A DNA stretch of 64,000 nt from Acidobacteriota bacterium (GTDB taxonomy: Bacteria > Acidobacteriota > CAIWXX01), in NCBI GenBank assembly GCA_040755995.1, contig JBFMAF010000043.1, forward strand, positions 32,001-96,000, given 5' to 3'. The notes below the pieces were generated by a model. The model saw only the letters and a program-made list of their open reading frames with translations. It did no database searches and was not told the DNA's origin. This document shows, one piece after another, positions 1 through 64,000 of this stretch. Position 1 is the first letter of the stretch, and every line of letters starts with the position of its first letter. Both the position numbers and the translations under genes were made by a program.

Positions 1-2663
1 CCCAGGATGAACTTGCTGTGTCCCGAGTGATTGCGATTCATGGTCTGGTCTACCATCGCAACGGCCTGCTCTTGAACCGCTCTGGCTGCCTTGAGCTCGC
101 CCCAGTCCATCAACACTCTCGCCTTGTTGACGAGTGCTGCCGTGATGCCGGTCTTGTCAGCAGCATCTCGGAAGCAAGCGAGCGCCCTGTCAAGCTGTTC
201 TCCGCCGCCCCTAAGATCTCCCTGATAGTGGCGCGTTATCCCGGATAGGTTGAGCACCCAACCGGTCCGGCTCTGGTTGCCGATCTCTCGGAAAAGTGCG
301 AGAGAGCGGTCTGCATTCTTCAGTGCCTCGGCAAAGCGTCCTTGCAACCACAAGCCCCTGGCCAGGTTCAGCAGCGCCTCGCCCGCTCCAGCCCGGTCAC
401 CGAGCTCGCTGTAGCTCCTGTGCGCCTGCTCTGCGGTGTCGACTGCCTTCTGCAGATCTCCCAGGTATCCATAGTCGGCGCTCATCTCGAGTTGCGCCGA
501 GGCTACCAGAAGGCGCGCTCCCCGCTCCATCCCGGCCCGCTCTGCCTTCTCTGCCGCAGCCTTCTCGCGGGCGTAATCACCCAGTACGTTGAACGCCTGC
601 GCCTCGGCCATATCGATTCTCGGATCATCGCCCGACGGCGGCGCCAGCAAGCGAAGACCTCCGAGTGTCTTCAAGGCCTCAGCCGCCTTTCCAGCAGATG
701 TCTCGGCCCCTGCAAGCCTGAGGCCGTACTCGAGACTGTCTGGCGACATCTCGAACAGCGCCCGATAGGACGCGACTGCCTTCTCCCAATCCCGAACACT
801 CTCGTAGTAGCGTCCCTCGATCAACATACGCTCTTCGAACGGAAGCTCCTTCGAAGCATCCAGGGCGCGTTTCGATGCGGAAGCGGCCTTCTCCTCGTAC
901 CCCAGCGCGCTCCAGCACGCGGCGAGCGCAGACTGGGCGAGCGCGAACGAGGGCTTCGCCGCCACGGCCTTTTCCAGCAAGGGGCGCGCGCCGAGTGCGT
1001 CGAGCTGGCGCAGCTTGATCAGCCCTTCAGAGTACAGGCGCACTATCTCCGGGTCGCTCGGCAGCGACGAGCTCAGAGGTCTCGCCTGCGCCTGCGCGGA
1101 GGCGGGAGCCCCGAGCTCCGTGCGCAAGCGGGCTCCACATCGTGCGACGAGATCGAAGAGGTCCGACTCGGTGCCGGTTTCGGTCGCAGCTCCGATTACA
1201 TCTCCGAGCTGCGCATCCTGGATCTGGATGTCGAGGCGGAGCTTGCTGCCCTGCTGCGGACCCAGCGCGATGTAGGACCCGAGGACAATGAGATCGGCGC
1301 CGAGGTAGTCGCGCAGCCGCAGCAACGACGCTCTCTCCAGGCTGGCGCCTTCAGGGAGCGACAAGTCGGTTCGGGCACGGGCCACTATGTCGCCCGACAG
1401 CACGCGGATCCCTCCGAACGAGGCGATCTCGGTTGTGAGCATCTCTGCTAAAGCAGTGGAGAGCCAGGCGGCATCGGGCCGGCCGGACAGGTTCCGGAAT
1501 CCGGTGACGGCAAGGGACCGGCGTGGCTTGGTCAAAGCGGTTCGCGCCCGCGGGGGCTCGACGGCCTTGGGCGCCCACTTGAACGCCAGCCTCGGGATAA
1601 GAAACAGCAAAAGCGCTGCCGCAACGAGGGCGGCAGCCGCCACGAGATACTTCGAGCGTACTTGCCGCCTGCGAGGCCGGGCTCGTGCCTGGCTCTTCAA
1701 CGCACGCAGGACCTCGCCGGTCGTTGCAAATCGATCAGCCGGCTCGCGGGCCATGCATCGGAGTATGGTTGCCTCCCACGCCGGGTCGATGTCCCTCACG
1801 TGATTGCGGGGAGACAACGGTGATTCCGTGAGTCTTCGGCTCATGACAGACAGGGGCGTCTGGCCTGAGAAGGGGAGGACGCCCGTCACAAGCTGGTAGA
1901 GGACGATGCCAAGCGCGTAGATGTCAGTCGCGGGGCTCAGAGAATCACCGGTAAGCTGCTCCGGTGCCATGTACTCTGGCGTGCCCAGCGCGACACCGGT
2001 GTCGGTGATCTGCGCCCCGGCGCCCGACCCAGACTCATATCCACGGGCGATTCCGAAGTCGGTGATCACGGCCCGGACCTCGCCCGGTCTGCCGGGCGTA
2101 TCGACCAGGATTACATTGCTGGGCTTGAAGTCCCGATGCACGACGCCCGCGCTGTGCGCGGCGCCGAGTCCGGCGGCGATCTGTTCGATGATCGGGAGGG
2201 CCTCGCGGGACGTCATGCGTCCCTTCGTGCGCAGCCGCTCGCTGAGGGTCTCGCCCTCGAGCATCTCCATCGTGAGAAAGCTGATCTCTCGAGATGGCAC
2301 GGAGGTGCGGTGATAGCCAAGGTCGTATATGCGGGCAACATTGGGGTGCGTCACCTTCCTGGCCAACTGGATCTCGCGTTTGAAGCGGTCGATCAAGTTG
2401 GCATCCCAGCCTAGGCGGTGGCCGAGCGTCTTGAGCGCCACCGTCTCACCCAACTCCAGATCCTTTGCTTCGTACACCTCACCCATGCCACCCATGGCAA
2501 TGAAACGCAGGATCCGGTATCGTTGCGCCACGAGCTCCCCGGTCCGAAACACCTGTCCCACGGGAGGCCCCGGCTGCGAAGGTGCGTCTATAGTCTTCGC
2601 CTCGGTCTCGACCGGTCTGGTACCGCCTGCTTCAGGGTCAAGAGTGTCTTCGGGCGCTGACAT
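1..2663 (-). CDS. Hanks-type Ser/Thr protein kinase with TM segment and C-terminal TPR region (3' end runs off the window)
   Basis: Read manually from the reverse strand, since it has no stop in the window. ATG at 2663 follows AGGA. Motifs IAMGGMGEVY, ALK, HRDFKPSN, DFG and GTPEYMAPE are present, then a hydrophobic segment and helical repeats. Confidence 0.85.
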   Translation of the reverse strand, partial: MSAPEDTLDPEAGGTRPVETEAKTIDAPSQPGPPVGQVFRTGELVAQRYRILRFIAMGGMGEVYEAKDLELGETVALKTLGHRLGWDANLIDRFKREIQLARKVTHPNVARIYDLGYHRTSVPSREISFLTMEMLEGETLSERLRTKGRMTSREALPIIEQIAAGLGAAHSAGVVHRDFKPSNVILVDTPGRPGEVRAVITDFGIARGYESGSGAGAQITDTGVALGTPEYMAPEQLTGDSLSPATDIYALGIVLYQLVTGVLPFSGQTPLSVMSRRLTESPLSPRNHVRDIDPAWEATILRCMAREPADRFATTGEVLRALKSQARARPRRRQVRSKYLVAAAALVAAALLLFLIPRLAFKWAPKAVEPPRARTALTKPRRSLAVTGFRNLSGRPDAAWLSTALAEMLTTEIASFGGIRVLSGDIVARARTDLSLPEGASLERASLLRLRDYLGADLIVLGSYIALGPQQGSKLRLDIQIQDAQLGDVIGAATETGTESDLFDLVARCGARLRTELGAPASAQAQARPLSSSLPSDPEIVRLYSEGLIKLRQLDALGARPLLEKAVAAKPSFALAQSALAACWSALGYEEKAASASKRALDASKELPFEERMLIEGRYYESVRDWEKAVASYRALFEMSPDSLEYGLRLAGAETSAGKAAEALKTLGGLRLLAPPSGDDPRIDMAEAQAFNVLGDYAREKAAAEKAERAGMERGARLLVASAQLEMSADYGYLGDLQKAVDTAEQAHRSYSELGDRAGAGEALLNLARGLWLQGRFAEALKNADRSLALFREIGNQSRTGWVLNLSGITRHYQGDLRGGGEQLDRALACFRDAADKTGITAALVNKARVLMDWGELKAARAVQEQAVAMVDQTMNRNHSGHSKFIL

Positions 2664-2811
2664 CGTTTCCTATCTTCTGATCGTCCTGTGTTCAGGATTC
2701 ACGCCCAACGCGCCGCAGTAATCCCCACATGCCATCTCAACTCCGATTGCCCACCCGCGGCTCTCCAGATTCTACTGCCTGGATCGAGCGCTTGAAAGGT
2801 CTCAACGCTGT

Positions 2812-5226
<2,415 letters not shown>

Positions 5227-5330
5227 ATAGACACTCCTTGCGACTCGATTGCGGCTGCCGATGGCAGGTACTTTGCCACAGGCAGAGCGTCGAGGTCAAT
5301 CGCGCCGGGGGTGGAGGCGCGATTCGTGGG

Positions 5331-5510
5331 CTAGTCCACTCGGGACGGCGGATCAGGGGAGGTCGAGATCAGCCCGGAGATTCGTGGATGAAATGCGAAT
5401 CGATTGGCGGCGCCGCCGAGCGGGCCGCTCGATGTCCACTTGTTGTCGCCCGCTGTGCACATGCCCCAAGAGAGAATCAGGACGCAGCCTGCCCACACGC
5501 ATCTCTTCAT
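5331..5510 (-). pseudogene. N-terminal fragment of a secreted BNR/VPS10-type beta-propeller protein
   Basis: Signal peptide MKRCVWAGCVLILSWGMCTA followed by WTSSGPLGG, which is typical of such proteins, then an early stop. Confidence 0.4.
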
Positions 5511-5753
5511 CGTCAACCCCCTGAAGTCGAGTTGCACATTCCGAAGCCGCCGCAAGCCAGCTTCAACGACGCTATCATACGTCACTGCTGCGCGAATGTC
5601 CCGACTGTGGTTGTGGTGCTGGCCAGGCGGGGTCGCGGTGCCACGGCCCGCCTTCGGCGGCGACGTCGGGCCGTCCTCGATTTGCGCGCCTCGAACCCGC
5701 TATACTCAGGTGGGCAGTGAGTATCGGCCACCAGGCCAATCAGGAGACTTGCT

Positions 5754-6191
5754 TTGAAGTGGGTGACTCGTTCGCACGTTCACGTGGACCGTGTCACGTG
5801 CCCGTGGCTGATCCGGAGATTCGTGGATTCCGAGGCTGAGTTCCTGTTCGTACCCAAGAGCGAAATCGAGAGGGTTGTTGCAGAGTCGGGGGCCATCCCG
5901 TTCGATGCGCCCGGCGTTGAGCTGGGCCATCACGAGGGCCGGTGTTCGTTTGAATCGATCATGCTCAAGTACGCGCTGAAGGACCCCGCGCTGCAAAGGC
6001 TGGCCAGGATCGTGCACGCGGCCGACGTCGCCGAGGACATCGACAAGGATCCTCTCGCGCGAGGGGTTGAAGCCATCGCGACGGGGTTCGGCTTGCGATA
6101 TCCGGACGACGCGCAGAACCTTGAGCGACAGTTCGAGGTGTACGATGCGCTGTATGCCTGGTGCCGCCTGGAGGTGGCAAAAGGGAAGTAG
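5754..6191 (+). CDS. Chromate resistance protein ChrB C-terminal-domain family protein
   Basis: MKWVTR..HVDR..CPWLIRRFVD, FDAPGVELGH, CSFE; TTG start after AGGAG. Confidence 0.85.
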   Translation: MKWVTRSHVHVDRVTCPWLIRRFVDSEAEFLFVPKSEIERVVAESGAIPFDAPGVELGHHEGRCSFESIMLKYALKDPALQRLARIVHAADVAEDIDKDPLARGVEAIATGFGLRYPDDAQNLERQFEVYDALYAWCRLEVAKGK

Positions 6192-6239
6192 GGTGGCCGC
6201 CGTCGTCAGGGCAGGAGTGACAGGCCAACAGGCCCTCCC

Positions 6240-7508
6240 ATGTTCGAGACTTCGCGCTTGTTGACCGCGGACGGCCGCCTTCTGTTTGCGACGCGCACTG
6301 CACGCCTCTTCTCCTACGGCTTCCTCTCGGTCATCTTGGCCCTCTACCTGGCCCGGCTGGGTCTGAGTGAGCCCCAGATCGGGATTCTCTTGACCGCCAC
6401 ACTGCTCGGCGATACGGCGGTCTCCTTCTGGATCGCCACGAATGCGGACCGGCTGGGACGCCGCCGTATGCTGAGCATCGGTGCCGTGCTGATGATCTTC
6501 GCCGGTTCAGTGTTCGCAGTCACATCGGACTTCTTCGTCCTGCTCATCGCGGCCATCGTCGGGGTGATCAGTCCGAGCGGCAACGAGATCGGTCCGTTCC
6601 TTCCGATCGAGCAAGCCGCGCTATCGCAGATCGTCTCGGCCGAAGCGCGGACGAAGGTGTTTGCCTGGTACAACCTCGCCGGCTCATTCGCCACCGCCTT
6701 GGGATCGCTTGCCGGCGGCGCCCTGGTGCAGGCGCTCCAGAGCGCCGGATGGCCGGATCCGATGAGCTACCGCGTCGTCGTTTCGGGATACGCCGTGATG
6801 GGGCTGCCGTTGTTGCTCTTGTTCACGCGGCTCTCCCCAGCGACGGAAGTGCCAGCCGCCGTCCCGGCCGCGACCAGCCGTGAGATGCCATGGATTGGTG
6901 TGCGCGAGTCCCGAGGCCTCGTCTTGAGACTGGCGGGGCTGTTCTCGCTCGACGCGTTTGCCGGCGGATTCGTCTTGCAGAGTCTCGTCGCCTACTGGTT
7001 CAGCATCCGTTTCGGCGTCACACCGGGGCTGCTCGGTGGCATCTTCTTCGGGGCGAATATCCTGGCCGGAATCTCGGCGCTGACCGCGGCGCGCCTGGCC
7101 GCCCGGATCGGCTTGATCAACACCATGGTGTTCACGCACATCCCGTCCAATCTTCTGCTTCTTCTCGTCCCGCTGATGCCGAACGCACCGCTGGCGATCG
7201 CGGTGCTGCTCCTGCGATTCAGCATCTCGCAGATGGATGTGCCTACGCGGCAGTCGTACACGATGGCCGTGGTACGTCCCGAGGAGCGCTCGGCGGCTGC
7301 CGGGATCACCGGCATTGCGCGGACCATCGGCGCATCGCTCGCGCCTGTCATCGCCGGCCCACTGCTGGCGAACGCAGCGTTGCTCAACGTGCCCTTCTTC
7401 ATCTCCGGCGGCCTGAAGATCGCCTACGACCTGCTCCTGTATCGCTCGTTCAGAAGGCTCAGGCCTCACGAGGAAGTTGCCAGCACGCGTTCGCCGAGTC
7501 CGAGCTGA
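6240..7508 (+). CDS. MFS transporter
   Basis: About 12 TM segments, ADRLGRR loop motif, SQMDVPTRQSY. Confidence 0.9.
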   Translation: MFETSRLLTADGRLLFATRTARLFSYGFLSVILALYLARLGLSEPQIGILLTATLLGDTAVSFWIATNADRLGRRRMLSIGAVLMIFAGSVFAVTSDFFVLLIAAIVGVISPSGNEIGPFLPIEQAALSQIVSAEARTKVFAWYNLAGSFATALGSLAGGALVQALQSAGWPDPMSYRVVVSGYAVMGLPLLLLFTRLSPATEVPAAVPAATSREMPWIGVRESRGLVLRLAGLFSLDAFAGGFVLQSLVAYWFSIRFGVTPGLLGGIFFGANILAGISALTAARLAARIGLINTMVFTHIPSNLLLLLVPLMPNAPLAIAVLLLRFSISQMDVPTRQSYTMAVVRPEERSAAAGITGIARTIGASLAPVIAGPLLANAALLNVPFFISGGLKIAYDLLLYRSFRRLRPHEEVASTRSPSPS

Positions 7509-7638
7509 CACCGCTCAGCGCCAAGGCGGGCCTCACTCCCCCTGTCCAGCTCCGAACACACAGATAGATGTTGACGACGGCAATGACCTTCATCTTCTGG
7601 CGATAGCGAGGACGAAGCAGGGGATCGGAGCTACTGCT

Positions 7639-8064
7639 TCACCAGCGTTCCATAGGTTCGCTCTTGAGCTTTCGACCTCTGGGACCAATGCGATAGGTCC
7701 CGCGACCTGGAGCGATGAGTTCGATCCTCAGGGCATCGACGAGGCGATCACTCAACACTACTTCGGTTTCACGCTCGGATATCACCGCATTGCACAAGAT
7801 CCCGTGACCTGAGCTGCCGGCGTGAGATACGCGGACTGAGTTTGGGACCATGACCATCGAGAAAACCGCAGCGGGGGACTCGAAACGCTCGCTACGCGCC
7901 CCCCTCGGCGGCGGCCATAATCCGAGTCGTTCTGCAACGGGCGCAGGCAGCAGGACCTCGGGCCGAGGCGACTCGAAGCCGGAATTGGCGACGGCTACGC
8001 TTTCGATGCGCGCCGCTTTGCCTCGCGCGCTTCTTTCGATCCGGATTCGGACTCGGACCGCCAT
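7639..8064 (-). CDS. Retropepsin-like (clan AA fold) protein with NSG in place of DTG
   Basis: AVANSGFE..EVLLP..AERLGLW and VVLSDRL pattern; GGAGG RBS. Confidence 0.55.
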   Translation of the reverse strand: MAVRVRIRIERSARGKAARIESVAVANSGFESPRPEVLLPAPVAERLGLWPPPRGARSERFESPAAVFSMVMVPNSVRVSHAGSSGHGILCNAVISERETEVVLSDRLVDALRIELIAPGRGTYRIGPRGRKLKSEPMERW

Positions 8065-8346
8065 ACTGCCTCCGGGTGCATCCGCTGAAGCTCAACCGGC
8101 CGGTATAAACGACCCAGGCGACGACCAATCGCAAGGTGCACCAGTCGCCCAATCCTGGATGAGCGATCTGTGCTGCGGAATGCTTTAACCATGGTTCAAT
8201 ACTACCTTCTCGATACGGGAGATACAAGATTCCCCTTGCGGCCAGGACTCACCCGATGGTTGGCCCAGTGGGCTGCAGGGAGCTGGGTTTGCAGGGCGAG
8301 ACTACTTTTGCTATGATGTAGTCGCGCCGATTGCTGGGAGGTTCAT

Positions 8347-8616
8347 ATGTGCGAGGTTGGTGTGCGCGAGTTGAAGACTCATCTGAGCGAATACCTGCGC
8401 AGAGTCAAGAAGGGCGAGACAGTGACGATCACGGATCATGGGCAGTCGGTTGGGCGGATCGTGCCGGCAGCTATGCCCCTTGAGAAACGCCTTCTGGCGC
8501 TGCAGGAAGCCGGGATGGTGGCCTGGAATGGCCACAAGCTCAAGAACAGGGCGCCGTCGGCGCGAAGCCGGGGCCGGCGCACCGTTTCGGAGCTGCTCGT
8601 CGAGGATCGCGAATGA
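8347..8616 (+). CDS. Phd/YefM-family antitoxin
   Basis: VGVRELKTHLSEYLRRVKKGETVTITDHG; ATGA overlap with the PIN gene. Confidence 0.9.
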   Translation: MCEVGVRELKTHLSEYLRRVKKGETVTITDHGQSVGRIVPAAMPLEKRLLALQEAGMVAWNGHKLKNRAPSARSRGRRTVSELLVEDRE

Positions 8617-9050
8617 TCCTCTATGTCGATTCCAGCGCGCTCGTGAAGCGTTACACGGAAGAAACCCACTCGAAACGGGTTAGAGAGCTGGTGCGCAGGG
8701 CGCGAAGCGTCGGGACGGCTGAAATCACGCAAGTTGAGGTTATTGCAGCTTTCAAGGAAGCCGAACGAATGGGCACTCTGAATGCAGCCGAGGCGTCCAG
8801 AGCACGGCGCGATCTGCTCGGCGACTGGCCAAGCCTGGTTCGCCTGACTGTCTCGGTGATGGTCTTGAACCGCGCCGGCGAACTGGCGTGGCAACACCCT
8901 TTGCGCGGCTATGACGCCGTGCAGCTGGCGGCCGCACAGCTCTGGCAGGAGGCGCTTGGCGAGGAGATTGACCTCGCAACCTTCGATGAGCAGCTCTGGG
9001 ATGCGGCCACAACCACTGGACTTCGCGTCTGGCCAGCTGATCTGAAATGA
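8613..9050 (+). CDS. vapC: VapC PIN-domain toxin
   Basis: ILYVDSSALVKRY..E, LRGYDAVQLA, TFD. Confidence 0.9.
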   Translation: MILYVDSSALVKRYTEETHSKRVRELVRRARSVGTAEITQVEVIAAFKEAERMGTLNAAEASRARRDLLGDWPSLVRLTVSVMVLNRAGELAWQHPLRGYDAVQLAAAQLWQEALGEEIDLATFDEQLWDAATTTGLRVWPADLK

Positions 9051-9157
9051 GGATACGAAACCGCCGCCGATCGATGTGCGACCGGCTGATGAAGAGACGC
9101 CATATTGCACCAATGCGGTGCAGGGCGTCTCGAACGAGGAGCTGATCGGAGATCGCC

Positions 9158-12100
9158 ATGTGGATTCATTTCGGTGCGCCTGCACTCTCGGAGTTTCGTT
9201 TGAAGCGACTGAGGGACGACCTGTCGGGCCTCGGCATCGCTGTTCGATCCATCGGCACTCAATTCATTCATTTCGCTGATCTGTCGCGCCCGCTTGAAGA
9301 CGACGAGCAGCGCAAGCTGGTCTGCCTGCTGGACTACGGACCGAGCGGAGTCGCCTCGGAGAGAGATGGGGCCCTCTACCTGGCAGTCCCGCGCGTCGGG
9401 ACGATTTCTCCCTGGTCGTCGAAAGCCACGGACATCGCCCATAACTGCGCGCTCTCGGCGGTGAGGCGCCTGGAGCGGGGGATCGCATATTTCGTCGGCC
9501 ATGACGATCATCTCGCAGCCGATCGAGAGAACCTTGTCCGGGCCAGAATTCACGACCGCATGACGCAGGATGTATTGTCCAGAATCGAAGATGCCGCCCG
9601 GCTTTTCGACGAGCATGAGCCCGCGTCGCTTCGGTCGGTGGATATTCTACACGGCGGCACCACGTCGCTCGAAAAGGCGAACCTGGACTGGGGGATGGCA
9701 CTGGCCGGCGACGAGATCGACTACCTCGTCAGAGCATTCCAATCTCTCGGCCGGAATCCTACCGATGTGGAATTGATGATGTTCGCGCAGGCCAACTCCG
9801 AGCACTGCCGTCACAAAATCTTCAATGCGCGGTGGACCATCGATCGGGAGGAGCAGAGCCAATCGCTGATGGATATGATCCGGAACACGACGAGAACGAA
9901 CCCATCCGGCGTCTTCTCGGCCTATCGTGACAATGCGGCGGTCATCGAAGGAAACCCGGGTAGTCGGTTCTTCCCCGATCCGGAAACGCGCGTTTATGGC
10001 AAGCATTCTGAGCCAATGTTCATCATGATGAAGGTCGAGACGCACAACCATCCTACCGCCATCTCGCCGTACCCCGGCGCTGCTACCGGATCCGGCGGCG
10101 AGATCCGCGACGAAGGAGCCGCCGGCAGAGGCGCCAGGCCGAAGGCCGGATTCACTGGTTTCTCGGTGTCCAATCTCAGAATTCCCGGCGCAATACAGCC
10201 CTGGGAACGACACTTCGGCAAACCCTCGCGCATCGTCTCCGCGCTGGACATCATGATCGAAGGGCCGCTGGGTGGAGCCGGCTTCAACAACGAGTTCGGC
10301 CGGCCGGGCATCTGTGGCTATTTCCGCACGTTCGAAATGGAAGTCTCGACACCGACTGGAACGGAAGTCCGCGGCTATCACAAGCCGATCATGATCGTGG
10401 GCGGATTGGGCAACATCCGGGCAGCCCATGTCGAGAAGGCGGAGTTCCAACCCGGAACCGGGCTCATCGTGCTCGGCGGTCCCGCCATGCTTATCGGTCT
10501 CGGAGGCGGCGCAGCCTCGTCCATGGCATCCGGCAAGAGCCAGGAAGACCTGGACTACGCGTCGGTGCAGCGAGACAACGCCGAAATAGAGCGCAGGTGC
10601 CAGGAGGTGATCGACGCCTGCTGCGCGCTTGATGGTAACAATCCGATCGCATCTATCCACGATGTGGGGGCCGGCGGCCTGTCGAACGCTCTGCCCGAGT
10701 TGATCCACCAGTGCGGCCGCGGCGGGCGTGTCGAGCTGCGGAAGGTTCCAAATGCCGAACGCGGGATGAGCCCGCTGGAGATTTGGTGCAACGAGGCGCA
10801 GGAGCGATACGTGCTGGCGGTTCCGCGCGACCGCCTGGACCGGTTCAGCGAGATCGCACGCCGCGAGCGATGCCCGTTCGCGATCCTGGGGGAGGCGACC
10901 GAGGAGCAAACGCTGATCGTGACGGACTCGTATTTCGGAAACCGGCCGGTGGAGCTGCCTCTGCCGATCCTCTTCGGGAAACCGCCCAAGATGCATCGAG
11001 TCGCCGAACACAGGCCGCCTGCGCTCCGGCCACTCAGATTGGATGCCAGCATTCGCGACGCAGCCGCTCGCGTGCTCTGCCTCCCGACAGTCGGCGACAA
11101 GACGTTTCTTATCACGATCGGAGACCGGTCGGTCACTGGACTCATCCACCGAGATCCCATGGTAGGCCCCTGGCAGGTCCCGGTAGCCGATTGCGCAGTC
11201 ACCTTGACTGATCTGTTCTCGAATGCAGGCGAGGCGTTTGCCGTGGGCGAGCGAACGCCTCTGGCTCTGATCGACGCCGCCGCTTCCGCGCGGATGGCCG
11301 TCGCCGAGGCGATCACCAATCTCGCCGGGACCGCAATCGGCGACATATCCCGAATCAAACTCTCGGCGAACTGGATGGCCGCGGCCGGCCATCCGGGCGA
11401 GGACGCGAAACTCTTCGATGCCGTGCGCGCGGTCGGCCTCGATTACTGCCCCGCCCTTGGTGTAGCGATTCCGGTCGGCAAGGACAGCATGTCGATGAAG
11501 ACGGTGTGGGACGAGCACGGTGTGAAACACGCGGTGACCGCCCCTCTGTCGCTGATCGTCACCGCCTTCGCGCCTGTGACCGACGTACGCAAGACGACGA
11601 CACCCGAGCTTCGATCGGATGCAGGCGCGACCGATCTGCTCCTGGTGGATCTGTCCTCCGGCGCCAATCGACTGGGCGGCTCTGCCCTGGCCCAGGTTTT
11701 CTCGCAGTTAGGAGACACAGCCCCTGACGGCGGAGACCCCGCGGTGCTCCGCAGGTTCTACGATGCTCTTCAGCACCTCGTGGACAATCGCATGCTCCTG
11801 GCCTACCACGACCGATCCGACGGCGGGCTCTTCGTGACCATCTGCGAGATGGCCTTCGCCGGGAACACAGGCGTGTCGTTGAACCTGGATGGGCTCAAGG
11901 GCTCAGATATCGAGTTGTTGTTCAACGAGGAGCTCGGAGCCGTGCTTCAGGTACGCCGCGCGGACCGCGAAGCGGTTGCCGATGTCTTTCGAATGCACGG
12001 ACTCCAATCCGCGTTCCATGTGATCGGCACGCTGAATTCGGATAGAAGAGTTTGTGTTGCCCGACATGGTTGCGACATCTATGCGGAATCCCTTCGGCAT

Positions 12101-13048
12101 CTGCGAGACCTCTGGTCGCAGACCACCTTCCGGTTGCAGGCTCTGCGCGACAACCCGGAGTGCGCGCGGTCTGAGCATTCGACCCGGCTCGACGAGACCG
12201 ATCCCGGCATGAATGTTCACCTGACCTTCGACGTGGAGAATGACGTGGCAGCGCCCTACTTCTCCGCGGGAGCAAGGCCGAAGGTGGCGGTTCTCCGGGA
12301 GCAGGGTGTGAACAGCCAGACGGAAATGGCTGCCGCCTTCTACGCCGCCGGCTTTGAACCGGTGGACGTGCACATGAGCGAGATCCTGGGTGGAACGGTT
12401 TCGCTGGCGCCTTTCCACGCATTGGCAGCACCGGGCGGCTTCAGCTACGGCGATGTGCTTGGAGGCGGTGCCGGTTGGGCCAAGTCGATTCGATTCAACA
12501 ACCGGGCTCGAGACGAGTTCGCAGATTTCTTCGCACGCAAGGACACGGTCGCCCTGGGCGTCTGCAACGGGTGCCAGATGATCTCGGACCTGAAAGAGCT
12601 CATCCCGGGCGCCTGGTGGTGGCCGCGGTTCACGAAGAACGTTTCGGAGCAGTTCGAAGGACGGGCCGTCCTGGTGCGAATCGAGGAGTCACCGTCGATC
12701 GTGTTTCAGGGCATGGCCGGATCGTGGGCTCCGATCGCCGTGGCCCACAGCTTCGGCTACGCCGAATTCACTGACCGCCGGCACATGGAACATGCGATCG
12801 AGCACAAGCTCGTGTCCATGCGCTTCGTCGATCACAACGGGAATCCGACCGAAGTCTACCCGTTCAATCCCAACGGATCGCCGTTGGGGATCACCGGAGT
12901 GACCACCGATGACGGCCGGATCACAATCGTGATGCCTCACCCGGAGCGAGTCTACCGCACCGTGCAGAATTCGTGGCACCCGCTGGACTGGAAAGAGTAC
13001 TCCCCGTGGATGCGCCTGTTCCGCAACGCCCGCGCCTGGATCGGATAG
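9158..13048 (+). CDS. purL: Phosphoribosylformylglycinamidine synthase, large single-chain type
   Basis: [28 protein letters not shown]; glutaminase GVCNGCQ and MPHPER; 1296 aa. Confidence 0.97.
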
Positions 13049-13155
13049 CATGCAGGCAGCACGGGAGGTCGGCCGGCAATCGTACGGGCCGACGCGACCA
13101 AGCAAGGTTGCTTAGGCACCGAGCGCGCAGAGCCGGTTATTCGCAGGCCCACAAC

Positions 13156-14430
13156 TCAACGAGCGTCAGCGAATGCCCTGAGGATTTTTGGCGAGATGTA
13201 CTTCGTGTCGTATTGGTACGACGGATTCAGCCTGCGCGCCTGCGCGAATTGCTGCCGTGCCTTCTGCATCAGCGCGTCGCCCTGCTTGCCCTGCATCAGT
13301 GCGAGAGCCGCGTTGGCGCATCCCATGTAGAAATAGACCCGCCCGGAGTCCTTCTTCTGCGCAGCCACGCGATCGAGAAGTGAGGCGGACTGCTCGTAGT
13401 TGCCGGAGTAGAATGCGACGAGTGCGCTCTTCTCCAGTTCGTCCACCCCCTGGGTGGCCAGCCCTTGCTCAATGGCGGCCCGGAACCTTGCCAGATCTGC
13501 ATTCCGCGGGTCAAGCTTCTCGATGGCCTGGCTCAGCCGCTGCGCCTCAACCCAGCTGCTCCTCTCGGCCGCCTTCCGCAGATTCTCCACGTTTTCGGCA
13601 ACGTCGATCGAGCGTAGGAGGTTGCCGACCCGCTGCGGATCCAGATTCGCTGCGCCCGCCTGGTTGGCCAACGTCTTCGCCTGGCCGTAATTTCTGGCGC
13701 TCAAAGCCTGCTCGGCCTGGCGAAGCAGCGTCTGGAACTCGGCCTGCTTCTTGTCAGCCTCGGCCATCGCGCGCAGCTCGGCTTCCTTCTGCGTGATCTG
13801 CGCGGAGAGGTCGGCGATCTGCCTGTTCGACGGGTCCTTCCCGCGGGCCTGGTCGAGCGCCCGTTTCGCTTCGTCCAGTCGCCCCTGGCTGATCAGCGTA
13901 CCTGCCTGTCGGACCAAGTCCTGAGCCTCCTGCTGAAGCTGCCTTACGCGTAGTTCTTCTGGCGAAGGCCCGGTAGGGGTGGGCGGAGGTGGAGCAGGTT
14001 TCGTCTCGGCCACCTGCGGCCTGAGCCGCTCGCCTGCCTGCGCCGCAAGCTTCTCCATCTCTGCGAACTCCTTGTCACCCTGCTTGAGGACTCCGCTCGC
14101 CCTGATGCGAGCGAACTGGTCGGCGGCCTCCTGATATCTGCCCTGGTTGAAGTACACAACGCCGAGGTAGTAGTCGGGGACGTACATGATGATATAGTTC
14201 GTGCCGTACGCCTTGACCCTTCGGGCGGGAGCGGGACCGGACTTCTTCACGGTGGCGAGTTTCGCCTCGGCCGTTGCCCAGTCACCTGAAGCGATCGCCT
14301 TCAATGCCGAATCATACGCAGCGTACCAGAGCTCCTGTGCGGCCGAGCTCCCTGAGACGGCAAAAAGCAGCATGACCACAATTATTGCCGCTCCCTGCCA
14401 CTTCACCGCGTCTCCGCGTCTCCGCGTCAC
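13156..14430 (-). CDS. Secreted TPR-repeat protein
   Basis: Signal peptide, YYLGVVYFNQGRY TPR motifs and a Pro-rich linker. It ends the kinase operon (16 bp gap). Confidence 0.75.
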   Translation of the reverse strand: MTRRRGDAVKWQGAAIIVVMLLFAVSGSSAAQELWYAAYDSALKAIASGDWATAEAKLATVKKSGPAPARRVKAYGTNYIIMYVPDYYLGVVYFNQGRYQEAADQFARIRASGVLKQGDKEFAEMEKLAAQAGERLRPQVAETKPAPPPPTPTGPSPEELRVRQLQQEAQDLVRQAGTLISQGRLDEAKRALDQARGKDPSNRQIADLSAQITQKEAELRAMAEADKKQAEFQTLLRQAEQALSARNYGQAKTLANQAGAANLDPQRVGNLLRSIDVAENVENLRKAAERSSWVEAQRLSQAIEKLDPRNADLARFRAAIEQGLATQGVDELEKSALVAFYSGNYEQSASLLDRVAAQKKDSGRVYFYMGCANAALALMQGKQGDALMQKARQQFAQARRLNPSYQYDTKYISPKILRAFADAR

Positions 14431-14446
14431 CGTGTCTCCTCCAATG

Positions 14447-17400
14447 CTACCTCAGGCCCGCGACTATTCTGGCCGGGTCATGGGCAGGCATGGTGAACAG
14501 GAACGAGTTGTTCTTGCCCGCCTGCACCCTGATCTGGTCGACGAGCGGCCGGGAGACTCCATCGTTGCTCAGCTCGATTCGGTACTCGCCCTCCGGCAGC
14601 ATCAGGTAGCATGGCGTGAGCCGGTCGTCCTCGGAGATCTGCGGCATCGCGATACCTGACGTCATCGGAACGATCTTCGCGCGGGCCCATGGGAGCGCGT
14701 TGATGGCCACACCCACGACCGCGGGCGCCGCCGTAGGCGAGGGGATGGGAGGAGGCGAAACTGACGGCTGCACGGTGGTGGTGCTCGCGGGTGTCTCAGC
14801 AGGCCCGGCCTGCTCCTCAGCGCCGCGCCACGGCCGCAGCACCAGCAGCACCACGACCAGGACCGCAGCCGCCGCGGGAGCGGCTACTAGCCACCAGCGC
14901 CGTGGCTTCGGCGCTGCCGGGACGTGCACGACTGCGGCCCTGGGAGGAGCCCTCTCGGCCATGTTTGGAGCGGGCTCGACAATGAGCGCTGCGGCGGGCG
15001 CTTCTGCCGCCGCCACCTCGCCAGCCACCTGCGCGGGCAGCGCTGCAGTCCGTTCCTCCACGGGACTCGCGGCCTCCTCCTCAACCGGCACCTCGATCGC
15101 CCGTGTTGGCTCCTCGGCTCCAATCGCCGCGGCCGCCTCTGAGACAGAGACGGCCTGGGTCGGCGCCTCCTCGGGCGGCGCCACTGCGGGTGCTGCAGCC
15201 AGCCTGGCCCGTGCCGCCTCGGCCTCGCGCCTTCTCTCGTCCTCGGCCAGCTTCCGCGCCCTGTCGATTTCGCGCAATCTCTCCCCGGCGGTGACGCTCT
15301 GGGGATCCCATTCCAGCACCTGCCGGTAGAGCCTGTATGCCTCGTCGAACTTCCTGTCTGCGAGCTGCTGCGCGGCCGATCCCAGCGTCTCTTGCAGGCG
15401 GGATTCACGTGCTGACTTCAGTTTCGCGCGAAGACCGTTGACCTCGACGTCGAGCAAGAACGCGGAGTAGTCGGCTCGCAGCAGCTCTTCGCAAGTCTCG
15501 ATCACCTCGTTCCAGTTCCCCTTCTTCAGGAGGCCGTCCACTCTGCTGGCGCCGGCGCGAAGGCCGTCGCGGGCCGCCGTGAAGTCCTCGGCACGCCTCC
15601 GCGCATAGCCCAGCTGTCTCGCCAGGTTGGGATCGCCTGGCCGGCGCTCCACGGCTTTCGCGAAGATCGCGGCTGCCTCAGCCCAACGCTTCGACTGGAC
15701 AAGTCCCAGCCCCTCCCTCGCGAGTGCCTCCGCTTCCGCCTCGCGCTGGCGCTCCGTCAGCCTCGCCTCGAACTGCCTCAGCTGCTCCTCGAACGGGCGC
15801 AGCAGTTGTGCTGACGATTGCAGATCAAGAAGGTGCTTGCGGGCCGATGTCAGATCGCCGGTGCTCAGGGCCTTCGACACGAGCTCCACGCCCTGCACGA
15901 CCGCGGCGCAGCCGGCCTGATACGATGATCGCTGCGTCATGTTTCGCAGCTCGTCCAGCGCATGGCTCAGCTCCTTCCAGTCCTCCGAGACCAACAGCCG
16001 GACGATCGCATCGAGCTGGTTTCGGACCTTTGTGTCCAGTTCCAGCTGCGCCCTGTGCTTCCGATCGAGCTCGCCGGCGAATTGGGCCAGTGCCTGGGCG
16101 TGCGGGCTGACCAGTGGGCACTCCGCCGACAGGGCTCGGGCCTCCTGGGCGGCTGCTGCCAGGTTGCCCTTCTGCAGGGCCCGTTGTGCGGCGGTGACTC
16201 CCAGTGCGACGGCTGAGCAGTCGCGCTCATGAGGCGTACCGGTAGCCGCGTGTTGCAGCTCCTGCAGCGCCCTGTCGAGATGGGAAAAGTCCGCCGTCAC
16301 GAGCCTCTGCACGACGGCCTGGATCTTCTTCGAGAGCGCCTCGGCGAGCTCGTGCTCCTGCACCCGCGCCCGCAGGTCCGCTCTGAGCTGCAGTGCTGCC
16401 GGCAGGGAAGGCTCTCGGGCCAGCAGCTGTTCCAGCGCCTGCAGCGCCTGCTGGAGATCACCGCGTGCGCGCACCTGCTCGATCCGGGCGAGGTCGGCGC
16501 GAATCGCCTCGCGGCGTGCCTGCTCCGAAACGGCGGCGTCGAGCTCGGAGCGCGCCGCCACGATCTCCGAAAGCAGCGGAGTCAGCAAGGGCTCCACTTT
16601 CGCCGCGGACTCGGCGCGTGCGAGCATCTGCCGGGCTTCGGCGTACATACCTTTCTCGATGTGCTCGCGAGATCCGCCGATGAGCGCAGCCACCTCGGCG
16701 CGCATCTTCTGAACGCGCTGCCGCTCGTTCTCGCAATCCTTGATCGACCGGCGCACTGACTCGTCCTCGGGACGAATTCTCTGGGCCTCCTGGAACGCTG
16801 CCTGCGCATCATCCCAGCGTGCCTGCTTGAAGGCTGCCTTGCCCCGTTCGACTGCCTCCGCAAAGCGTTGTCGTGCCGATTCGCGTTCCTGCGCCAGGGC
16901 GTTGACCTGGGCGATCTGGAGCGCGTGGGGCGCCAGCCACCTTTCCAGGCCGGCCCGGTTGTTGATGAGGCCGCCTGCCTTCAGATATTTTTCCTGGATG
17001 AACGCATCGGCGATTGCCGTGAGCCACTGCGCGACTCGAGAGAGCTCGGATTGCAGATTCGAATCCGTGATGTCAGGGGCCACGTCTTTGAGGAGAGAGC
17101 TCACCAGTGCGAAGTCGCCGCCAGCCAGAGCCTGCAGGGCGGCGTCGATCGTCTGCCGGATGCGTTCCTCCTCGGCCCTTCTGGCGCGCGCCGCCAGTAT
17201 CTCATCGCGCACTTGGGCGGCCGGTTCGAACGACGGGTGCTCCTTGACGATCTGCTCCACACGCTCCAGCCCCTCGTCCTCCTTGCCTTGCTCGACGGCG
17301 GCGCGGGCCTCTTCGAGTTGGGCACGGAGGCTCCGTTCGAGCTCCTCCTGCCGTGCCTGTTGCAACCGCCGCTGCCACGCGACTATTCGCTCGTCATTCG

Positions 17401-19561
17401 GTTTGAGGTTCAATGCCGACTCGATCTGAGCGGCCGCGGCCATGAAGTCTTTCGATTCGAGCAGGGAGTCTGCCTGCTGGAGGTACTCCTGGATGGCGCG
17501 TTCGCGCTCTTCCTCGAGCATCGCCTCGAGCCTGCGCACGTGCGTCGTGACCTTGGGATCGCGCTGGAAGGTGCGCTCGAGCCTGGCGAGCAGCGACTGG
17601 GCCTGGATCAAGTTCTTCTTCTGTATCAGGCTCCTGGCGTGCCGGAGATCGCGCTTGGCCTTCTCTTGTCTGGCATTCCTCAGCAGCTTGATCCACTCGG
17701 TGTTGCCCGGCTCGGTGCCGAGCAGCGACTTCAGGCACTTGATTGCCTGCGTGTACTTGCGCTCGGCGATCAGCCTGTGCGCCATCGCTTCGCGCTTTGT
17801 GGTGACGACGGTCGTCGCCTTCTCCATGGGTTCCAGCGCCTGCAGAAGCTCGCGGACGGTCTGGAACCGGCTCTGCTGTTCCTTTTCGAGCGCCTTCAGG
17901 ATGATGTTCTCGAGCTCCGGGGGTATGTCGGGGACAATCTCCGACGGCCTGGCCGGCTTGGACTTGAGGTGAAGGAAGATGACGGCGATGGGCGAGCTGG
18001 CGGTGAACGGGAGCTTGCCGGTGAACATCTCGTACATCATGATGCCCATGGCGTAGATATCCGCGCGATGATCGATGTGCGCGTCCTCGAACTGCTCGGG
18101 GGCCATGTAGTGCGGTGTGCCGACGACCTGGCCGGTCTGTGTGAGGCGATGGACCTCGGCCGAGGTGGATATGCCGAAGTCCATGATGTGCGCCCGGCCG
18201 GTGGAGTCGACCATGATGTTCTGCGGTTTGAGATCGCGGTGGATCACGCCTACGCGGTGCGCCTCTTCCAGCGCCAGCAGTGTCTGCTTCACGATGGGAA
18301 TGCCATCGTCGGCGGAAAGCCTGCCGTGTGTCCGGAGCATCTCGGCGAGGGTAGTGCCGTCCAGGTACTCCATGGACACGTAGTGGACGCCGGCGCTCTC
18401 GCCGATGTCGTAGATGCGGCAGGCGTTGGGGTGCGCGACCTTGCGGGCCAGGAGCACCTCGCGCTTGAACCTCTCCACTGCCTTCTCATCGTGCACTATC
18501 TTGGGGCTCATGATCTTCAGAGCCACGGAGACTTCCAGGATCTTGTCGATGGCCTTGTAGACCGTGCCCATGCCGCCTTCGCCGAGCTTCTTTTCGATCA
18601 GGTACCGGCGGGAGAAGGTCTCTCCGGGCTGCAGGTCCGCACCAGGCGGCCTGGCGGCGACGGTCCGCACGATCGTGCTCGCCTCGCGTTGATCGACCTG
18701 GTCGAGCTCGCGAATGAACTCTTCGAGCGTGGAGTGGCGCTGCTTTCGATCCTTGGCGAGCGCCTTCAGGATAATCTGGTCGAGGGCGACAGGGAACTCG
18801 CCTGCACCGAAGTGTGTCGACGGCGGCTTCGGAGTCTCGTTGACCTGCTTGACGATGTAGCCCTGCGGGCTGGTAGAGTAGAAAGGCAGCTTGCCGACGA
18901 GCATCTGGTAGAAGGTGATTGCAAGGGAGTAGATGTCGGAGCGGCGGTCGATCTCTTCGCCCTCTTCCAACATGCCGCACTGTTCGGGGCTGCAGTACTG
19001 CGGCTTCCCGATGAACGCGCCGGTCATCGTGAAGTGGCGCGTGCCCTCGAACATCGGCTTCGCGATCCCGAAATCGATGACCTTGGTGGTCTCGTTGCCG
19101 AGGTCGTCCTTGACCAGGAGGAGATTGTCCGGGGAGATGTCGCGATGGATAATGCCGCGCTGGTGTGCCGAGTGCAGTCCCTGCGCGGCCTCGCGTACGA
19201 TCCTGATCGACTCGCCGATCGGAATCCGCGTCAGGCGCTGGATGCGCTGCAGCACCCCCTCGCCGCGTATGAACTCCAGCACCATGAAAAAGACGTCTTC
19301 TTCCAACGTCCCGAACTCGAAAAGCTGCACCAGGTTCGGGTGGCGCAGCTTCGTCAGTATCTTGGCCTCGCGAATGAACCGCTCGACGAAATCCTTGTCG
19401 CCCGCAAGACGACTCTGAATGACCTTGATGGCGCGTTCTTCGTCCAGATACACGTGACGCGCCCTGTAGACGGCCCCCATTCCGCCGCGCCCGATCTGAT
19501 CCAGGATCTCGTACTCACGGATCCTGGTTCCTACCAGCGGGTCTTTAACGGGTTTCGCCAT
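14447..19561 (-). CDS. Membrane Ser/Thr kinase with two tandem kinase domains, long TPR/helical region and C-terminal external domain
   Basis: Kinase 1: GRGGMGAVY, HRDISPDN, DFG. Kinase 2: GEGGMGTVY, HRDLKPQN, DFG, YMAPE. A TM segment (WWLVAAP...) precedes a PEGA-like tail (INALPWA). Confidence 0.9.
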   Translation of the reverse strand: MAKPVKDPLVGTRIREYEILDQIGRGGMGAVYRARHVYLDEERAIKVIQSRLAGDKDFVERFIREAKILTKLRHPNLVQLFEFGTLEEDVFFMVLEFIRGEGVLQRIQRLTRIPIGESIRIVREAAQGLHSAHQRGIIHRDISPDNLLLVKDDLGNETTKVIDFGIAKPMFEGTRHFTMTGAFIGKPQYCSPEQCGMLEEGEEIDRRSDIYSLAITFYQMLVGKLPFYSTSPQGYIVKQVNETPKPPSTHFGAGEFPVALDQIILKALAKDRKQRHSTLEEFIRELDQVDQREASTIVRTVAARPPGADLQPGETFSRRYLIEKKLGEGGMGTVYKAIDKILEVSVALKIMSPKIVHDEKAVERFKREVLLARKVAHPNACRIYDIGESAGVHYVSMEYLDGTTLAEMLRTHGRLSADDGIPIVKQTLLALEEAHRVGVIHRDLKPQNIMVDSTGRAHIMDFGISTSAEVHRLTQTGQVVGTPHYMAPEQFEDAHIDHRADIYAMGIMMYEMFTGKLPFTASSPIAVIFLHLKSKPARPSEIVPDIPPELENIILKALEKEQQSRFQTVRELLQALEPMEKATTVVTTKREAMAHRLIAERKYTQAIKCLKSLLGTEPGNTEWIKLLRNARQEKAKRDLRHARSLIQKKNLIQAQSLLARLERTFQRDPKVTTHVRRLEAMLEEERERAIQEYLQQADSLLESKDFMAAAAQIESALNLKPNDERIVAWQRRLQQARQEELERSLRAQLEEARAAVEQGKEDEGLERVEQIVKEHPSFEPAAQVRDEILAARARRAEEERIRQTIDAALQALAGGDFALVSSLLKDVAPDITDSNLQSELSRVAQWLTAIADAFIQEKYLKAGGLINNRAGLERWLAPHALQIAQVNALAQERESARQRFAEAVERGKAAFKQARWDDAQAAFQEAQRIRPEDESVRRSIKDCENERQRVQKMRAEVAALIGGSREHIEKGMYAEARQMLARAESAAKVEPLLTPLLSEIVAARSELDAAVSEQARREAIRADLARIEQVRARGDLQQALQALEQLLAREPSLPAALQLRADLRARVQEHELAEALSKKIQAVVQRLVTADFSHLDRALQELQHAATGTPHERDCSAVALGVTAAQRALQKGNLAAAAQEARALSAECPLVSPHAQALAQFAGELDRKHRAQLELDTKVRNQLDAIVRLLVSEDWKELSHALDELRNMTQRSSYQAGCAAVVQGVELVSKALSTGDLTSARKHLLDLQSSAQLLRPFEEQLRQFEARLTERQREAEAEALAREGLGLVQSKRWAEAAAIFAKAVERRPGDPNLARQLGYARRRAEDFTAARDGLRAGASRVDGLLKKGNWNEVIETCEELLRADYSAFLLDVEVNGLRAKLKSARESRLQETLGSAAQQLADRKFDEAYRLYRQVLEWDPQSVTAGERLREIDRARKLAEDERRREAEAARARLAAAPAVAPPEEAPTQAVSVSEAAAAIGAEEPTRAIEVPVEEEAASPVEERTAALPAQVAGEVAAAEAPAAALIVEPAPNMAERAPPRAAVVHVPAAPKPRRWWLVAAPAAAAVLVVVLLVLRPWRGAEEQAGPAETPASTTTVQPSVSPPPIPSPTAAPAVVGVAINALPWARAKIVPMTSGIAMPQISEDDRLTPCYLMLPEGEYRIELSNDGVSRPLVDQIRVQAGKNNSFLFTMPAHDPARIVAGLR

Positions 19562-19756
19562 CTTTCAGCAACCGCAACAGAGGTGCCCTGCGACTACAGT
19601 CGATTATATCCCAGACCGGACAAACTAGGCAGCCGAATCCCGTGTCGCGGTTTGGGGTCGTGGACGTAGGCGTCTACCTACGTCAACGTCAACAGAAACG
19701 CATCCGTAACGCCGTTGACGTTCACGAGGAGGTGCCGAAACGCACGGGAAGGATGC

Positions 19757-21823
19757 CTACTCCACCGCCTCCGCCATCAGCAGTAGGAAGTAGCAGTTCT
19801 GTGGCAGCCATGGCTCGTTCGTCTCGTACGAGTTGCCGAGCACGTCGAAACGAGGCGCCGGACTGTCGATGGACTCGCGAATGATACCGTTGACGATCGC
19901 CCCCGGGACGGCTCCGTCGCCATGCCCGGGAATCGTCTCGTACCGATGGTGGTAGTACTGCGGGTTCGAGCTTCCCACGCCTTCGATCATGCAGATACCG
20001 AACGGGTTCTTACCCATTACCCAGTCGATGTTGTTCTGGATTATTCGCTTGTTCGCGCTCGTCTCACCCACGACCAGCGAGGCCAGTCGTGTCGCCCAGG
20101 CCACCGACAGGTAGTCCGAGTTCTCCCCGACCTTCCACGCATCTACCGAACCGTACGGAAAGAAGAAGTTGCTCGCATCATACTGCTGTATGCCAAACGG
20201 GTTCTTGCTCTGCCTGCGCACAGACCTCAGGTATCTTCTCAAGGAGTCTTTGACCTTCGGGGCATAAGCGTCCGACCTGTTCCGGGTCGTCCAGAAGGCC
20301 AACCCGGCCGCAGGAACACCACGATCGGTCAGATTCGTTCGCGGGAAGCCGCCGTCATCCGCTTGCATCGCCAGAAGCTGATCGATGTGCTGGCGCGCGT
20401 GGGTGAGGTAGTCGGACTTCGACGTACGCTCGCGCAGGATTGTCTCCAGGATGATCAGCCGGCCGAGGTGCCCGGCATTGCCGGAGACCTGGTCGTGAAC
20501 GACTCCCCAGATGCTCTCGGCCTTCTGCAAATAGCCCTGGTTCGACAGCAACGACGAGAGCACGGCGAGTCCGGCCGCTGCGAGCTGGTTGTCCTCATTC
20601 CCGAGCGGCCCCAGGCGAACCTCCCTGTCGTCGCCGTTGCCCGGGACTCCGTCGGTCTCATACTCCGGGCGCCCCCAGAAGAAGTCCCGGCTGTAGACCC
20701 CCTGTACCAGCCGGCCCGTCGTGGCGTAGATCATTTGCTGGATGACGGTCGCGCCCCACCTGGCTTCGTCCAAAATCTTGCCGTAGGTGGCGGAGCCCGT
20801 CCTTCGCTCGGCCAGGCGACTCAGCGCGAAAAACGCGAGCGGCTCACCGAAGGCGGTCTTGACATAGTCGCCTGCATCGTGCCATCCGCCGATAATCGGC
20901 CAGTGCGTTCCATTGAGATCCCCGTCGTCCAGGTGGCAGTACCCGTGCCAGCCGGGGATCTTGGCGCCGCATCGTTGGTAGTAGAAAAACTGCCGCGCGA
21001 GATCCTCGGCCTGTGAGTATGGGTTGGCCGAAATCGTGAAGGCAGGCGATTCGTAGCCGCCCGCGGTTCTGATGCGGTATGTGCCGGCGGTGTCGAACGA
21101 CGTGAAGTCGCCCCAAAGGTAGTAGCTGCCCCAACCGGTCGGCGCTTTCATACGAGACGTTGTGCCGCTCTGCACCACGGTTCCGTCCGTCGACAGGACC
21201 TCGAACGCGCCGGGAGCCAGCTGCCCCGTCGACTGCACCACGAAGGTCTTGGGCCAGCCGATCCGGTAGCCGACCTGGTTGACCAGTACGGTGGTGTACG
21301 GAGGCCCGCCGATCTCGACTGAGACGTCGTCAAGCCAGACGGTGCCGCCGGTGTCGGATGTGCACAGAACTTGATATCGCCCTGCACCTGACGGAGGTGT
21401 CGTCTCCGTGAGCACCACCTCCTTCCAATCGTATGTCCCGGCGTCGACCGTGACCCGCTTCCATCGGACGAGGTTATCCTTGTTGAACCAGACGATCCAG
21501 AGGCGGAAGCGACCGCCGAGGCTGGCCTTCGCCCACGCCCTGATCGTCACGCTGGTCTGCCAGGGATAGAACGGGAGCCTCTCGCTGGCGACGCCGTACA
21601 TGCCTATCACGCCATACAGGCGAATGGATGCAAGGCCGGTCCTGTAGACACCGGTGTCCTGCGCCAGCCTGCCGGCGCCCAGGTTGTCGTAGGCCTCCCA
21701 GCCCACCGGTACAGCACCGTCCATCCGCTCGAATGAACCGTTCGAGACCGGATTGGCCAACGCACCCGAAGCCCACGCGAGGAGTAGCATCGGAGCCGGT
21801 GTGATGAGTCGAGCGACGCGCAT
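19757..21823 (-). CDS. Secreted GH9-family glycoside hydrolase with N-terminal CBM4-like and Ig-like domains
   Basis: GGWHDAGDY, VNQVGY, FFYYQRCG and C-terminal YETNE. NGSFE follows the signal peptide. The start was moved to ATG 21823 because the ORF-track extension overlaps nfnA. Confidence 0.85.
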   Translation of the reverse strand: MRVARLITPAPMLLLAWASGALANPVSNGSFERMDGAVPVGWEAYDNLGAGRLAQDTGVYRTGLASIRLYGVIGMYGVASERLPFYPWQTSVTIRAWAKASLGGRFRLWIVWFNKDNLVRWKRVTVDAGTYDWKEVVLTETTPPSGAGRYQVLCTSDTGGTVWLDDVSVEIGGPPYTTVLVNQVGYRIGWPKTFVVQSTGQLAPGAFEVLSTDGTVVQSGTTSRMKAPTGWGSYYLWGDFTSFDTAGTYRIRTAGGYESPAFTISANPYSQAEDLARQFFYYQRCGAKIPGWHGYCHLDDGDLNGTHWPIIGGWHDAGDYVKTAFGEPLAFFALSRLAERRTGSATYGKILDEARWGATVIQQMIYATTGRLVQGVYSRDFFWGRPEYETDGVPGNGDDREVRLGPLGNEDNQLAAAGLAVLSSLLSNQGYLQKAESIWGVVHDQVSGNAGHLGRLIILETILRERTSKSDYLTHARQHIDQLLAMQADDGGFPRTNLTDRGVPAAGLAFWTTRNRSDAYAPKVKDSLRRYLRSVRRQSKNPFGIQQYDASNFFFPYGSVDAWKVGENSDYLSVAWATRLASLVVGETSANKRIIQNNIDWVMGKNPFGICMIEGVGSSNPQYYHHRYETIPGHGDGAVPGAIVNGIIRESIDSPAPRFDVLGNSYETNEPWLPQNCYFLLLMAEAVE

Positions 21824-22058
21824 TCGACCTGTCACTCGGCCCGGGCTCCTGATGAGCCCGGCCAGACCGGAGTCGATCCAGCGGACCATTCGCCACGCCT
21901 GCCGTCGAGCCCCCGCCGCCGTGAACACAATTCCAAGGTCGTGAGGCTTGAATGACCGGCAGAACCTTGCTATTCTGAAAGCTTGTGTTCGCATGCGGGC
22001 GGTCATGATGCGGTCGATGATCGATCCAAAGTTCCTACACATGGAGAGATTATAGGCA

Positions 22059-22919
22059 ATGTACGAGATTATTGAAAAGGCCGTGTTGGCTCCGAAGGTG
22101 GGCAAGTTCGTCGTTCGGGCTCCCGACGTAGCGCGCTCCCGAAAGGCTGGGCAGTTCGTTATCGTGCGTCCGCGGGACGATTCCGAGCGCATCCCGCTCA
22201 CAATCGCAGACGGGGACGCAGAGACCATCACCTTGGTCGTGCAGGAGGTCGGCAAGACGACGGCGGTCATGATGGACATGCGGGCCGGCGAGTCGATGGC
22301 TGATGTCTGCGGTCCGCTTGGCAGGCCGACCCACGTGGAGAAGCTTGGAACGGTCGTGGTGATCGGCGGCGGCATCGGGATCGCCCCGGCACACCCGATC
22401 GCTCAGGCGATGAAGGCGGCCGGCAACACTGTGATCGCGATCATCGGAGCGCGCGGCAAAGACCTGCTCATCATGGAAGACGAGATGCGGCGCGCATCAG
22501 ACGAGATCACCGTGATGACCGACGACGGCAGCTATGGGACGAAAGGATTCGTCACACACGCGCTCCAGTCGCTCATCGACGCGGGACGGCAGATCAGCCT
22601 GGTCGTTGCCATCGGACCGGCCATCATGATGAAGATGGTTACCAAGGTCACCCGGCCGGCCGACATCCCGACGCTCGTCAGCCTGAACACGATCATGATC
22701 GACGGCACGGGGATGTGCGGCGGCTGCCGCGTCAGTGTGGACGGCGGCACCAGGTTTGTCTGTGTCGACGGCCCGGAGTTCGACGGATTCAAAGTCGACT
22801 TCGACCTCATGATGCGCCGGCAGGCGATGTACGTCGCGCAGGAACGACTGGCCTATGACACGTACCAAAAGCAACATCGATGCAAGCTCGGAGAACAGGT
22901 GGAGGCACTGAGATCATGA
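22059..22919 (+). CDS. nfnA: Electron-bifurcating transhydrogenase small subunit (NfnA/SudB-like)
   Basis: AGQFVI, ERIPLTIAD, DGTGMCGGCR..CVDGPEF. Confidence 0.9.
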   Translation: MYEIIEKAVLAPKVGKFVVRAPDVARSRKAGQFVIVRPRDDSERIPLTIADGDAETITLVVQEVGKTTAVMMDMRAGESMADVCGPLGRPTHVEKLGTVVVIGGGIGIAPAHPIAQAMKAAGNTVIAIIGARGKDLLIMEDEMRRASDEITVMTDDGSYGTKGFVTHALQSLIDAGRQISLVVAIGPAIMMKMVTKVTRPADIPTLVSLNTIMIDGTGMCGGCRVSVDGGTRFVCVDGPEFDGFKVDFDLMMRRQAMYVAQERLAYDTYQKQHRCKLGEQVEALRS

Positions 22920-24376
22920 GCAACTGGCGCGATCTCAAACTGAAAGACAGGCTGAAGCTCCCGCAGCAGCCGATGACGGAGCAGCCGGCCGAGGAACGAA
23001 TCCACAACATGAAGGAGGTGCCGCTGGGGTTCACGCCGGACCAGGCGATTCTCGAGGCGCAGCGATGCCTCCAGTGCGACAAGGCCAAGTGCATCAGCGG
23101 ATGCCCGGTCGGGATCGACATCCCGAAGTTCATCGAACAGGTTGCGGACGGGGACTTCAAAGGCGCCGCACGCACGCTGAAGGATAAGAACCTCCTGCCA
23201 GCCATCTGCGGGCGCGTGTGCCCGCAGGAGGAGCAATGCCAGGTGGTCTGCGCCGTAACCAAGGCCCTCAAGGGCTGCGAGAAGTCGGTGGGTATCGGGA
23301 AGCTCGAGCGATTCGTCGCGGACTGGGAGCGTGAGAACCAGATGTTCGAGTACCCGGAGATCCCGCCTTCGACCGGCAAGAAGATAGGGATCGTAGGGTC
23401 CGGACCGGCCGGCCTGACAGTGGCGGGCGACTTGATCCGCAAGGGGCACGCTGTCACCGTCTTCGAAGCGCTCCACCGGCCCGGCGGCGTGCTCGTGTAC
23501 GGAATCCCCGAGTTCAGGCTGCCGAAGGAAATCGTATACAAGGAGGTCGAGTACCTCCGGAAGCTCGGCGTCGAGTTCAAGTACAACTTCGTCGTAGGGA
23601 AAACTCGAACGATCGAGGAGCTGTTCCGGGACGGATACGACGCCATGTTCGTGGGGTCGGGCGCTGGATTGCCCAAGTTCATGAACATCCCCGGAGAGAA
23701 CCTGTGCGGCGTGTACTCGGCCAACGAGTATCTCACGCGGTCAAACCTGATGCGCGCCTTCGAATTCCCCAAGTCCGACACCCCGCTCAAGAACAGCGAC
23801 CGCGTTGCCGTTATCGGCGGCGGCAACGTGGCCATGGACAGCGCGAGGACCGCGAAGCGGCTCGGCGCCAGCACCGTCTATATCGTGTACCGGCGCTCGG
23901 AGAAAGAGATGCCGGCCCGAATCGAGGAGGTCCACCACGCCAAGGAAGAAGGGATCATCTTCCACCTGCTCCAGAATCCGACGCGGATTCTGGGCAACGG
24001 AGAAGGCTGGGTGACGGGCATGGAGATACAGAAGATGGAGCTTGGTGAGCCCGACTCCAGCGGCCGCCGCCGTCCCATCCCGGTGAAGGGCAGCGAGTTC
24101 GTGTTGGACGTCGATACCGCGATCGTGGCCATCGGCAACGACCCGAATCCGCTCATCCCTCAGACCACCGCGGGAATCCGCACCACCAAGTGGGGCAATA
24201 TCGTCGTCGATCCTCAAACACAACGCACGTCAATGAAGGGCGTCTTCGCGGGCGGCGATATCGTCCTGGGCGCAGCCACCGTCATCCTGGCAATGGGCGA
24301 GGGGAGACGCGCCGCACAGGCGATCGCGAAATACTTGGAGGACGGAGACTGGACAGGAGCACCTACCGTCAGTTGA
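22916..24376 (+). CDS. nfnB: Electron-bifurcating transhydrogenase large subunit (NfnB/SudA, GltD-like)
   Basis: RCLQC..C..GCP, CGRVCPQE..C, GSGPAG, GGGNVAMD; ATGA overlap with nfnA. Confidence 0.9.
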   Translation: MSNWRDLKLKDRLKLPQQPMTEQPAEERIHNMKEVPLGFTPDQAILEAQRCLQCDKAKCISGCPVGIDIPKFIEQVADGDFKGAARTLKDKNLLPAICGRVCPQEEQCQVVCAVTKALKGCEKSVGIGKLERFVADWERENQMFEYPEIPPSTGKKIGIVGSGPAGLTVAGDLIRKGHAVTVFEALHRPGGVLVYGIPEFRLPKEIVYKEVEYLRKLGVEFKYNFVVGKTRTIEELFRDGYDAMFVGSGAGLPKFMNIPGENLCGVYSANEYLTRSNLMRAFEFPKSDTPLKNSDRVAVIGGGNVAMDSARTAKRLGASTVYIVYRRSEKEMPARIEEVHHAKEEGIIFHLLQNPTRILGNGEGWVTGMEIQKMELGEPDSSGRRRPIPVKGSEFVLDVDTAIVAIGNDPNPLIPQTTAGIRTTKWGNIVVDPQTQRTSMKGVFAGGDIVLGAATVILAMGEGRRAAQAIAKYLEDGDWTGAPTVS

Positions 24377-24386
24377 CAGTGTTCTA

Positions 24387-25739
24387 TCACTCCACGGCGA
24401 CAACGATCTTCTGGAACCGGAACTTGTCCGGATTCAGTATCTCGACCGTGGCCTCCGTTCCGTCCTTCGGGATGATGACCCTGTAGTCGATGTTCTCCTT
24501 GAAGATCGCCGGCAGGACAATGGCCTTCTTGATCTTCTGTAGCCCGCTGCCTTCGGCAAGGAGCGTGATCGTGTGCATGCTCCTCAGGTCGATCTGACCG
24601 GTGAAGTCCTTGCTCGTGAAGTTCTCCAAGCGCACGGAGCCGAGTATCGGGTCCTTGATGATCCCGGCCTTGATTAACTCCTTCTTCGTTCCTGTGCGGA
24701 AGTAGACCGAGTTGAGGTCGGCCTCCAGCCCTGCCTGTATGCCCTTGAGCTCCTCCACCTCAGTCGTCAGCGTCGCCCTCTCGGTGTTGAGGCTCGCGAC
24801 CTGCTCCGTGAGCTCCGTCCTGTGCGCCTGCAGGTTGCCCACCTCCACCTGCAGCGCGTCGCGCTCCGAATAGGCGGCATTGCGTTCATCCACGATCGCC
24901 TGGATCTTCCGCCTCTCCGCTTCGTTCGGGTTGATCGGTGCCGTCCCCTGCGTCACGTACGTACCGAAGGCGCCGTTCATGTAAAAGTTCCATACCTTGA
25001 ATCCCGGCAGGAGCGGCTCCATCAGGTTCACCCGGTCCACCAGGCTCTCTGCATCCTTCCTCGACAGCTTCTGCGTGTCCATCAGGTACCTGATCGAGAC
25101 GTCGCGATGCCTTTCGCCAGACTTCGCAATGTGAGGTCGCGGAAGCTGTTCCTCGATTGCTGACAGCCTGGCCTTGATGTCCCAGATTTCCTTGTCCTTG
25201 GCCAGAATCTCGTCGAGCAGATCCCGGTAGTCGGCTTTCTCGTTTTTCTGCAGGTCGGCCAGAAGCTTGCGCTCCTCGTCGGTGAACGCCACGCCACCCA
25301 CAGGCAACTTCCCGCCCTTGCTTTCGAAATCGCGCTGGAGCCGCGCCATCTCGGTGCCCTTGGTCTGGATATCACGCTCGAGCTGCTCGATCTGGTCGGC
25401 CATCTGCTGCATGTTCTGAAACTGCTCGTCAACCTCGGGCGTGGCTCCGGTTCTGGACACCCCTGGGAACGCGGCGCGCTTGCCCAGGATCTTGTCGCCA
25501 AGCGCCAGATAGCCGCCGACGAGCGCCGCCACGATGAGAACGCCGATCACCACCATGATGAGCGCCCTCTTCTTCCCCGGTGAAACCGGCTGGTCGAGCA
25601 ATCTGAAAGGATCTGGCTCAGGGCGGGCCACCACCGGGCCGGTCTTATCATCGGCAGTCCGGTCGGCCGCGGCTCCACAAGCAGGGCAAAACGCAACGTT
25701 GTCTGGCACGTCCTTGCCGCATCTCTTGCATTTGATCAT
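24387..25739 (-). CDS. Zinc-ribbon, single-TM, coiled-coil hypothetical protein
   Basis: CKRCG..FCPACG, one TM segment and heptad-rich segments; GGAGG precedes ATG 25739. Confidence 0.7.
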   Translation of the reverse strand: MIKCKRCGKDVPDNVAFCPACGAAADRTADDKTGPVVARPEPDPFRLLDQPVSPGKKRALIMVVIGVLIVAALVGGYLALGDKILGKRAAFPGVSRTGATPEVDEQFQNMQQMADQIEQLERDIQTKGTEMARLQRDFESKGGKLPVGGVAFTDEERKLLADLQKNEKADYRDLLDEILAKDKEIWDIKARLSAIEEQLPRPHIAKSGERHRDVSIRYLMDTQKLSRKDAESLVDRVNLMEPLLPGFKVWNFYMNGAFGTYVTQGTAPINPNEAERRKIQAIVDERNAAYSERDALQVEVGNLQAHRTELTEQVASLNTERATLTTEVEELKGIQAGLEADLNSVYFRTGTKKELIKAGIIKDPILGSVRLENFTSKDFTGQIDLRSMHTITLLAEGSGLQKIKKAIVLPAIFKENIDYRVIIPKDGTEATVEILNPDKFRFQKIVVAVE

Positions 25740-25863
25740 CGCACGCCTCCTGTGTCGGCGGGAACCGCCGCTCATTCTGACTTATCAAACGAGCTTACGC
25801 ACGCCCAAATACACTAGCAGATTGCGGCAGTGCAGACAAATCACGAAAAACGAACGCCGGTCG

Positions 25864-26760
25864 CTATGCGAGAGTTCTGCACACCGTGCGATTGACGAAG
25901 CGGGCCGTGTGGCAGGAGCACCCGAGCTTGCGGACGCGCCATGCGGCGGCCTTCAGCATCTGTTCATCCTCGAAGAGCCCAAACACTGCACTGCCGCTAC
26001 CCGTCATCTGTGCGTGGGTAGCGGAGGAGTCGAGGAGCGTGCGCTTGATCCGATGCAACTCGGGATGCCGTTCGAAGACGGGCCCCTCGAGATCGTTCCG
26101 GAACCGGCTCCAGTCACGCTCACGGCAGGCGGCGAGCGTGCTGCAGAAATAGGGCAGATGGTCCGGGCGAACGGGCCGAGGGACGCGCCGCGTCCGGCCC
26201 GACCCAGCAAACCATCGATACACGTCGGCTGTGGCAAGTCGGAGCCTTGGAGCTGCGATGAGGACGCGAGTTCTTGTCGTCGACGGCACCGGCATCGTCT
26301 TTTCACCGCGGCCGTAGGCAATACCGAGACCCCCATGCAAGAAAAACGGCACGTCGCTCCCGAGCTCGCCGGCCATGCGCGCGACCGCCGAGGCACTGAG
26401 CCGCACACGGAAGAGGCGGTTGAGCACAGTCAGGGTCCTGGCGCAGTCGCTGCTGCCTCCCCCGAGCCCGGCTCCGATCGGGATCCGCTTGTTGAGCGTG
26501 ATCGACACACCTGCGCCTGAGCGGCAGGTGGAAAGGATGGCTTCCGCCGCGCGACACACCAGGTTGTCCGGACCCTCGCTGAGCCCGGAGGCTCCTCTGC
26601 ACCGCAAGACGATTCCCGGGCGCCGGCGCCGTGCGAATGTGAGGGTGTCGTGAAGCGACACCGTCTGCATCAGCGTCCGAATCTCATGGTACCCGTCGTC
26701 CCTTCTTCCGAGAACCCGGAGATCCAGGTTGATCTTGGCAAAGGCATGGGTACGAATCAC
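25864..26760 (-). CDS. ispE: 4-diphosphocytidyl-2C-methyl-D-erythritol kinase
   Basis: AKINLDL, KRIPIGAGLGGGSSD, LGSDVPFF, MTGSGS. Confidence 0.95.
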   Translation of the reverse strand: MIRTHAFAKINLDLRVLGRRDDGYHEIRTLMQTVSLHDTLTFARRRRPGIVLRCRGASGLSEGPDNLVCRAAEAILSTCRSGAGVSITLNKRIPIGAGLGGGSSDCARTLTVLNRLFRVRLSASAVARMAGELGSDVPFFLHGGLGIAYGRGEKTMPVPSTTRTRVLIAAPRLRLATADVYRWFAGSGRTRRVPRPVRPDHLPYFCSTLAACRERDWSRFRNDLEGPVFERHPELHRIKRTLLDSSATHAQMTGSGSAVFGLFEDEQMLKAAAWRVRKLGCSCHTARFVNRTVCRTLA

Positions 26761-26826
26761 ACCTCACCTCCTCGGAGCAGGACGAGCCGGTGAGTGGTCC
26801 CCGGCATCGGGACTTCAGCCCGAAGA

Positions 26827-27663
26827 CTAGAAGCCAAGCTTCTCCCTCACGAATTCACGATCGCAGGGCGCGTATTCTGCCGGCGGCTCGAAGGCCGAAT
26901 CGGCCGGGTCCGTATCGAACTCAACCTGCTTCCACCGCAACCGCGCGCGGACGTTCCCATCGGTCAGTTCCAGCTCGGACGCAAATCCTGTAGATGCATC
27001 CAACCCGGCGCGGATCACCAGGCCGTCTCCTCGCCGGTACTCGGTTCTAGCCGCCGACCAACCGCTCAACTCGCTCATCCGCCCCGTGAGGAAAGCGCCG
27101 ATCTCGCCGGAATGGACGGTCAGCGCGAGGAGGTCTCTGCTGAGCTCTACTACAGTAGTAGTAAATAGGAGCCTTTCACGCGGAAACGCCACCCATGCAT
27201 CGTTCCCGTTCAGGATCAGCACGGCTTCGGTCCGGCTGGCGCTCATGACCTCGAATCTGAGACGATCCGGGTAGCGAACGGCAACCATCGCCTCGACTGC
27301 GCGCCGAATCTGAATCGACTTGATCTGTACGATCCCCGACACGGACTGGACCCCGGGGAGACCGCGGGGATCCCGAGGGAGATTCAGGAACCGCGGGGCC
27401 TGCGGGCCGCACGAAGTGAGACAGACGAGCAGACCCAGCGCGGGGAACCACGGCAACGCCAGGGCCGAACGAACGCGAGGTGAGGCCACGACAGCTCTCT
27501 TGACGCATGGCACCAGAGTGGTATCGGCCACGATCACGGCACGGATCGCCACCGCGGGCGCAGAATCGCCGATCGAGCTCGTGTCGGTCCGGTCGAACCC
27601 CCTTCTGACGCGCCGCTCTCGCGGGCATGCAACAGGGCGCACATCAGGTTCACTTGGCGGCAC
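26827..27663 (-). CDS. Lipoprotein of probable LolA/LolB-like fold (true start probably near 27490)
   Basis: Lipobox LTSC, a PDRLRFE beta-rich domain, and C-terminal DSAFEPP. It sits between the TPR gene and ispE. Confidence 0.55.
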   Translation of the reverse strand: MPPSEPDVRPVACPRERRVRRGFDRTDTSSIGDSAPAVAIRAVIVADTTLVPCVKRAVVASPRVRSALALPWFPALGLLVCLTSCGPQAPRFLNLPRDPRGLPGVQSVSGIVQIKSIQIRRAVEAMVAVRYPDRLRFEVMSASRTEAVLILNGNDAWVAFPRERLLFTTTVVELSRDLLALTVHSGEIGAFLTGRMSELSGWSAARTEYRRGDGLVIRAGLDASTGFASELELTDGNVRARLRWKQVEFDTDPADSAFEPPAEYAPCDREFVREKLGF

Positions 27664-29602
27664 ACTTCTGGAGCTTCTTCTTGATGCGCGCGGGCTCCTG
27701 AGGTGACAGCGTGAGCGCCTTCTGGTAGAGCTCTACGGCCTTCCGCGCATCGTGGAGCGCGCAGTAGATGTCCCCGGCGTGCTCGAATATCTCCCAGTTG
27801 GGTTCACCGTACGTCACGGCCTGATCGATGAACTTCCTTGCATCCTGCAAGTTGCCCAACCGGTAGCTGCCCCAGGCCATGCTGTCGAGATAGGCCTCGT
27901 TCTCCGGCTCGATCTCAACCGCGCGTCTCACGAGCTCCAGAGCGTGCTGCAGGTCGATGTTCTTCTCGATGAGCATATATCCCAGGTAGTTCATCATTTC
28001 AGCAGCATCCGGGAACCTCTTCAGCCCCGTCTCAAAGACGGCCCTTGCCCGTTTTACGTCGCCGCGCCGCTCGTACGCCGCCCCAAGCAAGTACATGACG
28101 CCAACAGGGGCGCTTTCGTCGGTCTGGGCGCGGTCGAGCGTTGCGCACACATCTTTGTAGTCGTTCAGCTCGAACTGCTTTCGCGCCAGATTCTCCTTGA
28201 TCTCCCAGGAGTCTTGGTGTGCCTCGTCGAGACGCTTCAGCTCATCGATCGCATTCTGCTTCTCGCCGCTTGTCCACGTGATCTCGGCGCCGAGCATCTG
28301 AATCTCGAACGAGTCGGGGAACGCCTTGAGCGCCTCCTGCTGGGCCGCCCGTGCCCGTTCCACCTGGCCCGCCTCCGCCAGCACCTCCACCATGTACCGC
28401 AGCAGCGTCTGTTCCATTTCGCGATCGCCCGACGTCCGCGCGATCTGTATTGCTTCAGAGTAGCTCTTCTCGGCCTCCGCGTTTCTCTTGAGCGTCTGTT
28501 GCGCGAACCCGAGGTGAAACAAGAGCATGTCGCGGTTGCCGACCGTATCGTCTTTGAGAATCCTCTCGAAGAGCGAGGCGGAGGTGGCGAGGTCGCCCTG
28601 CGACTCGTAGGCTCGAGCGAGCTCGAAGAGCGCGTCCACCGGGGCATCCGGCTGTTCGCGGAGATCCTTGAGCATCTCGATGACCTTGGCGGGGCGGTTC
28701 AGCCGTCCGTATATCCGCGCAGCAAGCGTGCGGGTCCCGGTGTCGTAAGACGCACCGAGACGATCATAGTCGAGGACCTCCAGCGCCTGCGCGTAGAGCG
28801 ACTTGTCGTACAGGGTTGCGGCCAGGCCGGCCCGCGTCCTCAGATCGTCGGGATTGGCGGCCAGGATACGACGGTACGCCGCCTGCAGGTCGTCCATGCG
28901 CCCCGCGCGGGCGTACATCCCCAGCAGGGCGCGATACGCCGGAGCGAACCCGGGGGACAGCTGTATGGCGCGCGAGTAGCTCTGTTCGGCCGCCGCGTCG
29001 TCCTTCAGGAGCTCCTGGATCAAGCCCTTGCGGAAATAGCCCTCGGGATTATCCGGCTCCGCAGCCGTGTACCTGGAGAACGCATCCAGCGCCTTCCTGA
29101 GCTCGGCCGGGTCCCGAGTGTTCCTCTCGATGTAGAGCTGGCCCAGCACATAGTAGACGCGGGAGTCCGCATCCCCGGCGGCAACGGCCTTTTCGAATGC
29201 CTGCGCTGCGTGCGACATACTCTCCGGCAGGTCTCTCATGGAGTAGTAGTACCATCCGAGCAGCTCGTTGGCCTCCGCATGATCCGGTTCGTCCGCCAGC
29301 ACCCGATCGATCTCCTGCTTCATGTCCTCGAGCCGGTGTTCGCGCAGCAGCACGCGAGCCCGCGCCGTGCGGATGTCGGCTGACGCCGGGTCGGCGTCGG
29401 TCGCTCTCTGGTATTCGGCCTTGGCGAGATCCAGATCGTTCTGAGCTTCGGCGATCGAGCCCAACAGATAGTGGTAGTACGAGGTGCTCTTAGGCGGGGG
29501 GGTCCTGGAGCCGGCGGGCGGCACAGCGGCGCCTGCCGAAAGAGCACATGCGAGGACCGCGCATCCGGCGGCGTACGTATTCATCCTATGATCGCGCCTC
29601 AC
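27650..29602 (-). CDS. Secreted multi-TPR protein
   Basis: Signal peptide, many TPRs, NYLGYML..AYLDSMAW. Confidence 0.85.
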   Translation of the reverse strand: MRRDHRMNTYAAGCAVLACALSAGAAVPPAGSRTPPPKSTSYYHYLLGSIAEAQNDLDLAKAEYQRATDADPASADIRTARARVLLREHRLEDMKQEIDRVLADEPDHAEANELLGWYYYSMRDLPESMSHAAQAFEKAVAAGDADSRVYYVLGQLYIERNTRDPAELRKALDAFSRYTAAEPDNPEGYFRKGLIQELLKDDAAAEQSYSRAIQLSPGFAPAYRALLGMYARAGRMDDLQAAYRRILAANPDDLRTRAGLAATLYDKSLYAQALEVLDYDRLGASYDTGTRTLAARIYGRLNRPAKVIEMLKDLREQPDAPVDALFELARAYESQGDLATSASLFERILKDDTVGNRDMLLFHLGFAQQTLKRNAEAEKSYSEAIQIARTSGDREMEQTLLRYMVEVLAEAGQVERARAAQQEALKAFPDSFEIQMLGAEITWTSGEKQNAIDELKRLDEAHQDSWEIKENLARKQFELNDYKDVCATLDRAQTDESAPVGVMYLLGAAYERRGDVKRARAVFETGLKRFPDAAEMMNYLGYMLIEKNIDLQHALELVRRAVEIEPENEAYLDSMAWGSYRLGNLQDARKFIDQAVTYGEPNWEIFEHAGDIYCALHDARKAVELYQKALTLSPQEPARIKKKLQKCAAK

Positions 29603-29624
29603 AATCCCTGTTTGCTCCCCGTTC

Positions 29625-31295
29625 TCACTCCAGGCGGCCCTTCAGGCGCTCGCCGATCTCTCGCCGCAACTGGTCGGCAGAAGGAGGCAGCAGCCGCTTC
29701 GACCGGCACTCGTCCAGCGCGAGGAGCGTCATCCGGTCGATCGCCTCCGCGTCCCGCGCGGACGGAATGAAGTCGTCGAGCGCCCGCTTCCAGTGCGCCT
29801 CGGTGATGACCTGCGACTGATCCTGACTGGCGAAGCGGAAGGCAGTGGTCGCCAGCAATTCGAGGTCCGCACCGGCAAAGTGTTCGGTCTGTTGCGCCAG
29901 CGCGCTGTAATCCCTGATGTCGGTCTGGAAACGGTGCTTCCGGACGATCACCTCGAGTATCTGCCGGCGCGCCGTGACGTCGGGCATGATGATGGGAATC
30001 TTGATGTCGGTCCGTCCCGAGCGGCGCATCGCCGGATCGATCAGGTCGACGCGGTTGGTTATGTCGATGCGCAGCACGTTGCCGCGCAGTGACTGGTCCC
30101 CCCAGAACTGGAACGCCTGCCCGCGCATCCTCTCGGTGACGCCCGAGTCTCCCGACGGCCCCGAGCCCCGGGCCTGCTCTTGCTGGTCGCTCTCGTCGAT
30201 GAGCACCACCACGGGGGCCAACGCGCGGATCGCGTTGAACGCGCGCTCCTGGTTGCGCTCCGAGGCGCCGACGTACATCTGGCGCAGCGGCTTGAACTTC
30301 ACGCAGAGGAGACCACACTCCTTGGCAAAGCACTCGGAGAGGTAGCTTTTCCCCGTGCCGGGCGGGCCCATGAGCATGATCCCCATCGGCACAGCGGATC
30401 GCACCTCCTTGCGCATCAGCTCGGCCACCTCGCGCAGCTCACGAACTGCATAGTCGAGCCCGCCGACGGCATCGAGGCCGTACCTGGCCTCGATGATCTC
30501 GAGCACGTCGCCGTACTCCTGCGTGAGGATCTCCATCTTCTTGGCTGCGATGGCGGCGAAGGATGACTCTTTGAGGTCCGGCTCGCGCAGCAGAATATCC
30601 TCCACCTGGCGCAGCGTAAGCCCCTGCGTCTTGTCGGCGATGAAGTCGACGACACCGGGCTCCGCCTGCCGCTGCTTTCGTTCGAGAAACCGCCGCACGA
30701 ATGCGGCGCGCACCAGCGTGTCGGGTCTCGGCACCTGCACCACGTGCACGCCGCTCTGGGCTGTGCGCAACGCTTCAGCCGCGTCGCTCAGGTTTTCCGA
30801 CATCAAGAAGATGAGAGCCTTCTCCACCACATCCTTGTCGTCCGACCATCGAACGATCGTGGTGACCGTCGACCGCTCCTCCTGCGACTGGTATGCGCTG
30901 CCTCCCGATGGTGCGATCGTTTCGGCATAGGGGAGGATCGCAAGCGCACCGCGCGACGGCGTCTTCGTGCCCCTGAAAAGCCTTTCCATCAGGAAAATGG
31001 CCGCCTGCGGCTGGTGCGGCAGAGGGGTTCGTGCGTCCATGGAGATGCTGCGCCGGAAGACCTGTTCGCGCTCGCGCGTGGGGAAGCGAAACCCGGTTGA
31101 GAGACTGTATGAGAACACGAGCGGACGGCGCATGCCGAGCGAGGTCAGCGCCTCTTCGAGCGGGTAGAATTCGTCGCCGATCAGGATGTAGTCTTTCACG
31201 TTGCCCGTCAGCATGAATACATGCGATGCGCGGGACTGGTAGAGATCGAGCACCTGCTCGTCGAGCCACTTGGGAATCAGCGGTGGCGAGTTCAT
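29625..31295 (-). CDS. Classical-clade AAA ATPase with degenerate N-terminal domain
   Basis: Walker A GPPGTGKS, pore loop MYVG, Walker B VLIDE, SRH TNRVDLIDPAMRRSGR. Confidence 0.9.
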   Translation of the reverse strand: MNSPPLIPKWLDEQVLDLYQSRASHVFMLTGNVKDYILIGDEFYPLEEALTSLGMRRPLVFSYSLSTGFRFPTREREQVFRRSISMDARTPLPHQPQAAIFLMERLFRGTKTPSRGALAILPYAETIAPSGGSAYQSQEERSTVTTIVRWSDDKDVVEKALIFLMSENLSDAAEALRTAQSGVHVVQVPRPDTLVRAAFVRRFLERKQRQAEPGVVDFIADKTQGLTLRQVEDILLREPDLKESSFAAIAAKKMEILTQEYGDVLEIIEARYGLDAVGGLDYAVRELREVAELMRKEVRSAVPMGIMLMGPPGTGKSYLSECFAKECGLLCVKFKPLRQMYVGASERNQERAFNAIRALAPVVVLIDESDQQEQARGSGPSGDSGVTERMRGQAFQFWGDQSLRGNVLRIDITNRVDLIDPAMRRSGRTDIKIPIIMPDVTARRQILEVIVRKHRFQTDIRDYSALAQQTEHFAGADLELLATTAFRFASQDQSQVITEAHWKRALDDFIPSARDAEAIDRMTLLALDECRSKRLLPPSADQLRREIGERLKGRLE

Positions 31296-32800
31296 GACAA
31301 GCCTACCGCGGAAATCCCGCCTTCGTGGCCGACATACACGACTCCATCGCCCAACAGCGGGCTCGATCGTATGGTCCTGTCGAGGCTGATACTGGCGAGC
31401 GCCCTTCCGTCCGCCGGCACCGGATCATCCTGCGATCCACCGATTGCGAGAACGTAGAGAGTTCCGTTCGTCGACGTCACGATGGCGGCGTTCTCGAGCA
31501 GAACTGGAGACGACACCACCGGGGCGCCCGTCGCGAACTTCCAGCGTGCCTCACCGGTCGCCCTGTCGAAGGCGTAAACAAAGCCGTCGTGCGATCCGCA
31601 GACGACGAGCTCTTTCCCGACCGAGGGTGACGAGTAGTAGGGACCGCCCGCAACATGCTTCCATCTCAAGGCGCCTTCTTGCGAGAGGCAGTAGAAGGTG
31701 CCGTCGAACGAGCCGAAGAAGATGTCACCCGAGCAGGCAGCGGTGGCGCGTACCTTGGCGCCGGTCTCGAACGCCCACGCCTTGCGCCCGGTCGCAGGAT
31801 CGATGGCGTGCAGCGACTTGTCGTCGCAGCCGGCGACAATGATCTTGGCGGCCAGGGTGGGAGACGAAAACACATCAGCGCACCTGTATGCCCACTGCGG
31901 CTTGCCTGTTTCCGCGTCGAGCGCGTGAACGGCACCGCGACCCTGCGGGTCCGTCGTGCCGGTGTAGACGGAGGAGCCCGCGACGAGCGGCGAGGAACGG
32001 ACCATGCCGGTGAGCTTCCGCTTCCACAGGGCCTTCAGCGAGAGCAGATCGAAACACTGGAGCACACCCTCGTCCGAGCCGATGTACGCACGACCGCCGG
32101 CAACCGCCGCGGTCGACTCGCTCGGCGCGCCTATCTCGGCCCGAGCCGCGATGTATCCGGTGTGCCTGTCCAGGACGAGCAGCTTCCCGACCAACGTCCC
32201 CAGGAGGAGGAAGTTGGAGTCGATCAAGACAGGTGATGAGATCACCTCGGCCGTCTGGAGGTACCACCTGATGGCCGGCTGCGAGGAAGCGACATAGGCC
32301 GATGCAACAATCCCACTTCGCTCGGGCCCGCCTCGAAACATCTGCCACGGCGCAGTCGCCGCGGCCGAGAACGTCCTTGCCCGTTCCAGCAGTCCCTGCG
32401 CCGCGCCGGTTTGCGTCGACCGCTGAGCTCTTATCGGATCGGTGAGGCCCCTTATGAAGCAGGCCAACGGCCACGGTACATCCGCCGGCAGATCCACGCC
32501 GTCGAGGAGCATCGACGGCGCGAAGCGTTCTCCGGCGACGAGGGAGGAGAGCAGGAAACCGAGTCTCAGGCAGAACTCGGCCTCTGTCCGCTCGATGCTG
32601 CCGGCCGGGAATGCCAGGATGCCGTCGGCATCGATACGCGCCTTCTCGAAATCGGCAAGGTGCGCGTCAGGGTTCGCCAGCAGCGCATGAGCGAGCTCAA
32701 TGACCGCATCCGGGGCCAGCCTCTTGCCGCTACGGACGACGTCCGAGACCGTGGACCCCGCGTACGCCTTGAGCGCCTCCATAACGCCTGAACCTAGCAT
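31292..32800 (-). CDS. PQQ/BamB-like beta-propeller repeat protein with N-terminal kinase-remnant-like domain
   Basis: WQMFRGGPERSG followed by repeated SSP..G.DG..A.D..TG...W units; ATGA overlap with the AAA gene. Confidence 0.8.
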   Translation of the reverse strand: MLGSGVMEALKAYAGSTVSDVVRSGKRLAPDAVIELAHALLANPDAHLADFEKARIDADGILAFPAGSIERTEAEFCLRLGFLLSSLVAGERFAPSMLLDGVDLPADVPWPLACFIRGLTDPIRAQRSTQTGAAQGLLERARTFSAAATAPWQMFRGGPERSGIVASAYVASSQPAIRWYLQTAEVISSPVLIDSNFLLLGTLVGKLLVLDRHTGYIAARAEIGAPSESTAAVAGGRAYIGSDEGVLQCFDLLSLKALWKRKLTGMVRSSPLVAGSSVYTGTTDPQGRGAVHALDAETGKPQWAYRCADVFSSPTLAAKIIVAGCDDKSLHAIDPATGRKAWAFETGAKVRATAACSGDIFFGSFDGTFYCLSQEGALRWKHVAGGPYYSSPSVGKELVVCGSHDGFVYAFDRATGEARWKFATGAPVVSSPVLLENAAIVTSTNGTLYVLAIGGSQDDPVPADGRALASISLDRTIRSSPLLGDGVVYVGHEGGISAVGLS

Positions 32801-32824
32801 AGCGGATAGGTGCCGTCAATGAAG

Positions 32825-32860
32825 GTGGACGGGCACGGGCACGGGCTCGGGCAAGGGCGT
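32825..32860. repeat. Hexamer tandem repeat (GGGCAC-like)
   Basis: gtggac gggcac gggcac gggctc gggcaa gggcgt. Confidence 0.7.
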
Positions 32861-32911
32861 AGAGCAAACGCATACTTGACGAGTGTAAGTACGATGCCGC
32901 CGGAATGCGGT

Positions 32912-33154
32912 CTACTTGGTGCGCTTGATCCTTGCCCTGTGTGCTTGGAAATTAGCCGCTGCCCACTGTTCATCAAGGCGGTTCATATCCTGCATCGATC
33001 GATGCTTGTAAACGCCCGGGGGGAAAGCCGGAGAAGTCCACCGATCGCCGAGATCCCACAACCCGGCAATCGCGCGGTATAGAGCCGGATCGCCTGGGTC
33101 GCGCCATCGCGCCGGCATGTCCTCGACTCGTCTGAATTTCCTAACAGGCATCAC
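32912..33154 (-). CDS. Small hypothetical protein, partner of the nucleotidyltransferase
   Basis: 80 aa, overlaps the upstream stop codon; internally repeated (K)FR.VE.M / KHRSMQDM motif. Confidence 0.6.
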   Translation of the reverse strand: MMPVRKFRRVEDMPARWRDPGDPALYRAIAGLWDLGDRWTSPAFPPGVYKHRSMQDMNRLDEQWAAANFQAHRARIKRTK

Positions 33155-33791
33155 TCCTCCAGGTTGAAACGTCTACGCAGAGCTTCCGCGTCCGCGCGAT
33201 CCTGCAGACGCACAGTGTCCTTCTTCATGCGATAGAGCGTCTTCGGCGTGACCACTGAGACCACGATGTCTTCGAACGGCAACCTCTCGCTCTCCAGGTC
33301 CTCGAAGCGGAACGCCTCTCCGAGCCGCGTGAGGATGTCGATGTGGAAGGTGCCCTCGGGGGGGACATACTCGACGGCTGGATAGTCTCCAAGCAGGTCC
33401 TCCGCCGTGATCTGCTCTATGTTCGGATCGTCGTACACGGAGCGGAGTGCTGCCTTTAGATGCTCGATGTTGTCGGGCTGAGGGGCGACGAATATGTCCA
33501 GATCGTCGGTGAAGCGAGTGAGGCCATGCAGATTGATTGCCGCACCCCCGAAGACACTCTAGCGAGGCTGCGCCTCAGACCCACGAGGCATGTCACGGTT
33601 GGAGCGGCGCAGCCTCGCGTCGAGAGTCGAGAGTCGAAGGTCGAAAGTGAAAACGGTGGGAATTGACGGCCAATGACGCACCGCTCCAAGAATTTGACTC
33701 AATCGCAACACGTTTTTCGCCTCAAGCCATTCTAGTGGACCTGCTCTCGCTCCAGCGCCGCTAGCACTCTCTTCGTTGTTTCGAAGTTCAC
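33151..33791 (-). pseudogene. Nucleotidyltransferase-fold gene split by an inserted repeat element
   Basis: 33791-33735 reads MNFETTKRVLAALEREQVH. After the insert, 33558 downward reads SVFGGAAINLHGLTRFTDDLDIF...RLQDRADA (GG..T.D.D NTase motif). Confidence 0.85.
33559..33735 (+). mobile_element. Non-autonomous REP/MITE-like element, copy 1
   Basis: CTAG at both ends, CGAGGC-N3-GCCTC hairpin pair, AGAGTCG heptamers and a TGACGCACCGCTCCAAG...CCTCAAGCCATT tail. It interrupts a CDS. Confidence 0.8.
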
Positions 33792-33963
33792 ACGTACCTT
33801 CCAGGCCCGGTCAGCTCAGATCGAGCTCGATTCGCCACCGGCCGAAGTATAGCGGCGGGGTAGGGGTAGGTCAACGGTGGTGGGTAGAGGCGGCGAGCGT
33901 GCGAGCAGCTGCGCCGAGGCTGCGGGTGAAGGCCGTGCGCCGCCCGCGCCAGGTAAGTCCAGG

Positions 33964-34488
33964 TCAGCCGCTCGATGTCGATTCCACTATGAGCGCGTCG
34001 AGTCTCTCAACCAGCTCGGCCACGGATCTCGCCACCGGCTCGCTCAAGCCCTTACCCCAGGTTAGCGGGAGAGTGACGGTAATCCCGAAGGTCTCCCATG
34101 GGGGAAATGGTTCCGCGATTCGTGTCGCCTGCAGCCGATGCATGACGGAGGCGATGTCGGTCTGGTGGAGCGATGGAGCCAGCGGGTGGGGAGAACGTGA
34201 GAGTGGGCGGATGTCGCCGGGGGTGCCCTCAAGCGTCGCATCTACAAAAATGAAGCGCTCGGCGCGCTCGAGCAGATCTGCGATCTCGAAGAGATCGGTC
34301 TCGAGTGCGTATAGAAAGACGCGGTTGTCGTCCCGCCAGCGCTCGCTCAGACGCCGCACGACTTCGATGCCGGCCGCATCGTCGCCTGCGAGCTCGTTGC
34401 CGATACCGATGACGGCGACCTTCGCCTTCTGGTCGCCGCACCGGAGCGATTCCGAGTGCTGCATGCGACGCTCAGAGCCCGCGCCCAT
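33964..34488 (-). CDS. Hydrogenase maturation protease
   Basis: VIGIGNELAGDDAAG, IFVDA, SLH. Confidence 0.9.
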   Translation of the reverse strand: MGAGSERRMQHSESLRCGDQKAKVAVIGIGNELAGDDAAGIEVVRRLSERWRDDNRVFLYALETDLFEIADLLERAERFIFVDATLEGTPGDIRPLSRSPHPLAPSLHQTDIASVMHRLQATRIAEPFPPWETFGITVTLPLTWGKGLSEPVARSVAELVERLDALIVESTSSG

Positions 34489-34576
34489 CAGAGACCGCTC
34501 ACCGCGCAGAGCGGCGCCTCCTGAAAACGGAACGCGGATTTCGGATCCGAAATGGTGAATACGGGATTCGAGGCTC

Positions 34577-35299
34577 CTACTGATAGATCTTCACGTCGTA
34601 GACGCACCGCTCAGCGCCGCGATCGGCTTTCGTGAGCCGCAAGCGCGTCTTGCTGGTGCTGCCGAGATAGCCCGTGAGGTAGTTGCAGAAGAGCACGCAG
34701 AGCTCGCCGCCCAGCTCGATCCCCTCCTTCTTGCACAGTTCTCTGACGAAGCAGTCCTTGATCTCGAAAAGCAGCTGTTCGCCGCTAGGCATCGAGGGCT
34801 CCATGCACCAGGCCGGCCCGAACTGCTCCTTCGCCAGCGCAAGCGCCTCGCCCATCGTCTTCGGGACGCGGTAGCGCGGCAGCTGGTTGGCGAGAGTGCG
34901 TCCGGCGATCGATCCCACGGCTGGAAGCCCCGATCCGAGCGTCTGCTTGAAGACGGAGGCGATGGATAGCAACCGGACGCCCAGGTCGCTCATCGCGTGC
35001 TCACGGATCTCCCTGTCGGCCGGCACGTTGGCGATGGGTTTGCCGTTGGTGAGCAGCTTCGAGGCCAGGGCCATGGCATACGGGTCATGGTGGAAAGCCG
35101 CCGAGAGGGTCACGCCGTCGTGGTGTATGGCAGTCGCGGGACAGATCTCGGAGCAGCTCAGGCACCCGAAGCACTCCTTCGGTTTCACCACCACCGGCTG
35201 GCTCTTGACTTCGTCAAATACGAAGACCTTGGTCGGGCATATGTCGGCGCAAAGCGCGCACCCGACACAGGCTTTGTCGTCGATGGCGATCGTGATCAT
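34577..35299 (-). CDS. 2x[4Fe-4S] ferredoxin fused to a C-terminal V4R-like domain
   Basis: CVGCALCADICP and CFGCLSCSEICP. The C-terminus has DCFVRELC..LC..GYL..RCVY, a V4R-like Cys pattern (by eye). Confidence 0.75.
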   Translation of the reverse strand: MITIAIDDKACVGCALCADICPTKVFVFDEVKSQPVVVKPKECFGCLSCSEICPATAIHHDGVTLSAAFHHDPYAMALASKLLTNGKPIANVPADREIREHAMSDLGVRLLSIASVFKQTLGSGLPAVGSIAGRTLANQLPRYRVPKTMGEALALAKEQFGPAWCMEPSMPSGEQLLFEIKDCFVRELCKKEGIELGGELCVLFCNYLTGYLGSTSKTRLRLTKADRGAERCVYDVKIYQ

Positions 35300-36702
35300 C
35301 GCTCCATCCCCTTTCTGATCGTGCGGACGAGCTCTCCGTCCCTGCGTATCTGCACCTCCATCGGCATCTGCCCCGCCGCGTGAGTGGCGCAGGCCAGACA
35401 GGGGTCAAAGCAGCGCATCGCGAACTCTATGCCGTTCATCAGCAGGTTGTCGTTCTTCTTGGGCATCAGCAACTTCGCAAGCGAACCTATGGAGTTGTCA
35501 ATGGCGTCGTAGTTGTTTTGGGTGGCGACAATCAGGTTCGCATCCGTCAGGCGCCCATCGGCATCAGCCGTGTAGTCGTGCACAAGGATGCCTCGCGGCG
35601 CCTCTACCAGGCCGATGTACCTGCCCTCCCTGGGCTCCACCGGCACCCGAATCGGACCTCCTGTCAGGGCACCACCTGCAATCTCCGCGACTCGCTCTGC
35701 GGCGTGGACCATCTCCACCAGCCTCGCTTCGACGTAGTCGAGCGCCGACAGGCGAGGCCGGCCCTTCGCCTGGAACTCCTTCAGCATCTGGTTTGCCTTG
35801 GGAGTCGAGATCGCGTAGTTGTTGTTGAGTCGCGCCAGCGCTCCCACGAAGTATCGCTTCTCCGGCGTGCCTCGCAGCCTCACCGACTTCATGTAGGACC
35901 CGCGCATGACGTGCTCGACCAGATGCTCGTAGTACTTGGCGATAGGGAAGACCCGCTCGCGGATACCGAGCGCGTCAGTGACCACCACATCGCCTTCCAG
36001 GAAACTGTGGACGCCGTTCTTGGAGAGAGAGAGCGAATGGTAGGGAAGGAGCAAGGTTTCGGTGATCTCGTCCATGAGCGCCAGGCGGGCGCGTGCGACC
36101 GGGCCAAGCTCATCCAGGAGGCCCATGGCTTCCGTGCCCCAGCCGGCGATCATCTTGAGCTTCTCGGCGTCAGGACGGGCCGCCATGCCCCCGGGCACTG
36201 CGGTGACCGGATGGACCCCGCGGCCGCCGACGATCTCGACGATTCGCTGCCCGATCGTTCTGAGTCGCAGCGCCTTCTTGGCAAGCTCGGGGGCCAGCTT
36301 CAGGAGGCCGAATACATTGCGCACGTCAGGCTCGCTGTCCAGACCGAGCAGCAGATCCGGCCCCAGCAGGACGAAGGTGCTGAGCCCGTGAGAATGCAGC
36401 ATGTGGCCCGCGTACAACAGGTCGCGGAGGAGCCTTGCATCGGTCGGAACGGCGATGCCGAGCCCGTTCTCAATTGCGGTCACGGACGCCAGGTGGTGTG
36501 CGGCCGGACAGACCCCGCACAGCCGCCCGGTGACTTGCGGCATCTTGAATAGCTCCATTCTCTCCAGCAGCTTCTCGAAACCGCGGATCTCCAGTACCTG
36601 CAGGTGCGCGTCCGTAACCTGGTCGCCGCCATCTACATCGACCACTATTCTCGCGTGGCCCTCGATTCGAGTGACCGGATCAACGATTACTCTTTGTGCC
36701 AT
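35296..36702 (-). CDS. Group 3 [NiFe]-hydrogenase large subunit (MvhA-like)
   Basis: TRIEGH, RGFE, L1 RLCGVC, EAPRG, L2 DPCLACATH plus a cleavable C-terminal extension. Confidence 0.93.
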   Translation of the reverse strand: MAQRVIVDPVTRIEGHARIVVDVDGGDQVTDAHLQVLEIRGFEKLLERMELFKMPQVTGRLCGVCPAAHHLASVTAIENGLGIAVPTDARLLRDLLYAGHMLHSHGLSTFVLLGPDLLLGLDSEPDVRNVFGLLKLAPELAKKALRLRTIGQRIVEIVGGRGVHPVTAVPGGMAARPDAEKLKMIAGWGTEAMGLLDELGPVARARLALMDEITETLLLPYHSLSLSKNGVHSFLEGDVVVTDALGIRERVFPIAKYYEHLVEHVMRGSYMKSVRLRGTPEKRYFVGALARLNNNYAISTPKANQMLKEFQAKGRPRLSALDYVEARLVEMVHAAERVAEIAGGALTGGPIRVPVEPREGRYIGLVEAPRGILVHDYTADADGRLTDANLIVATQNNYDAIDNSIGSLAKLLMPKKNDNLLMNGIEFAMRCFDPCLACATHAAGQMPMEVQIRRDGELVRTIRKGMER

Positions 36703-36706
36703 GGTT

Positions 36707-37651
36707 TCACCTCTGTGCAGAGGCGGGCCCGGACCCCGCCGGCTCGCCGGCCCACTCTCTCAGCTCGACCGTGGGCTTCTTGTACATCACCGGCGAAGCC
36801 ACCGCGTACGCGTAGAACGTCTTCGCGTCTCTCTCGATGTACTCGCGCACCTCCGCCTCGGCGATTCCGCAGAGCATGCTCATCCGCCTGGCCAGCATGG
36901 TGCGCATGTCCAGATGCGGTTCTGTCACTATGCTCAGCGATGGACCGCAGCAGCCCGTGCAGGCTATGCCCACGGCCGGGCATGGAGCCTGGCATCGATT
37001 CAATGACACCGACCCCATGCACACTACCCCTTGGCTGAGGAAGCACATGCTGGGGTCTAGCGCCGTGACGGCGCCCCGCTTGAGCGAGACGCCGGAGACC
37101 TTGCGCATCTGCCGGGTGCATTCGGCGCAAACGGTCTGGTCGCTGAGCGGCGGTCCCGAGGCACCGAGCAATGCCCTGAGTCCTGCGGCGATGAAGTAGG
37201 GGTGCGGTGGGCAGCCGGGCAGGTAGAAGTCCACCGGAACGACCTCATCGATCGGTACGACGCTCTCCTCGAGTACCGGAGCCGAGGCGTCGGGACGCTC
37301 ACCACCCGCGTTGGTCGGTCCGCTGCCGTAGACCTTCTCTATGACTTCGGCCTTGCCATGCAGCCATCCCAGTCCGGACGGGCCGCCGTAAACAGCGCAG
37401 CTGCCGAATGCAACCAGCGTCTTCACGCTCTTGCGCATCTCCAGGAGGGCATGGCGGTCGTGCTCGCTTCGAATCGCTCCTTCCACGATCCCGATATCCG
37501 CATCCGGGTAATGCTTCTCATCCATCAAGACAGTGGCGCGTACGAAGTCCACATCCTCGACGAGCCCGAGCAGCTTCTCGTGCAAGTCCACCACTGCGAC
37601 GTGGCAGCCCGAGCAGCCGCTGAGCCACTCTGTGGAAAGTCGAGCCTTCAT
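36707..37651 (-). CDS. Group 3 [NiFe]-hydrogenase small subunit (MvhG-like, three-cluster type, no Tat signal)
   Basis: GCSGC, GSCA, PGCPP, and a C-terminal CAEC..C..C..C..CP..CTGC; ATGA overlap with the upstream gene. Confidence 0.92.
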   Translation of the reverse strand: MKARLSTEWLSGCSGCHVAVVDLHEKLLGLVEDVDFVRATVLMDEKHYPDADIGIVEGAIRSEHDRHALLEMRKSVKTLVAFGSCAVYGGPSGLGWLHGKAEVIEKVYGSGPTNAGGERPDASAPVLEESVVPIDEVVPVDFYLPGCPPHPYFIAAGLRALLGASGPPLSDQTVCAECTRQMRKVSGVSLKRGAVTALDPSMCFLSQGVVCMGSVSLNRCQAPCPAVGIACTGCCGPSLSIVTEPHLDMRTMLARRMSMLCGIAEAEVREYIERDAKTFYAYAVASPVMYKKPTVELREWAGEPAGSGPASAQR

Positions 37652-38136
37652 TTCTTCTCCTCCCAGATGAGCTCCTTTATGCACGCGTTCGCGCCTGCGT
37701 GGGTGATCTCCAGGTGGCAGATCGTGTTCGGCATGACCTTCTCCATCGCGCCTGCGAACACACCGTGTGACATGTAACAGAGCGACAGCTTCTGGTCGTG
37801 AGCGTAGCGATTGAGCGCATTGCGCACCATGCAGGTGCGGAAGACGAGCCGGAGCTTGTACTTGTCACCTTCTCGCTCGACCGGATCGGCTCTCTCGCCC
37901 GAGAATGGTTCGAACTCCCAAAATATCCCGCGTCTTGTCAAGGCTTCCTGCAGTATGCCCACGGCCTTGATCGGGTCGCTGGTCTGATCGACCCCTGCAA
38001 CCGCCTCCATGCCGAACTTCTTGCCGGCAAGGTTACAGATCGAGAGGCTCCCCTTGCCGAGGTTCTTCTCGGCTCCGTGCGCCAGCGCGCCTACGAAGTA
38101 CGCAACTTCCTGAAATTTCGCAATGTCGTGGTCCAT
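37648..38136 (-). CDS. Stand-alone V4R-like protein
   Basis: AGKKFG helix, CMVR..LC..GVFAG..AC pattern, similar to the C-terminal domain of 34577..35299; AAGGAG RBS. Confidence 0.65.
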   Translation of the reverse strand: MDHDIAKFQEVAYFVGALAHGAEKNLGKGSLSICNLAGKKFGMEAVAGVDQTSDPIKAVGILQEALTRRGIFWEFEPFSGERADPVEREGDKYKLRLVFRTCMVRNALNRYAHDQKLSLCYMSHGVFAGAMEKVMPNTICHLEITHAGANACIKELIWEEKK

Positions 38137-38293
38137 GTTCACTCCTTTGCGAATGTCATTGCATGCCGGGTCTCCATCGGCCATGGCGTTTCAGAAAGGG
38201 ATGGATCCCATCGTCTTGCCCCCTTCATGCTATCTAATCCGGCATCTCGCCCGGCTGCCGCCCGAAGTGCTCGTGCCGTCTCGGTCGGCTCCC

Positions 38294-39370
38294 TCAGCCG
38301 CCCCTGATGATCCTCTCAATGCTCTTCTTCATGAGGGCTGGGTTCTGTTCACCAGACACTAGTATGAGGAAGCAGCCCAGCGAGCCCGCTGGGAAGATGA
38401 CGTAGAAACCCTCTTCGCCCTCGCCGAGATAGGAGATGAGCTCCCCGAGCCGCCACCGCTTACCGAGGATATCGAGCTTGCTCCGGACTTGGCCCCACAA
38501 TCGCGTGCAGGATTCGTTCGGCGTCGGTTGCCCCTGCACTGCCACCAGGGCGCTGTCGGCACCATCCCTCGTTACGAAGGCGCTGGCGAGGACCCCATGC
38601 AACGTCGCTATTTCTCGGACTGCTTCTTGGACTACGGCGGGAACCTTCAGAGGTGCTGCCGGAGTGGCCGGCTCCTCTTCAACGAAGCCCACACCCTGCA
38701 CAGCCGTGGGACCTGGTTCGGCGGCGGACTCAGTGGTTGGCAAGACGAGCTCCGGAGGCTCGAAATCCAGCTCTACGAACAGGCTCAGAGGATCTTCTTC
38801 CTCCAGCGGCAACTGTGCACCCGGTGTCTGCGCCGCCCCATCAATCCTCTCGGCCTCCACAGGCACTTCGGGCAGTGGCATGCCAGCGGCCAGTGCGCCT
38901 GCCGGAGCCGTATCCTCCCGCAGAGCCTGCGGGGCAGCGGCGGCCGGAGTGCGAGTCCCGGCACCCGCCTCTTCCCCCGCGCGGTCGGCCGGCGTCGTGG
39001 AGGCGATTCGATCTCTTGCGCGCTGAACCAACGTCTCGCGAAACAGGTTCGTGAACTCGCGGGAGCGTATCGCGAGCAGCCGGTCCTTCTCGTGCTCATC
39101 CAGGGGATGGTCCAGCGGGTAGCTCTTGCGCAAGAGAATCTTCCCTTCCCATGCAGCCACCGCAACGATGCGCGGGTCCGGCTTGGGCGAGTATTCCACC
39201 TGTATCTGGATGAGCCGCCGCCCTATGGTTACAGACTGCAGAAGACCGCCGACTGTGGCAGCCTTGGGTCCTACCCTGGGCGAGCCCGTGCTGGTCATCG
39301 GTTGAGCCGGGGTGGAGCGCGCAGCCGGAGTGCCACCTGGGCGGCTGGAGTCTTGCCCCTTCGGTACCAC
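38294..39370 (-). CDS. Hypothetical protein with low-complexity linker and C-terminal Roadblock/LC7-like domain
   Basis: C-terminal GVLASAFVTRDG...LGEL...GEEG pattern; Pro/Ala/Glu-rich centre. Confidence 0.6.
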   Translation of the reverse strand: MVPKGQDSSRPGGTPAARSTPAQPMTSTGSPRVGPKAATVGGLLQSVTIGRRLIQIQVEYSPKPDPRIVAVAAWEGKILLRKSYPLDHPLDEHEKDRLLAIRSREFTNLFRETLVQRARDRIASTTPADRAGEEAGAGTRTPAAAAPQALREDTAPAGALAAGMPLPEVPVEAERIDGAAQTPGAQLPLEEEDPLSLFVELDFEPPELVLPTTESAAEPGPTAVQGVGFVEEEPATPAAPLKVPAVVQEAVREIATLHGVLASAFVTRDGADSALVAVQGQPTPNESCTRLWGQVRSKLDILGKRWRLGELISYLGEGEEGFYVIFPAGSLGCFLILVSGEQNPALMKKSIERIIRGG

Positions 39371-39383
39371 GACTTTGAACGCC

Positions 39384-39516
39384 CTAGCGAGGCGCGGCCT
39401 CGGAGCGGCTGGCTATGGATTCGGAAATGAGTACGCAGACCAATCGGCTATCTCGATGACGCACCGCTCCAAAGCTCCGACTCGTTGCCAACATCTTTCG
39501 GCTCGAACCCTTCTAG
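39384..39516 (+). mobile_element. Non-autonomous REP/MITE-like element, copy 2
   Basis: CTAGCGAGGCGCGGCCTCG...TGACGCACCGCTCCAA...TTCTAG. The right-hand CTAG overlaps the roadblock stop codon. Confidence 0.75.
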
Positions 39517-39866
39517 AGCGATTTCTCGAGGTCCTTGATGTGTTTCTTGACTTGATAGCGGACGTTGCCGAGGTTGGCGCTGGCACTGGTCACGATCGCC
39601 AGGATAGCATCCTGGCCCAGGGCCGCGCTTACGAGGACGCCGTTATCGAACTCGGCCATGACCTGTCCCATCTTTCCGATCTTGAGCTCCTGGCCCATGG
39701 TCTCGGAAGAGCCAAAGCCTGTGGAAATGACGGCTCCGACCGCCTCTACGTCCATGCCAGCCCCACCGGCTGCATCGATCACGAACCCGTCGCGGCCTAC
39801 CACGACCGCACTGGCAATCCCTTCGACCTTGACCAGACTGTTCAGGACTTCGCGGGTACTAGGCAT
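39513..39866 (-). CDS. Roadblock/LC7 (MglB-like) protein
   Basis: EGIASAVVVGRDGFVID, ANLGNVR; GGAGG precedes ATG 39866. Confidence 0.9.
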   Translation of the reverse strand: MPSTREVLNSLVKVEGIASAVVVGRDGFVIDAAGGAGMDVEAVGAVISTGFGSSETMGQELKIGKMGQVMAEFDNGVLVSAALGQDAILAIVTSASANLGNVRYQVKKHIKDLEKSL

Positions 39867-39955
39867 CGCTACCTCCTTTGGAAAATCATCAGGCTCGTGC
39901 ATTCCCCCTTGCTTCTGCTTCGTGAGTTCAAACCCCCGCTTCACGGCCGTGTTCT

Positions 39956-40167
39956 ATACAGCGCGTCATAAGTCCACAACAGACTCAACGAGTAGACGCA
40001 GTGCATGACGCGCTGTATTCGCGGGGATGGCCTCAGGCCTTGCATCTGCGGCCATTCGGCCGCGCAAGGCCTGAGCCCTCCCCACGTACCCCCCCGGGGG
40101 AGGCCTCCGAGCGAGGCCTCCCCCGGAACCCCCACGCGCATACAGCGCGACTTGTGTCGCGCTGCAT
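39956..40167. repeat. Cluster of three inverted repeats/hairpins
   Basis: ATACAGCGCGTCAT / ATGACGCGCTGTAT (39956-39969 and 40005-40018); a 14-bp stem at 40094-40126; ATACAGCGCGAC-ttgt-GTCGCGCTGCAT at 40140-40167. Confidence 0.75.
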
Positions 40168-40389
40168 AGTCAGTTGGTTGACTCGTGTCCAAACGACCCT
40201 CAGGAACAGCGTCCTGCCACTCTCTCATGTCTGAACCTGTAGCCCTCCATTCCATACTCCGGTGGGGGCACATCATAAGACGAAAAACCCATCAACGTCA
40301 TCTATGATAATAGTAACCCGGCCGAAGAGCAACCCGTTGGAGGGACTTCTTCTGCGTCCGCATGGTCCCTCACAGATGCGCCACCGGCA

Positions 40390-41076
40390 TCAGGACTCCG
40401 ACTCCGTGAGCTGCGAGGCCAGCTTGTTTACCGCGAGCGTGACGGCGCCGAGCGTCCGGCCTGCATCCGTGACGGCCAGCAGCACGCGATGCTCATCCAG
40501 TCTCTGCGCGACCACGAATCCCGACTCGTCCTCACAGTAGAGACGTTTGAATGCACGGCGGGGGTAGCTCCGTATCACCCCTGGTATCAACCGTCGGAGC
40601 TCCTCGATGCCCTCCGGCTTGCCCCCAGTCTGCGCCAGAACCACGCCGTCTGGATTCATTACCGCCAGATGGGAGAGTACGCCGCCCAGCTTGACCCATT
40701 CGTCCAACTTCATCGTCAGGTTGCCTCCGCCTCTCCGGATCTCCTCCTGCCTCTTCTGTTCCGCCAGCTTTCGTTCGTCACGGGCCTTCAACGCCAGCAT
40801 GATGAGGCGATGCAAGTCCGTGTCGATCGTTCTTGCGGGCGAGGCAACATCCTGCCTTATCTCGAATGTACCATCCTCCCAGTCTACAACGGTCATCAAG
40901 ACCTCTTCGCCGTACCTGTCGCCCTGGATGGCATGGACCAATCTTCCGTGATCGTAGTGAAGCGACGCCTCGGCCTCGCCGCTCCGCATCACCACCTGGC
41001 AGGTCTTCCTGCCGTTGTACGGGAACTGCAGGAGCTCTACGATGCCGAATTCCTTCAACGATCCTTGCAGCGTCAT
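40390..41076 (-). CDS. DUF4388 (PATAN-like) domain plus C-terminal Roadblock-like domain
   Basis: LQGSLKEFGIVELLQ..GRLVHA..WEDGTFE..ARDE; C-terminal AVMNPDGVVLA..TLGAV. Confidence 0.8.
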   Translation of the reverse strand: MTLQGSLKEFGIVELLQFPYNGRKTCQVVMRSGEAEASLHYDHGRLVHAIQGDRYGEEVLMTVVDWEDGTFEIRQDVASPARTIDTDLHRLIMLALKARDERKLAEQKRQEEIRRGGGNLTMKLDEWVKLGGVLSHLAVMNPDGVVLAQTGGKPEGIEELRRLIPGVIRSYPRRAFKRLYCEDESGFVVAQRLDEHRVLLAVTDAGRTLGAVTLAVNKLASQLTESES

Positions 41077-41090
41077 CGGCTGTCCCTCCC

Positions 41091-41246
41091 TTAGCGAGGC
41101 GCGGCCTCCGTCGAATGAAGCTTGCAAGGCCGCTCTGGCCGCGCCTCGCTTAGAGAGTAGAGAGTGGAGAGTAGAGAGTGGCAGTGACGCACCGCTCCAA
41201 GAAATCGGCTCAGTCCCAACATGTTTTTCGCCTCAAGCCATTCCAG
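41091..41246 (+). mobile_element. Non-autonomous REP/MITE-like element, copy 3
   Basis: TTAGCGAGGCGCGGCC...GGCCGCGCCTCGC, AGAGTAG/AGAGTGG heptamers and a TGACGCACCGCTCCAAG...CCTCAAGCCATTCCAG tail. Confidence 0.75.
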
Positions 41247-41284
41247 CAACGACGAGCTGAAGCCGGAATCGATCGTTCAGGGTC

Positions 41285-41707
41285 TCATTCTCCAATGATC
41301 TTGACCATCACCCTCTTGTCGCGGCGACCGTCGAATTCGCCATAGAAGATCTGCTCCCATGGGCCGAAGTCGAGCTTCCCGTTCGTAATCGCCACCACCA
41401 CTTCTCGCCCCATGATCTGGCGCTTGTGGTGGGCGTCGCCATTGTCTTCGCCGGTGCGGTTATGGCGGTAGCGACTTGGACTGGCGTCGAACGGCGCCAG
41501 CTGCTCGAGCCACCTCTTGTAGTCTTCGTGCAGGCCGGGTTCGTCGTCGTTGATGAAAACGCTTGCAGTGATGTGCATTGCGTTCACCAGGCAGAGCCCC
41601 TCTTTGACCCCGCTCTCCTGCACCGCCGCCTCGACCTTCGGCGTGATGTTCACGAAGTCCATCCGTGCAGGCACCCGCATCGTCAGATAGTGCGTGTGTG
41701 ATTTCAT
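41285..41707 (-). CDS. yjbQ: YjbQ/UPF0047 family protein
   Basis: [33 protein letters not shown]. Confidence 0.92.
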
Positions 41708-42537
41708 CTGGTACCTCCTGAGCGCGCCGATGTCGACTCGAGATCCGCGAGGAAGCGCCGGATCGCATCCGCGAAGCGATCGGGTTGGTCTATGAACGGC
41801 CAGTGGCCGGACGGAGCGATCTCGACACAGGGTACGCGCGATTCGGCCAGCAGCTTGCGCGTCCGCGCCGAGGCGCCGCCGGGCGCGCCCGCCACATACA
41901 GGACGGGCAGATCCAGAGCGGCGAGCCGCCGCGCCATGTCTTCAGCACTCGACAGCGCGATGAGCTCCAGCGAATTCGCGAGATACGCCCTCGGGTCGCA
42001 CAACCTCAGGCTCGCGTAGTAACCCCGGTGTGCCGCATCCCGCTCGCCTTGCCGATAGACCAGATCGCGCAAGGCGTCGAAGCCCGACCTGACGAAATCC
42101 TCGACAGAGTACCTCACCGCCTGTCCGCTGAATGAGCAATCGTGTCGCGACTTGTTGCCGTCCACGTCGATCACGGCCCTGACCAGGCTCCTGTGACGTT
42201 CGGCGAACAGAAGCGCAAGGACTCCGCCCATCGAGTGCCCAAGCACGACAACCTGTCCCGCGTGCCTCGTCTCGAGCCATTCGCGCAGCCGGTCGGACTG
42301 TTCTGTCAAGGACAGCGGTTCATCAGTCCAGGCGCTGCGGCCGTAGCTCGGCAGATCGGGGATGAGATGCCGCCACTCCCGTAGCTTCTCGTGCGCCGCG
42401 ATACGCTCGAAGCACAACCCCGATTCGCCCAGCCCATGCACCCACAGCACTGTCTCGGGCGCTCCCTGCGGCGAGTATTCACGAACGAACATCCCATGCT
42501 CGACTCGATGAGCCGGTCGCTGCGCGCTCATCGACAC
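41704..42537 (-). CDS. Alpha/beta hydrolase
   Basis: VHGLG, GHSMGG, SGHWP. Confidence 0.88.
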
Positions 42538-42546
42538 GCGACCTCG

Positions 42547-42713
42547 CTATCGCGGCGTCGAGCGGGCGACGACATGCCGTTGGCGTATGATGGGCAGCGT
42601 CCGGTGGCAGACCGCGTCACTCCCACTCTCTACTCTCCACTCTCTACTCTCTACGCCAGGCGCGGCCGCCTCGGCCTGGTACGGTTCTTCCGGCCGAGGC
42701 CGCGCCTCGCTAA
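42547..42713 (-). mobile_element. Non-autonomous REP/MITE-like element, copy 4 (inverted, divergent tail)
   Basis: The reverse strand reads TTAGCGAGGCGCGGCCTCG..AGAGTAG/AGAGTGG..GTGACGC. It starts in the arcC TAG stop, with a second TAG at 42547-42549. Confidence 0.65.
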
Positions 42714-43657
42714 GCGTGGACCCTGGTGCCTTCCCTGCCATCCAGCGCCTGAATGATGTTCTCCGCATTCGTGATGATTGCGGTGCCACCGGTGCCTTCG
42801 GCGAATTCGATCGCCGCCTCGACCTTGGGCCCCATGGACCCGGCAGGGAAGTGCCCTTCGAGCAAGTACCTCTTCGCTTCCCGGACGGAGATGTCGTACA
42901 GGTCCCGCTGGTTCGGCTTCTCGAAATTGATCGACACGCGCGGAACACCCGTCAGCAGGAAGAAGTGCGATGCCTTGATGCCGATCGCAATGAGAAACGA
43001 GGTGCGATCCTTGTCGATCACGGCGTTCACGAGCTCGAATGTGTTGTCCGGTCTGCGAACCACGGGAATGCCTCCGCCCCCTCCTGCGATCACCACATTG
43101 GCGGTCTTGAAGGCGTCCGGGATGATTGCGTTCGCGAAGACTTTCACGGGCGCAGGCGACGGCACCACACGTCGGTAACCCCGTCCTGCATCCTCGATGA
43201 TCGTCCAGTCCGGAAACCGCTTCCTCACCTCATCGGCCTCCTCGCGCGTGTAGAACGGCCCGACCGGCTTCGTCGGATTCCCGAAGGCCGGGTCATCCCC
43301 CCTGACCTCCACCTGCGACACGATCGTCAGAACCTCGAAGTCACGCTTCTCCCGGTTGACGGTGTTGATGATCGCGAGCTCCAGCATCGTACCGATCTCG
43401 GCCTGCGTCAGCGCATCGCACACGGCCAAGTCCAGCGGCGGGATGTTCTCTTTCAGCCCGGCAAGCTGCCTCAGATAGGCCAATCCAACCTGCGGGCCGT
43501 TGCCGTGAACCACGACCACGTTGAAATCGCGGATCACAAGGTGCTTCACCAGCTGGGCCGCCTGGTAGGCCTTGCCCATCTGCTCCTCCATCGAGCTCCG
43601 CCCGTCGGATAGAGCGTTCCCACCAATGGCGACAACCGCTATGTTCTGAGCACTCAC
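42710..43657 (-). CDS. arcC: Carbamate kinase
   Basis: AIGGNAL, HGNGPQVG, GGGGIPV, VIDKD, GSMGPK; GTG start at 43657 after GGAGG. Confidence 0.93.
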   Translation of the reverse strand: MSAQNIAVVAIGGNALSDGRSSMEEQMGKAYQAAQLVKHLVIRDFNVVVVHGNGPQVGLAYLRQLAGLKENIPPLDLAVCDALTQAEIGTMLELAIINTVNREKRDFEVLTIVSQVEVRGDDPAFGNPTKPVGPFYTREEADEVRKRFPDWTIIEDAGRGYRRVVPSPAPVKVFANAIIPDAFKTANVVIAGGGGGIPVVRRPDNTFELVNAVIDKDRTSFLIAIGIKASHFFLLTGVPRVSINFEKPNQRDLYDISVREAKRYLLEGHFPAGSMGPKVEAAIEFAEGTGGTAIITNAENIIQALDGREGTRVHA

Positions 43658-43713
43658 CGGGCGCCTCCGTAGATCGACCTCTGAAGAAGCTACAGAATTA
43701 TACCACACCGATC

Positions 43714-45084
43714 CTAGGGCCGGCCGCCGCCCGGCGGCGACTGGCCCTCCGATCTTTGCGTCAGCCATGCGTACGTATCTTCCAGCAGCTCGGCGATCTG
43801 CGTTCGCTGCTGGAGCAGCCGGCCTCTGGCCGAGGCCGGGGTCAGACGGGCCGCCACGAAGCTCCGCACCAGCTCCAGCACCTCCGCCTCACGCTCGCCG
43901 GCAAACAGCGTGGCCAGCGCGAGTGTGGCGAGCAGCAGGGCCGTAAGGCCCCCGATCCGAGCGCCGCCGAGCGCTCCCGCCCCCACCGATAGCGCCGCAA
44001 TCCACAAGATGAACGACACTGCACCGCCCAGGACCTTCCATGTAGCCCGGACGTCGACGCTGACCTCTTGTCGCGAGGCGAGGACATGCACCAGCATGTA
44101 TGGGATCGCAAAGATCAGGGCGCCTGCCGCAGCCAGAGGGACCAGGGGGATGCCCAGGAGGACCTCGCGAACGGCAAAGCGAATCACTACGGAAGGAGGC
44201 ACGTTCAGGTCGAGCCCCTCGTCGCGCAAACCGAACCGCGCTATGCGGCGCTCGTAGCGCTGGAGCTGGGTGTAGACGAGCGCGAAGCGACCCGGGTCGC
44301 GCGCGCGCAGCATATCAAGCCCGCCGGCGATCCGCCGGCGCCGAATCAGACGGGCCTCAGAGCCAGCGTCCAGCCGCCGCGCGGTGCTATAGAGCCGTTC
44401 CACCCTCGCTACCAACAGCGCATCCCCCGCCGGATCGGCCTCGACAAGCACGTCGCGCAATCGGAAGGAGATCTCGCCGGTCAGATCCCTGACGGCCTCG
44501 GCGGAGTCCGCCCGGTAGACATCCAGCCGTTGGTCGCAGTAGAACGGGCGGCCGTAGGCCACGATCACCGTCGAGCGGAAGATGGCTTTCCGGTCGAAGT
44601 TGAGCCCTACAGGCACGATCGCAACGCGCGTTCCGCGGGAAGCCGCCGCCAGAGCGATCCTCGCGGCTCCGGTGCGCAGCGTCTCCAGGCGGCCGGATGA
44701 ATGGCTGATCCCCTCGGGAAACAGGCAGACTGCATCGCCGCCGTCAAGCGCCCGTCCGACCTCCTCGAACATCTCCACGTTGCGCCCGACGTCCTCGCCT
44801 GCGTCTTTCCTCCGATACACCGGGATCGCGCGGGAGGCCTTGACCAGCCTGCCGATCAGAGGCATTCGAAAGAGCGTCGACTTGGCGAGGAATCGCGGCC
44901 GGCGTGTCGCCGTGGCGATCAGCAGCGCGGGGTCGAGGAGGGCGTTCGGGTGGTTTGCCAGCAGCAGCAAGGGGCCTTCGGGCAGCGTTCCGCCGGCCAC
45001 CTCGACTTGGTAGAAGATCCACGTTGCGGCGCGCGCCAGCCACGCGACAACTGCCGGGCCGGCTCGACCTCCGTTTCCGCCCAT
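43714..45084 (-). CDS. Lysophospholipid/glycerol-phosphate acyltransferase with C-terminal membrane domain
   Basis: NHPNALLD, FLAKS, FPEG. Confidence 0.88.
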   Translation of the reverse strand: MGGNGGRAGPAVVAWLARAATWIFYQVEVAGGTLPEGPLLLLANHPNALLDPALLIATATRRPRFLAKSTLFRMPLIGRLVKASRAIPVYRRKDAGEDVGRNVEMFEEVGRALDGGDAVCLFPEGISHSSGRLETLRTGAARIALAAASRGTRVAIVPVGLNFDRKAIFRSTVIVAYGRPFYCDQRLDVYRADSAEAVRDLTGEISFRLRDVLVEADPAGDALLVARVERLYSTARRLDAGSEARLIRRRRIAGGLDMLRARDPGRFALVYTQLQRYERRIARFGLRDEGLDLNVPPSVVIRFAVREVLLGIPLVPLAAAGALIFAIPYMLVHVLASRQEVSVDVRATWKVLGGAVSFILWIAALSVGAGALGGARIGGLTALLLATLALATLFAGEREAEVLELVRSFVAARLTPASARGRLLQQRTQIAELLEDTYAWLTQRSEGQSPPGGGRP

Positions 45085-45085
45085 G

Positions 45086-46441
45086 TCACTGGCGTGTACT
45101 TTCAGCCGCCTCGCGCGCGTGGCGCTCCGCCTCCCGCGCAAGCCGCTCGCCTTCGGGCACGTTCACGAACGCCAGCAGGGCGGCACCGACGACGAAGAAA
45201 AAGATGATCGAGAGTATGGCCGCTCGACTGGACCCGGTCTGGCCGACTGCGGCGGCGAAGAGGAGCGGGCCGAGAATGCCCGCGAACTTCTCGAATACAG
45301 CAAAGAACCCGAAGAACTCGGAGGACTTGTAGCGCGGGATCATGGTAGCGAAGAGCGACCGGCTCAGGGCCTGGCTGCCGCCCTGAACCATCCCAACCAG
45401 GATGGCGAGGAGGTAGAAGTGAAGAGCGGTGGTCATGTAGTAGCCCAGAACGCTGACGACCATGTATACGGCGAGAGAGATAAACACGGCGCGCTTGGCT
45501 CCGACCCATGCTGCCATCCGTCCGAACAGAAACGCGAAGGGGATTCCGATGAACTGCACCATGAGCAGCGCGAGGATGAGATGATGCTGGGCGATCCCGA
45601 TCTGCGCCCCGTACAGCGATGCCATTCGGATGATGGTGTTGATGCCGTCGTTGTAGAGGAGGAAGGCGAGGAGCATCAGGAGGGCCTGCTTGAACCGCGC
45701 GAGCTCGCGGAACGTGCCCCCGAGTCGCGCAAATGCCGCGATGAGAGCGTTTCGTCGCGCACCTTCGCGCTCGTCAAGCTGCCGCGGCGGCTCGGGGACG
45801 CGGCGGAACAGGGGTATCGAGAACAGAGCCCACCAGATCGCGACACTCAGGAACGAGAGCCGCGACGCGGTGGCCGTGTCGGCGAGGCCGAACCAGGAGG
45901 GCTTCTCGATGATGACCAGGTTGAGCGCGAGGAGCAGGCCGCCGCCGAGGTAGCCCAGGGCATATCCGGCGGTAGAGACGCGGTCGAGCTCATCGCTCCT
46001 TGCGACGTGCGGCAAGAGGGAATCGTAGAAGGTGAATGCGCCTGAGACACCGATATTTCCTAGTACGAAGAGGATCAGCGCGAGGAGCCAGTCGCCGCGG
46101 CCGATGAGGACCATGAGCGCGCAGGCAGTCACACCGATGCTTTGGAAGACGAACAACAGCCGCTTCTTGATGCCGGCGTAGTCGGCCAGGGCGCCGAGAA
46201 GCGGCGAGATCAGGGCGACGACCGTGAGCGCGATGGTCGTTGCGATGCTGAATCGAAACGCTGCAGCGTTGGGGGCCAACTTGTCTGCCGCGACTTCGGC
46301 ATAGTAGATGGGGAACACCACGGCGATGATCGTAGTCATGAAGGCGGAGTTCGCCCAGTCGTACATGGCCCAGGCGCGGAGCTCGCGCCGGTGCAGGCCG
46401 AAACGTTCAGCGAGCGGGGCCCTCGCGCGTTCCTTTCTCAC
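45086..46441 (-). CDS. MFS transporter, Atg22/UMF1-like
   Basis: WAMYDWANSAF, GGSQALSRS. Confidence 0.9.
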   Translation of the reverse strand: MRKERARAPLAERFGLHRRELRAWAMYDWANSAFMTTIIAVVFPIYYAEVAADKLAPNAAAFRFSIATTIALTVVALISPLLGALADYAGIKKRLLFVFQSIGVTACALMVLIGRGDWLLALILFVLGNIGVSGAFTFYDSLLPHVARSDELDRVSTAGYALGYLGGGLLLALNLVIIEKPSWFGLADTATASRLSFLSVAIWWALFSIPLFRRVPEPPRQLDEREGARRNALIAAFARLGGTFRELARFKQALLMLLAFLLYNDGINTIIRMASLYGAQIGIAQHHLILALLMVQFIGIPFAFLFGRMAAWVGAKRAVFISLAVYMVVSVLGYYMTTALHFYLLAILVGMVQGGSQALSRSLFATMIPRYKSSEFFGFFAVFEKFAGILGPLLFAAAVGQTGSSRAAILSIIFFFVVGAALLAFVNVPEGERLAREAERHAREAAESTRQ

Positions 46442-46462
46442 GCAGGTGCCTCCTGCCTGTTC

Positions 46463-47746
46463 CTATCGACGCTCGTCCAGGTGGGGAATCCACGGTATCA
46501 TTATCATCGACGGAATTGACGCGAAAAACGCGAGCATAAAGAGACCGACGTATCCGACGTGCTCGACGATCACCCCGCCGAACCCGCCGACGACGGTGAG
46601 ACCGACGGACATGACGGCGGAGCCGACCGCGTAGTGAGCGGCCTTGAACTCGGGGCGGCACGTGCGCATGAGGTAGATCAAGAGAGTCGCGTTGCCCATG
46701 CCGCCCGCCCATTCCTCGTACGCGTGTATGATCGCGATCCAGGTGAGGCCGCCGACTGTCGCCGGATCCGGCTTCCAATAGGCCAGCCCTATGTATGCCC
46801 AGATGTTGAGATTCATCATCAGGGTCAGCGGCCAGATGGCGCGCTTGAGTCCGAGCTTCGAAATGAGCCAGGCGCTCAGCAGCGAGCCGGCGATGGAGCC
46901 CCCGGTCCCAAGTATACCGGCCAGCCACGAAAGCTGCCCCATCGACACTCCGAGATAGCGCATGAGGAACGCCGTCCGCATGGAGAACATGATGTTGTCT
47001 CCGAGCTTGTACATCATGACGAATGCGAGCATCAGGATGACGCGAGGCTGAGCCAGGTATGTTCGAAACGCGAGGAGGAACTGAGATCCGGCAGCGCGCT
47101 GCCCCGGGGGCTGCGATCCCGCAGGGTGCTCCGGCTGGGGCAGGAACCAAGAATGGAACAGGAAGATCAGCGTCATCGTGGCAGCGGCGATCGCCCAGCT
47201 CCAGACCCAGCCGATCACTGCTGCCGCCGCCACCAACACGCTCCTGCCGTATATGATTGCCATCCGGTACGACATCACCCTGTCTCCGGTGTACCTCGCC
47301 TGCTCGTCCTTGTCGGTCAGTGCGGTCAGGTAGTATCCGTCTATGGCTATGTCATGAGTCGCGCTGGCGAAGGCTAGCGCGGCTCCGACGAAGGCTATGA
47401 TCTCAAGAACGTGAGGTGGTGCTGATCCCTCAACGCCTATCGCGCGGATCGCGAGCACGGCGACGGCCGCGAGGCCGACGCTCAGCACGGCTTCGATCAC
47501 GAGCAGCCAGCGGCGCTTCGTGCTGTACATGTCTACGAACGGAGCCCAGAGGAACTTGATATTCCACGCCAAAGCGAAGAAGTTGAGGTACCCGAGGTAC
47601 CGCTCCTTGACGCCCAGATCGGTGTAGAACACCGTAAACATGTAAATCACGATCACGTACGGGAATCCCTCGGCGAAGTACGTCGAGTTCACCCACCCGG
47701 TGGTCTTCAGATCACGAGCGGGCCTGGCGGGACGCTGTTCTTCCAT
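46463..47746 (-). CDS. AmpG-like MFS transporter
   Basis: YFAEGFP, KFLWAPFVD, SATHDIAIDG. Confidence 0.85.
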   Translation of the reverse strand: MEEQRPARPARDLKTTGWVNSTYFAEGFPYVIVIYMFTVFYTDLGVKERYLGYLNFFALAWNIKFLWAPFVDMYSTKRRWLLVIEAVLSVGLAAVAVLAIRAIGVEGSAPPHVLEIIAFVGAALAFASATHDIAIDGYYLTALTDKDEQARYTGDRVMSYRMAIIYGRSVLVAAAAVIGWVWSWAIAAATMTLIFLFHSWFLPQPEHPAGSQPPGQRAAGSQFLLAFRTYLAQPRVILMLAFVMMYKLGDNIMFSMRTAFLMRYLGVSMGQLSWLAGILGTGGSIAGSLLSAWLISKLGLKRAIWPLTLMMNLNIWAYIGLAYWKPDPATVGGLTWIAIIHAYEEWAGGMGNATLLIYLMRTCRPEFKAAHYAVGSAVMSVGLTVVGGFGGVIVEHVGYVGLFMLAFFASIPSMIMIPWIPHLDERR

Positions 47747-47953
47747 CACCACTCCAACAAAGTGGCGTATCGTAGCACACCACCCTGCCGGGCGGCCAAT
47801 TTGACAGAGGTGCATGACGGCGCTATCTTCGAGCCAGTCATGGCATGGTTGCTCTCTTGCGATCTAAGGGGGCTCCAGGCTCGGTATCAATGTCCGCAAC
47901 ATTTGTGCGCATGAGTTCAATAAGCGAGTTCCAGTATCTCCGGGAGGAGCGTC

Positions 47954-48739
47954 ATGAAGATCATCATTCGCATCGTAATGACCATCGCCTTGGCGATGGG
48001 CGGGTGGGAGACCGCAGCCGGCGAGCCAGAGGCACCGCTTCCGGTTTCAAGGGCAGGCCAACGGCTCATTGTGATCTTCATGAAGGGGTTCGACGCTGCT
48101 ACAGTGCTGGACAATCCCACCGACCACATCCAGGACGAGATCAGGGCGACTTTTGCCGGTCACAACGTCGAATTCAAGATCACGAACACGGCCTCGCGAA
48201 CGGACCTGGCCACGGCTCTATTCCGCGCCGACATTTTCTACCTCAACGCCCATGCGGTCACTCCGTATCAGGTGGATATCCTGTCGGGCACCGGCCTGGA
48301 GGCCCGCAAAGAACTGATGCAAGGGATACTGGTCGCACCGTCGGACGACAACAAGGACAAGTCCCCAGGGGGTAACTCGATCGCAACGGCTCTTTACATC
48401 AGGCAACAGCGAATGGCACAGGGCCCGGGCAAGGGACCGAGGCTGGTGATAGTGAACGGATGCTCGCTCACGGACCGGAAGGATGGCGTCATCATGGTCA
48501 ATCGTATCAGCCACGCCGTCGGTGTCCCGGACTCATCCACGGATCGCACCTTCGTGGGCTGGGACTACCGTGTGCTCGGCGGCAGCCAGGACGGGAACTT
48601 CGCTGCCATGTTACGGAAGTGGACCACGGCTGGTCCTGACGGCACATGTCCGACCATCGAAGAGGCGATCAACGCCACCAACTGGGGGGCTGTGAAGCAG
48701 CCCGTAATAGTCGGCGCCCGTAGCCTGCGTTACAAATAA
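47954..48739 (+). CDS. Secreted hypothetical protein
   Basis: GGAGGAG RBS, signal peptide, 261 aa; family not recognised. Confidence 0.7.
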   Translation: MKIIIRIVMTIALAMGGWETAAGEPEAPLPVSRAGQRLIVIFMKGFDAATVLDNPTDHIQDEIRATFAGHNVEFKITNTASRTDLATALFRADIFYLNAHAVTPYQVDILSGTGLEARKELMQGILVAPSDDNKDKSPGGNSIATALYIRQQRMAQGPGKGPRLVIVNGCSLTDRKDGVIMVNRISHAVGVPDSSTDRTFVGWDYRVLGGSQDGNFAAMLRKWTTAGPDGTCPTIEEAINATNWGAVKQPVIVGARSLRYK

Positions 48740-48748
48740 TCGGGCATC

Positions 48749-49140
48749 ATGACAATGCCGGACCAGCCAGAGAGGCATCGCTCGCAATCCGCGACCCCCG
48801 AGGAAGCACCGGACCTAGGGACAGCAGCGAGTGATGAGACGGTGATGCCTGGCCGCGGTGATGATTCTCGGAGGCTATGCCGTGCACACCCGACTGCAGG
48901 CACGCTCTCAGGCGCTCGCCGCGCAGAGGTTTGGAATCGAGATCAAAGACATCGAGGCGATGCAGCGGTATTCATGCCTGTCGCCCCTTCACGACACGAG
49001 GCCTGATACGGCGGCGCTGCGCGAACGGGTGACCGAGATCGCGCGAATGATCGAGGAGCTGGGTAGCACGGCCGCCGGCCCTGGCAACTATGCCCTGGGC
49101 CGAGGCTACCTCGCGCTACGCGACTATCGCGAGGGCCATG
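48749..49140 (+). pseudogene. Internally deleted remnant of a kinase-TPR type gene
   Basis: A kinase-like leader (..DETVMPG) is joined out of frame to a post-TM segment (AQRFG..PLHDTR..GPGNYALGRGYLAL). No kinase domain remains. Confidence 0.5.
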
Positions 49141-49270
49141 TCGTTCCTGTTACTCAATCCGGTGTTCATCGCCTTCCAGCCTCGGCCGCCATTGGTCGTC
49201 CTGAACACACCGCTGGCCCACGTTCCGGCGTAGACTGTCAAGGGATGCTGGTGGCTTCTGTGATACAGCT
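49116..49270 (-). pseudogene. BNR/Asp-box repeat protein fragment
   Basis: TVYAGTWASGVFRTTNGGRGWKAMNTGL, a single isolated repeat. Confidence 0.55.
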
Positions 49271-49391
49271 CGCCCTGCTCTCCGCCTGATCGAGGCCACC
49301 ACGGCGACAATGGTGACCGCTATGGCCCATCCCAGGACCATCCAAATCGCCCAACCGCCACGGGACCGTAGGACCGACTGATTGTCCACTC

Positions 49392-50093
49392 CTATGAGAC
49401 GGAACGCCGCGACAAGCGCAGATTCTCCGCTCGCCAGAGCTTCGGTCTTGGCAGCGCGCACCGCCGAGGCCGGCGGAAATCCATCATGCTGCTCGCGCCC
49501 GCGAATCCCAAGTGCACGAGTGCCGCGCGGCGGAGGTCATGGAGTCGGTCTGTAAGCGCACGCGCTTCAACAAGCGGCGCCAGAGCATCACAGCCGCGCC
49601 CCATCGAGCTTAGCCTTGAACCTTGGGCAAGCAACACGTCCGCCACTATCTCCCCATGTCCCGACGCGCGCGCCGCCTCCAAGGCACGCGAGAGAATCTG
49701 AAGCGCTTCGCCCGGGGTCACTTCTGGCAAGCCCTCCAGATTCAGCAGAGCTTGAGCCTGGATGTCCGGGCGCTCTGCTTGGATCGAATTCTCCGCGGCG
49801 GCTTCGAGCTGCCGGCGGGCCTCGGTGAGCTCCTCCAGCAGTACCAGGGCCTGAGCAGCCTTGATGCGAACCGCTGCGGCACCGGCCCGGTCGCCCTGCA
49901 GCTCGCGCGCCTTGATCTCCTGACGTGCCCGCTCGATGAACGGTCTCAACTCGCTCAGTGGTCCTTCGCTGTCCATGTCAGCGGCCGTGTGTTCGGCGGC
50001 ATGCGCCATTTCGCCTGCCCGGGTCGGAAGCACATTCAAGGAAACGAGTAGCATCGGCGGCAGCAGACGGGCAGCGAACCTATCGGGAATCAT
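49392..50093 (-). pseudogene. Secreted TPR-like protein, probably a truncated N-terminus
   Basis: Signal peptide plus helical repeats (QAQALLNL, ADVLLAQG), degenerating at the C-terminus. Confidence 0.45.
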
Positions 50094-50140
50094 CTCTCTC
50101 AGGAATCATACAACACATTGAACCGGGAGCCCCCGCCAAC

Positions 50141-50417
50141 GTGGTATCGGCTGCGGGGGCGGAGCGGACTGCGACTCTTCGCAGCATCTCTGCCACGTGT
50201 GACGCTTCGCGGGCCGCGAAGTGCGCGATCTGCTTGTGACATGAGATGCCCGCGACGGCCACGTCGGCATCCGGGCGGGCATCGAGCCGGCAGCAGCATG
50301 CGGACGCAGGCCGTCTCCGATCTCCCCGCGACCAACGTGGAGGAAGGCCCACCTATCAGCCCTGAAGAAGGGGGAGAATCCCATGGATCGCCACGTCGCA
50401 GCCGAAATGCATCATCA
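50141..50417 (-). repeat. Displaced copy of the oxidoreductase 3' end joined to a shared ~100 bp arm
   Basis: 50178-50313 aligns with 59986-60123 (with a 2-bp deletion); 50232-50417 aligns with 57625-57812. Confidence 0.85.
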
Positions 50418-50489
50418 TTGCTGATTCCAGGGTCCACTTCCAGTAAGACCAGCCGCATGTCACGCAAGACCGTGTAAAATAGGCGCAGT

Positions 50490-51179
50490 ATGTCAGGGAC
50501 CATCCTGATCGTGGAAGACGACCGCCATGTCCGCGGCATGACGAGCTATCTGCTGGATAGTGAGGGGTATAGATGCATCGGAGTCTCGAGTGCGGAGGAG
50601 GCGCTGGAACGCTTGACCGACGAGGCTCCCGCCCTCATCCTGCTCGACCTGGCTCTCCCCGGAATGAACGGGTACGAATTCTGCGAACGGCTGAAGGCAT
50701 CGGACGCCTGGAAGTCCATCCCGATCATCATGCTGACCGAGAAGAGCGGGGTTTCCGACATAGCTCGGGGACTCCAGAGCTACGCCGATGACTACATCCC
50801 CAAACCGTTCCACCCCCACATCCTGGTGGCCAGAGTTGAGGCCCTGCTCAGGCGGATCGGGGGTCAGGCGAAGCAGCCGGATTCGGCAGCGGGAGCTCAA
50901 AGTGGCGATCTGCGGATCGACCCGGACACGCGTGAGGTGTTCGTCGAGGGCCGGCCGGTGGAACTACAGAAGATGGAATTCGACATCCTCTGGCTCCTGG
51001 TATCTCACCCTCAGCGGGTCCATCCGCGCGAGCGGATCATCCGCGAGATCCGCGGAGAGGACTACTTCATCTCTGAGCGGGTGGTCGATAACCACATCTG
51101 CAAGCTGAGGAAGAGGCTGGGCGCGGTCGGGGACAGGATTGAGACCGTGCCCGGGGTGGGTTACCGCTTCCGGTCCTGA
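50490..51179 (+). CDS. OmpR/PhoB-family response regulator
   Basis: ILIVEDD, LLDLALPGMNG, KPF, winged helix ending ETVPGVGY. Confidence 0.93.
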   Translation: MSGTILIVEDDRHVRGMTSYLLDSEGYRCIGVSSAEEALERLTDEAPALILLDLALPGMNGYEFCERLKASDAWKSIPIIMLTEKSGVSDIARGLQSYADDYIPKPFHPHILVARVEALLRRIGGQAKQPDSAAGAQSGDLRIDPDTREVFVEGRPVELQKMEFDILWLLVSHPQRVHPRERIIREIRGEDYFISERVVDNHICKLRKRLGAVGDRIETVPGVGYRFRS

Positions 51180-52930
51180 TCTCGCGCTCTCAGGCACCGC
51201 ACGATCGTCCGGTGGACCTCGTTGATCGACAGCGGTTTGGACAAGACGGCGTCGAATAGCCCTTCTACGAAGCCGTCCGGCGGCAGAGGCCTTCCCGTCA
51301 TGCAGATCACGGGAAGCGCATGGCCGGCATTGTGGATTCGATGAGCGAGCTTCTCGCCGTCCTCCACGGGCATGTGCCAGTCGGTGAGGACAAGGTCAAG
51401 CGCAGAGGGATCCGAGCGAAGCCTGGACCAGGCGTCTGCGCCGCCGGGGCTCACGGTGACGCGGTACCCGAGTTGCTTGAGGCGCATGCTCAGCATCTGG
51501 CGGATGGACGTGTCGTCTTCCACGACCAGGATGCGCTCGCCGCTGCCTGAAGCGGGGATGTCCTCTTCCGCGCCGGGCCGGGCCACAGCGCTTTCGCCGC
51601 TCTCCGGCAACAGGATCGTGAAAGTGGAGCCCGATCCGAGGGAGCTTTCGACGGTGATGCGGCCGTTGTGCGCCGAGATGATGCCATAGACGACTGCCAG
51701 GCCGAGTCCGGTGTTGCCATCGGCTGATTTCGTGGTGAAGTACGGCTCGAAGATGCGTTCCATCGTCTCGCGATTCATGCCTGTTCCGTGGTCGGTCACG
51801 CGGACGCGGCACATGCGACGGTCGCCCTCGCGCGTGCGGTCGAGAGAGAAGGAGAGCGAGCCGCCGTTCTCTCTCATCGCCTCGAGCGCATTGACGGCAA
51901 GATTCAGGAAGACCTGATAGAGCTTCACCGGGTCGCCGAGAACGGGCCACGGCCCGGCTCCCGCTGTCTCCTTGTGAACCGTGACGTTGGTGGGAACGAG
52001 CGTCTGGGCCGATTCCATGAAGGCATCGACCTCCTCGCCGAGGTCGAGCGCTTCCATCTGATCGCGTGCGACGCTCTGCCGGCCGAACTCACGGATCTGC
52101 TGGACGATCTTCTTTCCACGCAAAGAAGACTCCACGATCTGGGACACCGGGAAGGCCAGCGTACCATCCCCGGCCTTCTCCTGCAGCATCTCCGCATAGC
52201 CCAGAATCGTTGTGAGGATGTTGTTGAAGTCGTGGGCGATTCCGCTCGACAGCGTCCCCACCGCCTCCAGCTTCTGCTTCTCATACATCCGTTGTTCCAG
52301 TGCCTGACGGTCCTCTCGAAGGATGATTCCCCGTCTCAAGGTCTCGGAGAAGAGCAGTACGAAGAACACAGAAAGAAAGGCGTATCCGCTGGTGTAGTAG
52401 ACCGACAGGCCGACGGCGATCTTCGGGTCGCCCATACCCTTCAAGGCGTCGCGAAGCGGAAGGAAGCCGAGGGTTTCGAATAGCTCCACCACGACCACGT
52501 CAAAGAGGAGAATCAGACCAACGATTCGCAACAGCCGGACGTTTTCCCGCGCGAACGGCGAGGGATCGCCGGTGCACCGCACGATGCGCCTGAGAATCAC
52601 GATGACGAGGATGACCATGGCCATCCGGAGCAGCACCAGACCCTGATCCCTGAGCCAGAGCTGCTTCAGAAGAGCCTCCGGGATCTTCGCCCGGTAGGTC
52701 AGTGACAGGCCGTTGAAAGTGAACCGGTAGAATGGGTTCTTGATCTCATCGCTGAGCCCGCAGATCGTGTGGTCGCTCCAGGGTACCCACCTGACGAATC
52801 CGGGGCCGCTGGCTGCCACGCCGATCCAATTCATGGAATGAACTGCTAGCAGGACGGCCGTGCCCCAGAGAATGATGCTCAGCGTGATGCTGAGGACCAT
52901 CAGAAATCGGTGCTTTCGTGATTCCATCAT
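51161..52930 (-). CDS. Hybrid sensor histidine kinase with DUF2975-like membrane input domain and C-terminal receiver
   Basis: H-box AHDFNN, NLAVNA, DHGTG, GTGLG-like GNTGLG, and receiver VVEDD/LTD/KP. AGGAG precedes ATG 52930; the ORF-track extension is antisense to the ABC gene. Confidence 0.88.
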   Translation of the reverse strand: MMESRKHRFLMVLSITLSIILWGTAVLLAVHSMNWIGVAASGPGFVRWVPWSDHTICGLSDEIKNPFYRFTFNGLSLTYRAKIPEALLKQLWLRDQGLVLLRMAMVILVIVILRRIVRCTGDPSPFARENVRLLRIVGLILLFDVVVVELFETLGFLPLRDALKGMGDPKIAVGLSVYYTSGYAFLSVFFVLLFSETLRRGIILREDRQALEQRMYEKQKLEAVGTLSSGIAHDFNNILTTILGYAEMLQEKAGDGTLAFPVSQIVESSLRGKKIVQQIREFGRQSVARDQMEALDLGEEVDAFMESAQTLVPTNVTVHKETAGAGPWPVLGDPVKLYQVFLNLAVNALEAMRENGGSLSFSLDRTREGDRRMCRVRVTDHGTGMNRETMERIFEPYFTTKSADGNTGLGLAVVYGIISAHNGRITVESSLGSGSTFTILLPESGESAVARPGAEEDIPASGSGERILVVEDDTSIRQMLSMRLKQLGYRVTVSPGGADAWSRLRSDPSALDLVLTDWHMPVEDGEKLAHRIHNAGHALPVICMTGRPLPPDGFVEGLFDAVLSKPLSINEVHRTIVRCLRARDQDRKR

Positions 52931-53086
52931 GTCGCTCCTGATCGGTGCTTCTCCATGTAACGATAATGCAAAACGACCCGGTCGGCCATGCGGTCCACCA
53001 CATTTGACTGAAAGGAGACACGGCGGAGACGTGGAGGAGATATCTCTTCCGTACATATAGGGTGAACGGACAGAGAAAGGAAGGCA

Positions 53087-53956
53087 GTGATGATCTTGGA
53101 AGTCTCCGCTGTATCGAAGACATATGCGGGCGGGATCCAGGCGTTGAAGGACGTCACGCTGACGATTCCGGCCGGCATGTTCGGACTGGTCGGACCCAAT
53201 GGCGCAGGCAAGTCCACGCTGATGCGGTCGATCGCAACGCTTCAAGAGATCAACTCCGGAACGATCAGCTTCAACGGGCTGGACGTTATGAAGAACCGGA
53301 TGGCGGTCCGCGAGCAGCTCGGGTATCTCCCGCAGGACTTCGGGCTGTACCCGACGGTCAGTGCCTGGACGCTTCTCAATTACTTCGCCGCCCTCAAGGG
53401 GATCACCGGTCGTTCGGAACGCCATCGGACGGTGGAAGGACTGCTGAAACGCACCAACCTGTGGGACGTGCGCAAGCGCAAGTTGAAGACCTATTCCGGC
53501 GGGATGCGGCAGAGGTTCGGCATTGCCCAGGCGCTGCTGGGGGATCCGAAGCTCATCATCGTTGACGAACCGACCGCGGGCCTGGACCCGGAGGAACGAA
53601 ACCGATTCCTCAACTTGCTGAGTGAAATCGGGGGGCAGGTCGTGGTGATCCTCTCGACTCACATCGTCGTCGACGTGAGCGATCTCTGCTCGAACATGGC
53701 CATCATTGCCAACGGAGAGGTGAGGATGACGGGCAGCCCTCGCGAGGAGCTCCGGAAGCTCGATGGCAGGATCTGGGTCAAGTCGGTCGAACGTCATGAG
53801 CTCGATGTGTACGGCCAGCGCTTCTCGATCCTCTCGACCCATCTCCGAGAGGGCAGGCCCCACATCCGCATCTTCGCCGGCCAGCGCCCTGACGAGTCGT
53901 TCGAGCCCGCGGCTCCGGAGCTCGATGACGTCTACTTCCGGTACCTGAGGAACTGA
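53087..53956 (+). CDS. ABC transporter ATP-binding protein
   Basis: GPNGAGKS, YSGGM, IIVDEP. Confidence 0.95.
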   Translation: MMILEVSAVSKTYAGGIQALKDVTLTIPAGMFGLVGPNGAGKSTLMRSIATLQEINSGTISFNGLDVMKNRMAVREQLGYLPQDFGLYPTVSAWTLLNYFAALKGITGRSERHRTVEGLLKRTNLWDVRKRKLKTYSGGMRQRFGIAQALLGDPKLIIVDEPTAGLDPEERNRFLNLLSEIGGQVVVILSTHIVVDVSDLCSNMAIIANGEVRMTGSPREELRKLDGRIWVKSVERHELDVYGQRFSILSTHLREGRPHIRIFAGQRPDESFEPAAPELDDVYFRYLRN

Positions 53957-54050
53957 CATGTTGCGGCGCAGCGTCCTGAGGAATGTGGATGCACGTTCGG
54001 ACACGCTCCAGACGCGGCCTGGAACGCGCGCGTGTCTGTGAGGATGCCCC

Positions 54051-57000
54051 ATGTGGAAACGGATGATCGGGTTCGAAATCCAGTACCGCCTCCAGCAGCC
54101 CTTCATTCACATATTCGCAATCGCGATCTTTGTGCTGGCGTTCGAAGGGACCGTGTCCACCGCGGTGGAGATCGGTGGGTCTGTCGGCCAGGTCGCGCGG
54201 AATGCCCCTTACGTGATCACGCGGTTCTTGATCATCTTCAGCATGATGGGCACCATCCTGCTCACCGCGTTCGTCGCCACGGCCGTGAACCGGGACCACG
54301 AGATCGGCATCCAGCAGATGGTCCTTGCGACTCCGGTCCGCAAGGCACCCTACCTGCTCGGCCGGTTCGCCGCGTCCCTGCTCCTTTCGGTGATCGCGGT
54401 CGCAGCGTCGACGGCCGGGATGACCTCGGGGAGCCTGATGCCGTTTCTCGATCCGGCCCGCCTGGCCCCGTTCTCGATCTGGCCCTACATGTCGGGGATG
54501 CTCATCTACGTCGCGCCGAATCTCCTGATCGTCGGCGCCATCATGTTCGCGGCCTCGACACTGACCCGCCGGATAATCTACGCCTACGTGGCCCTCATCG
54601 GCTTCTTCACGCTGTGGGGCCTGGCCGTCGCCTTCGCCGCCGATCTGGAATGGCAGTTTCTGGCGGCGCTCATCGATCCCTCCGGCTTTACGACATACCG
54701 TGTGATCACGCGATACTGGACGATTCTGGAGAAGAACACGTTGGTAGTCCCAATCACGGCCCCCCTCGTTCTGAATCGCTTGATCTGGATGGGCATCGCC
54801 GCGACCATCCTTGCTTTCACGACTCTCCGCTACCGCATGAACACCGAAGAGGCCGGGAGACAGGGGCGGACACGCGTCGTGGATGCTCCGGCGACCGGAC
54901 CGGCCCGTGAGACGCCGGCGCATCACCTCCCAGCCACGCTGCGGCCGTCCCTTCCGGCCACGCTTCTCACCATGGCGGCTCTGGACACGAGACAGGTGAT
55001 GAAGAGCCTCCCGTTCGTGTTCATGATGGGGTTCGGTCTCTTCAACCTCACCGGGAACATGTTGTTCGGCACTGGAGGGACGATCCACTATCCCGTGACC
55101 TGTCTGATGCTGCGTGAGATCCAGAACGGCTACGACCAGCTCCTCATGATCGTGCTGGTTGTCTACGCCGGGTGGCTGGTGTTTCGCGATCGGGACACGC
55201 GGATTCATGAGATGACCGGCTCCCTGCCGACCCGCGACTGGGTTCCTGTCGCGTCGAACGTGCTCACGTTGGCGGCGGTCACTCTGATCGCACTCCTCCT
55301 GGCCATGGGCGTGACGATCGGCTTCCAGATTCTCTCCGGATTCACTGACATCGAGTTCTTCCTCTACGGCAAGGGGCTCTTCCTCAGGGCTTTCAGCTAC
55401 TGGATGCTGGTGTCGGCGCTCTCGGTCTCGCTCCATTCCATCCTGAACAACCGGTATCTCGGCTACCTGGCCGTAATCGCAGTGCTGTTCTCGGCCACGA
55501 CAGTCCTGCCCAAGGTCGGCGTCCACCATCACCTGCTCCTTTACGCCACCACCCCGGAGGTGATCTACACGGACATGAACGGTTACGGCCACTTTGCGAA
55601 GCCGCTTGCGGTGTTCCACCTCTACTGGTGGGCGTTCACCGGTCTCCTGTTGACTCTGGCCGCCACGATGCGGGTCCGGGCGGCAGGCGATCGACTGCGC
55701 GTCCGTCTGCGTGACGCGCGAAACCGGTTCACTGGCGGTTTCAAGGCTGCCGCCGGGATTCTCATGCTGTCGTTTCTGGGGCTGGGCGCCTACATCTACT
55801 ACAACACCAACGTTTTGAACAAGCACCAGACGGAGGATGACCAGGACCGGTTGGCGGCGGACTACGAGAGGACCTACCTCAGGTACTGGACCATGCCCAG
55901 ACCGACCCTCACCGCTGTATCGCTGGGGGTCGATCTGTTCCCGGAAGAGCGCCGCGCCGACATGAGGGCACGGCTCTCGCTCCAGAATCGCACCGACCGT
56001 GCGCTGAGCGAAATCCATGTGACGTGGAACCCGGACCTGACCATCAACCGGATCGACTGCGGCCAGGCAGATCTCGCGCATGACGATTCAAGGCTCGGGT
56101 ACCGCATCTACCGTCTGCATCGACCGCTAATGCCCGGCGAATCCCTCGATCTGAAAACCGACCTCACCTTCCGGACCGCGGGATTCGTGAACGGCCAGGC
56201 GAACCAGCATTTCCTGCGGAACGGTACGTTCTTCACCAACTACGAGTACGTCCCGATCGTCGGGTACAACCCGCACCGCGAACTGGGCGATCCGCAGAAG
56301 CGCAAGAAGCTGGGATTGCCGGAGAAGCCGCGTGAGCCGTCCAACCTGGACCCGTCGAATGGCCGGTTCCCGCTGATGCCGAACGGAAGCTGGATCCAGT
56401 TCGATGCAGTCCTGAGCACCAGCCCCGATCAGACCGCCATCGCACCGGGGTACCTGATTCGCGAATGGAGCAAGAACGGCAGGCGGTTCGCACACTACAA
56501 GATGGACAGGCCCATGCTGAACTTCTATTCCGTCCAGTCCTCGCGCTACGCTGTGAAGCGATCTGAATGGAACGGGATCACCATCGAAGTCTTCTATCAT
56601 CCAGAGCACCCGTACAACGTGGATCGGATGATCGAGGCGATCCAGAGGACGCTTGCGTACTGCACCGAGGCGTTCGGCCCGTACCCCAATCGCCAGATTC
56701 GGGTGGTGGAATTCCCCGGCTTCAAGGACTATGCTCAGGCGTTCCCGAACACGCTCCCCTGCTCGGAGAGCGCCGGTTTCACCGAGGATGTGCGCAATCC
56801 CAGAACGATCGACGTGGTCTTCTTCATCACAGCGCACGAGACCGCTCACCAGTGGTGGGGCCACCAGGTCGAGGCCGCCTACGCCGAAGGCGCCAACATG
56901 ATCGTCGAGTCGGTCACGCAGTACTCGGCGTTCATGGTGATGGAGAAGACCTACGGCCCCGAGCGAATGAGCCGGTTCCTGCGCCACGAGCTCGATCGAT

Positions 57001-57608
57001 ACCTGAGCGGGCGGGGGAACGAGAGGAAGGGAGAGAGCCCGCTCATCCGCGTGGACAGCTCTCAACCGTACATCTTCTACAGCAAGGGCGGGCTGGCGAT
57101 GCTGGCGCTGAAAGAGGCCGTCGGCGAAGCGGCGCTGAACCGTACGCTGCGGGCCTTTCTGGAGAGATGGAAGTACTCCGAAGCGACCTACGCACTATCC
57201 AACGATCTTTACGCCGCCCTCGAGAGAGGTACGCCGGAGCAGTACCGCGGCCTGCTCCACGATCTGTTCCAGGACATCATCCTCTACGATCTCCGGACCA
57301 CGGGCGCGTCCGCCGCAAGCAACCCGAACGGGACCTGGGTTCTCAGGCAGGAGGTCAAGGTTCGTAAGATCCGCGCAGACGGTCTCGGCAAGGAGACCGA
57401 CATCCCCTGCAAGGACGAGATCGAGCTCGGCGTGTACGGAACCGATCCGCACCGGCCGCTGGTCCGTGAGCGGAGAACCCTCGAGGCCGGAACTCACACC
57501 CTGAGCTATACGCTTCGAGAGAAACCGCTCAAGGCCGGCATCGACCCAAGGCACTTGCTCATCGATCGGGTGCCGTCGGACAACGCGCGCGAGGTGCGGG
57601 TGGACTAG
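54051..57608 (+). CDS. ABC-2 type permease fused to an M1 (gluzincin) aminopeptidase domain
   Basis: About 600 aa multi-TM region, then AQAFP, HETAHQWWG..E and YSKG. Confidence 0.9.
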   Translation: MWKRMIGFEIQYRLQQPFIHIFAIAIFVLAFEGTVSTAVEIGGSVGQVARNAPYVITRFLIIFSMMGTILLTAFVATAVNRDHEIGIQQMVLATPVRKAPYLLGRFAASLLLSVIAVAASTAGMTSGSLMPFLDPARLAPFSIWPYMSGMLIYVAPNLLIVGAIMFAASTLTRRIIYAYVALIGFFTLWGLAVAFAADLEWQFLAALIDPSGFTTYRVITRYWTILEKNTLVVPITAPLVLNRLIWMGIAATILAFTTLRYRMNTEEAGRQGRTRVVDAPATGPARETPAHHLPATLRPSLPATLLTMAALDTRQVMKSLPFVFMMGFGLFNLTGNMLFGTGGTIHYPVTCLMLREIQNGYDQLLMIVLVVYAGWLVFRDRDTRIHEMTGSLPTRDWVPVASNVLTLAAVTLIALLLAMGVTIGFQILSGFTDIEFFLYGKGLFLRAFSYWMLVSALSVSLHSILNNRYLGYLAVIAVLFSATTVLPKVGVHHHLLLYATTPEVIYTDMNGYGHFAKPLAVFHLYWWAFTGLLLTLAATMRVRAAGDRLRVRLRDARNRFTGGFKAAAGILMLSFLGLGAYIYYNTNVLNKHQTEDDQDRLAADYERTYLRYWTMPRPTLTAVSLGVDLFPEERRADMRARLSLQNRTDRALSEIHVTWNPDLTINRIDCGQADLAHDDSRLGYRIYRLHRPLMPGESLDLKTDLTFRTAGFVNGQANQHFLRNGTFFTNYEYVPIVGYNPHRELGDPQKRKKLGLPEKPREPSNLDPSNGRFPLMPNGSWIQFDAVLSTSPDQTAIAPGYLIREWSKNGRRFAHYKMDRPMLNFYSVQSSRYAVKRSEWNGITIEVFYHPEHPYNVDRMIEAIQRTLAYCTEAFGPYPNRQIRVVEFPGFKDYAQAFPNTLPCSESAGFTEDVRNPRTIDVVFFITAHETAHQWWGHQVEAAYAEGANMIVESVTQYSAFMVMEKTYGPERMSRFLRHELDRYLSGRGNERKGESPLIRVDSSQPYIFYSKGGLAMLALKEAVGEAALNRTLRAFLERWKYSEATYALSNDLYAALERGTPEQYRGLLHDLFQDIILYDLRTTGASAASNPNGTWVLRQEVKVRKIRADGLGKETDIPCKDEIELGVYGTDPHRPLVRERRTLEAGTHTLSYTLREKPLKAGIDPRHLLIDRVPSDNAREVRVD

Positions 57609-57624
57609 CTGGGGGTCGCGTTCC

Positions 57625-57812
57625 GCTTGCGACATGAGATGCCCATGACAGCGACGTCGGCATCCGAGCGGGCATCGAGCGCGGGCAGCAGCATGCGGGC
57701 GCAGGCCGTATCCGAGCTCCTCGCGCCCCACGTGAAGGAAAGCCCACTTGTCAGCCTTGAAGAAGGGGGAGAATCCCATGGAGCGCCACGTCGCAGCTGA
57801 AATGGATCATCA
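57625..57812 (-). repeat. Second displaced oxidoreductase 3'-end fragment plus shared arm
   Basis: Encodes ACARMLLPALDARSDADVAVMGISCRK; direct repeat of 50232-50417. Confidence 0.85.
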
Positions 57813-57850
57813 GTATGGTGCGCGGTCTCCCGCAGCCATGGTTCGCCGCT

Positions 57851-58852
57851 TCACCGCAGCACGCGGAGGGCGTTCAGCGTGATCCACTTGCTGGGCTTGC
57901 CCTTCTGTTCGACATCCACCTGGAACTTTCCGTTGAACGTATCCTGGAGCAGCCAACGGCCGTCCGGCCTCTGTCTCGATCGTATCAGATCGATTGCATC
58001 CTTCAGGCGCTCGTCCCTGCAGCCCAGCCCGAGCAGCAGCAGTGTGATTTCCAGGACGTCCGTCTGGTACATCCGCGGGAAGCCGAAGCGAGTCCAGCCG
58101 GGCTTCGCCACCCGGCTGAGATTGTGACTCCGCTTGAAAACGTGGTGGCGCAACAGAAACTCGACTCCCGCCTCGATCGCACGTCGAACCGCGGCCGAGC
58201 GGCGCTTCGCCGGGATAGCGGCGAACGCCTTGAGCCCCTTGACCACGCCCATGAAGCACGTGTGCCGACCGTAACACATCTCCCACCGGTTGTACGGCCA
58301 GTCGCGCGGTGGAGCGGACTCGCCGTCATCGAAGCGCAGGTAGCGCGTGAGCCATTCCACCCCGCGACCCACCCGCTCGTCACCGAGGTATCCAAGCCGC
58401 AACAGGCTCCAGACGACGTTCCCGGTGAGGCACGGCACCACGCCACTCGGCAGCCCTCCGCCCGTGCGCTTCGCGCTCTGGTAAGAGAACCCGCCGCTCA
58501 CGGGGTCCTGGCTGTTTGCGAGTACGAACTCGCATCCACGCCGCACGCGTGCATCGTCCCCGTCGGCAAGGTGTTCCGCGAGCACGATCAGTTGCCACAC
58601 CGTGCCCCGGTACTTCGCCGTATAGAAGGAGTCGGGGTTTCCCCAATGGCCGCCAGGCTCCTGCCGCTCGAGAATGGCGGCTACGACGCCCGTTCTCATG
58701 ATCGCCTTGCGCGACTCGCGGGCGGCAGGGTTGCGGCAGGATCGTCCGAGAAGGTCGGTCAGGGTCAGGTAGCTCACCGTCGGGTTCTCTGGCTCCACCA
58801 GCCAGTCGATCGCATCGCTGCACACGCGGCCCGTCGAAGCCCCTGCCAGCAT
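57851..58852 (-). CDS. Prenyltransferase/squalene-cyclase-like repeat protein
   Basis: QEPGGHW, QRPDGRW, PCLTGN, SKWIT..AL. Confidence 0.75.
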   Translation of the reverse strand: MLAGASTGRVCSDAIDWLVEPENPTVSYLTLTDLLGRSCRNPAARESRKAIMRTGVVAAILERQEPGGHWGNPDSFYTAKYRGTVWQLIVLAEHLADGDDARVRRGCEFVLANSQDPVSGGFSYQSAKRTGGGLPSGVVPCLTGNVVWSLLRLGYLGDERVGRGVEWLTRYLRFDDGESAPPRDWPYNRWEMCYGRHTCFMGVVKGLKAFAAIPAKRRSAAVRRAIEAGVEFLLRHHVFKRSHNLSRVAKPGWTRFGFPRMYQTDVLEITLLLLGLGCRDERLKDAIDLIRSRQRPDGRWLLQDTFNGKFQVDVEQKGKPSKWITLNALRVLR

Positions 58853-59048
58853 GGTCCCTCCTCAGTACCGTCGTCGAGCGTCTCTTGGTCCACCGCCTGC
58901 GATGTTCAAATCGTCTTGCATCGAACACCCCGACGGTACGCCGGATCGTCGAGACGAACAAGTTCGCAGAGGTCAGGAGCATGTACTCGATGCGCTGCGA
59001 ATCTGTCTACCTCGCCACGCCTACCATTCGGCCGCGCTATGATGTGAA

Positions 59049-59399
59049 CTATTTCAAGGGGAGGTACTGGACATATTGGGTGAGTTCATGCGGCTCGGCA
59101 ACTTTGGCGAGCAACTCCAGGTCTCCCACGATCTCCCCGATCGTCATCTGAAGTTGATGCGCGTAGATGACGCCGAGGAACGGGTCGCCTTTCTCTTGCC
59201 ACAGGTGCGCTTCTCGCAAGAAGTCCTCGTCCTGTGTGAACACCACCCTGCCGAGCTCGCGGGCCCGATGGAGCAACTCTGGGTCTTTGCGGCCTCGGCG
59301 ACCGTCATCCTGGACGGTCAGCACGTCGACTCCGGCGAGATCCAGAGCGAGCGCTATGGCCACGGGCACGTGTTCATCCATATACAGACGAAGAGTCAA
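59049..59399 (-). CDS. DUF5615 PIN-like protein (putative toxin)
   Basis: LYMDEHVP, DPEL, TQDEDF. Confidence 0.85.
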   Translation of the reverse strand: MTLRLYMDEHVPVAIALALDLAGVDVLTVQDDGRRGRKDPELLHRARELGRVVFTQDEDFLREAHLWQEKGDPFLGVIYAHQLQMTIGEIVGDLELLAKVAEPHELTQYVQYLPLK

Positions 59400-59716
59400 C
59401 TCAGCCGTCCTTCCGTCCTCAGGCGGCGGACGAACGGTGACTCGCCGGCCTCCGTCCTAAGCCGGGCAACCCGGCGAAGCTGTTCGTGGATCTCACTGTC
59501 CATTTCGGCCTTGTGATCGTAGTAGTAGGAGAGCGCCGCATGGATATGCGCCAGGCCTATCTGCCGATAGTGCTGGAAGTAGATCTCCTCGGCAGTCCAT
59601 CCATGCGCGATGTGGTCTAGTACGATCTCCAGGACCTTGCACGTAGTACCTTCAACCCATGCACGTCCAGCCTCATCAATGAGGATGTGCGGAACTGAAA
59701 CAAGAGTCGGAGCCAT
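59396..59716 (-). CDS. DUF433 protein (putative antitoxin)
   Basis: GWTAEEI..IHAALSYYYDH; overlaps the PIN gene start. Confidence 0.85.
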   Translation of the reverse strand: MAPTLVSVPHILIDEAGRAWVEGTTCKVLEIVLDHIAHGWTAEEIYFQHYRQIGLAHIHAALSYYYDHKAEMDSEIHEQLRRVARLRTEAGESPFVRRLRTEGRLS

Positions 59717-59880
59717 GGTGTCTCACCTCCTATGAGAATCCAGCGACGTGCGCGCCTCGCTGGCCTGCTCAAGCTGTCTGGTAGGCCTTGAGGAAGCCCT
59801 CACGGCTAATGTCGCATTGTCTTCAGACCTCAGTACCCGTAAGTATAATACAAGTCACCACGGCCTTAACGCCAGTCTGC

Positions 59881-59915
59881 ACCCGCCAACCCGCCAACCC
59901 GCCAACCCCAACCCC
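59881..59915. repeat. Octamer tandem repeat ACCCGCCA
   Basis: Three exact units plus degenerate ones. Confidence 0.7.
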
Positions 59916-59953
59916 GACCTCGACGCCGTATTCCAGCGGCAACAAAGGTGGCG

Positions 59954-61303
59954 TCAGGCGCGGGGAGCGGGGATGACGGCGGCTTTTCGCAGCATCTCGG
60001 CTACGTGCGATGCTTCGCGGCCGGCGAAGTGCGCGATCTGCTTGCGGCAGGAGATGCCCATGACGGCCACGTCGGCATCCGGGCGGGCATCGAGCGCCGG
60101 CAGCAGCATGCGCGCGCAGGCCGCCTTCGACGTCTCGTAGTGCTCGACCTCGTAGCCGAACGCGCCGGCCATCCCGCAGCAGGCCGCGTCGACCAGCTCG
60201 GCGCGATAGCCCGCCTGGTTCAGCAGAGAGATCGTCTTGGCCGGGCTCGCGAACGCCTTCTGCTGGCAGTGCCCGTGGAAGAGCAGCGGTCTGGCGTCGT
60301 CAGGCGCGGCCTTGAACGAGAGCTCGAGTTCCTTCCGCTCCGCCAGCATTACCAGGAATTCGTCGATCAGCAGGCTGTGCTGAGCCACTACCGCCGCCTT
60401 GTCTAGCAGCTGCGTCTTACGGAGCAGCTCCGGGTACTCGTCACGCAGCGTCAGCAGGCAGGACGGCTCGCAGCCGACGACATAGGTACCCTTGGACGCC
60501 GGCTCATACAGGCGCTCCACATTCACCCGCGCGTGCTCGGCGGCCCTGTCCAGAAACCCCTTCGAAATCATCGGGCGGCCGCAACAGACAGTGTCCGACA
60601 GCTCGACGCGATACCCTGCGGCCTCGATCAGCTCGGTCGCTGCGACGCCGACTTGCGGCGAATCGAAGTCCATGAATGTGTCGTGAAATAGGATCACAGC
60701 TCCGCGGTGCCCGTCCCCGACCGGCGTGTGCTGCCGGAACCAGGCGGGGAAGGAGATCGATGCGAACGGCGGCAACGAGCGGGCCTTGTGTATCCCCAGC
60801 ACGTGATGGGCCGCGAAGCCGGCTCCGGGAATTCGTAGCAGCCAGTTGCTGACCGGAGCCGTCGCGCTGGCGACGCGCGAAATCCTGTGGATGTTCGCAA
60901 AAAACTTGGACCGCAGCGATCTGCCGTGCGCTCGATACTGCTGTGCCGCGGCAGCCATGTACTGCCGGCCGTCGCCGAGCTGGCCGGCCTGGACCATGTT
61001 GGCCAACGGGCCGGCGCGCACCGTTCGCAACAACCGCATCACGCGCGCCGGATTGACGTTTTTCGGACAGACGGTTGCGCAGGTCAGGCATCCGGCGCAC
61101 TCCCAGGTCGTGTCCACCTCTATCGCACGCTCGACGTCGCCGATCTGAAGCAGCCGGATGACCTGTTGCGGCGAGAATGAGAAAGGGCACGAGGCCGTGC
61201 ACTTCCCGCACTGATTGCAGGCGAAGATGTTCTGGTTGCTGTAGTCCTCGATAGCCTCGATCAGGCCGTCCTCGACCGAACCGCGCGGCAGCATCAGGTT
61301 CAT
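59954..61303 (-). CDS. Fe-S oxidoreductase: HdrC-like 2x[4Fe-4S] domain plus CCG domains (GlpC/HdrD-like)
   Basis: CNQCGKCTASCP, CAGCLTCATVCP, CCGRP, EPSC, HGHCQ, CCGMAG. Confidence 0.88.
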   Translation of the reverse strand: MNLMLPRGSVEDGLIEAIEDYSNQNIFACNQCGKCTASCPFSFSPQQVIRLLQIGDVERAIEVDTTWECAGCLTCATVCPKNVNPARVMRLLRTVRAGPLANMVQAGQLGDGRQYMAAAAQQYRAHGRSLRSKFFANIHRISRVASATAPVSNWLLRIPGAGFAAHHVLGIHKARSLPPFASISFPAWFRQHTPVGDGHRGAVILFHDTFMDFDSPQVGVAATELIEAAGYRVELSDTVCCGRPMISKGFLDRAAEHARVNVERLYEPASKGTYVVGCEPSCLLTLRDEYPELLRKTQLLDKAAVVAQHSLLIDEFLVMLAERKELELSFKAAPDDARPLLFHGHCQQKAFASPAKTISLLNQAGYRAELVDAACCGMAGAFGYEVEHYETSKAACARMLLPALDARPDADVAVMGISCRKQIAHFAGREASHVAEMLRKAAVIPAPRA

Positions 61304-61881
61304 AGGGCCTTCTGCGCCTCCTCCCCGCACGCGAACCCCTCGTCGAACGCCCGCAAGTTGATCTCCTCCGTTCCCTTCGGCACCGATGATGCAACGGCGC
61401 CGCGCAGCGCATCACGCGAGACGACACCGGTCGCCCCGGAGAGAAAACCAAGCACCACCATGTTGAGGACGATGCGACGGCCGAGCTTGTCGGCAAGGCG
61501 CGTGGCCGGAACCTTCAGCACCTGCCGGTTCTGCTCGACGGCCGCGTCGAGCTGAACGAGGTCGTCATCGATCACGAGAAGCGCCTGGGAGGGGCGAGTC
61601 GCTCCGTGCTTCAGGTAGGCGTCCTGCGAGAGAACCACGACCAGGTCCGGCGAGATCACGCGCGGGTAGTCGATGTCGCCGTCGGCGATGACCACTTCCG
61701 AGAGGCACGACCCCCCTCGAGACTCCGGTCCGTAGCTCTGAGCCATCACCGCGTTGCGCCCCTCGTCGACCGCCGCTGCGCGGCCCAGGATGTAGCCCGC
61801 CATGACGATGCCCTGGCCGCCGAAGCCGCTCAGCTTCACCTCGATGCGCTTCTTCCCTGTCAGCGTAGATGTTTGGCTCAT
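61300..61881 (-). CDS. korC: 2-oxoacid:ferredoxin oxidoreductase gamma subunit
   Basis: SGFGGQG, QSYGPESRGG. Confidence 0.88.
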   Translation of the reverse strand: MSQTSTLTGKKRIEVKLSGFGGQGIVMAGYILGRAAAVDEGRNAVMAQSYGPESRGGSCLSEVVIADGDIDYPRVISPDLVVVLSQDAYLKHGATRPSQALLVIDDDLVQLDAAVEQNRQVLKVPATRLADKLGRRIVLNMVVLGFLSGATGVVSRDALRGAVASSVPKGTEEINLRAFDEGFACGEEAQKAL

Positions 61882-61888
61882 CTGCTCC

Positions 61889-62800
61889 TCATTTCGCTCT
61901 GGCGGCCTTCCCTTGCGCCCTCGGATCGATCTCCCCGCGGACCACGTCCAGGAAGGTCGGCTGGGATTTCTCCACGAACTTGCCGACGACGATCCTGCCG
62001 CCTAGGCGCAGGTCGCAGCTCTCGAGCGGAGCGAAGTTGATCACTTCGGCGTTGTCTCTGTAATAGCGCATCTCGCTCACCGCATCCCCCCGCTTGTTGA
62101 ATCGCCCGTAGTAGATGGGGCAGGGTGAGATGATTTCGATGAAGGCGAAGCCCTTGTGCTTGAGCGCTTCGACCATGGAGCGGCGGATGCGACCGAGGTC
62201 GAGGACCGTCCAACGGGCGACATAGGTGGCTCCGGCTGCGGCCACCAGGTACGGGACGTTGAACGACGCCTCCGCGTTTCCGTAGGGAGTCGTCGTGGTG
62301 CGGGCGCCGGTGTGAGAGCTGGGGCCCGCCTGGCCGCCGGTCATTCCGTAGTTGAAGTTGTTCACGCAGACCACGGTCAGGTCGGCATTGCGGCGCGCGG
62401 CATGGATGAGGTGGTTGCCGCCGATGGCGAGCAGATCGCCGTCTCCGCTGAGCACCACGACTTCGAGCGACGGGTTGCCGACGTGCAAACCGAGCGCGAA
62501 CGGGATGGCGCGGCCGTGCGTCGTGTGGAACGTGTCGCAATTCATGTACCCGCTGATCCGGCCGCTGCATCCGATGCCCGAGACTGTCGCCAACCGATTC
62601 AGATCTACTTCCGCCTCTTTCAACGCCTGCGTGAAGCAGCCCATCGTGATGCCCACACCGCAACCCGAGCACCAGATGTGTGGGATGCGGTCTGACCTCA
62701 GAGCCCACTCGGTCGGATGCTCCAGTGCTTCCTCGATCATCTCCCCCGACCAATGCTCGTCCGGATCGATCCCCGCCTCATGTTCACGCGTCATCTGCAT
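61889..62800 (-). CDS. korB: 2-oxoacid:ferredoxin oxidoreductase beta (TPP-binding) subunit
   Basis: WCSGCG, GIGCS, HGRA, GDGD..GGNH, NNFNYGMTGGQ. Confidence 0.92.
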   Translation of the reverse strand: MQMTREHEAGIDPDEHWSGEMIEEALEHPTEWALRSDRIPHIWCSGCGVGITMGCFTQALKEAEVDLNRLATVSGIGCSGRISGYMNCDTFHTTHGRAIPFALGLHVGNPSLEVVVLSGDGDLLAIGGNHLIHAARRNADLTVVCVNNFNYGMTGGQAGPSSHTGARTTTTPYGNAEASFNVPYLVAAAGATYVARWTVLDLGRIRRSMVEALKHKGFAFIEIISPCPIYYGRFNKRGDAVSEMRYYRDNAEVINFAPLESCDLRLGGRIVVGKFVEKSQPTFLDVVRGEIDPRAQGKAARAK

Positions 62801-62817
62801 GAGTCACCTCTCAACGC

Positions 62818-62962
62818 GCATTCCGCATTTCTCCATACTCGGGTTTCCGGACTCTGAACTCCGATGTCCGGATTCCGCATTCCGCACTCCGCATTCCGCA
62901 TTTCTCCGGATTCCGTTCTCGGGATTTCTGATTCCGCATTCAGCATTCCGCATTCCGCATTC
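62818..62962. repeat. Degenerate heptamer repeat array (ATTCCGC)
   Basis: Many attccgc/actccgc/attcagc units filling the intergenic gap. Confidence 0.85.
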
Positions 62963-62963
62963 T

Positions 62964-63818
62964 CTACATGTCTTTTGGCATCGTCTGCATCTGGGCCCAG
63001 GTCACCACCGGGCCGTCGCGACAGACGAAGAACGGGCCGATGTTGCATCGCCCGCAGAGTCCGATGCCGCACTTCATCTTGTTCTCGAGAGTGGTAACGA
63101 CCTGTTGCGGCGAGTACCCGAGCTTTTCGAGCGAGAGAAACATGAAGTGAAGCATGACCGGGGGCCCGCAGACGACGACGGCGCGGCCGTCGGGACCGAG
63201 CGCAAGGCGTTCGAAGACGTGCGGGAGCAGCCCGACTTCGCCATCCCACTCCGGCGTCTCTCCCCCTGGGTCAACCGTCCGGACGACGCGGACGCCATCC
63301 TTCTTCTGCCATTCCCACATCTCCTCTCGATAGACCAGGTCCGAGGCCGTCCGAGCACCGTTCAGGATCACGATCTGGCCGAACTCCGCGCGACGGTCGA
63401 GGACGTACTGGATCGGCGATCTCAGGGCGGCCATTCCGATGCCGCCGCCGATGAACATGAGGTCTCTGCCTTTCCAATCAGCAACCGGGAAGGTGTTGCC
63501 GTAGGGGCCGCGAAACCCGATGATCTCGCCTGAAGCCAGACCGCGCAGCGCGTTCGTCACCTTGCCGATTGCGCGAAAAGTGCATTCGATTCTCACGTCG
63601 CCGCCCGCGGGCCGCAGCGGCGGGGCGTTGGCGATCGTGAACACGCATTCCCCTGCTCCCCAGACTGTGAAGTGCCCGAACTGGCCCGGTCCCCATGCTG
63701 TCGAGAACTCGCGCGCCGCCTCCCGATCCAGAAAATCCAGCTCGAGAGTCCGCACGTCCGGCGTCTCATCGCGGACTCCGACGATGCGCATCAGGTCGGG
63801 CCGGTATGGATTGTCCAT
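62964..63818 (-). CDS. FAD/NAD(P)-binding oxidoreductase subunit (FlxA/AsrB/HydG-like)
   Basis: PGQF, RGPYGN, GGGIG, MKCGIGLCGRC..CRDGPV. Confidence 0.88.
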   Translation of the reverse strand: MDNPYRPDLMRIVGVRDETPDVRTLELDFLDREAAREFSTAWGPGQFGHFTVWGAGECVFTIANAPPLRPAGGDVRIECTFRAIGKVTNALRGLASGEIIGFRGPYGNTFPVADWKGRDLMFIGGGIGMAALRSPIQYVLDRRAEFGQIVILNGARTASDLVYREEMWEWQKKDGVRVVRTVDPGGETPEWDGEVGLLPHVFERLALGPDGRAVVVCGPPVMLHFMFLSLEKLGYSPQQVVTTLENKMKCGIGLCGRCNIGPFFVCRDGPVVTWAQMQTMPKDM

Positions 63819-63822
63819 CGAA

Positions 63823-63999
63823 TCAGCTCCGCTCGCTCGCCCCGACCTCGTTCCGCTGCGCCTCCACAACCGCGCGCACAGCTTCGTAGATATCAATGCC
63901 TGCCGGGCACAGCAAGATGCAGCGCCCGCACCCGACGCACATCAAGCGCCCATCCCGCTCCATAGGGAAGTACGCGAACTTGTGCAGGACCCGCTGGCG
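63823..63999 (-). CDS. C-terminus of a 4Fe-4S protein (FlxB/AsrA-like), partial
   Basis: The reverse strand reads RQRVLHKFAYFP..CVGCGRCILLCP..stop. Confidence 0.8.
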   Translation of the reverse strand, partial: RQRVLHKFAYFPMERDGRLMCVGCGRCILLCPAGIDIYEAVRAVVEAQRNEVGASERS

Positions 64000-64000
64000 A

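Follow-up and report, generated by a model that had tools for sequence, protein, structure and literature searches.

A group 3 [NiFe]-hydrogenase lineage encoded with V4R and Roadblock proteins: a candidate H2/redox sensor in an Acidobacteriota bacterium

Sensory hydrogenases have been catalogued in [NiFe] group 2 and [FeFe] group C only: the HydDB table lists histidine kinase-linked [NiFe] group 2b, putatively diguanylate cyclase-linked group 2c and [FeFe] groups C1-C3 (C2 putatively MCP-linked), and contains neither a sensory class within group 3 nor any class linked to a GTPase (PMC5037454). Among described systems the Mvh cluster of Geobacter sulfurreducens (GSU2416-2423: mvhQ CheW, mvhR, mvhS, mvhL, mvhF, mvhU, mvhP, mvhV MCP) has the published order CheW, hypothetical, S, L, ferredoxin, hypothetical, protease, MCP, with MvhR and MvhU listed as hypothetical proteins, and a role in H2 production has been suggested for it (PMC7894505). 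The initial annotation of the locus described here had pointed to such an operon next to chemotaxis genes, correctly, as the published cluster includes CheW and MCP genes in the order of a sister branch of the present lineage. The Geobacter cluster is already in print; our literature search turned up neither a paper that describes the Roadblock/MglA branch nor an experiment on any member of the lineage.

Within a stretch of 64,000 nucleotides from an Acidobacteriota bacterium (the window), eight ORFs, all on the minus strand, occupy positions 33964..41076 in the order first described. In the direction of reading these features are:

40390..41076, minus strand: DUF4388 (PATAN-like) protein with C-terminal Roadblock, 228 aa (PF14332, E 1.9e-16)
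39954..40168, no strand assigned: multi-copy palindromic repeat, 215 bp, between the DUF4388 and Roadblock genes
39513..39866, minus strand: stand-alone Roadblock/LC7 protein, 117 aa (PF03259, Robl_LC7, E 3.4e-13)
38294..39370, minus strand: protein made up of a small N-domain, a linker rich in Pro, Ala and Glu, and a divergent Roadblock tail (tail by structure)
37648..38136, minus strand: V4R-A, stand-alone V4R/Bet3-fold protein, 162 aa (fold match of predicted model)
36707..37651, minus strand: [NiFe]-hydrogenase small subunit (S), MvhG-type (5odc_E; Oxidored_q6/VhuG best in Pfam/NCBIfam)
35296..36702, minus strand: [NiFe]-hydrogenase large subunit (L), 468 aa (NiFeSe_Hases/VhuA best; PDB matches)
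34577..35299, minus strand: Fd-V4R, fusion of a 2x[4Fe-4S] ferredoxin with a second V4R/Bet3-fold domain (Pfam and fold match)
33964..34488, minus strand: hydrogenase maturation protease (TIGR00072, 79.3 bits, cut-off 47.45)

Gene order and common orientation match the initial annotation, but the co-orientation carries little meaning because genes on either side, from about 27.6 to 47.8 kb, share the strand. The close packing claimed for the central four genes is borne out by the ORF coordinates, with ATGA overlaps between V4R-A and S (37651-37648) and between L and Fd-V4R (35299-35296) and 4 bp from S to L. The likelier starts are 39866 for the Roadblock gene (an ATG behind an AAGGAGG site; the longest ORF begins at 39944), 38136 for V4R-A and 37651 for S, while the Roadblock-tailed gene starts at 39370 (GTG) or 39298 (ATG) and the protease start is uncertain, with homologues aligning from about residue 20. 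Gaps of 523, 143-215 and 157 bp separate the three upstream genes and V4R-A. The first of these, between the DUF4388 and Roadblock genes, holds the 215-bp repeat, which folds into four hairpins (z -11) and has near-full copies (89-94% identity) on at least six other contigs among the 12 of 70 matches listed; this strong hairpin repeat is outside the conserved system and sets the DUF4388 gene apart from the rest of the cluster in the window.

The locus shares with Geobacter Mvh the core order hypothetical/V4R, S, L, ferredoxin, hypothetical/V4R, protease, and V4R-A is the positional counterpart of MvhR. It differs in that the ferredoxin and second V4R are fused, whereas the MCP branch has two separate genes (counterparts of MvhF and MvhU), and in having Roadblock/DUF4388 neighbors (MglB/MglA in relatives) instead of CheW and MCP. 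This comparison was made with sister-branch loci in the Geobacter order rather than with the GSU proteins themselves; in these loci both hypotheticals match V4R profiles and L is 43-48% identical to that of the window.

The hydrogenase itself resembles the group 3c MvhAGD-HdrABC complex (PDB 5ODC) in the top sequence match of both subunits. S (314 aa) matches 5odc_E best in the PDB (E 3e-63) and has the 12 conserved Cys of MvhG-type subunits, its 8 C-terminal Cys being common to 20/20 MvhD-linked and 0/26 Hox small subunits, followed by a lineage-specific C-terminal tail ending K-P-T...W. L matches 5odc_F (286 bits) and 7t2r_D (282 bits) but scores 288 bits against VhuA, for which the cut-off is 800. 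In quick trees, in which deep nodes are poorly resolved and named archaeal MvhA is absent, L falls in a lineage of its own (66 sequences, SH-aLRT 97) apart from the MvhD-linked (20, SH-aLRT 100) and Hox enzymes (26, SH-aLRT 99), and it is still one clade (24 rows, 99) when 35 unannotated library representatives are added. The description "MvhAG-like" is fair for the small subunit, while L groups by itself rather than with the bacterial MvhD-linked enzymes. In further distinction from the group 3c complex, the lineage has V4R and ferredoxin partners, and MvhD, HoxF and HoxU are absent within 7 kb of L in 66/66 loci, as the initial annotation had noted for the cluster in the window; nor is an HdrA-type partner marker found beside the window hydrogenase. 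Assignment to group 3d (Hox, NAD-coupled) was rejected on this absence of HoxF/HoxU and on the length and extra Cys domain of S. Assignment to the group 2b/2c [NiFe] sensors was likewise rejected, in line with the first reading, as all best matches belong to group 3 and the window cluster has no histidine kinase or diguanylate cyclase gene.

The active site looks intact and the enzyme is predicted to be catalytically competent. L has the motifs L1 (RLCGVCPAAH) and L2 (RCFDPCLACATH) and a cleavable C-terminal extension, and keeps all Ni-Fe ligands (C62, C65, C435, C438, E14, R370, H441), the four ligand Cys and R370 being present in 49/49 branch-A large subunits. The protease gene comes after Fd-V4R in homologous loci as well. 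By tblastn the host genome encodes HypF, HypD and HypE on contig C52 and HypB on C24, and HypA was not found with one query. Group 2b sensors are not known to have this fully catalytic appearance (protease, C-terminal extension, Val in L1).

Both V4R calls, missed by Pfam, hold by fold. The V4R-A model (pLDDT 93) aligns with PoxR V4R (Z 11.8, rmsd 3.7, 139 aligned) and Bet3-TPC6B (Z 11.5), and V4R/Bet3 members fill the top ranks of the structure search while unrelated folds score below Z 6; 11/108 family members touch PF02830, weakly. Its invariant residues are C102, C120, C152 and H113. Fd-V4R consists of a ferredoxin domain (about residues 1-63) and a V4R domain (about 98-240; invariant C183, C189, C201, C232) that aligns with the TRAPP core (Z 11.7, rmsd 2.8, 134 aligned) and MJ1460 V4R (Z 11.3). 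The predicted models place both domains in the V4R/Bet3 fold superfamily.

Two of the three upstream proteins contain Roadblock domains that a Pfam search misses but the initial annotation had named. In the DUF4388 protein (DUF4388 at residues 4-103), a putative adaptor, the C-terminus matches the cassette Roadblock profile by hhalign (95.4%, E 1.9e-8). For the 38294-39370 product, in which Pfam finds no domain, the tail matches the profile weakly (prob 4%, E 0.01), but its predicted structure matches Roadblock clusters with a TM of 0.80; the N-domain resembles Acidobacteriota/Myxococcota clusters (score 0.85), which is no more than a lead. While its Roadblock tail stands by fold, the gene has one homologue among 80 relatives (in genome G029) and is, by this distribution, a family-specific accessory outside the conserved system. 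The stand-alone Roadblock is 43-60% identical to 29 cassette homologues, with which it makes up a single conserved subfamily (30 sequences, 21 invariant columns). At E<1e-35 this subfamily occurs in 8/301 Acidobacteriota genomes, in 5 of these 8 adjoining the hydrogenase. The possibility that it is MglB, the GAP of MglA, was rejected, as it scores 22 bits against family NF052242 (cut-off 200) and no mglA adjoins it.

Relatives were surveyed within 7 kb of L at the 66 loci, 49 in the window's branch (A) and 17 in the sister branch (B), in a lineage that carries a cassette of V4R–S–L–ferredoxin/V4R–protease; 32 branch-A loci, each including 1.7 kb or more of upstream sequence, were assessable and 17 shorter ones were set aside. 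The V4R-A gene is present in 32/32 assessable branch-A and 17/17 branch-B loci, and its marker in 55/201 Geobacterales genomes. Branch A has a Roadblock gene in 30/32 assessable loci by a profile that misses divergent domains, including two in the window itself, with DUF4388 in 17/32 and MglA in 8/32; locus L100 has the cassette without a Roadblock in 8.6 kb upstream. Branch B has an MCP in 16/17 loci, CheW in 9/17 and Roadblock in 1/17, whereas the same 7 kb contains neither CheW nor MCP at the window's locus or at any of the 49 branch-A loci. None of 50 neighborhoods of other group 3 enzymes, drawn from the top of an L match list rather than at random, contains Roadblock, DUF4388, MglA, MCP or V4R, while MvhD is found in 20 and HoxU in 34, so that the association with signaling genes predicted for homologous operons is confirmed. 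Most loci were fetched with V4R queries and related loci are not independent; with a non-V4R query (L, at least 60% identity) 8/8 loci have the cassette as far as the contigs reach and a Roadblock in all 8, and the best 7 L matches in 301 Acidobacteriota genomes come from the same 7 genomes as V4R-A. Kinase or GGDEF genes flank a few relatives' loci.

The outputs of the two branches differ in kind. The P-loop, R53 and Q82 are retained in nine MglA proteins encoded with the cassette, and in most of these loci an MglB-type gene lies directly upstream. This recalls the MglA/MglB module of Myxococcus xanthus, but the window Roadblock is far under the MglB cut-off with no adjoining GTPase, and a GAP role is putative. 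The window's cluster has no MglA gene. The host genome encodes five MglA-type GTPases and one recR-mglB-mglA operon (mglBA pair on contig C23); all five are 45-51% identical to a cassette MglA and none stands out as partner. It also has five PilT proteins above cut-off and no flagellin match. Eight branch-B MCPs that were checked have no membrane helix (maximal 19-residue hydropathy 1.1-1.4), and their domains are limited to HAMP_2 and MCPsignal.

That a single conserved core comes with two unrelated output systems points to a signaling role. An apparently intact hydrogenase without its usual partners, encoded with V4R and Roadblock proteins and with kin almost always beside GTPase or chemotaxis genes, probably reports hydrogen or redox state to motility controls, and a sensor in which the V4R pair signals to a Roadblock/MglA switch is the explanation we favor, with some reserve. 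The cytoplasmic enzyme would serve mainly as an H2/redox sensor, oxidizing H2 (or reducing protons) at the Ni-Fe site, with electrons equilibrating through the MvhG-type Fe-S chain of S with the ferredoxin domain of Fd-V4R, whose redox state would alter the conformation or the interactions of a V4R-A/V4R-B dimer. This pair may act as an exchangeable output socket. In branch A it would engage the Roadblock and DUF4388-Roadblock proteins as adaptor or GAP for an MglA-type GTPase (in cis in 8/32 loci, in trans in the window genome) controlling type IV pilus polarity, and in branch B a soluble chemoreceptor without its own sensor domain. The ferredoxin may also donate electrons to the cell pool and reset the sensor, in which case the cell may be reading the redox balance between H2 and ferredoxin and not H2 alone. 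Like the sensory hydrogenases (2b, 2c, [FeFe] C1-C3), such a system would couple a hydrogenase to a signaling module, but with a group 3 lineage, a V4R/ferredoxin transducer and a Roadblock/small-GTPase output. A bolder version, which we regard as unlikely, is that V4R-A/V4R-B and the Roadblocks form a TRAPP-like platform, gated by ferredoxin and hydrogenase, that sets the nucleotide state of a bacterial Ras-like GTPase and so gives H2 or redox state a direct entry into small-GTPase polarity signaling, defining a distinct group 3 sensory subgroup whose other branch feeds chemotaxis. The likeness to the TRAPP core (Bet3/V4R and longin subunits on a Rab GTPase) and Asgard TRAPPC3 lies in a paralogous pair of Bet3/V4R fold whose genes accompany those for Roadblock folds and a Ras-like GTPase; it is a fold analogy only, and BcsD, PoxR and H-NOX reach equal or almost equal scores.

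What counts against a sensor is that the enzyme looks fully catalytic and its ferredoxin could serve plain metabolism. A somewhat unlikely alternative, the strongest of the rivals, is that a metabolic ferredoxin-coupled hydrogenase, evolving or taking up H2, is the target of the signaling, with a V4R ligand tuning its activity and Roadblock/MglA or MCP positioning or switching it. This would fit the complete catalytic apparatus with its dedicated protease, the hyp genes adjoining the cassette in loci L088, L089 and L116, the description of V4R as a ligand-binding regulatory domain (PMC2253512) and the H2 production proposed for Geobacter Mvh. However, carriers such as the host genome have many other hydrogenases (about ten further large subunits in the host, read as metabolic), and no consistent metabolic enzyme recurs among the cassette's neighbors. 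Moreover, a chemoreceptor is an input device, and one without a sensor domain in branch B fits information flow from the hydrogenase.

It is improbable that the five-gene cassette is autonomous, with the Roadblock/DUF4388 genes neighbors by shared history or co-regulation without interaction. The Roadblock module is also found apart from the hydrogenase, since G029 (same family, 98% complete) has a Roadblock (70% identical) adjoining the Roadblock-tailed gene but no cassette found in its genome, and in G013 and G046 the subfamily is retained beside a ParA-like gene. The 143-523 bp gaps and repeat in the window, the variable orientation and spacing of the Roadblock gene (divergent in L005, L080 and L110) and 17 DUF4388 matches in the host genome point the same way. 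Against this, the 30/32 linkage spans at least two phyla despite rearrangement, with 0/50 in the controls, and involves one conserved Roadblock subfamily, fused to REC-DUF4388 at the equivalent place in locus L007. Least likely is a conventional group 3c enzyme drawing on MvhD/HdrABC encoded elsewhere to bifurcate electrons, with accessory V4R genes: although the best PDB matches are MvhA and MvhG and MvhD matches occur in the host genome (9) and in 18/25 carrier genomes, 7/25 carriers, three of them 92-99% complete, have no MvhD match genome-wide, so that MvhD in trans, which the initial annotation had named as grounds for refutation, is not obligatory, and the host's MvhD-linked paralogues form a separate clade; the lineage-specific tail of S also speaks against this reading.

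If the sensor reading is true, this signaling group 3 lineage would be an additional class of sensory hydrogenase, and enzymes assigned to the heterodisulfide-linked class in metagenomes of Geobacterales and anaerobic Acidobacteriota would have been mistaken for metabolic ones. The co-occurrence of V4R/Bet3, Roadblock and small-GTPase genes in bacteria presents the parts list of eukaryotic TRAPP. MglA-type GTPases outside the myxobacteria would gain an environmental input, and the orphan Geobacter Mvh cluster would gain a function in an organism with an existing genetic model.

The eight ORFs proposed in the initial annotation were all found, on the minus strand and in the order described, and the families assigned to them (DUF4388, Roadblock, hydrogenase small and large subunits, ferredoxin and protease) are borne out by family scans. 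With their surroundings they comprise:

33151-33552, AbiEii-like nucleotidyltransferase fragment without a start (PF08843, E 1e-6)
33558-33738, multi-copy palindromic intergenic repeat (blastn)
33964-34488, minus strand, protease
34577-35299, minus strand, ferredoxin-V4R fusion (Fd-V4R), its C-terminal half being V4R-B
35296-36702, minus strand, large subunit (L)
36707-37651, minus strand, small subunit (S)
37648-38136, minus strand, free V4R protein (V4R-A)
38294-39370, minus strand, Roadblock-tailed ORF (358 aa)
39513-39866, minus strand, Roadblock
39954-40168, multi-copy palindromic intergenic repeat (blastn), 215 bp, between the Roadblock and DUF4388 genes, many genome copies
40390-41076, minus strand, DUF4388-Roadblock
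41085-41240, multi-copy palindromic intergenic repeat (blastn)
42614-42719, multi-copy palindromic intergenic repeat (blastn)

The central genes are as tightly packed as had been noted, with ATGA overlaps at the V4R-A/S and L/Fd-V4R junctions and a 4 bp S-L spacing; the three genes upstream stand further apart. A promoter and terminator scan gave 3 promoter-like and 4 terminator-like sites against 1.3 and 4.4 expected, about chance, and none of these predicted sites falls in the gap 38137-38293. Three of the four repeat-bearing gaps return ~70 blastn hits each at up to 99% identity, and the repeats are MITE- or REP-like. Directly on the upstream side of the start-less AbiEii-like fragment is the copy at 33558-33738, which looks like an insertion into that gene.

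Neither V4R domain is called by Pfam, and a PDB sequence search with the V4R-A profile gave nothing below E 0.7. Models predicted from alignments of 108 (V4R-A) and 60 (Fd-V4R) homologues support both V4R calls: V4R-A matches PoxR (Z 11.8, rmsd 3.7, 139 aligned), BcsD (11.6) and Bet3-TPC6B (11.5), while the C-terminal half of Fd-V4R matches the TRAPP core (Z 11.7, rmsd 2.8, 134 aligned) and the MJ1460 V4R protein (11.3). Homology of V4R and Bet3, ligand binding and Zn sites are established, as set out in PMC2253512 and PMC10933270. The two domains are probably paralogous, which rests on cross-hits (E 1e-5 to 5e-10) in branch B, the sister branch that carries a chemoreceptor (MCP) gene, together with the shared predicted fold; hhalign between V4R-A and Fd-V4R is weak (prob 3.8%). 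The DUF4388 protein does end in a Roadblock domain, and the Roadblock tail claimed for the 358-aa ORF is upheld by predicted structure and weak by profile. A predicted complex of V4R-A, V4R-B (85-240) and one Roadblock chain scored 0.12 against a mark of 0.32, without folded controls, and speaks neither for nor against such a contact.

L retains both CxxC motifs, E14, R370 and the His preceding the cleavable tail. Its best PDB matches are MvhA (286 bits) and the Hox-type large subunit 7t2r (282 bits), and S clearly matches MvhG. S shares 12 Cys common to MvhD-linked enzymes, 8 of them absent from Hox small subunits, and has a C-terminal tail with K, P and W invariant in 54/54 sequences that the controls lack. 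For phylogeny, large subunits alignable across 400 residues or more were taken and loci with shorter fragments set aside, giving 125, of which 116 remained once 9 with ≥95% identity to another had been dropped. In a quick maximum-likelihood tree the V4R-associated enzymes fall into a single clade (66 rows, SH-aLRT 97) beside an MvhD-linked clade (20 rows, 100) and a Hox clade (26 rows, 99), with no firm branching order among the three; the V4R clade is kept (24 rows, support 99) in an enlarged tree of 41 rows plus 35 full-length library representatives of 150 listed. On these trees, built without a named archaeal MvhA, the V4R-associated large subunits are best described as a separate lineage within the 3c/3d radiation that may or may not belong to 3c. 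The L2 Cys motif RC[FY]DPC (66/66 versus 1/46) was dropped as a lineage marker since it also occurs in four representatives outside the clade (P0249, P0250, P0252, P0271). In three group 3 large subunits, L123 (genome G275), L195 (G233) and L210 (G279), an in-frame TGA falls on the second Cys of L1 rather than on the usual L2 position, and may encode selenocysteine at a ligand site where it is unusual.

The genome scan with L gave 9 loci, eight at 60-65% identity, all with the cassette to the contig limits and a Roadblock gene, the ninth being an MvhD-S-L operon. V4R-A occurs in 7/301 Acidobacteriota genomes, the identical seven that give the best L matches, and in 55/201 genomes of Geobacterales (the order of genome G301), from which 20 regions were taken; of 149 loci found by scanning metagenomes with the Fd-V4R alignment, the best 80 were kept. 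Neighbours were counted with purpose-built profiles in a 7-kb window around L, and compared with 50 group 3 enzymes that served as controls (40 regions from the L search of the 301 Acidobacteriota, 6 host-genome paralogues, locus L009 and 3 plasmids). The Roadblock profile finds the genome's three Pfam Roadblocks and misses two divergent domains in the window.

Homologous cassettes prove to be associated with signalling genes, as had been suggested. Among the 49 rows of branch A, the Roadblock/MglA branch of the window, 32 have at least 1.7 kb upstream and carry V4R-A (32), Roadblock (30), DUF4388 (17) and MglA (8), kin among them not being independent; the 27 loci with at least 5 kb give Roadblock 26, DUF4388 17 and MglA 8. 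The two loci without a Roadblock call are L100 and L047, which ends at a contig edge inside a DUF4388-Roadblock homologue. Branch B with the basal locus L123 (17 rows) has MCP in 16, CheW in 9 and Roadblock in one (L123); V4R-A in this branch, like V4R-B in the metagenome loci, is present by construction. Roadblock, DUF4388, MglA, MCP, CheW and V4R were found beside 0/50 controls, of which 20 have MvhD and 34 HoxU. The reported absence of the usual partners extends to the lineage, with MvhD, HoxF and HoxU in 0/66 loci (7-kb window); judged by MvhD the V4R-linked enzyme does not qualify as 3c, and judged by a diaphorase it does not qualify as 3d. Pfam independently finds REC-DUF4388, REC-DUF4388-Roadblock, MglB-type Roadblock, DnaA-like AAA+, ParA/MinD, GGDEF, cNMP and further V4R genes near branch A, and CheW and HAMP_2-MCPsignal near branch B. 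The MCP gene follows the protease in 20/20 Geobacterales regions (split into two ORFs in L156). The P-loop, R53 and Q82 are conserved in the cassette MglA proteins, and 5/5 tested branch-A genomes that lack an MglA gene in cis encode one at another site.

Several further arrangements were seen. A DnaA-like AAA+ gene (PF00308) recurs in the MglB-MglA-DUF4388 block adjoining the cassette upstream of V4R-A (L060, L069, L047, L082, L084, L088, L094). In loci L098, L102, L103, L106 and L108 the large subunit before Fd-V4R and protease is reduced to its 3' part, with unrelated genes upstream; these loci are either decayed cassettes or misassemblies. The Geobacter MAG G303 has both the Roadblock branch (L005) and the CheW/MCP branch (L170). 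NuoF/NuoG-type HoxF/HoxU-like genes precede MvhD-S-L operons in 8/20 MvhD-linked controls (L186, L195, L197, L200, L203, L208, L210 and host genome C26:164355).

The orphan Mvh operon beside chemotaxis genes that the initial annotation mentioned for Geobacter is confirmed by a supplementary table of PMC7894505, where G. sulfurreducens GSU2416-2423 reads CheW, hypothetical, small, large, ferredoxin, hypothetical, protease and MCP, which is the branch-B order. Branch-B counterparts of both hypotheticals match V4R profiles. Passages in PMC7894505 and PMC8691401 take Mvh to have no part in H2 uptake, and their legends name only MvhV as detected among Mvh proteins. The HydDB class table (PMC5037454) describes 3c as heterodisulfide reductase-linked and gives no sensory classes other than [NiFe] 2b/2c and those of [FeFe] C. 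No description of the branch-A hydrogenase-V4R-Roadblock/MglA cluster was found in the literature searched, part of it available as excerpts, and Coppi 2005 may treat a sensory role of Mvh; a Geobacter chemotaxis genomics paper (PMC2577667) has no mention of hydrogenase, mvh, V4R or GSU24, and 'mvh' is absent from PMC2825233.

The hydrogenase, ferredoxin and two V4R domains make up a conserved core in which one signalling output has been replaced by a second, and one of the two outputs is a receptor without a sensor; such a core is most simply a sensor, a reading that is modestly more probable than not. The enzyme would then work like a sensory hydrogenase, yet it is not a member of groups 2b/2c. 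That it is a regulated metabolic enzyme seems rather unlikely.

Some results tell against the sensor reading. In genome G029 of the same family, a Roadblock 70% identical and a Roadblock-tailed gene (33% over 330 aa) are kept side by side among unrelated genes without the cassette, which supports the view, improbable overall, that the hydrogenase and Roadblock genes are unlinked neighbours. Neither the rest of the 80 relatives nor any cassette locus yielded the Roadblock-tailed gene, and the cassette is absent from 3 of the 8 genomes (of 301) with Roadblock subfamily matches at E<1e-35. The Roadblock pair thus has an independent existence, whether it is a hub into which the hydrogenase feeds or a neighbour with no relation to it. 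V4R genes also occur together with Roadblock genes where there is no cassette, as in L232 (G255:C13, 5406-9659), where a DUF4388-Roadblock gene is followed by a V4R-like gene, a second gene of similar size and unknown kind and a ParA-like gene, with no hydrogenase. An Mvh-Hdr enzyme working in trans is very improbable, MvhD being encoded elsewhere in 18/25 carrier genomes but not found in the other 7.

The host genome (7.7 Mb, 99.8% complete; window at C43:32001-96000) encodes ~10 other [NiFe] large subunits (18 Pfam match segments), nine MvhD matches, HypF/D/E and HypB, four MCPs, five PilT above cut-off and five MglA-type GTPases, including one recR-mglB-mglA operon; flagellin gave no match. 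Besides canonical MglA it has four long MglA-domain fusions (333-730 aa; C8:239800, C27:65676, C39:34301, C3:2498), one adjoining a DUF4388 gene and another among response regulators. Another large subunit of the genome (C32:3553-4869), group 3-like but divergent, has a very long branch and none of the tested partner markers beside it. If the core is a sensor, electrons would pass from the Ni-Fe site to the ferredoxin, as family knowledge suggests, and a redox-dependent change of a V4R dimer may alter its contact with the Roadblock proteins, which could in turn link to MglA with an output on type IV pili.
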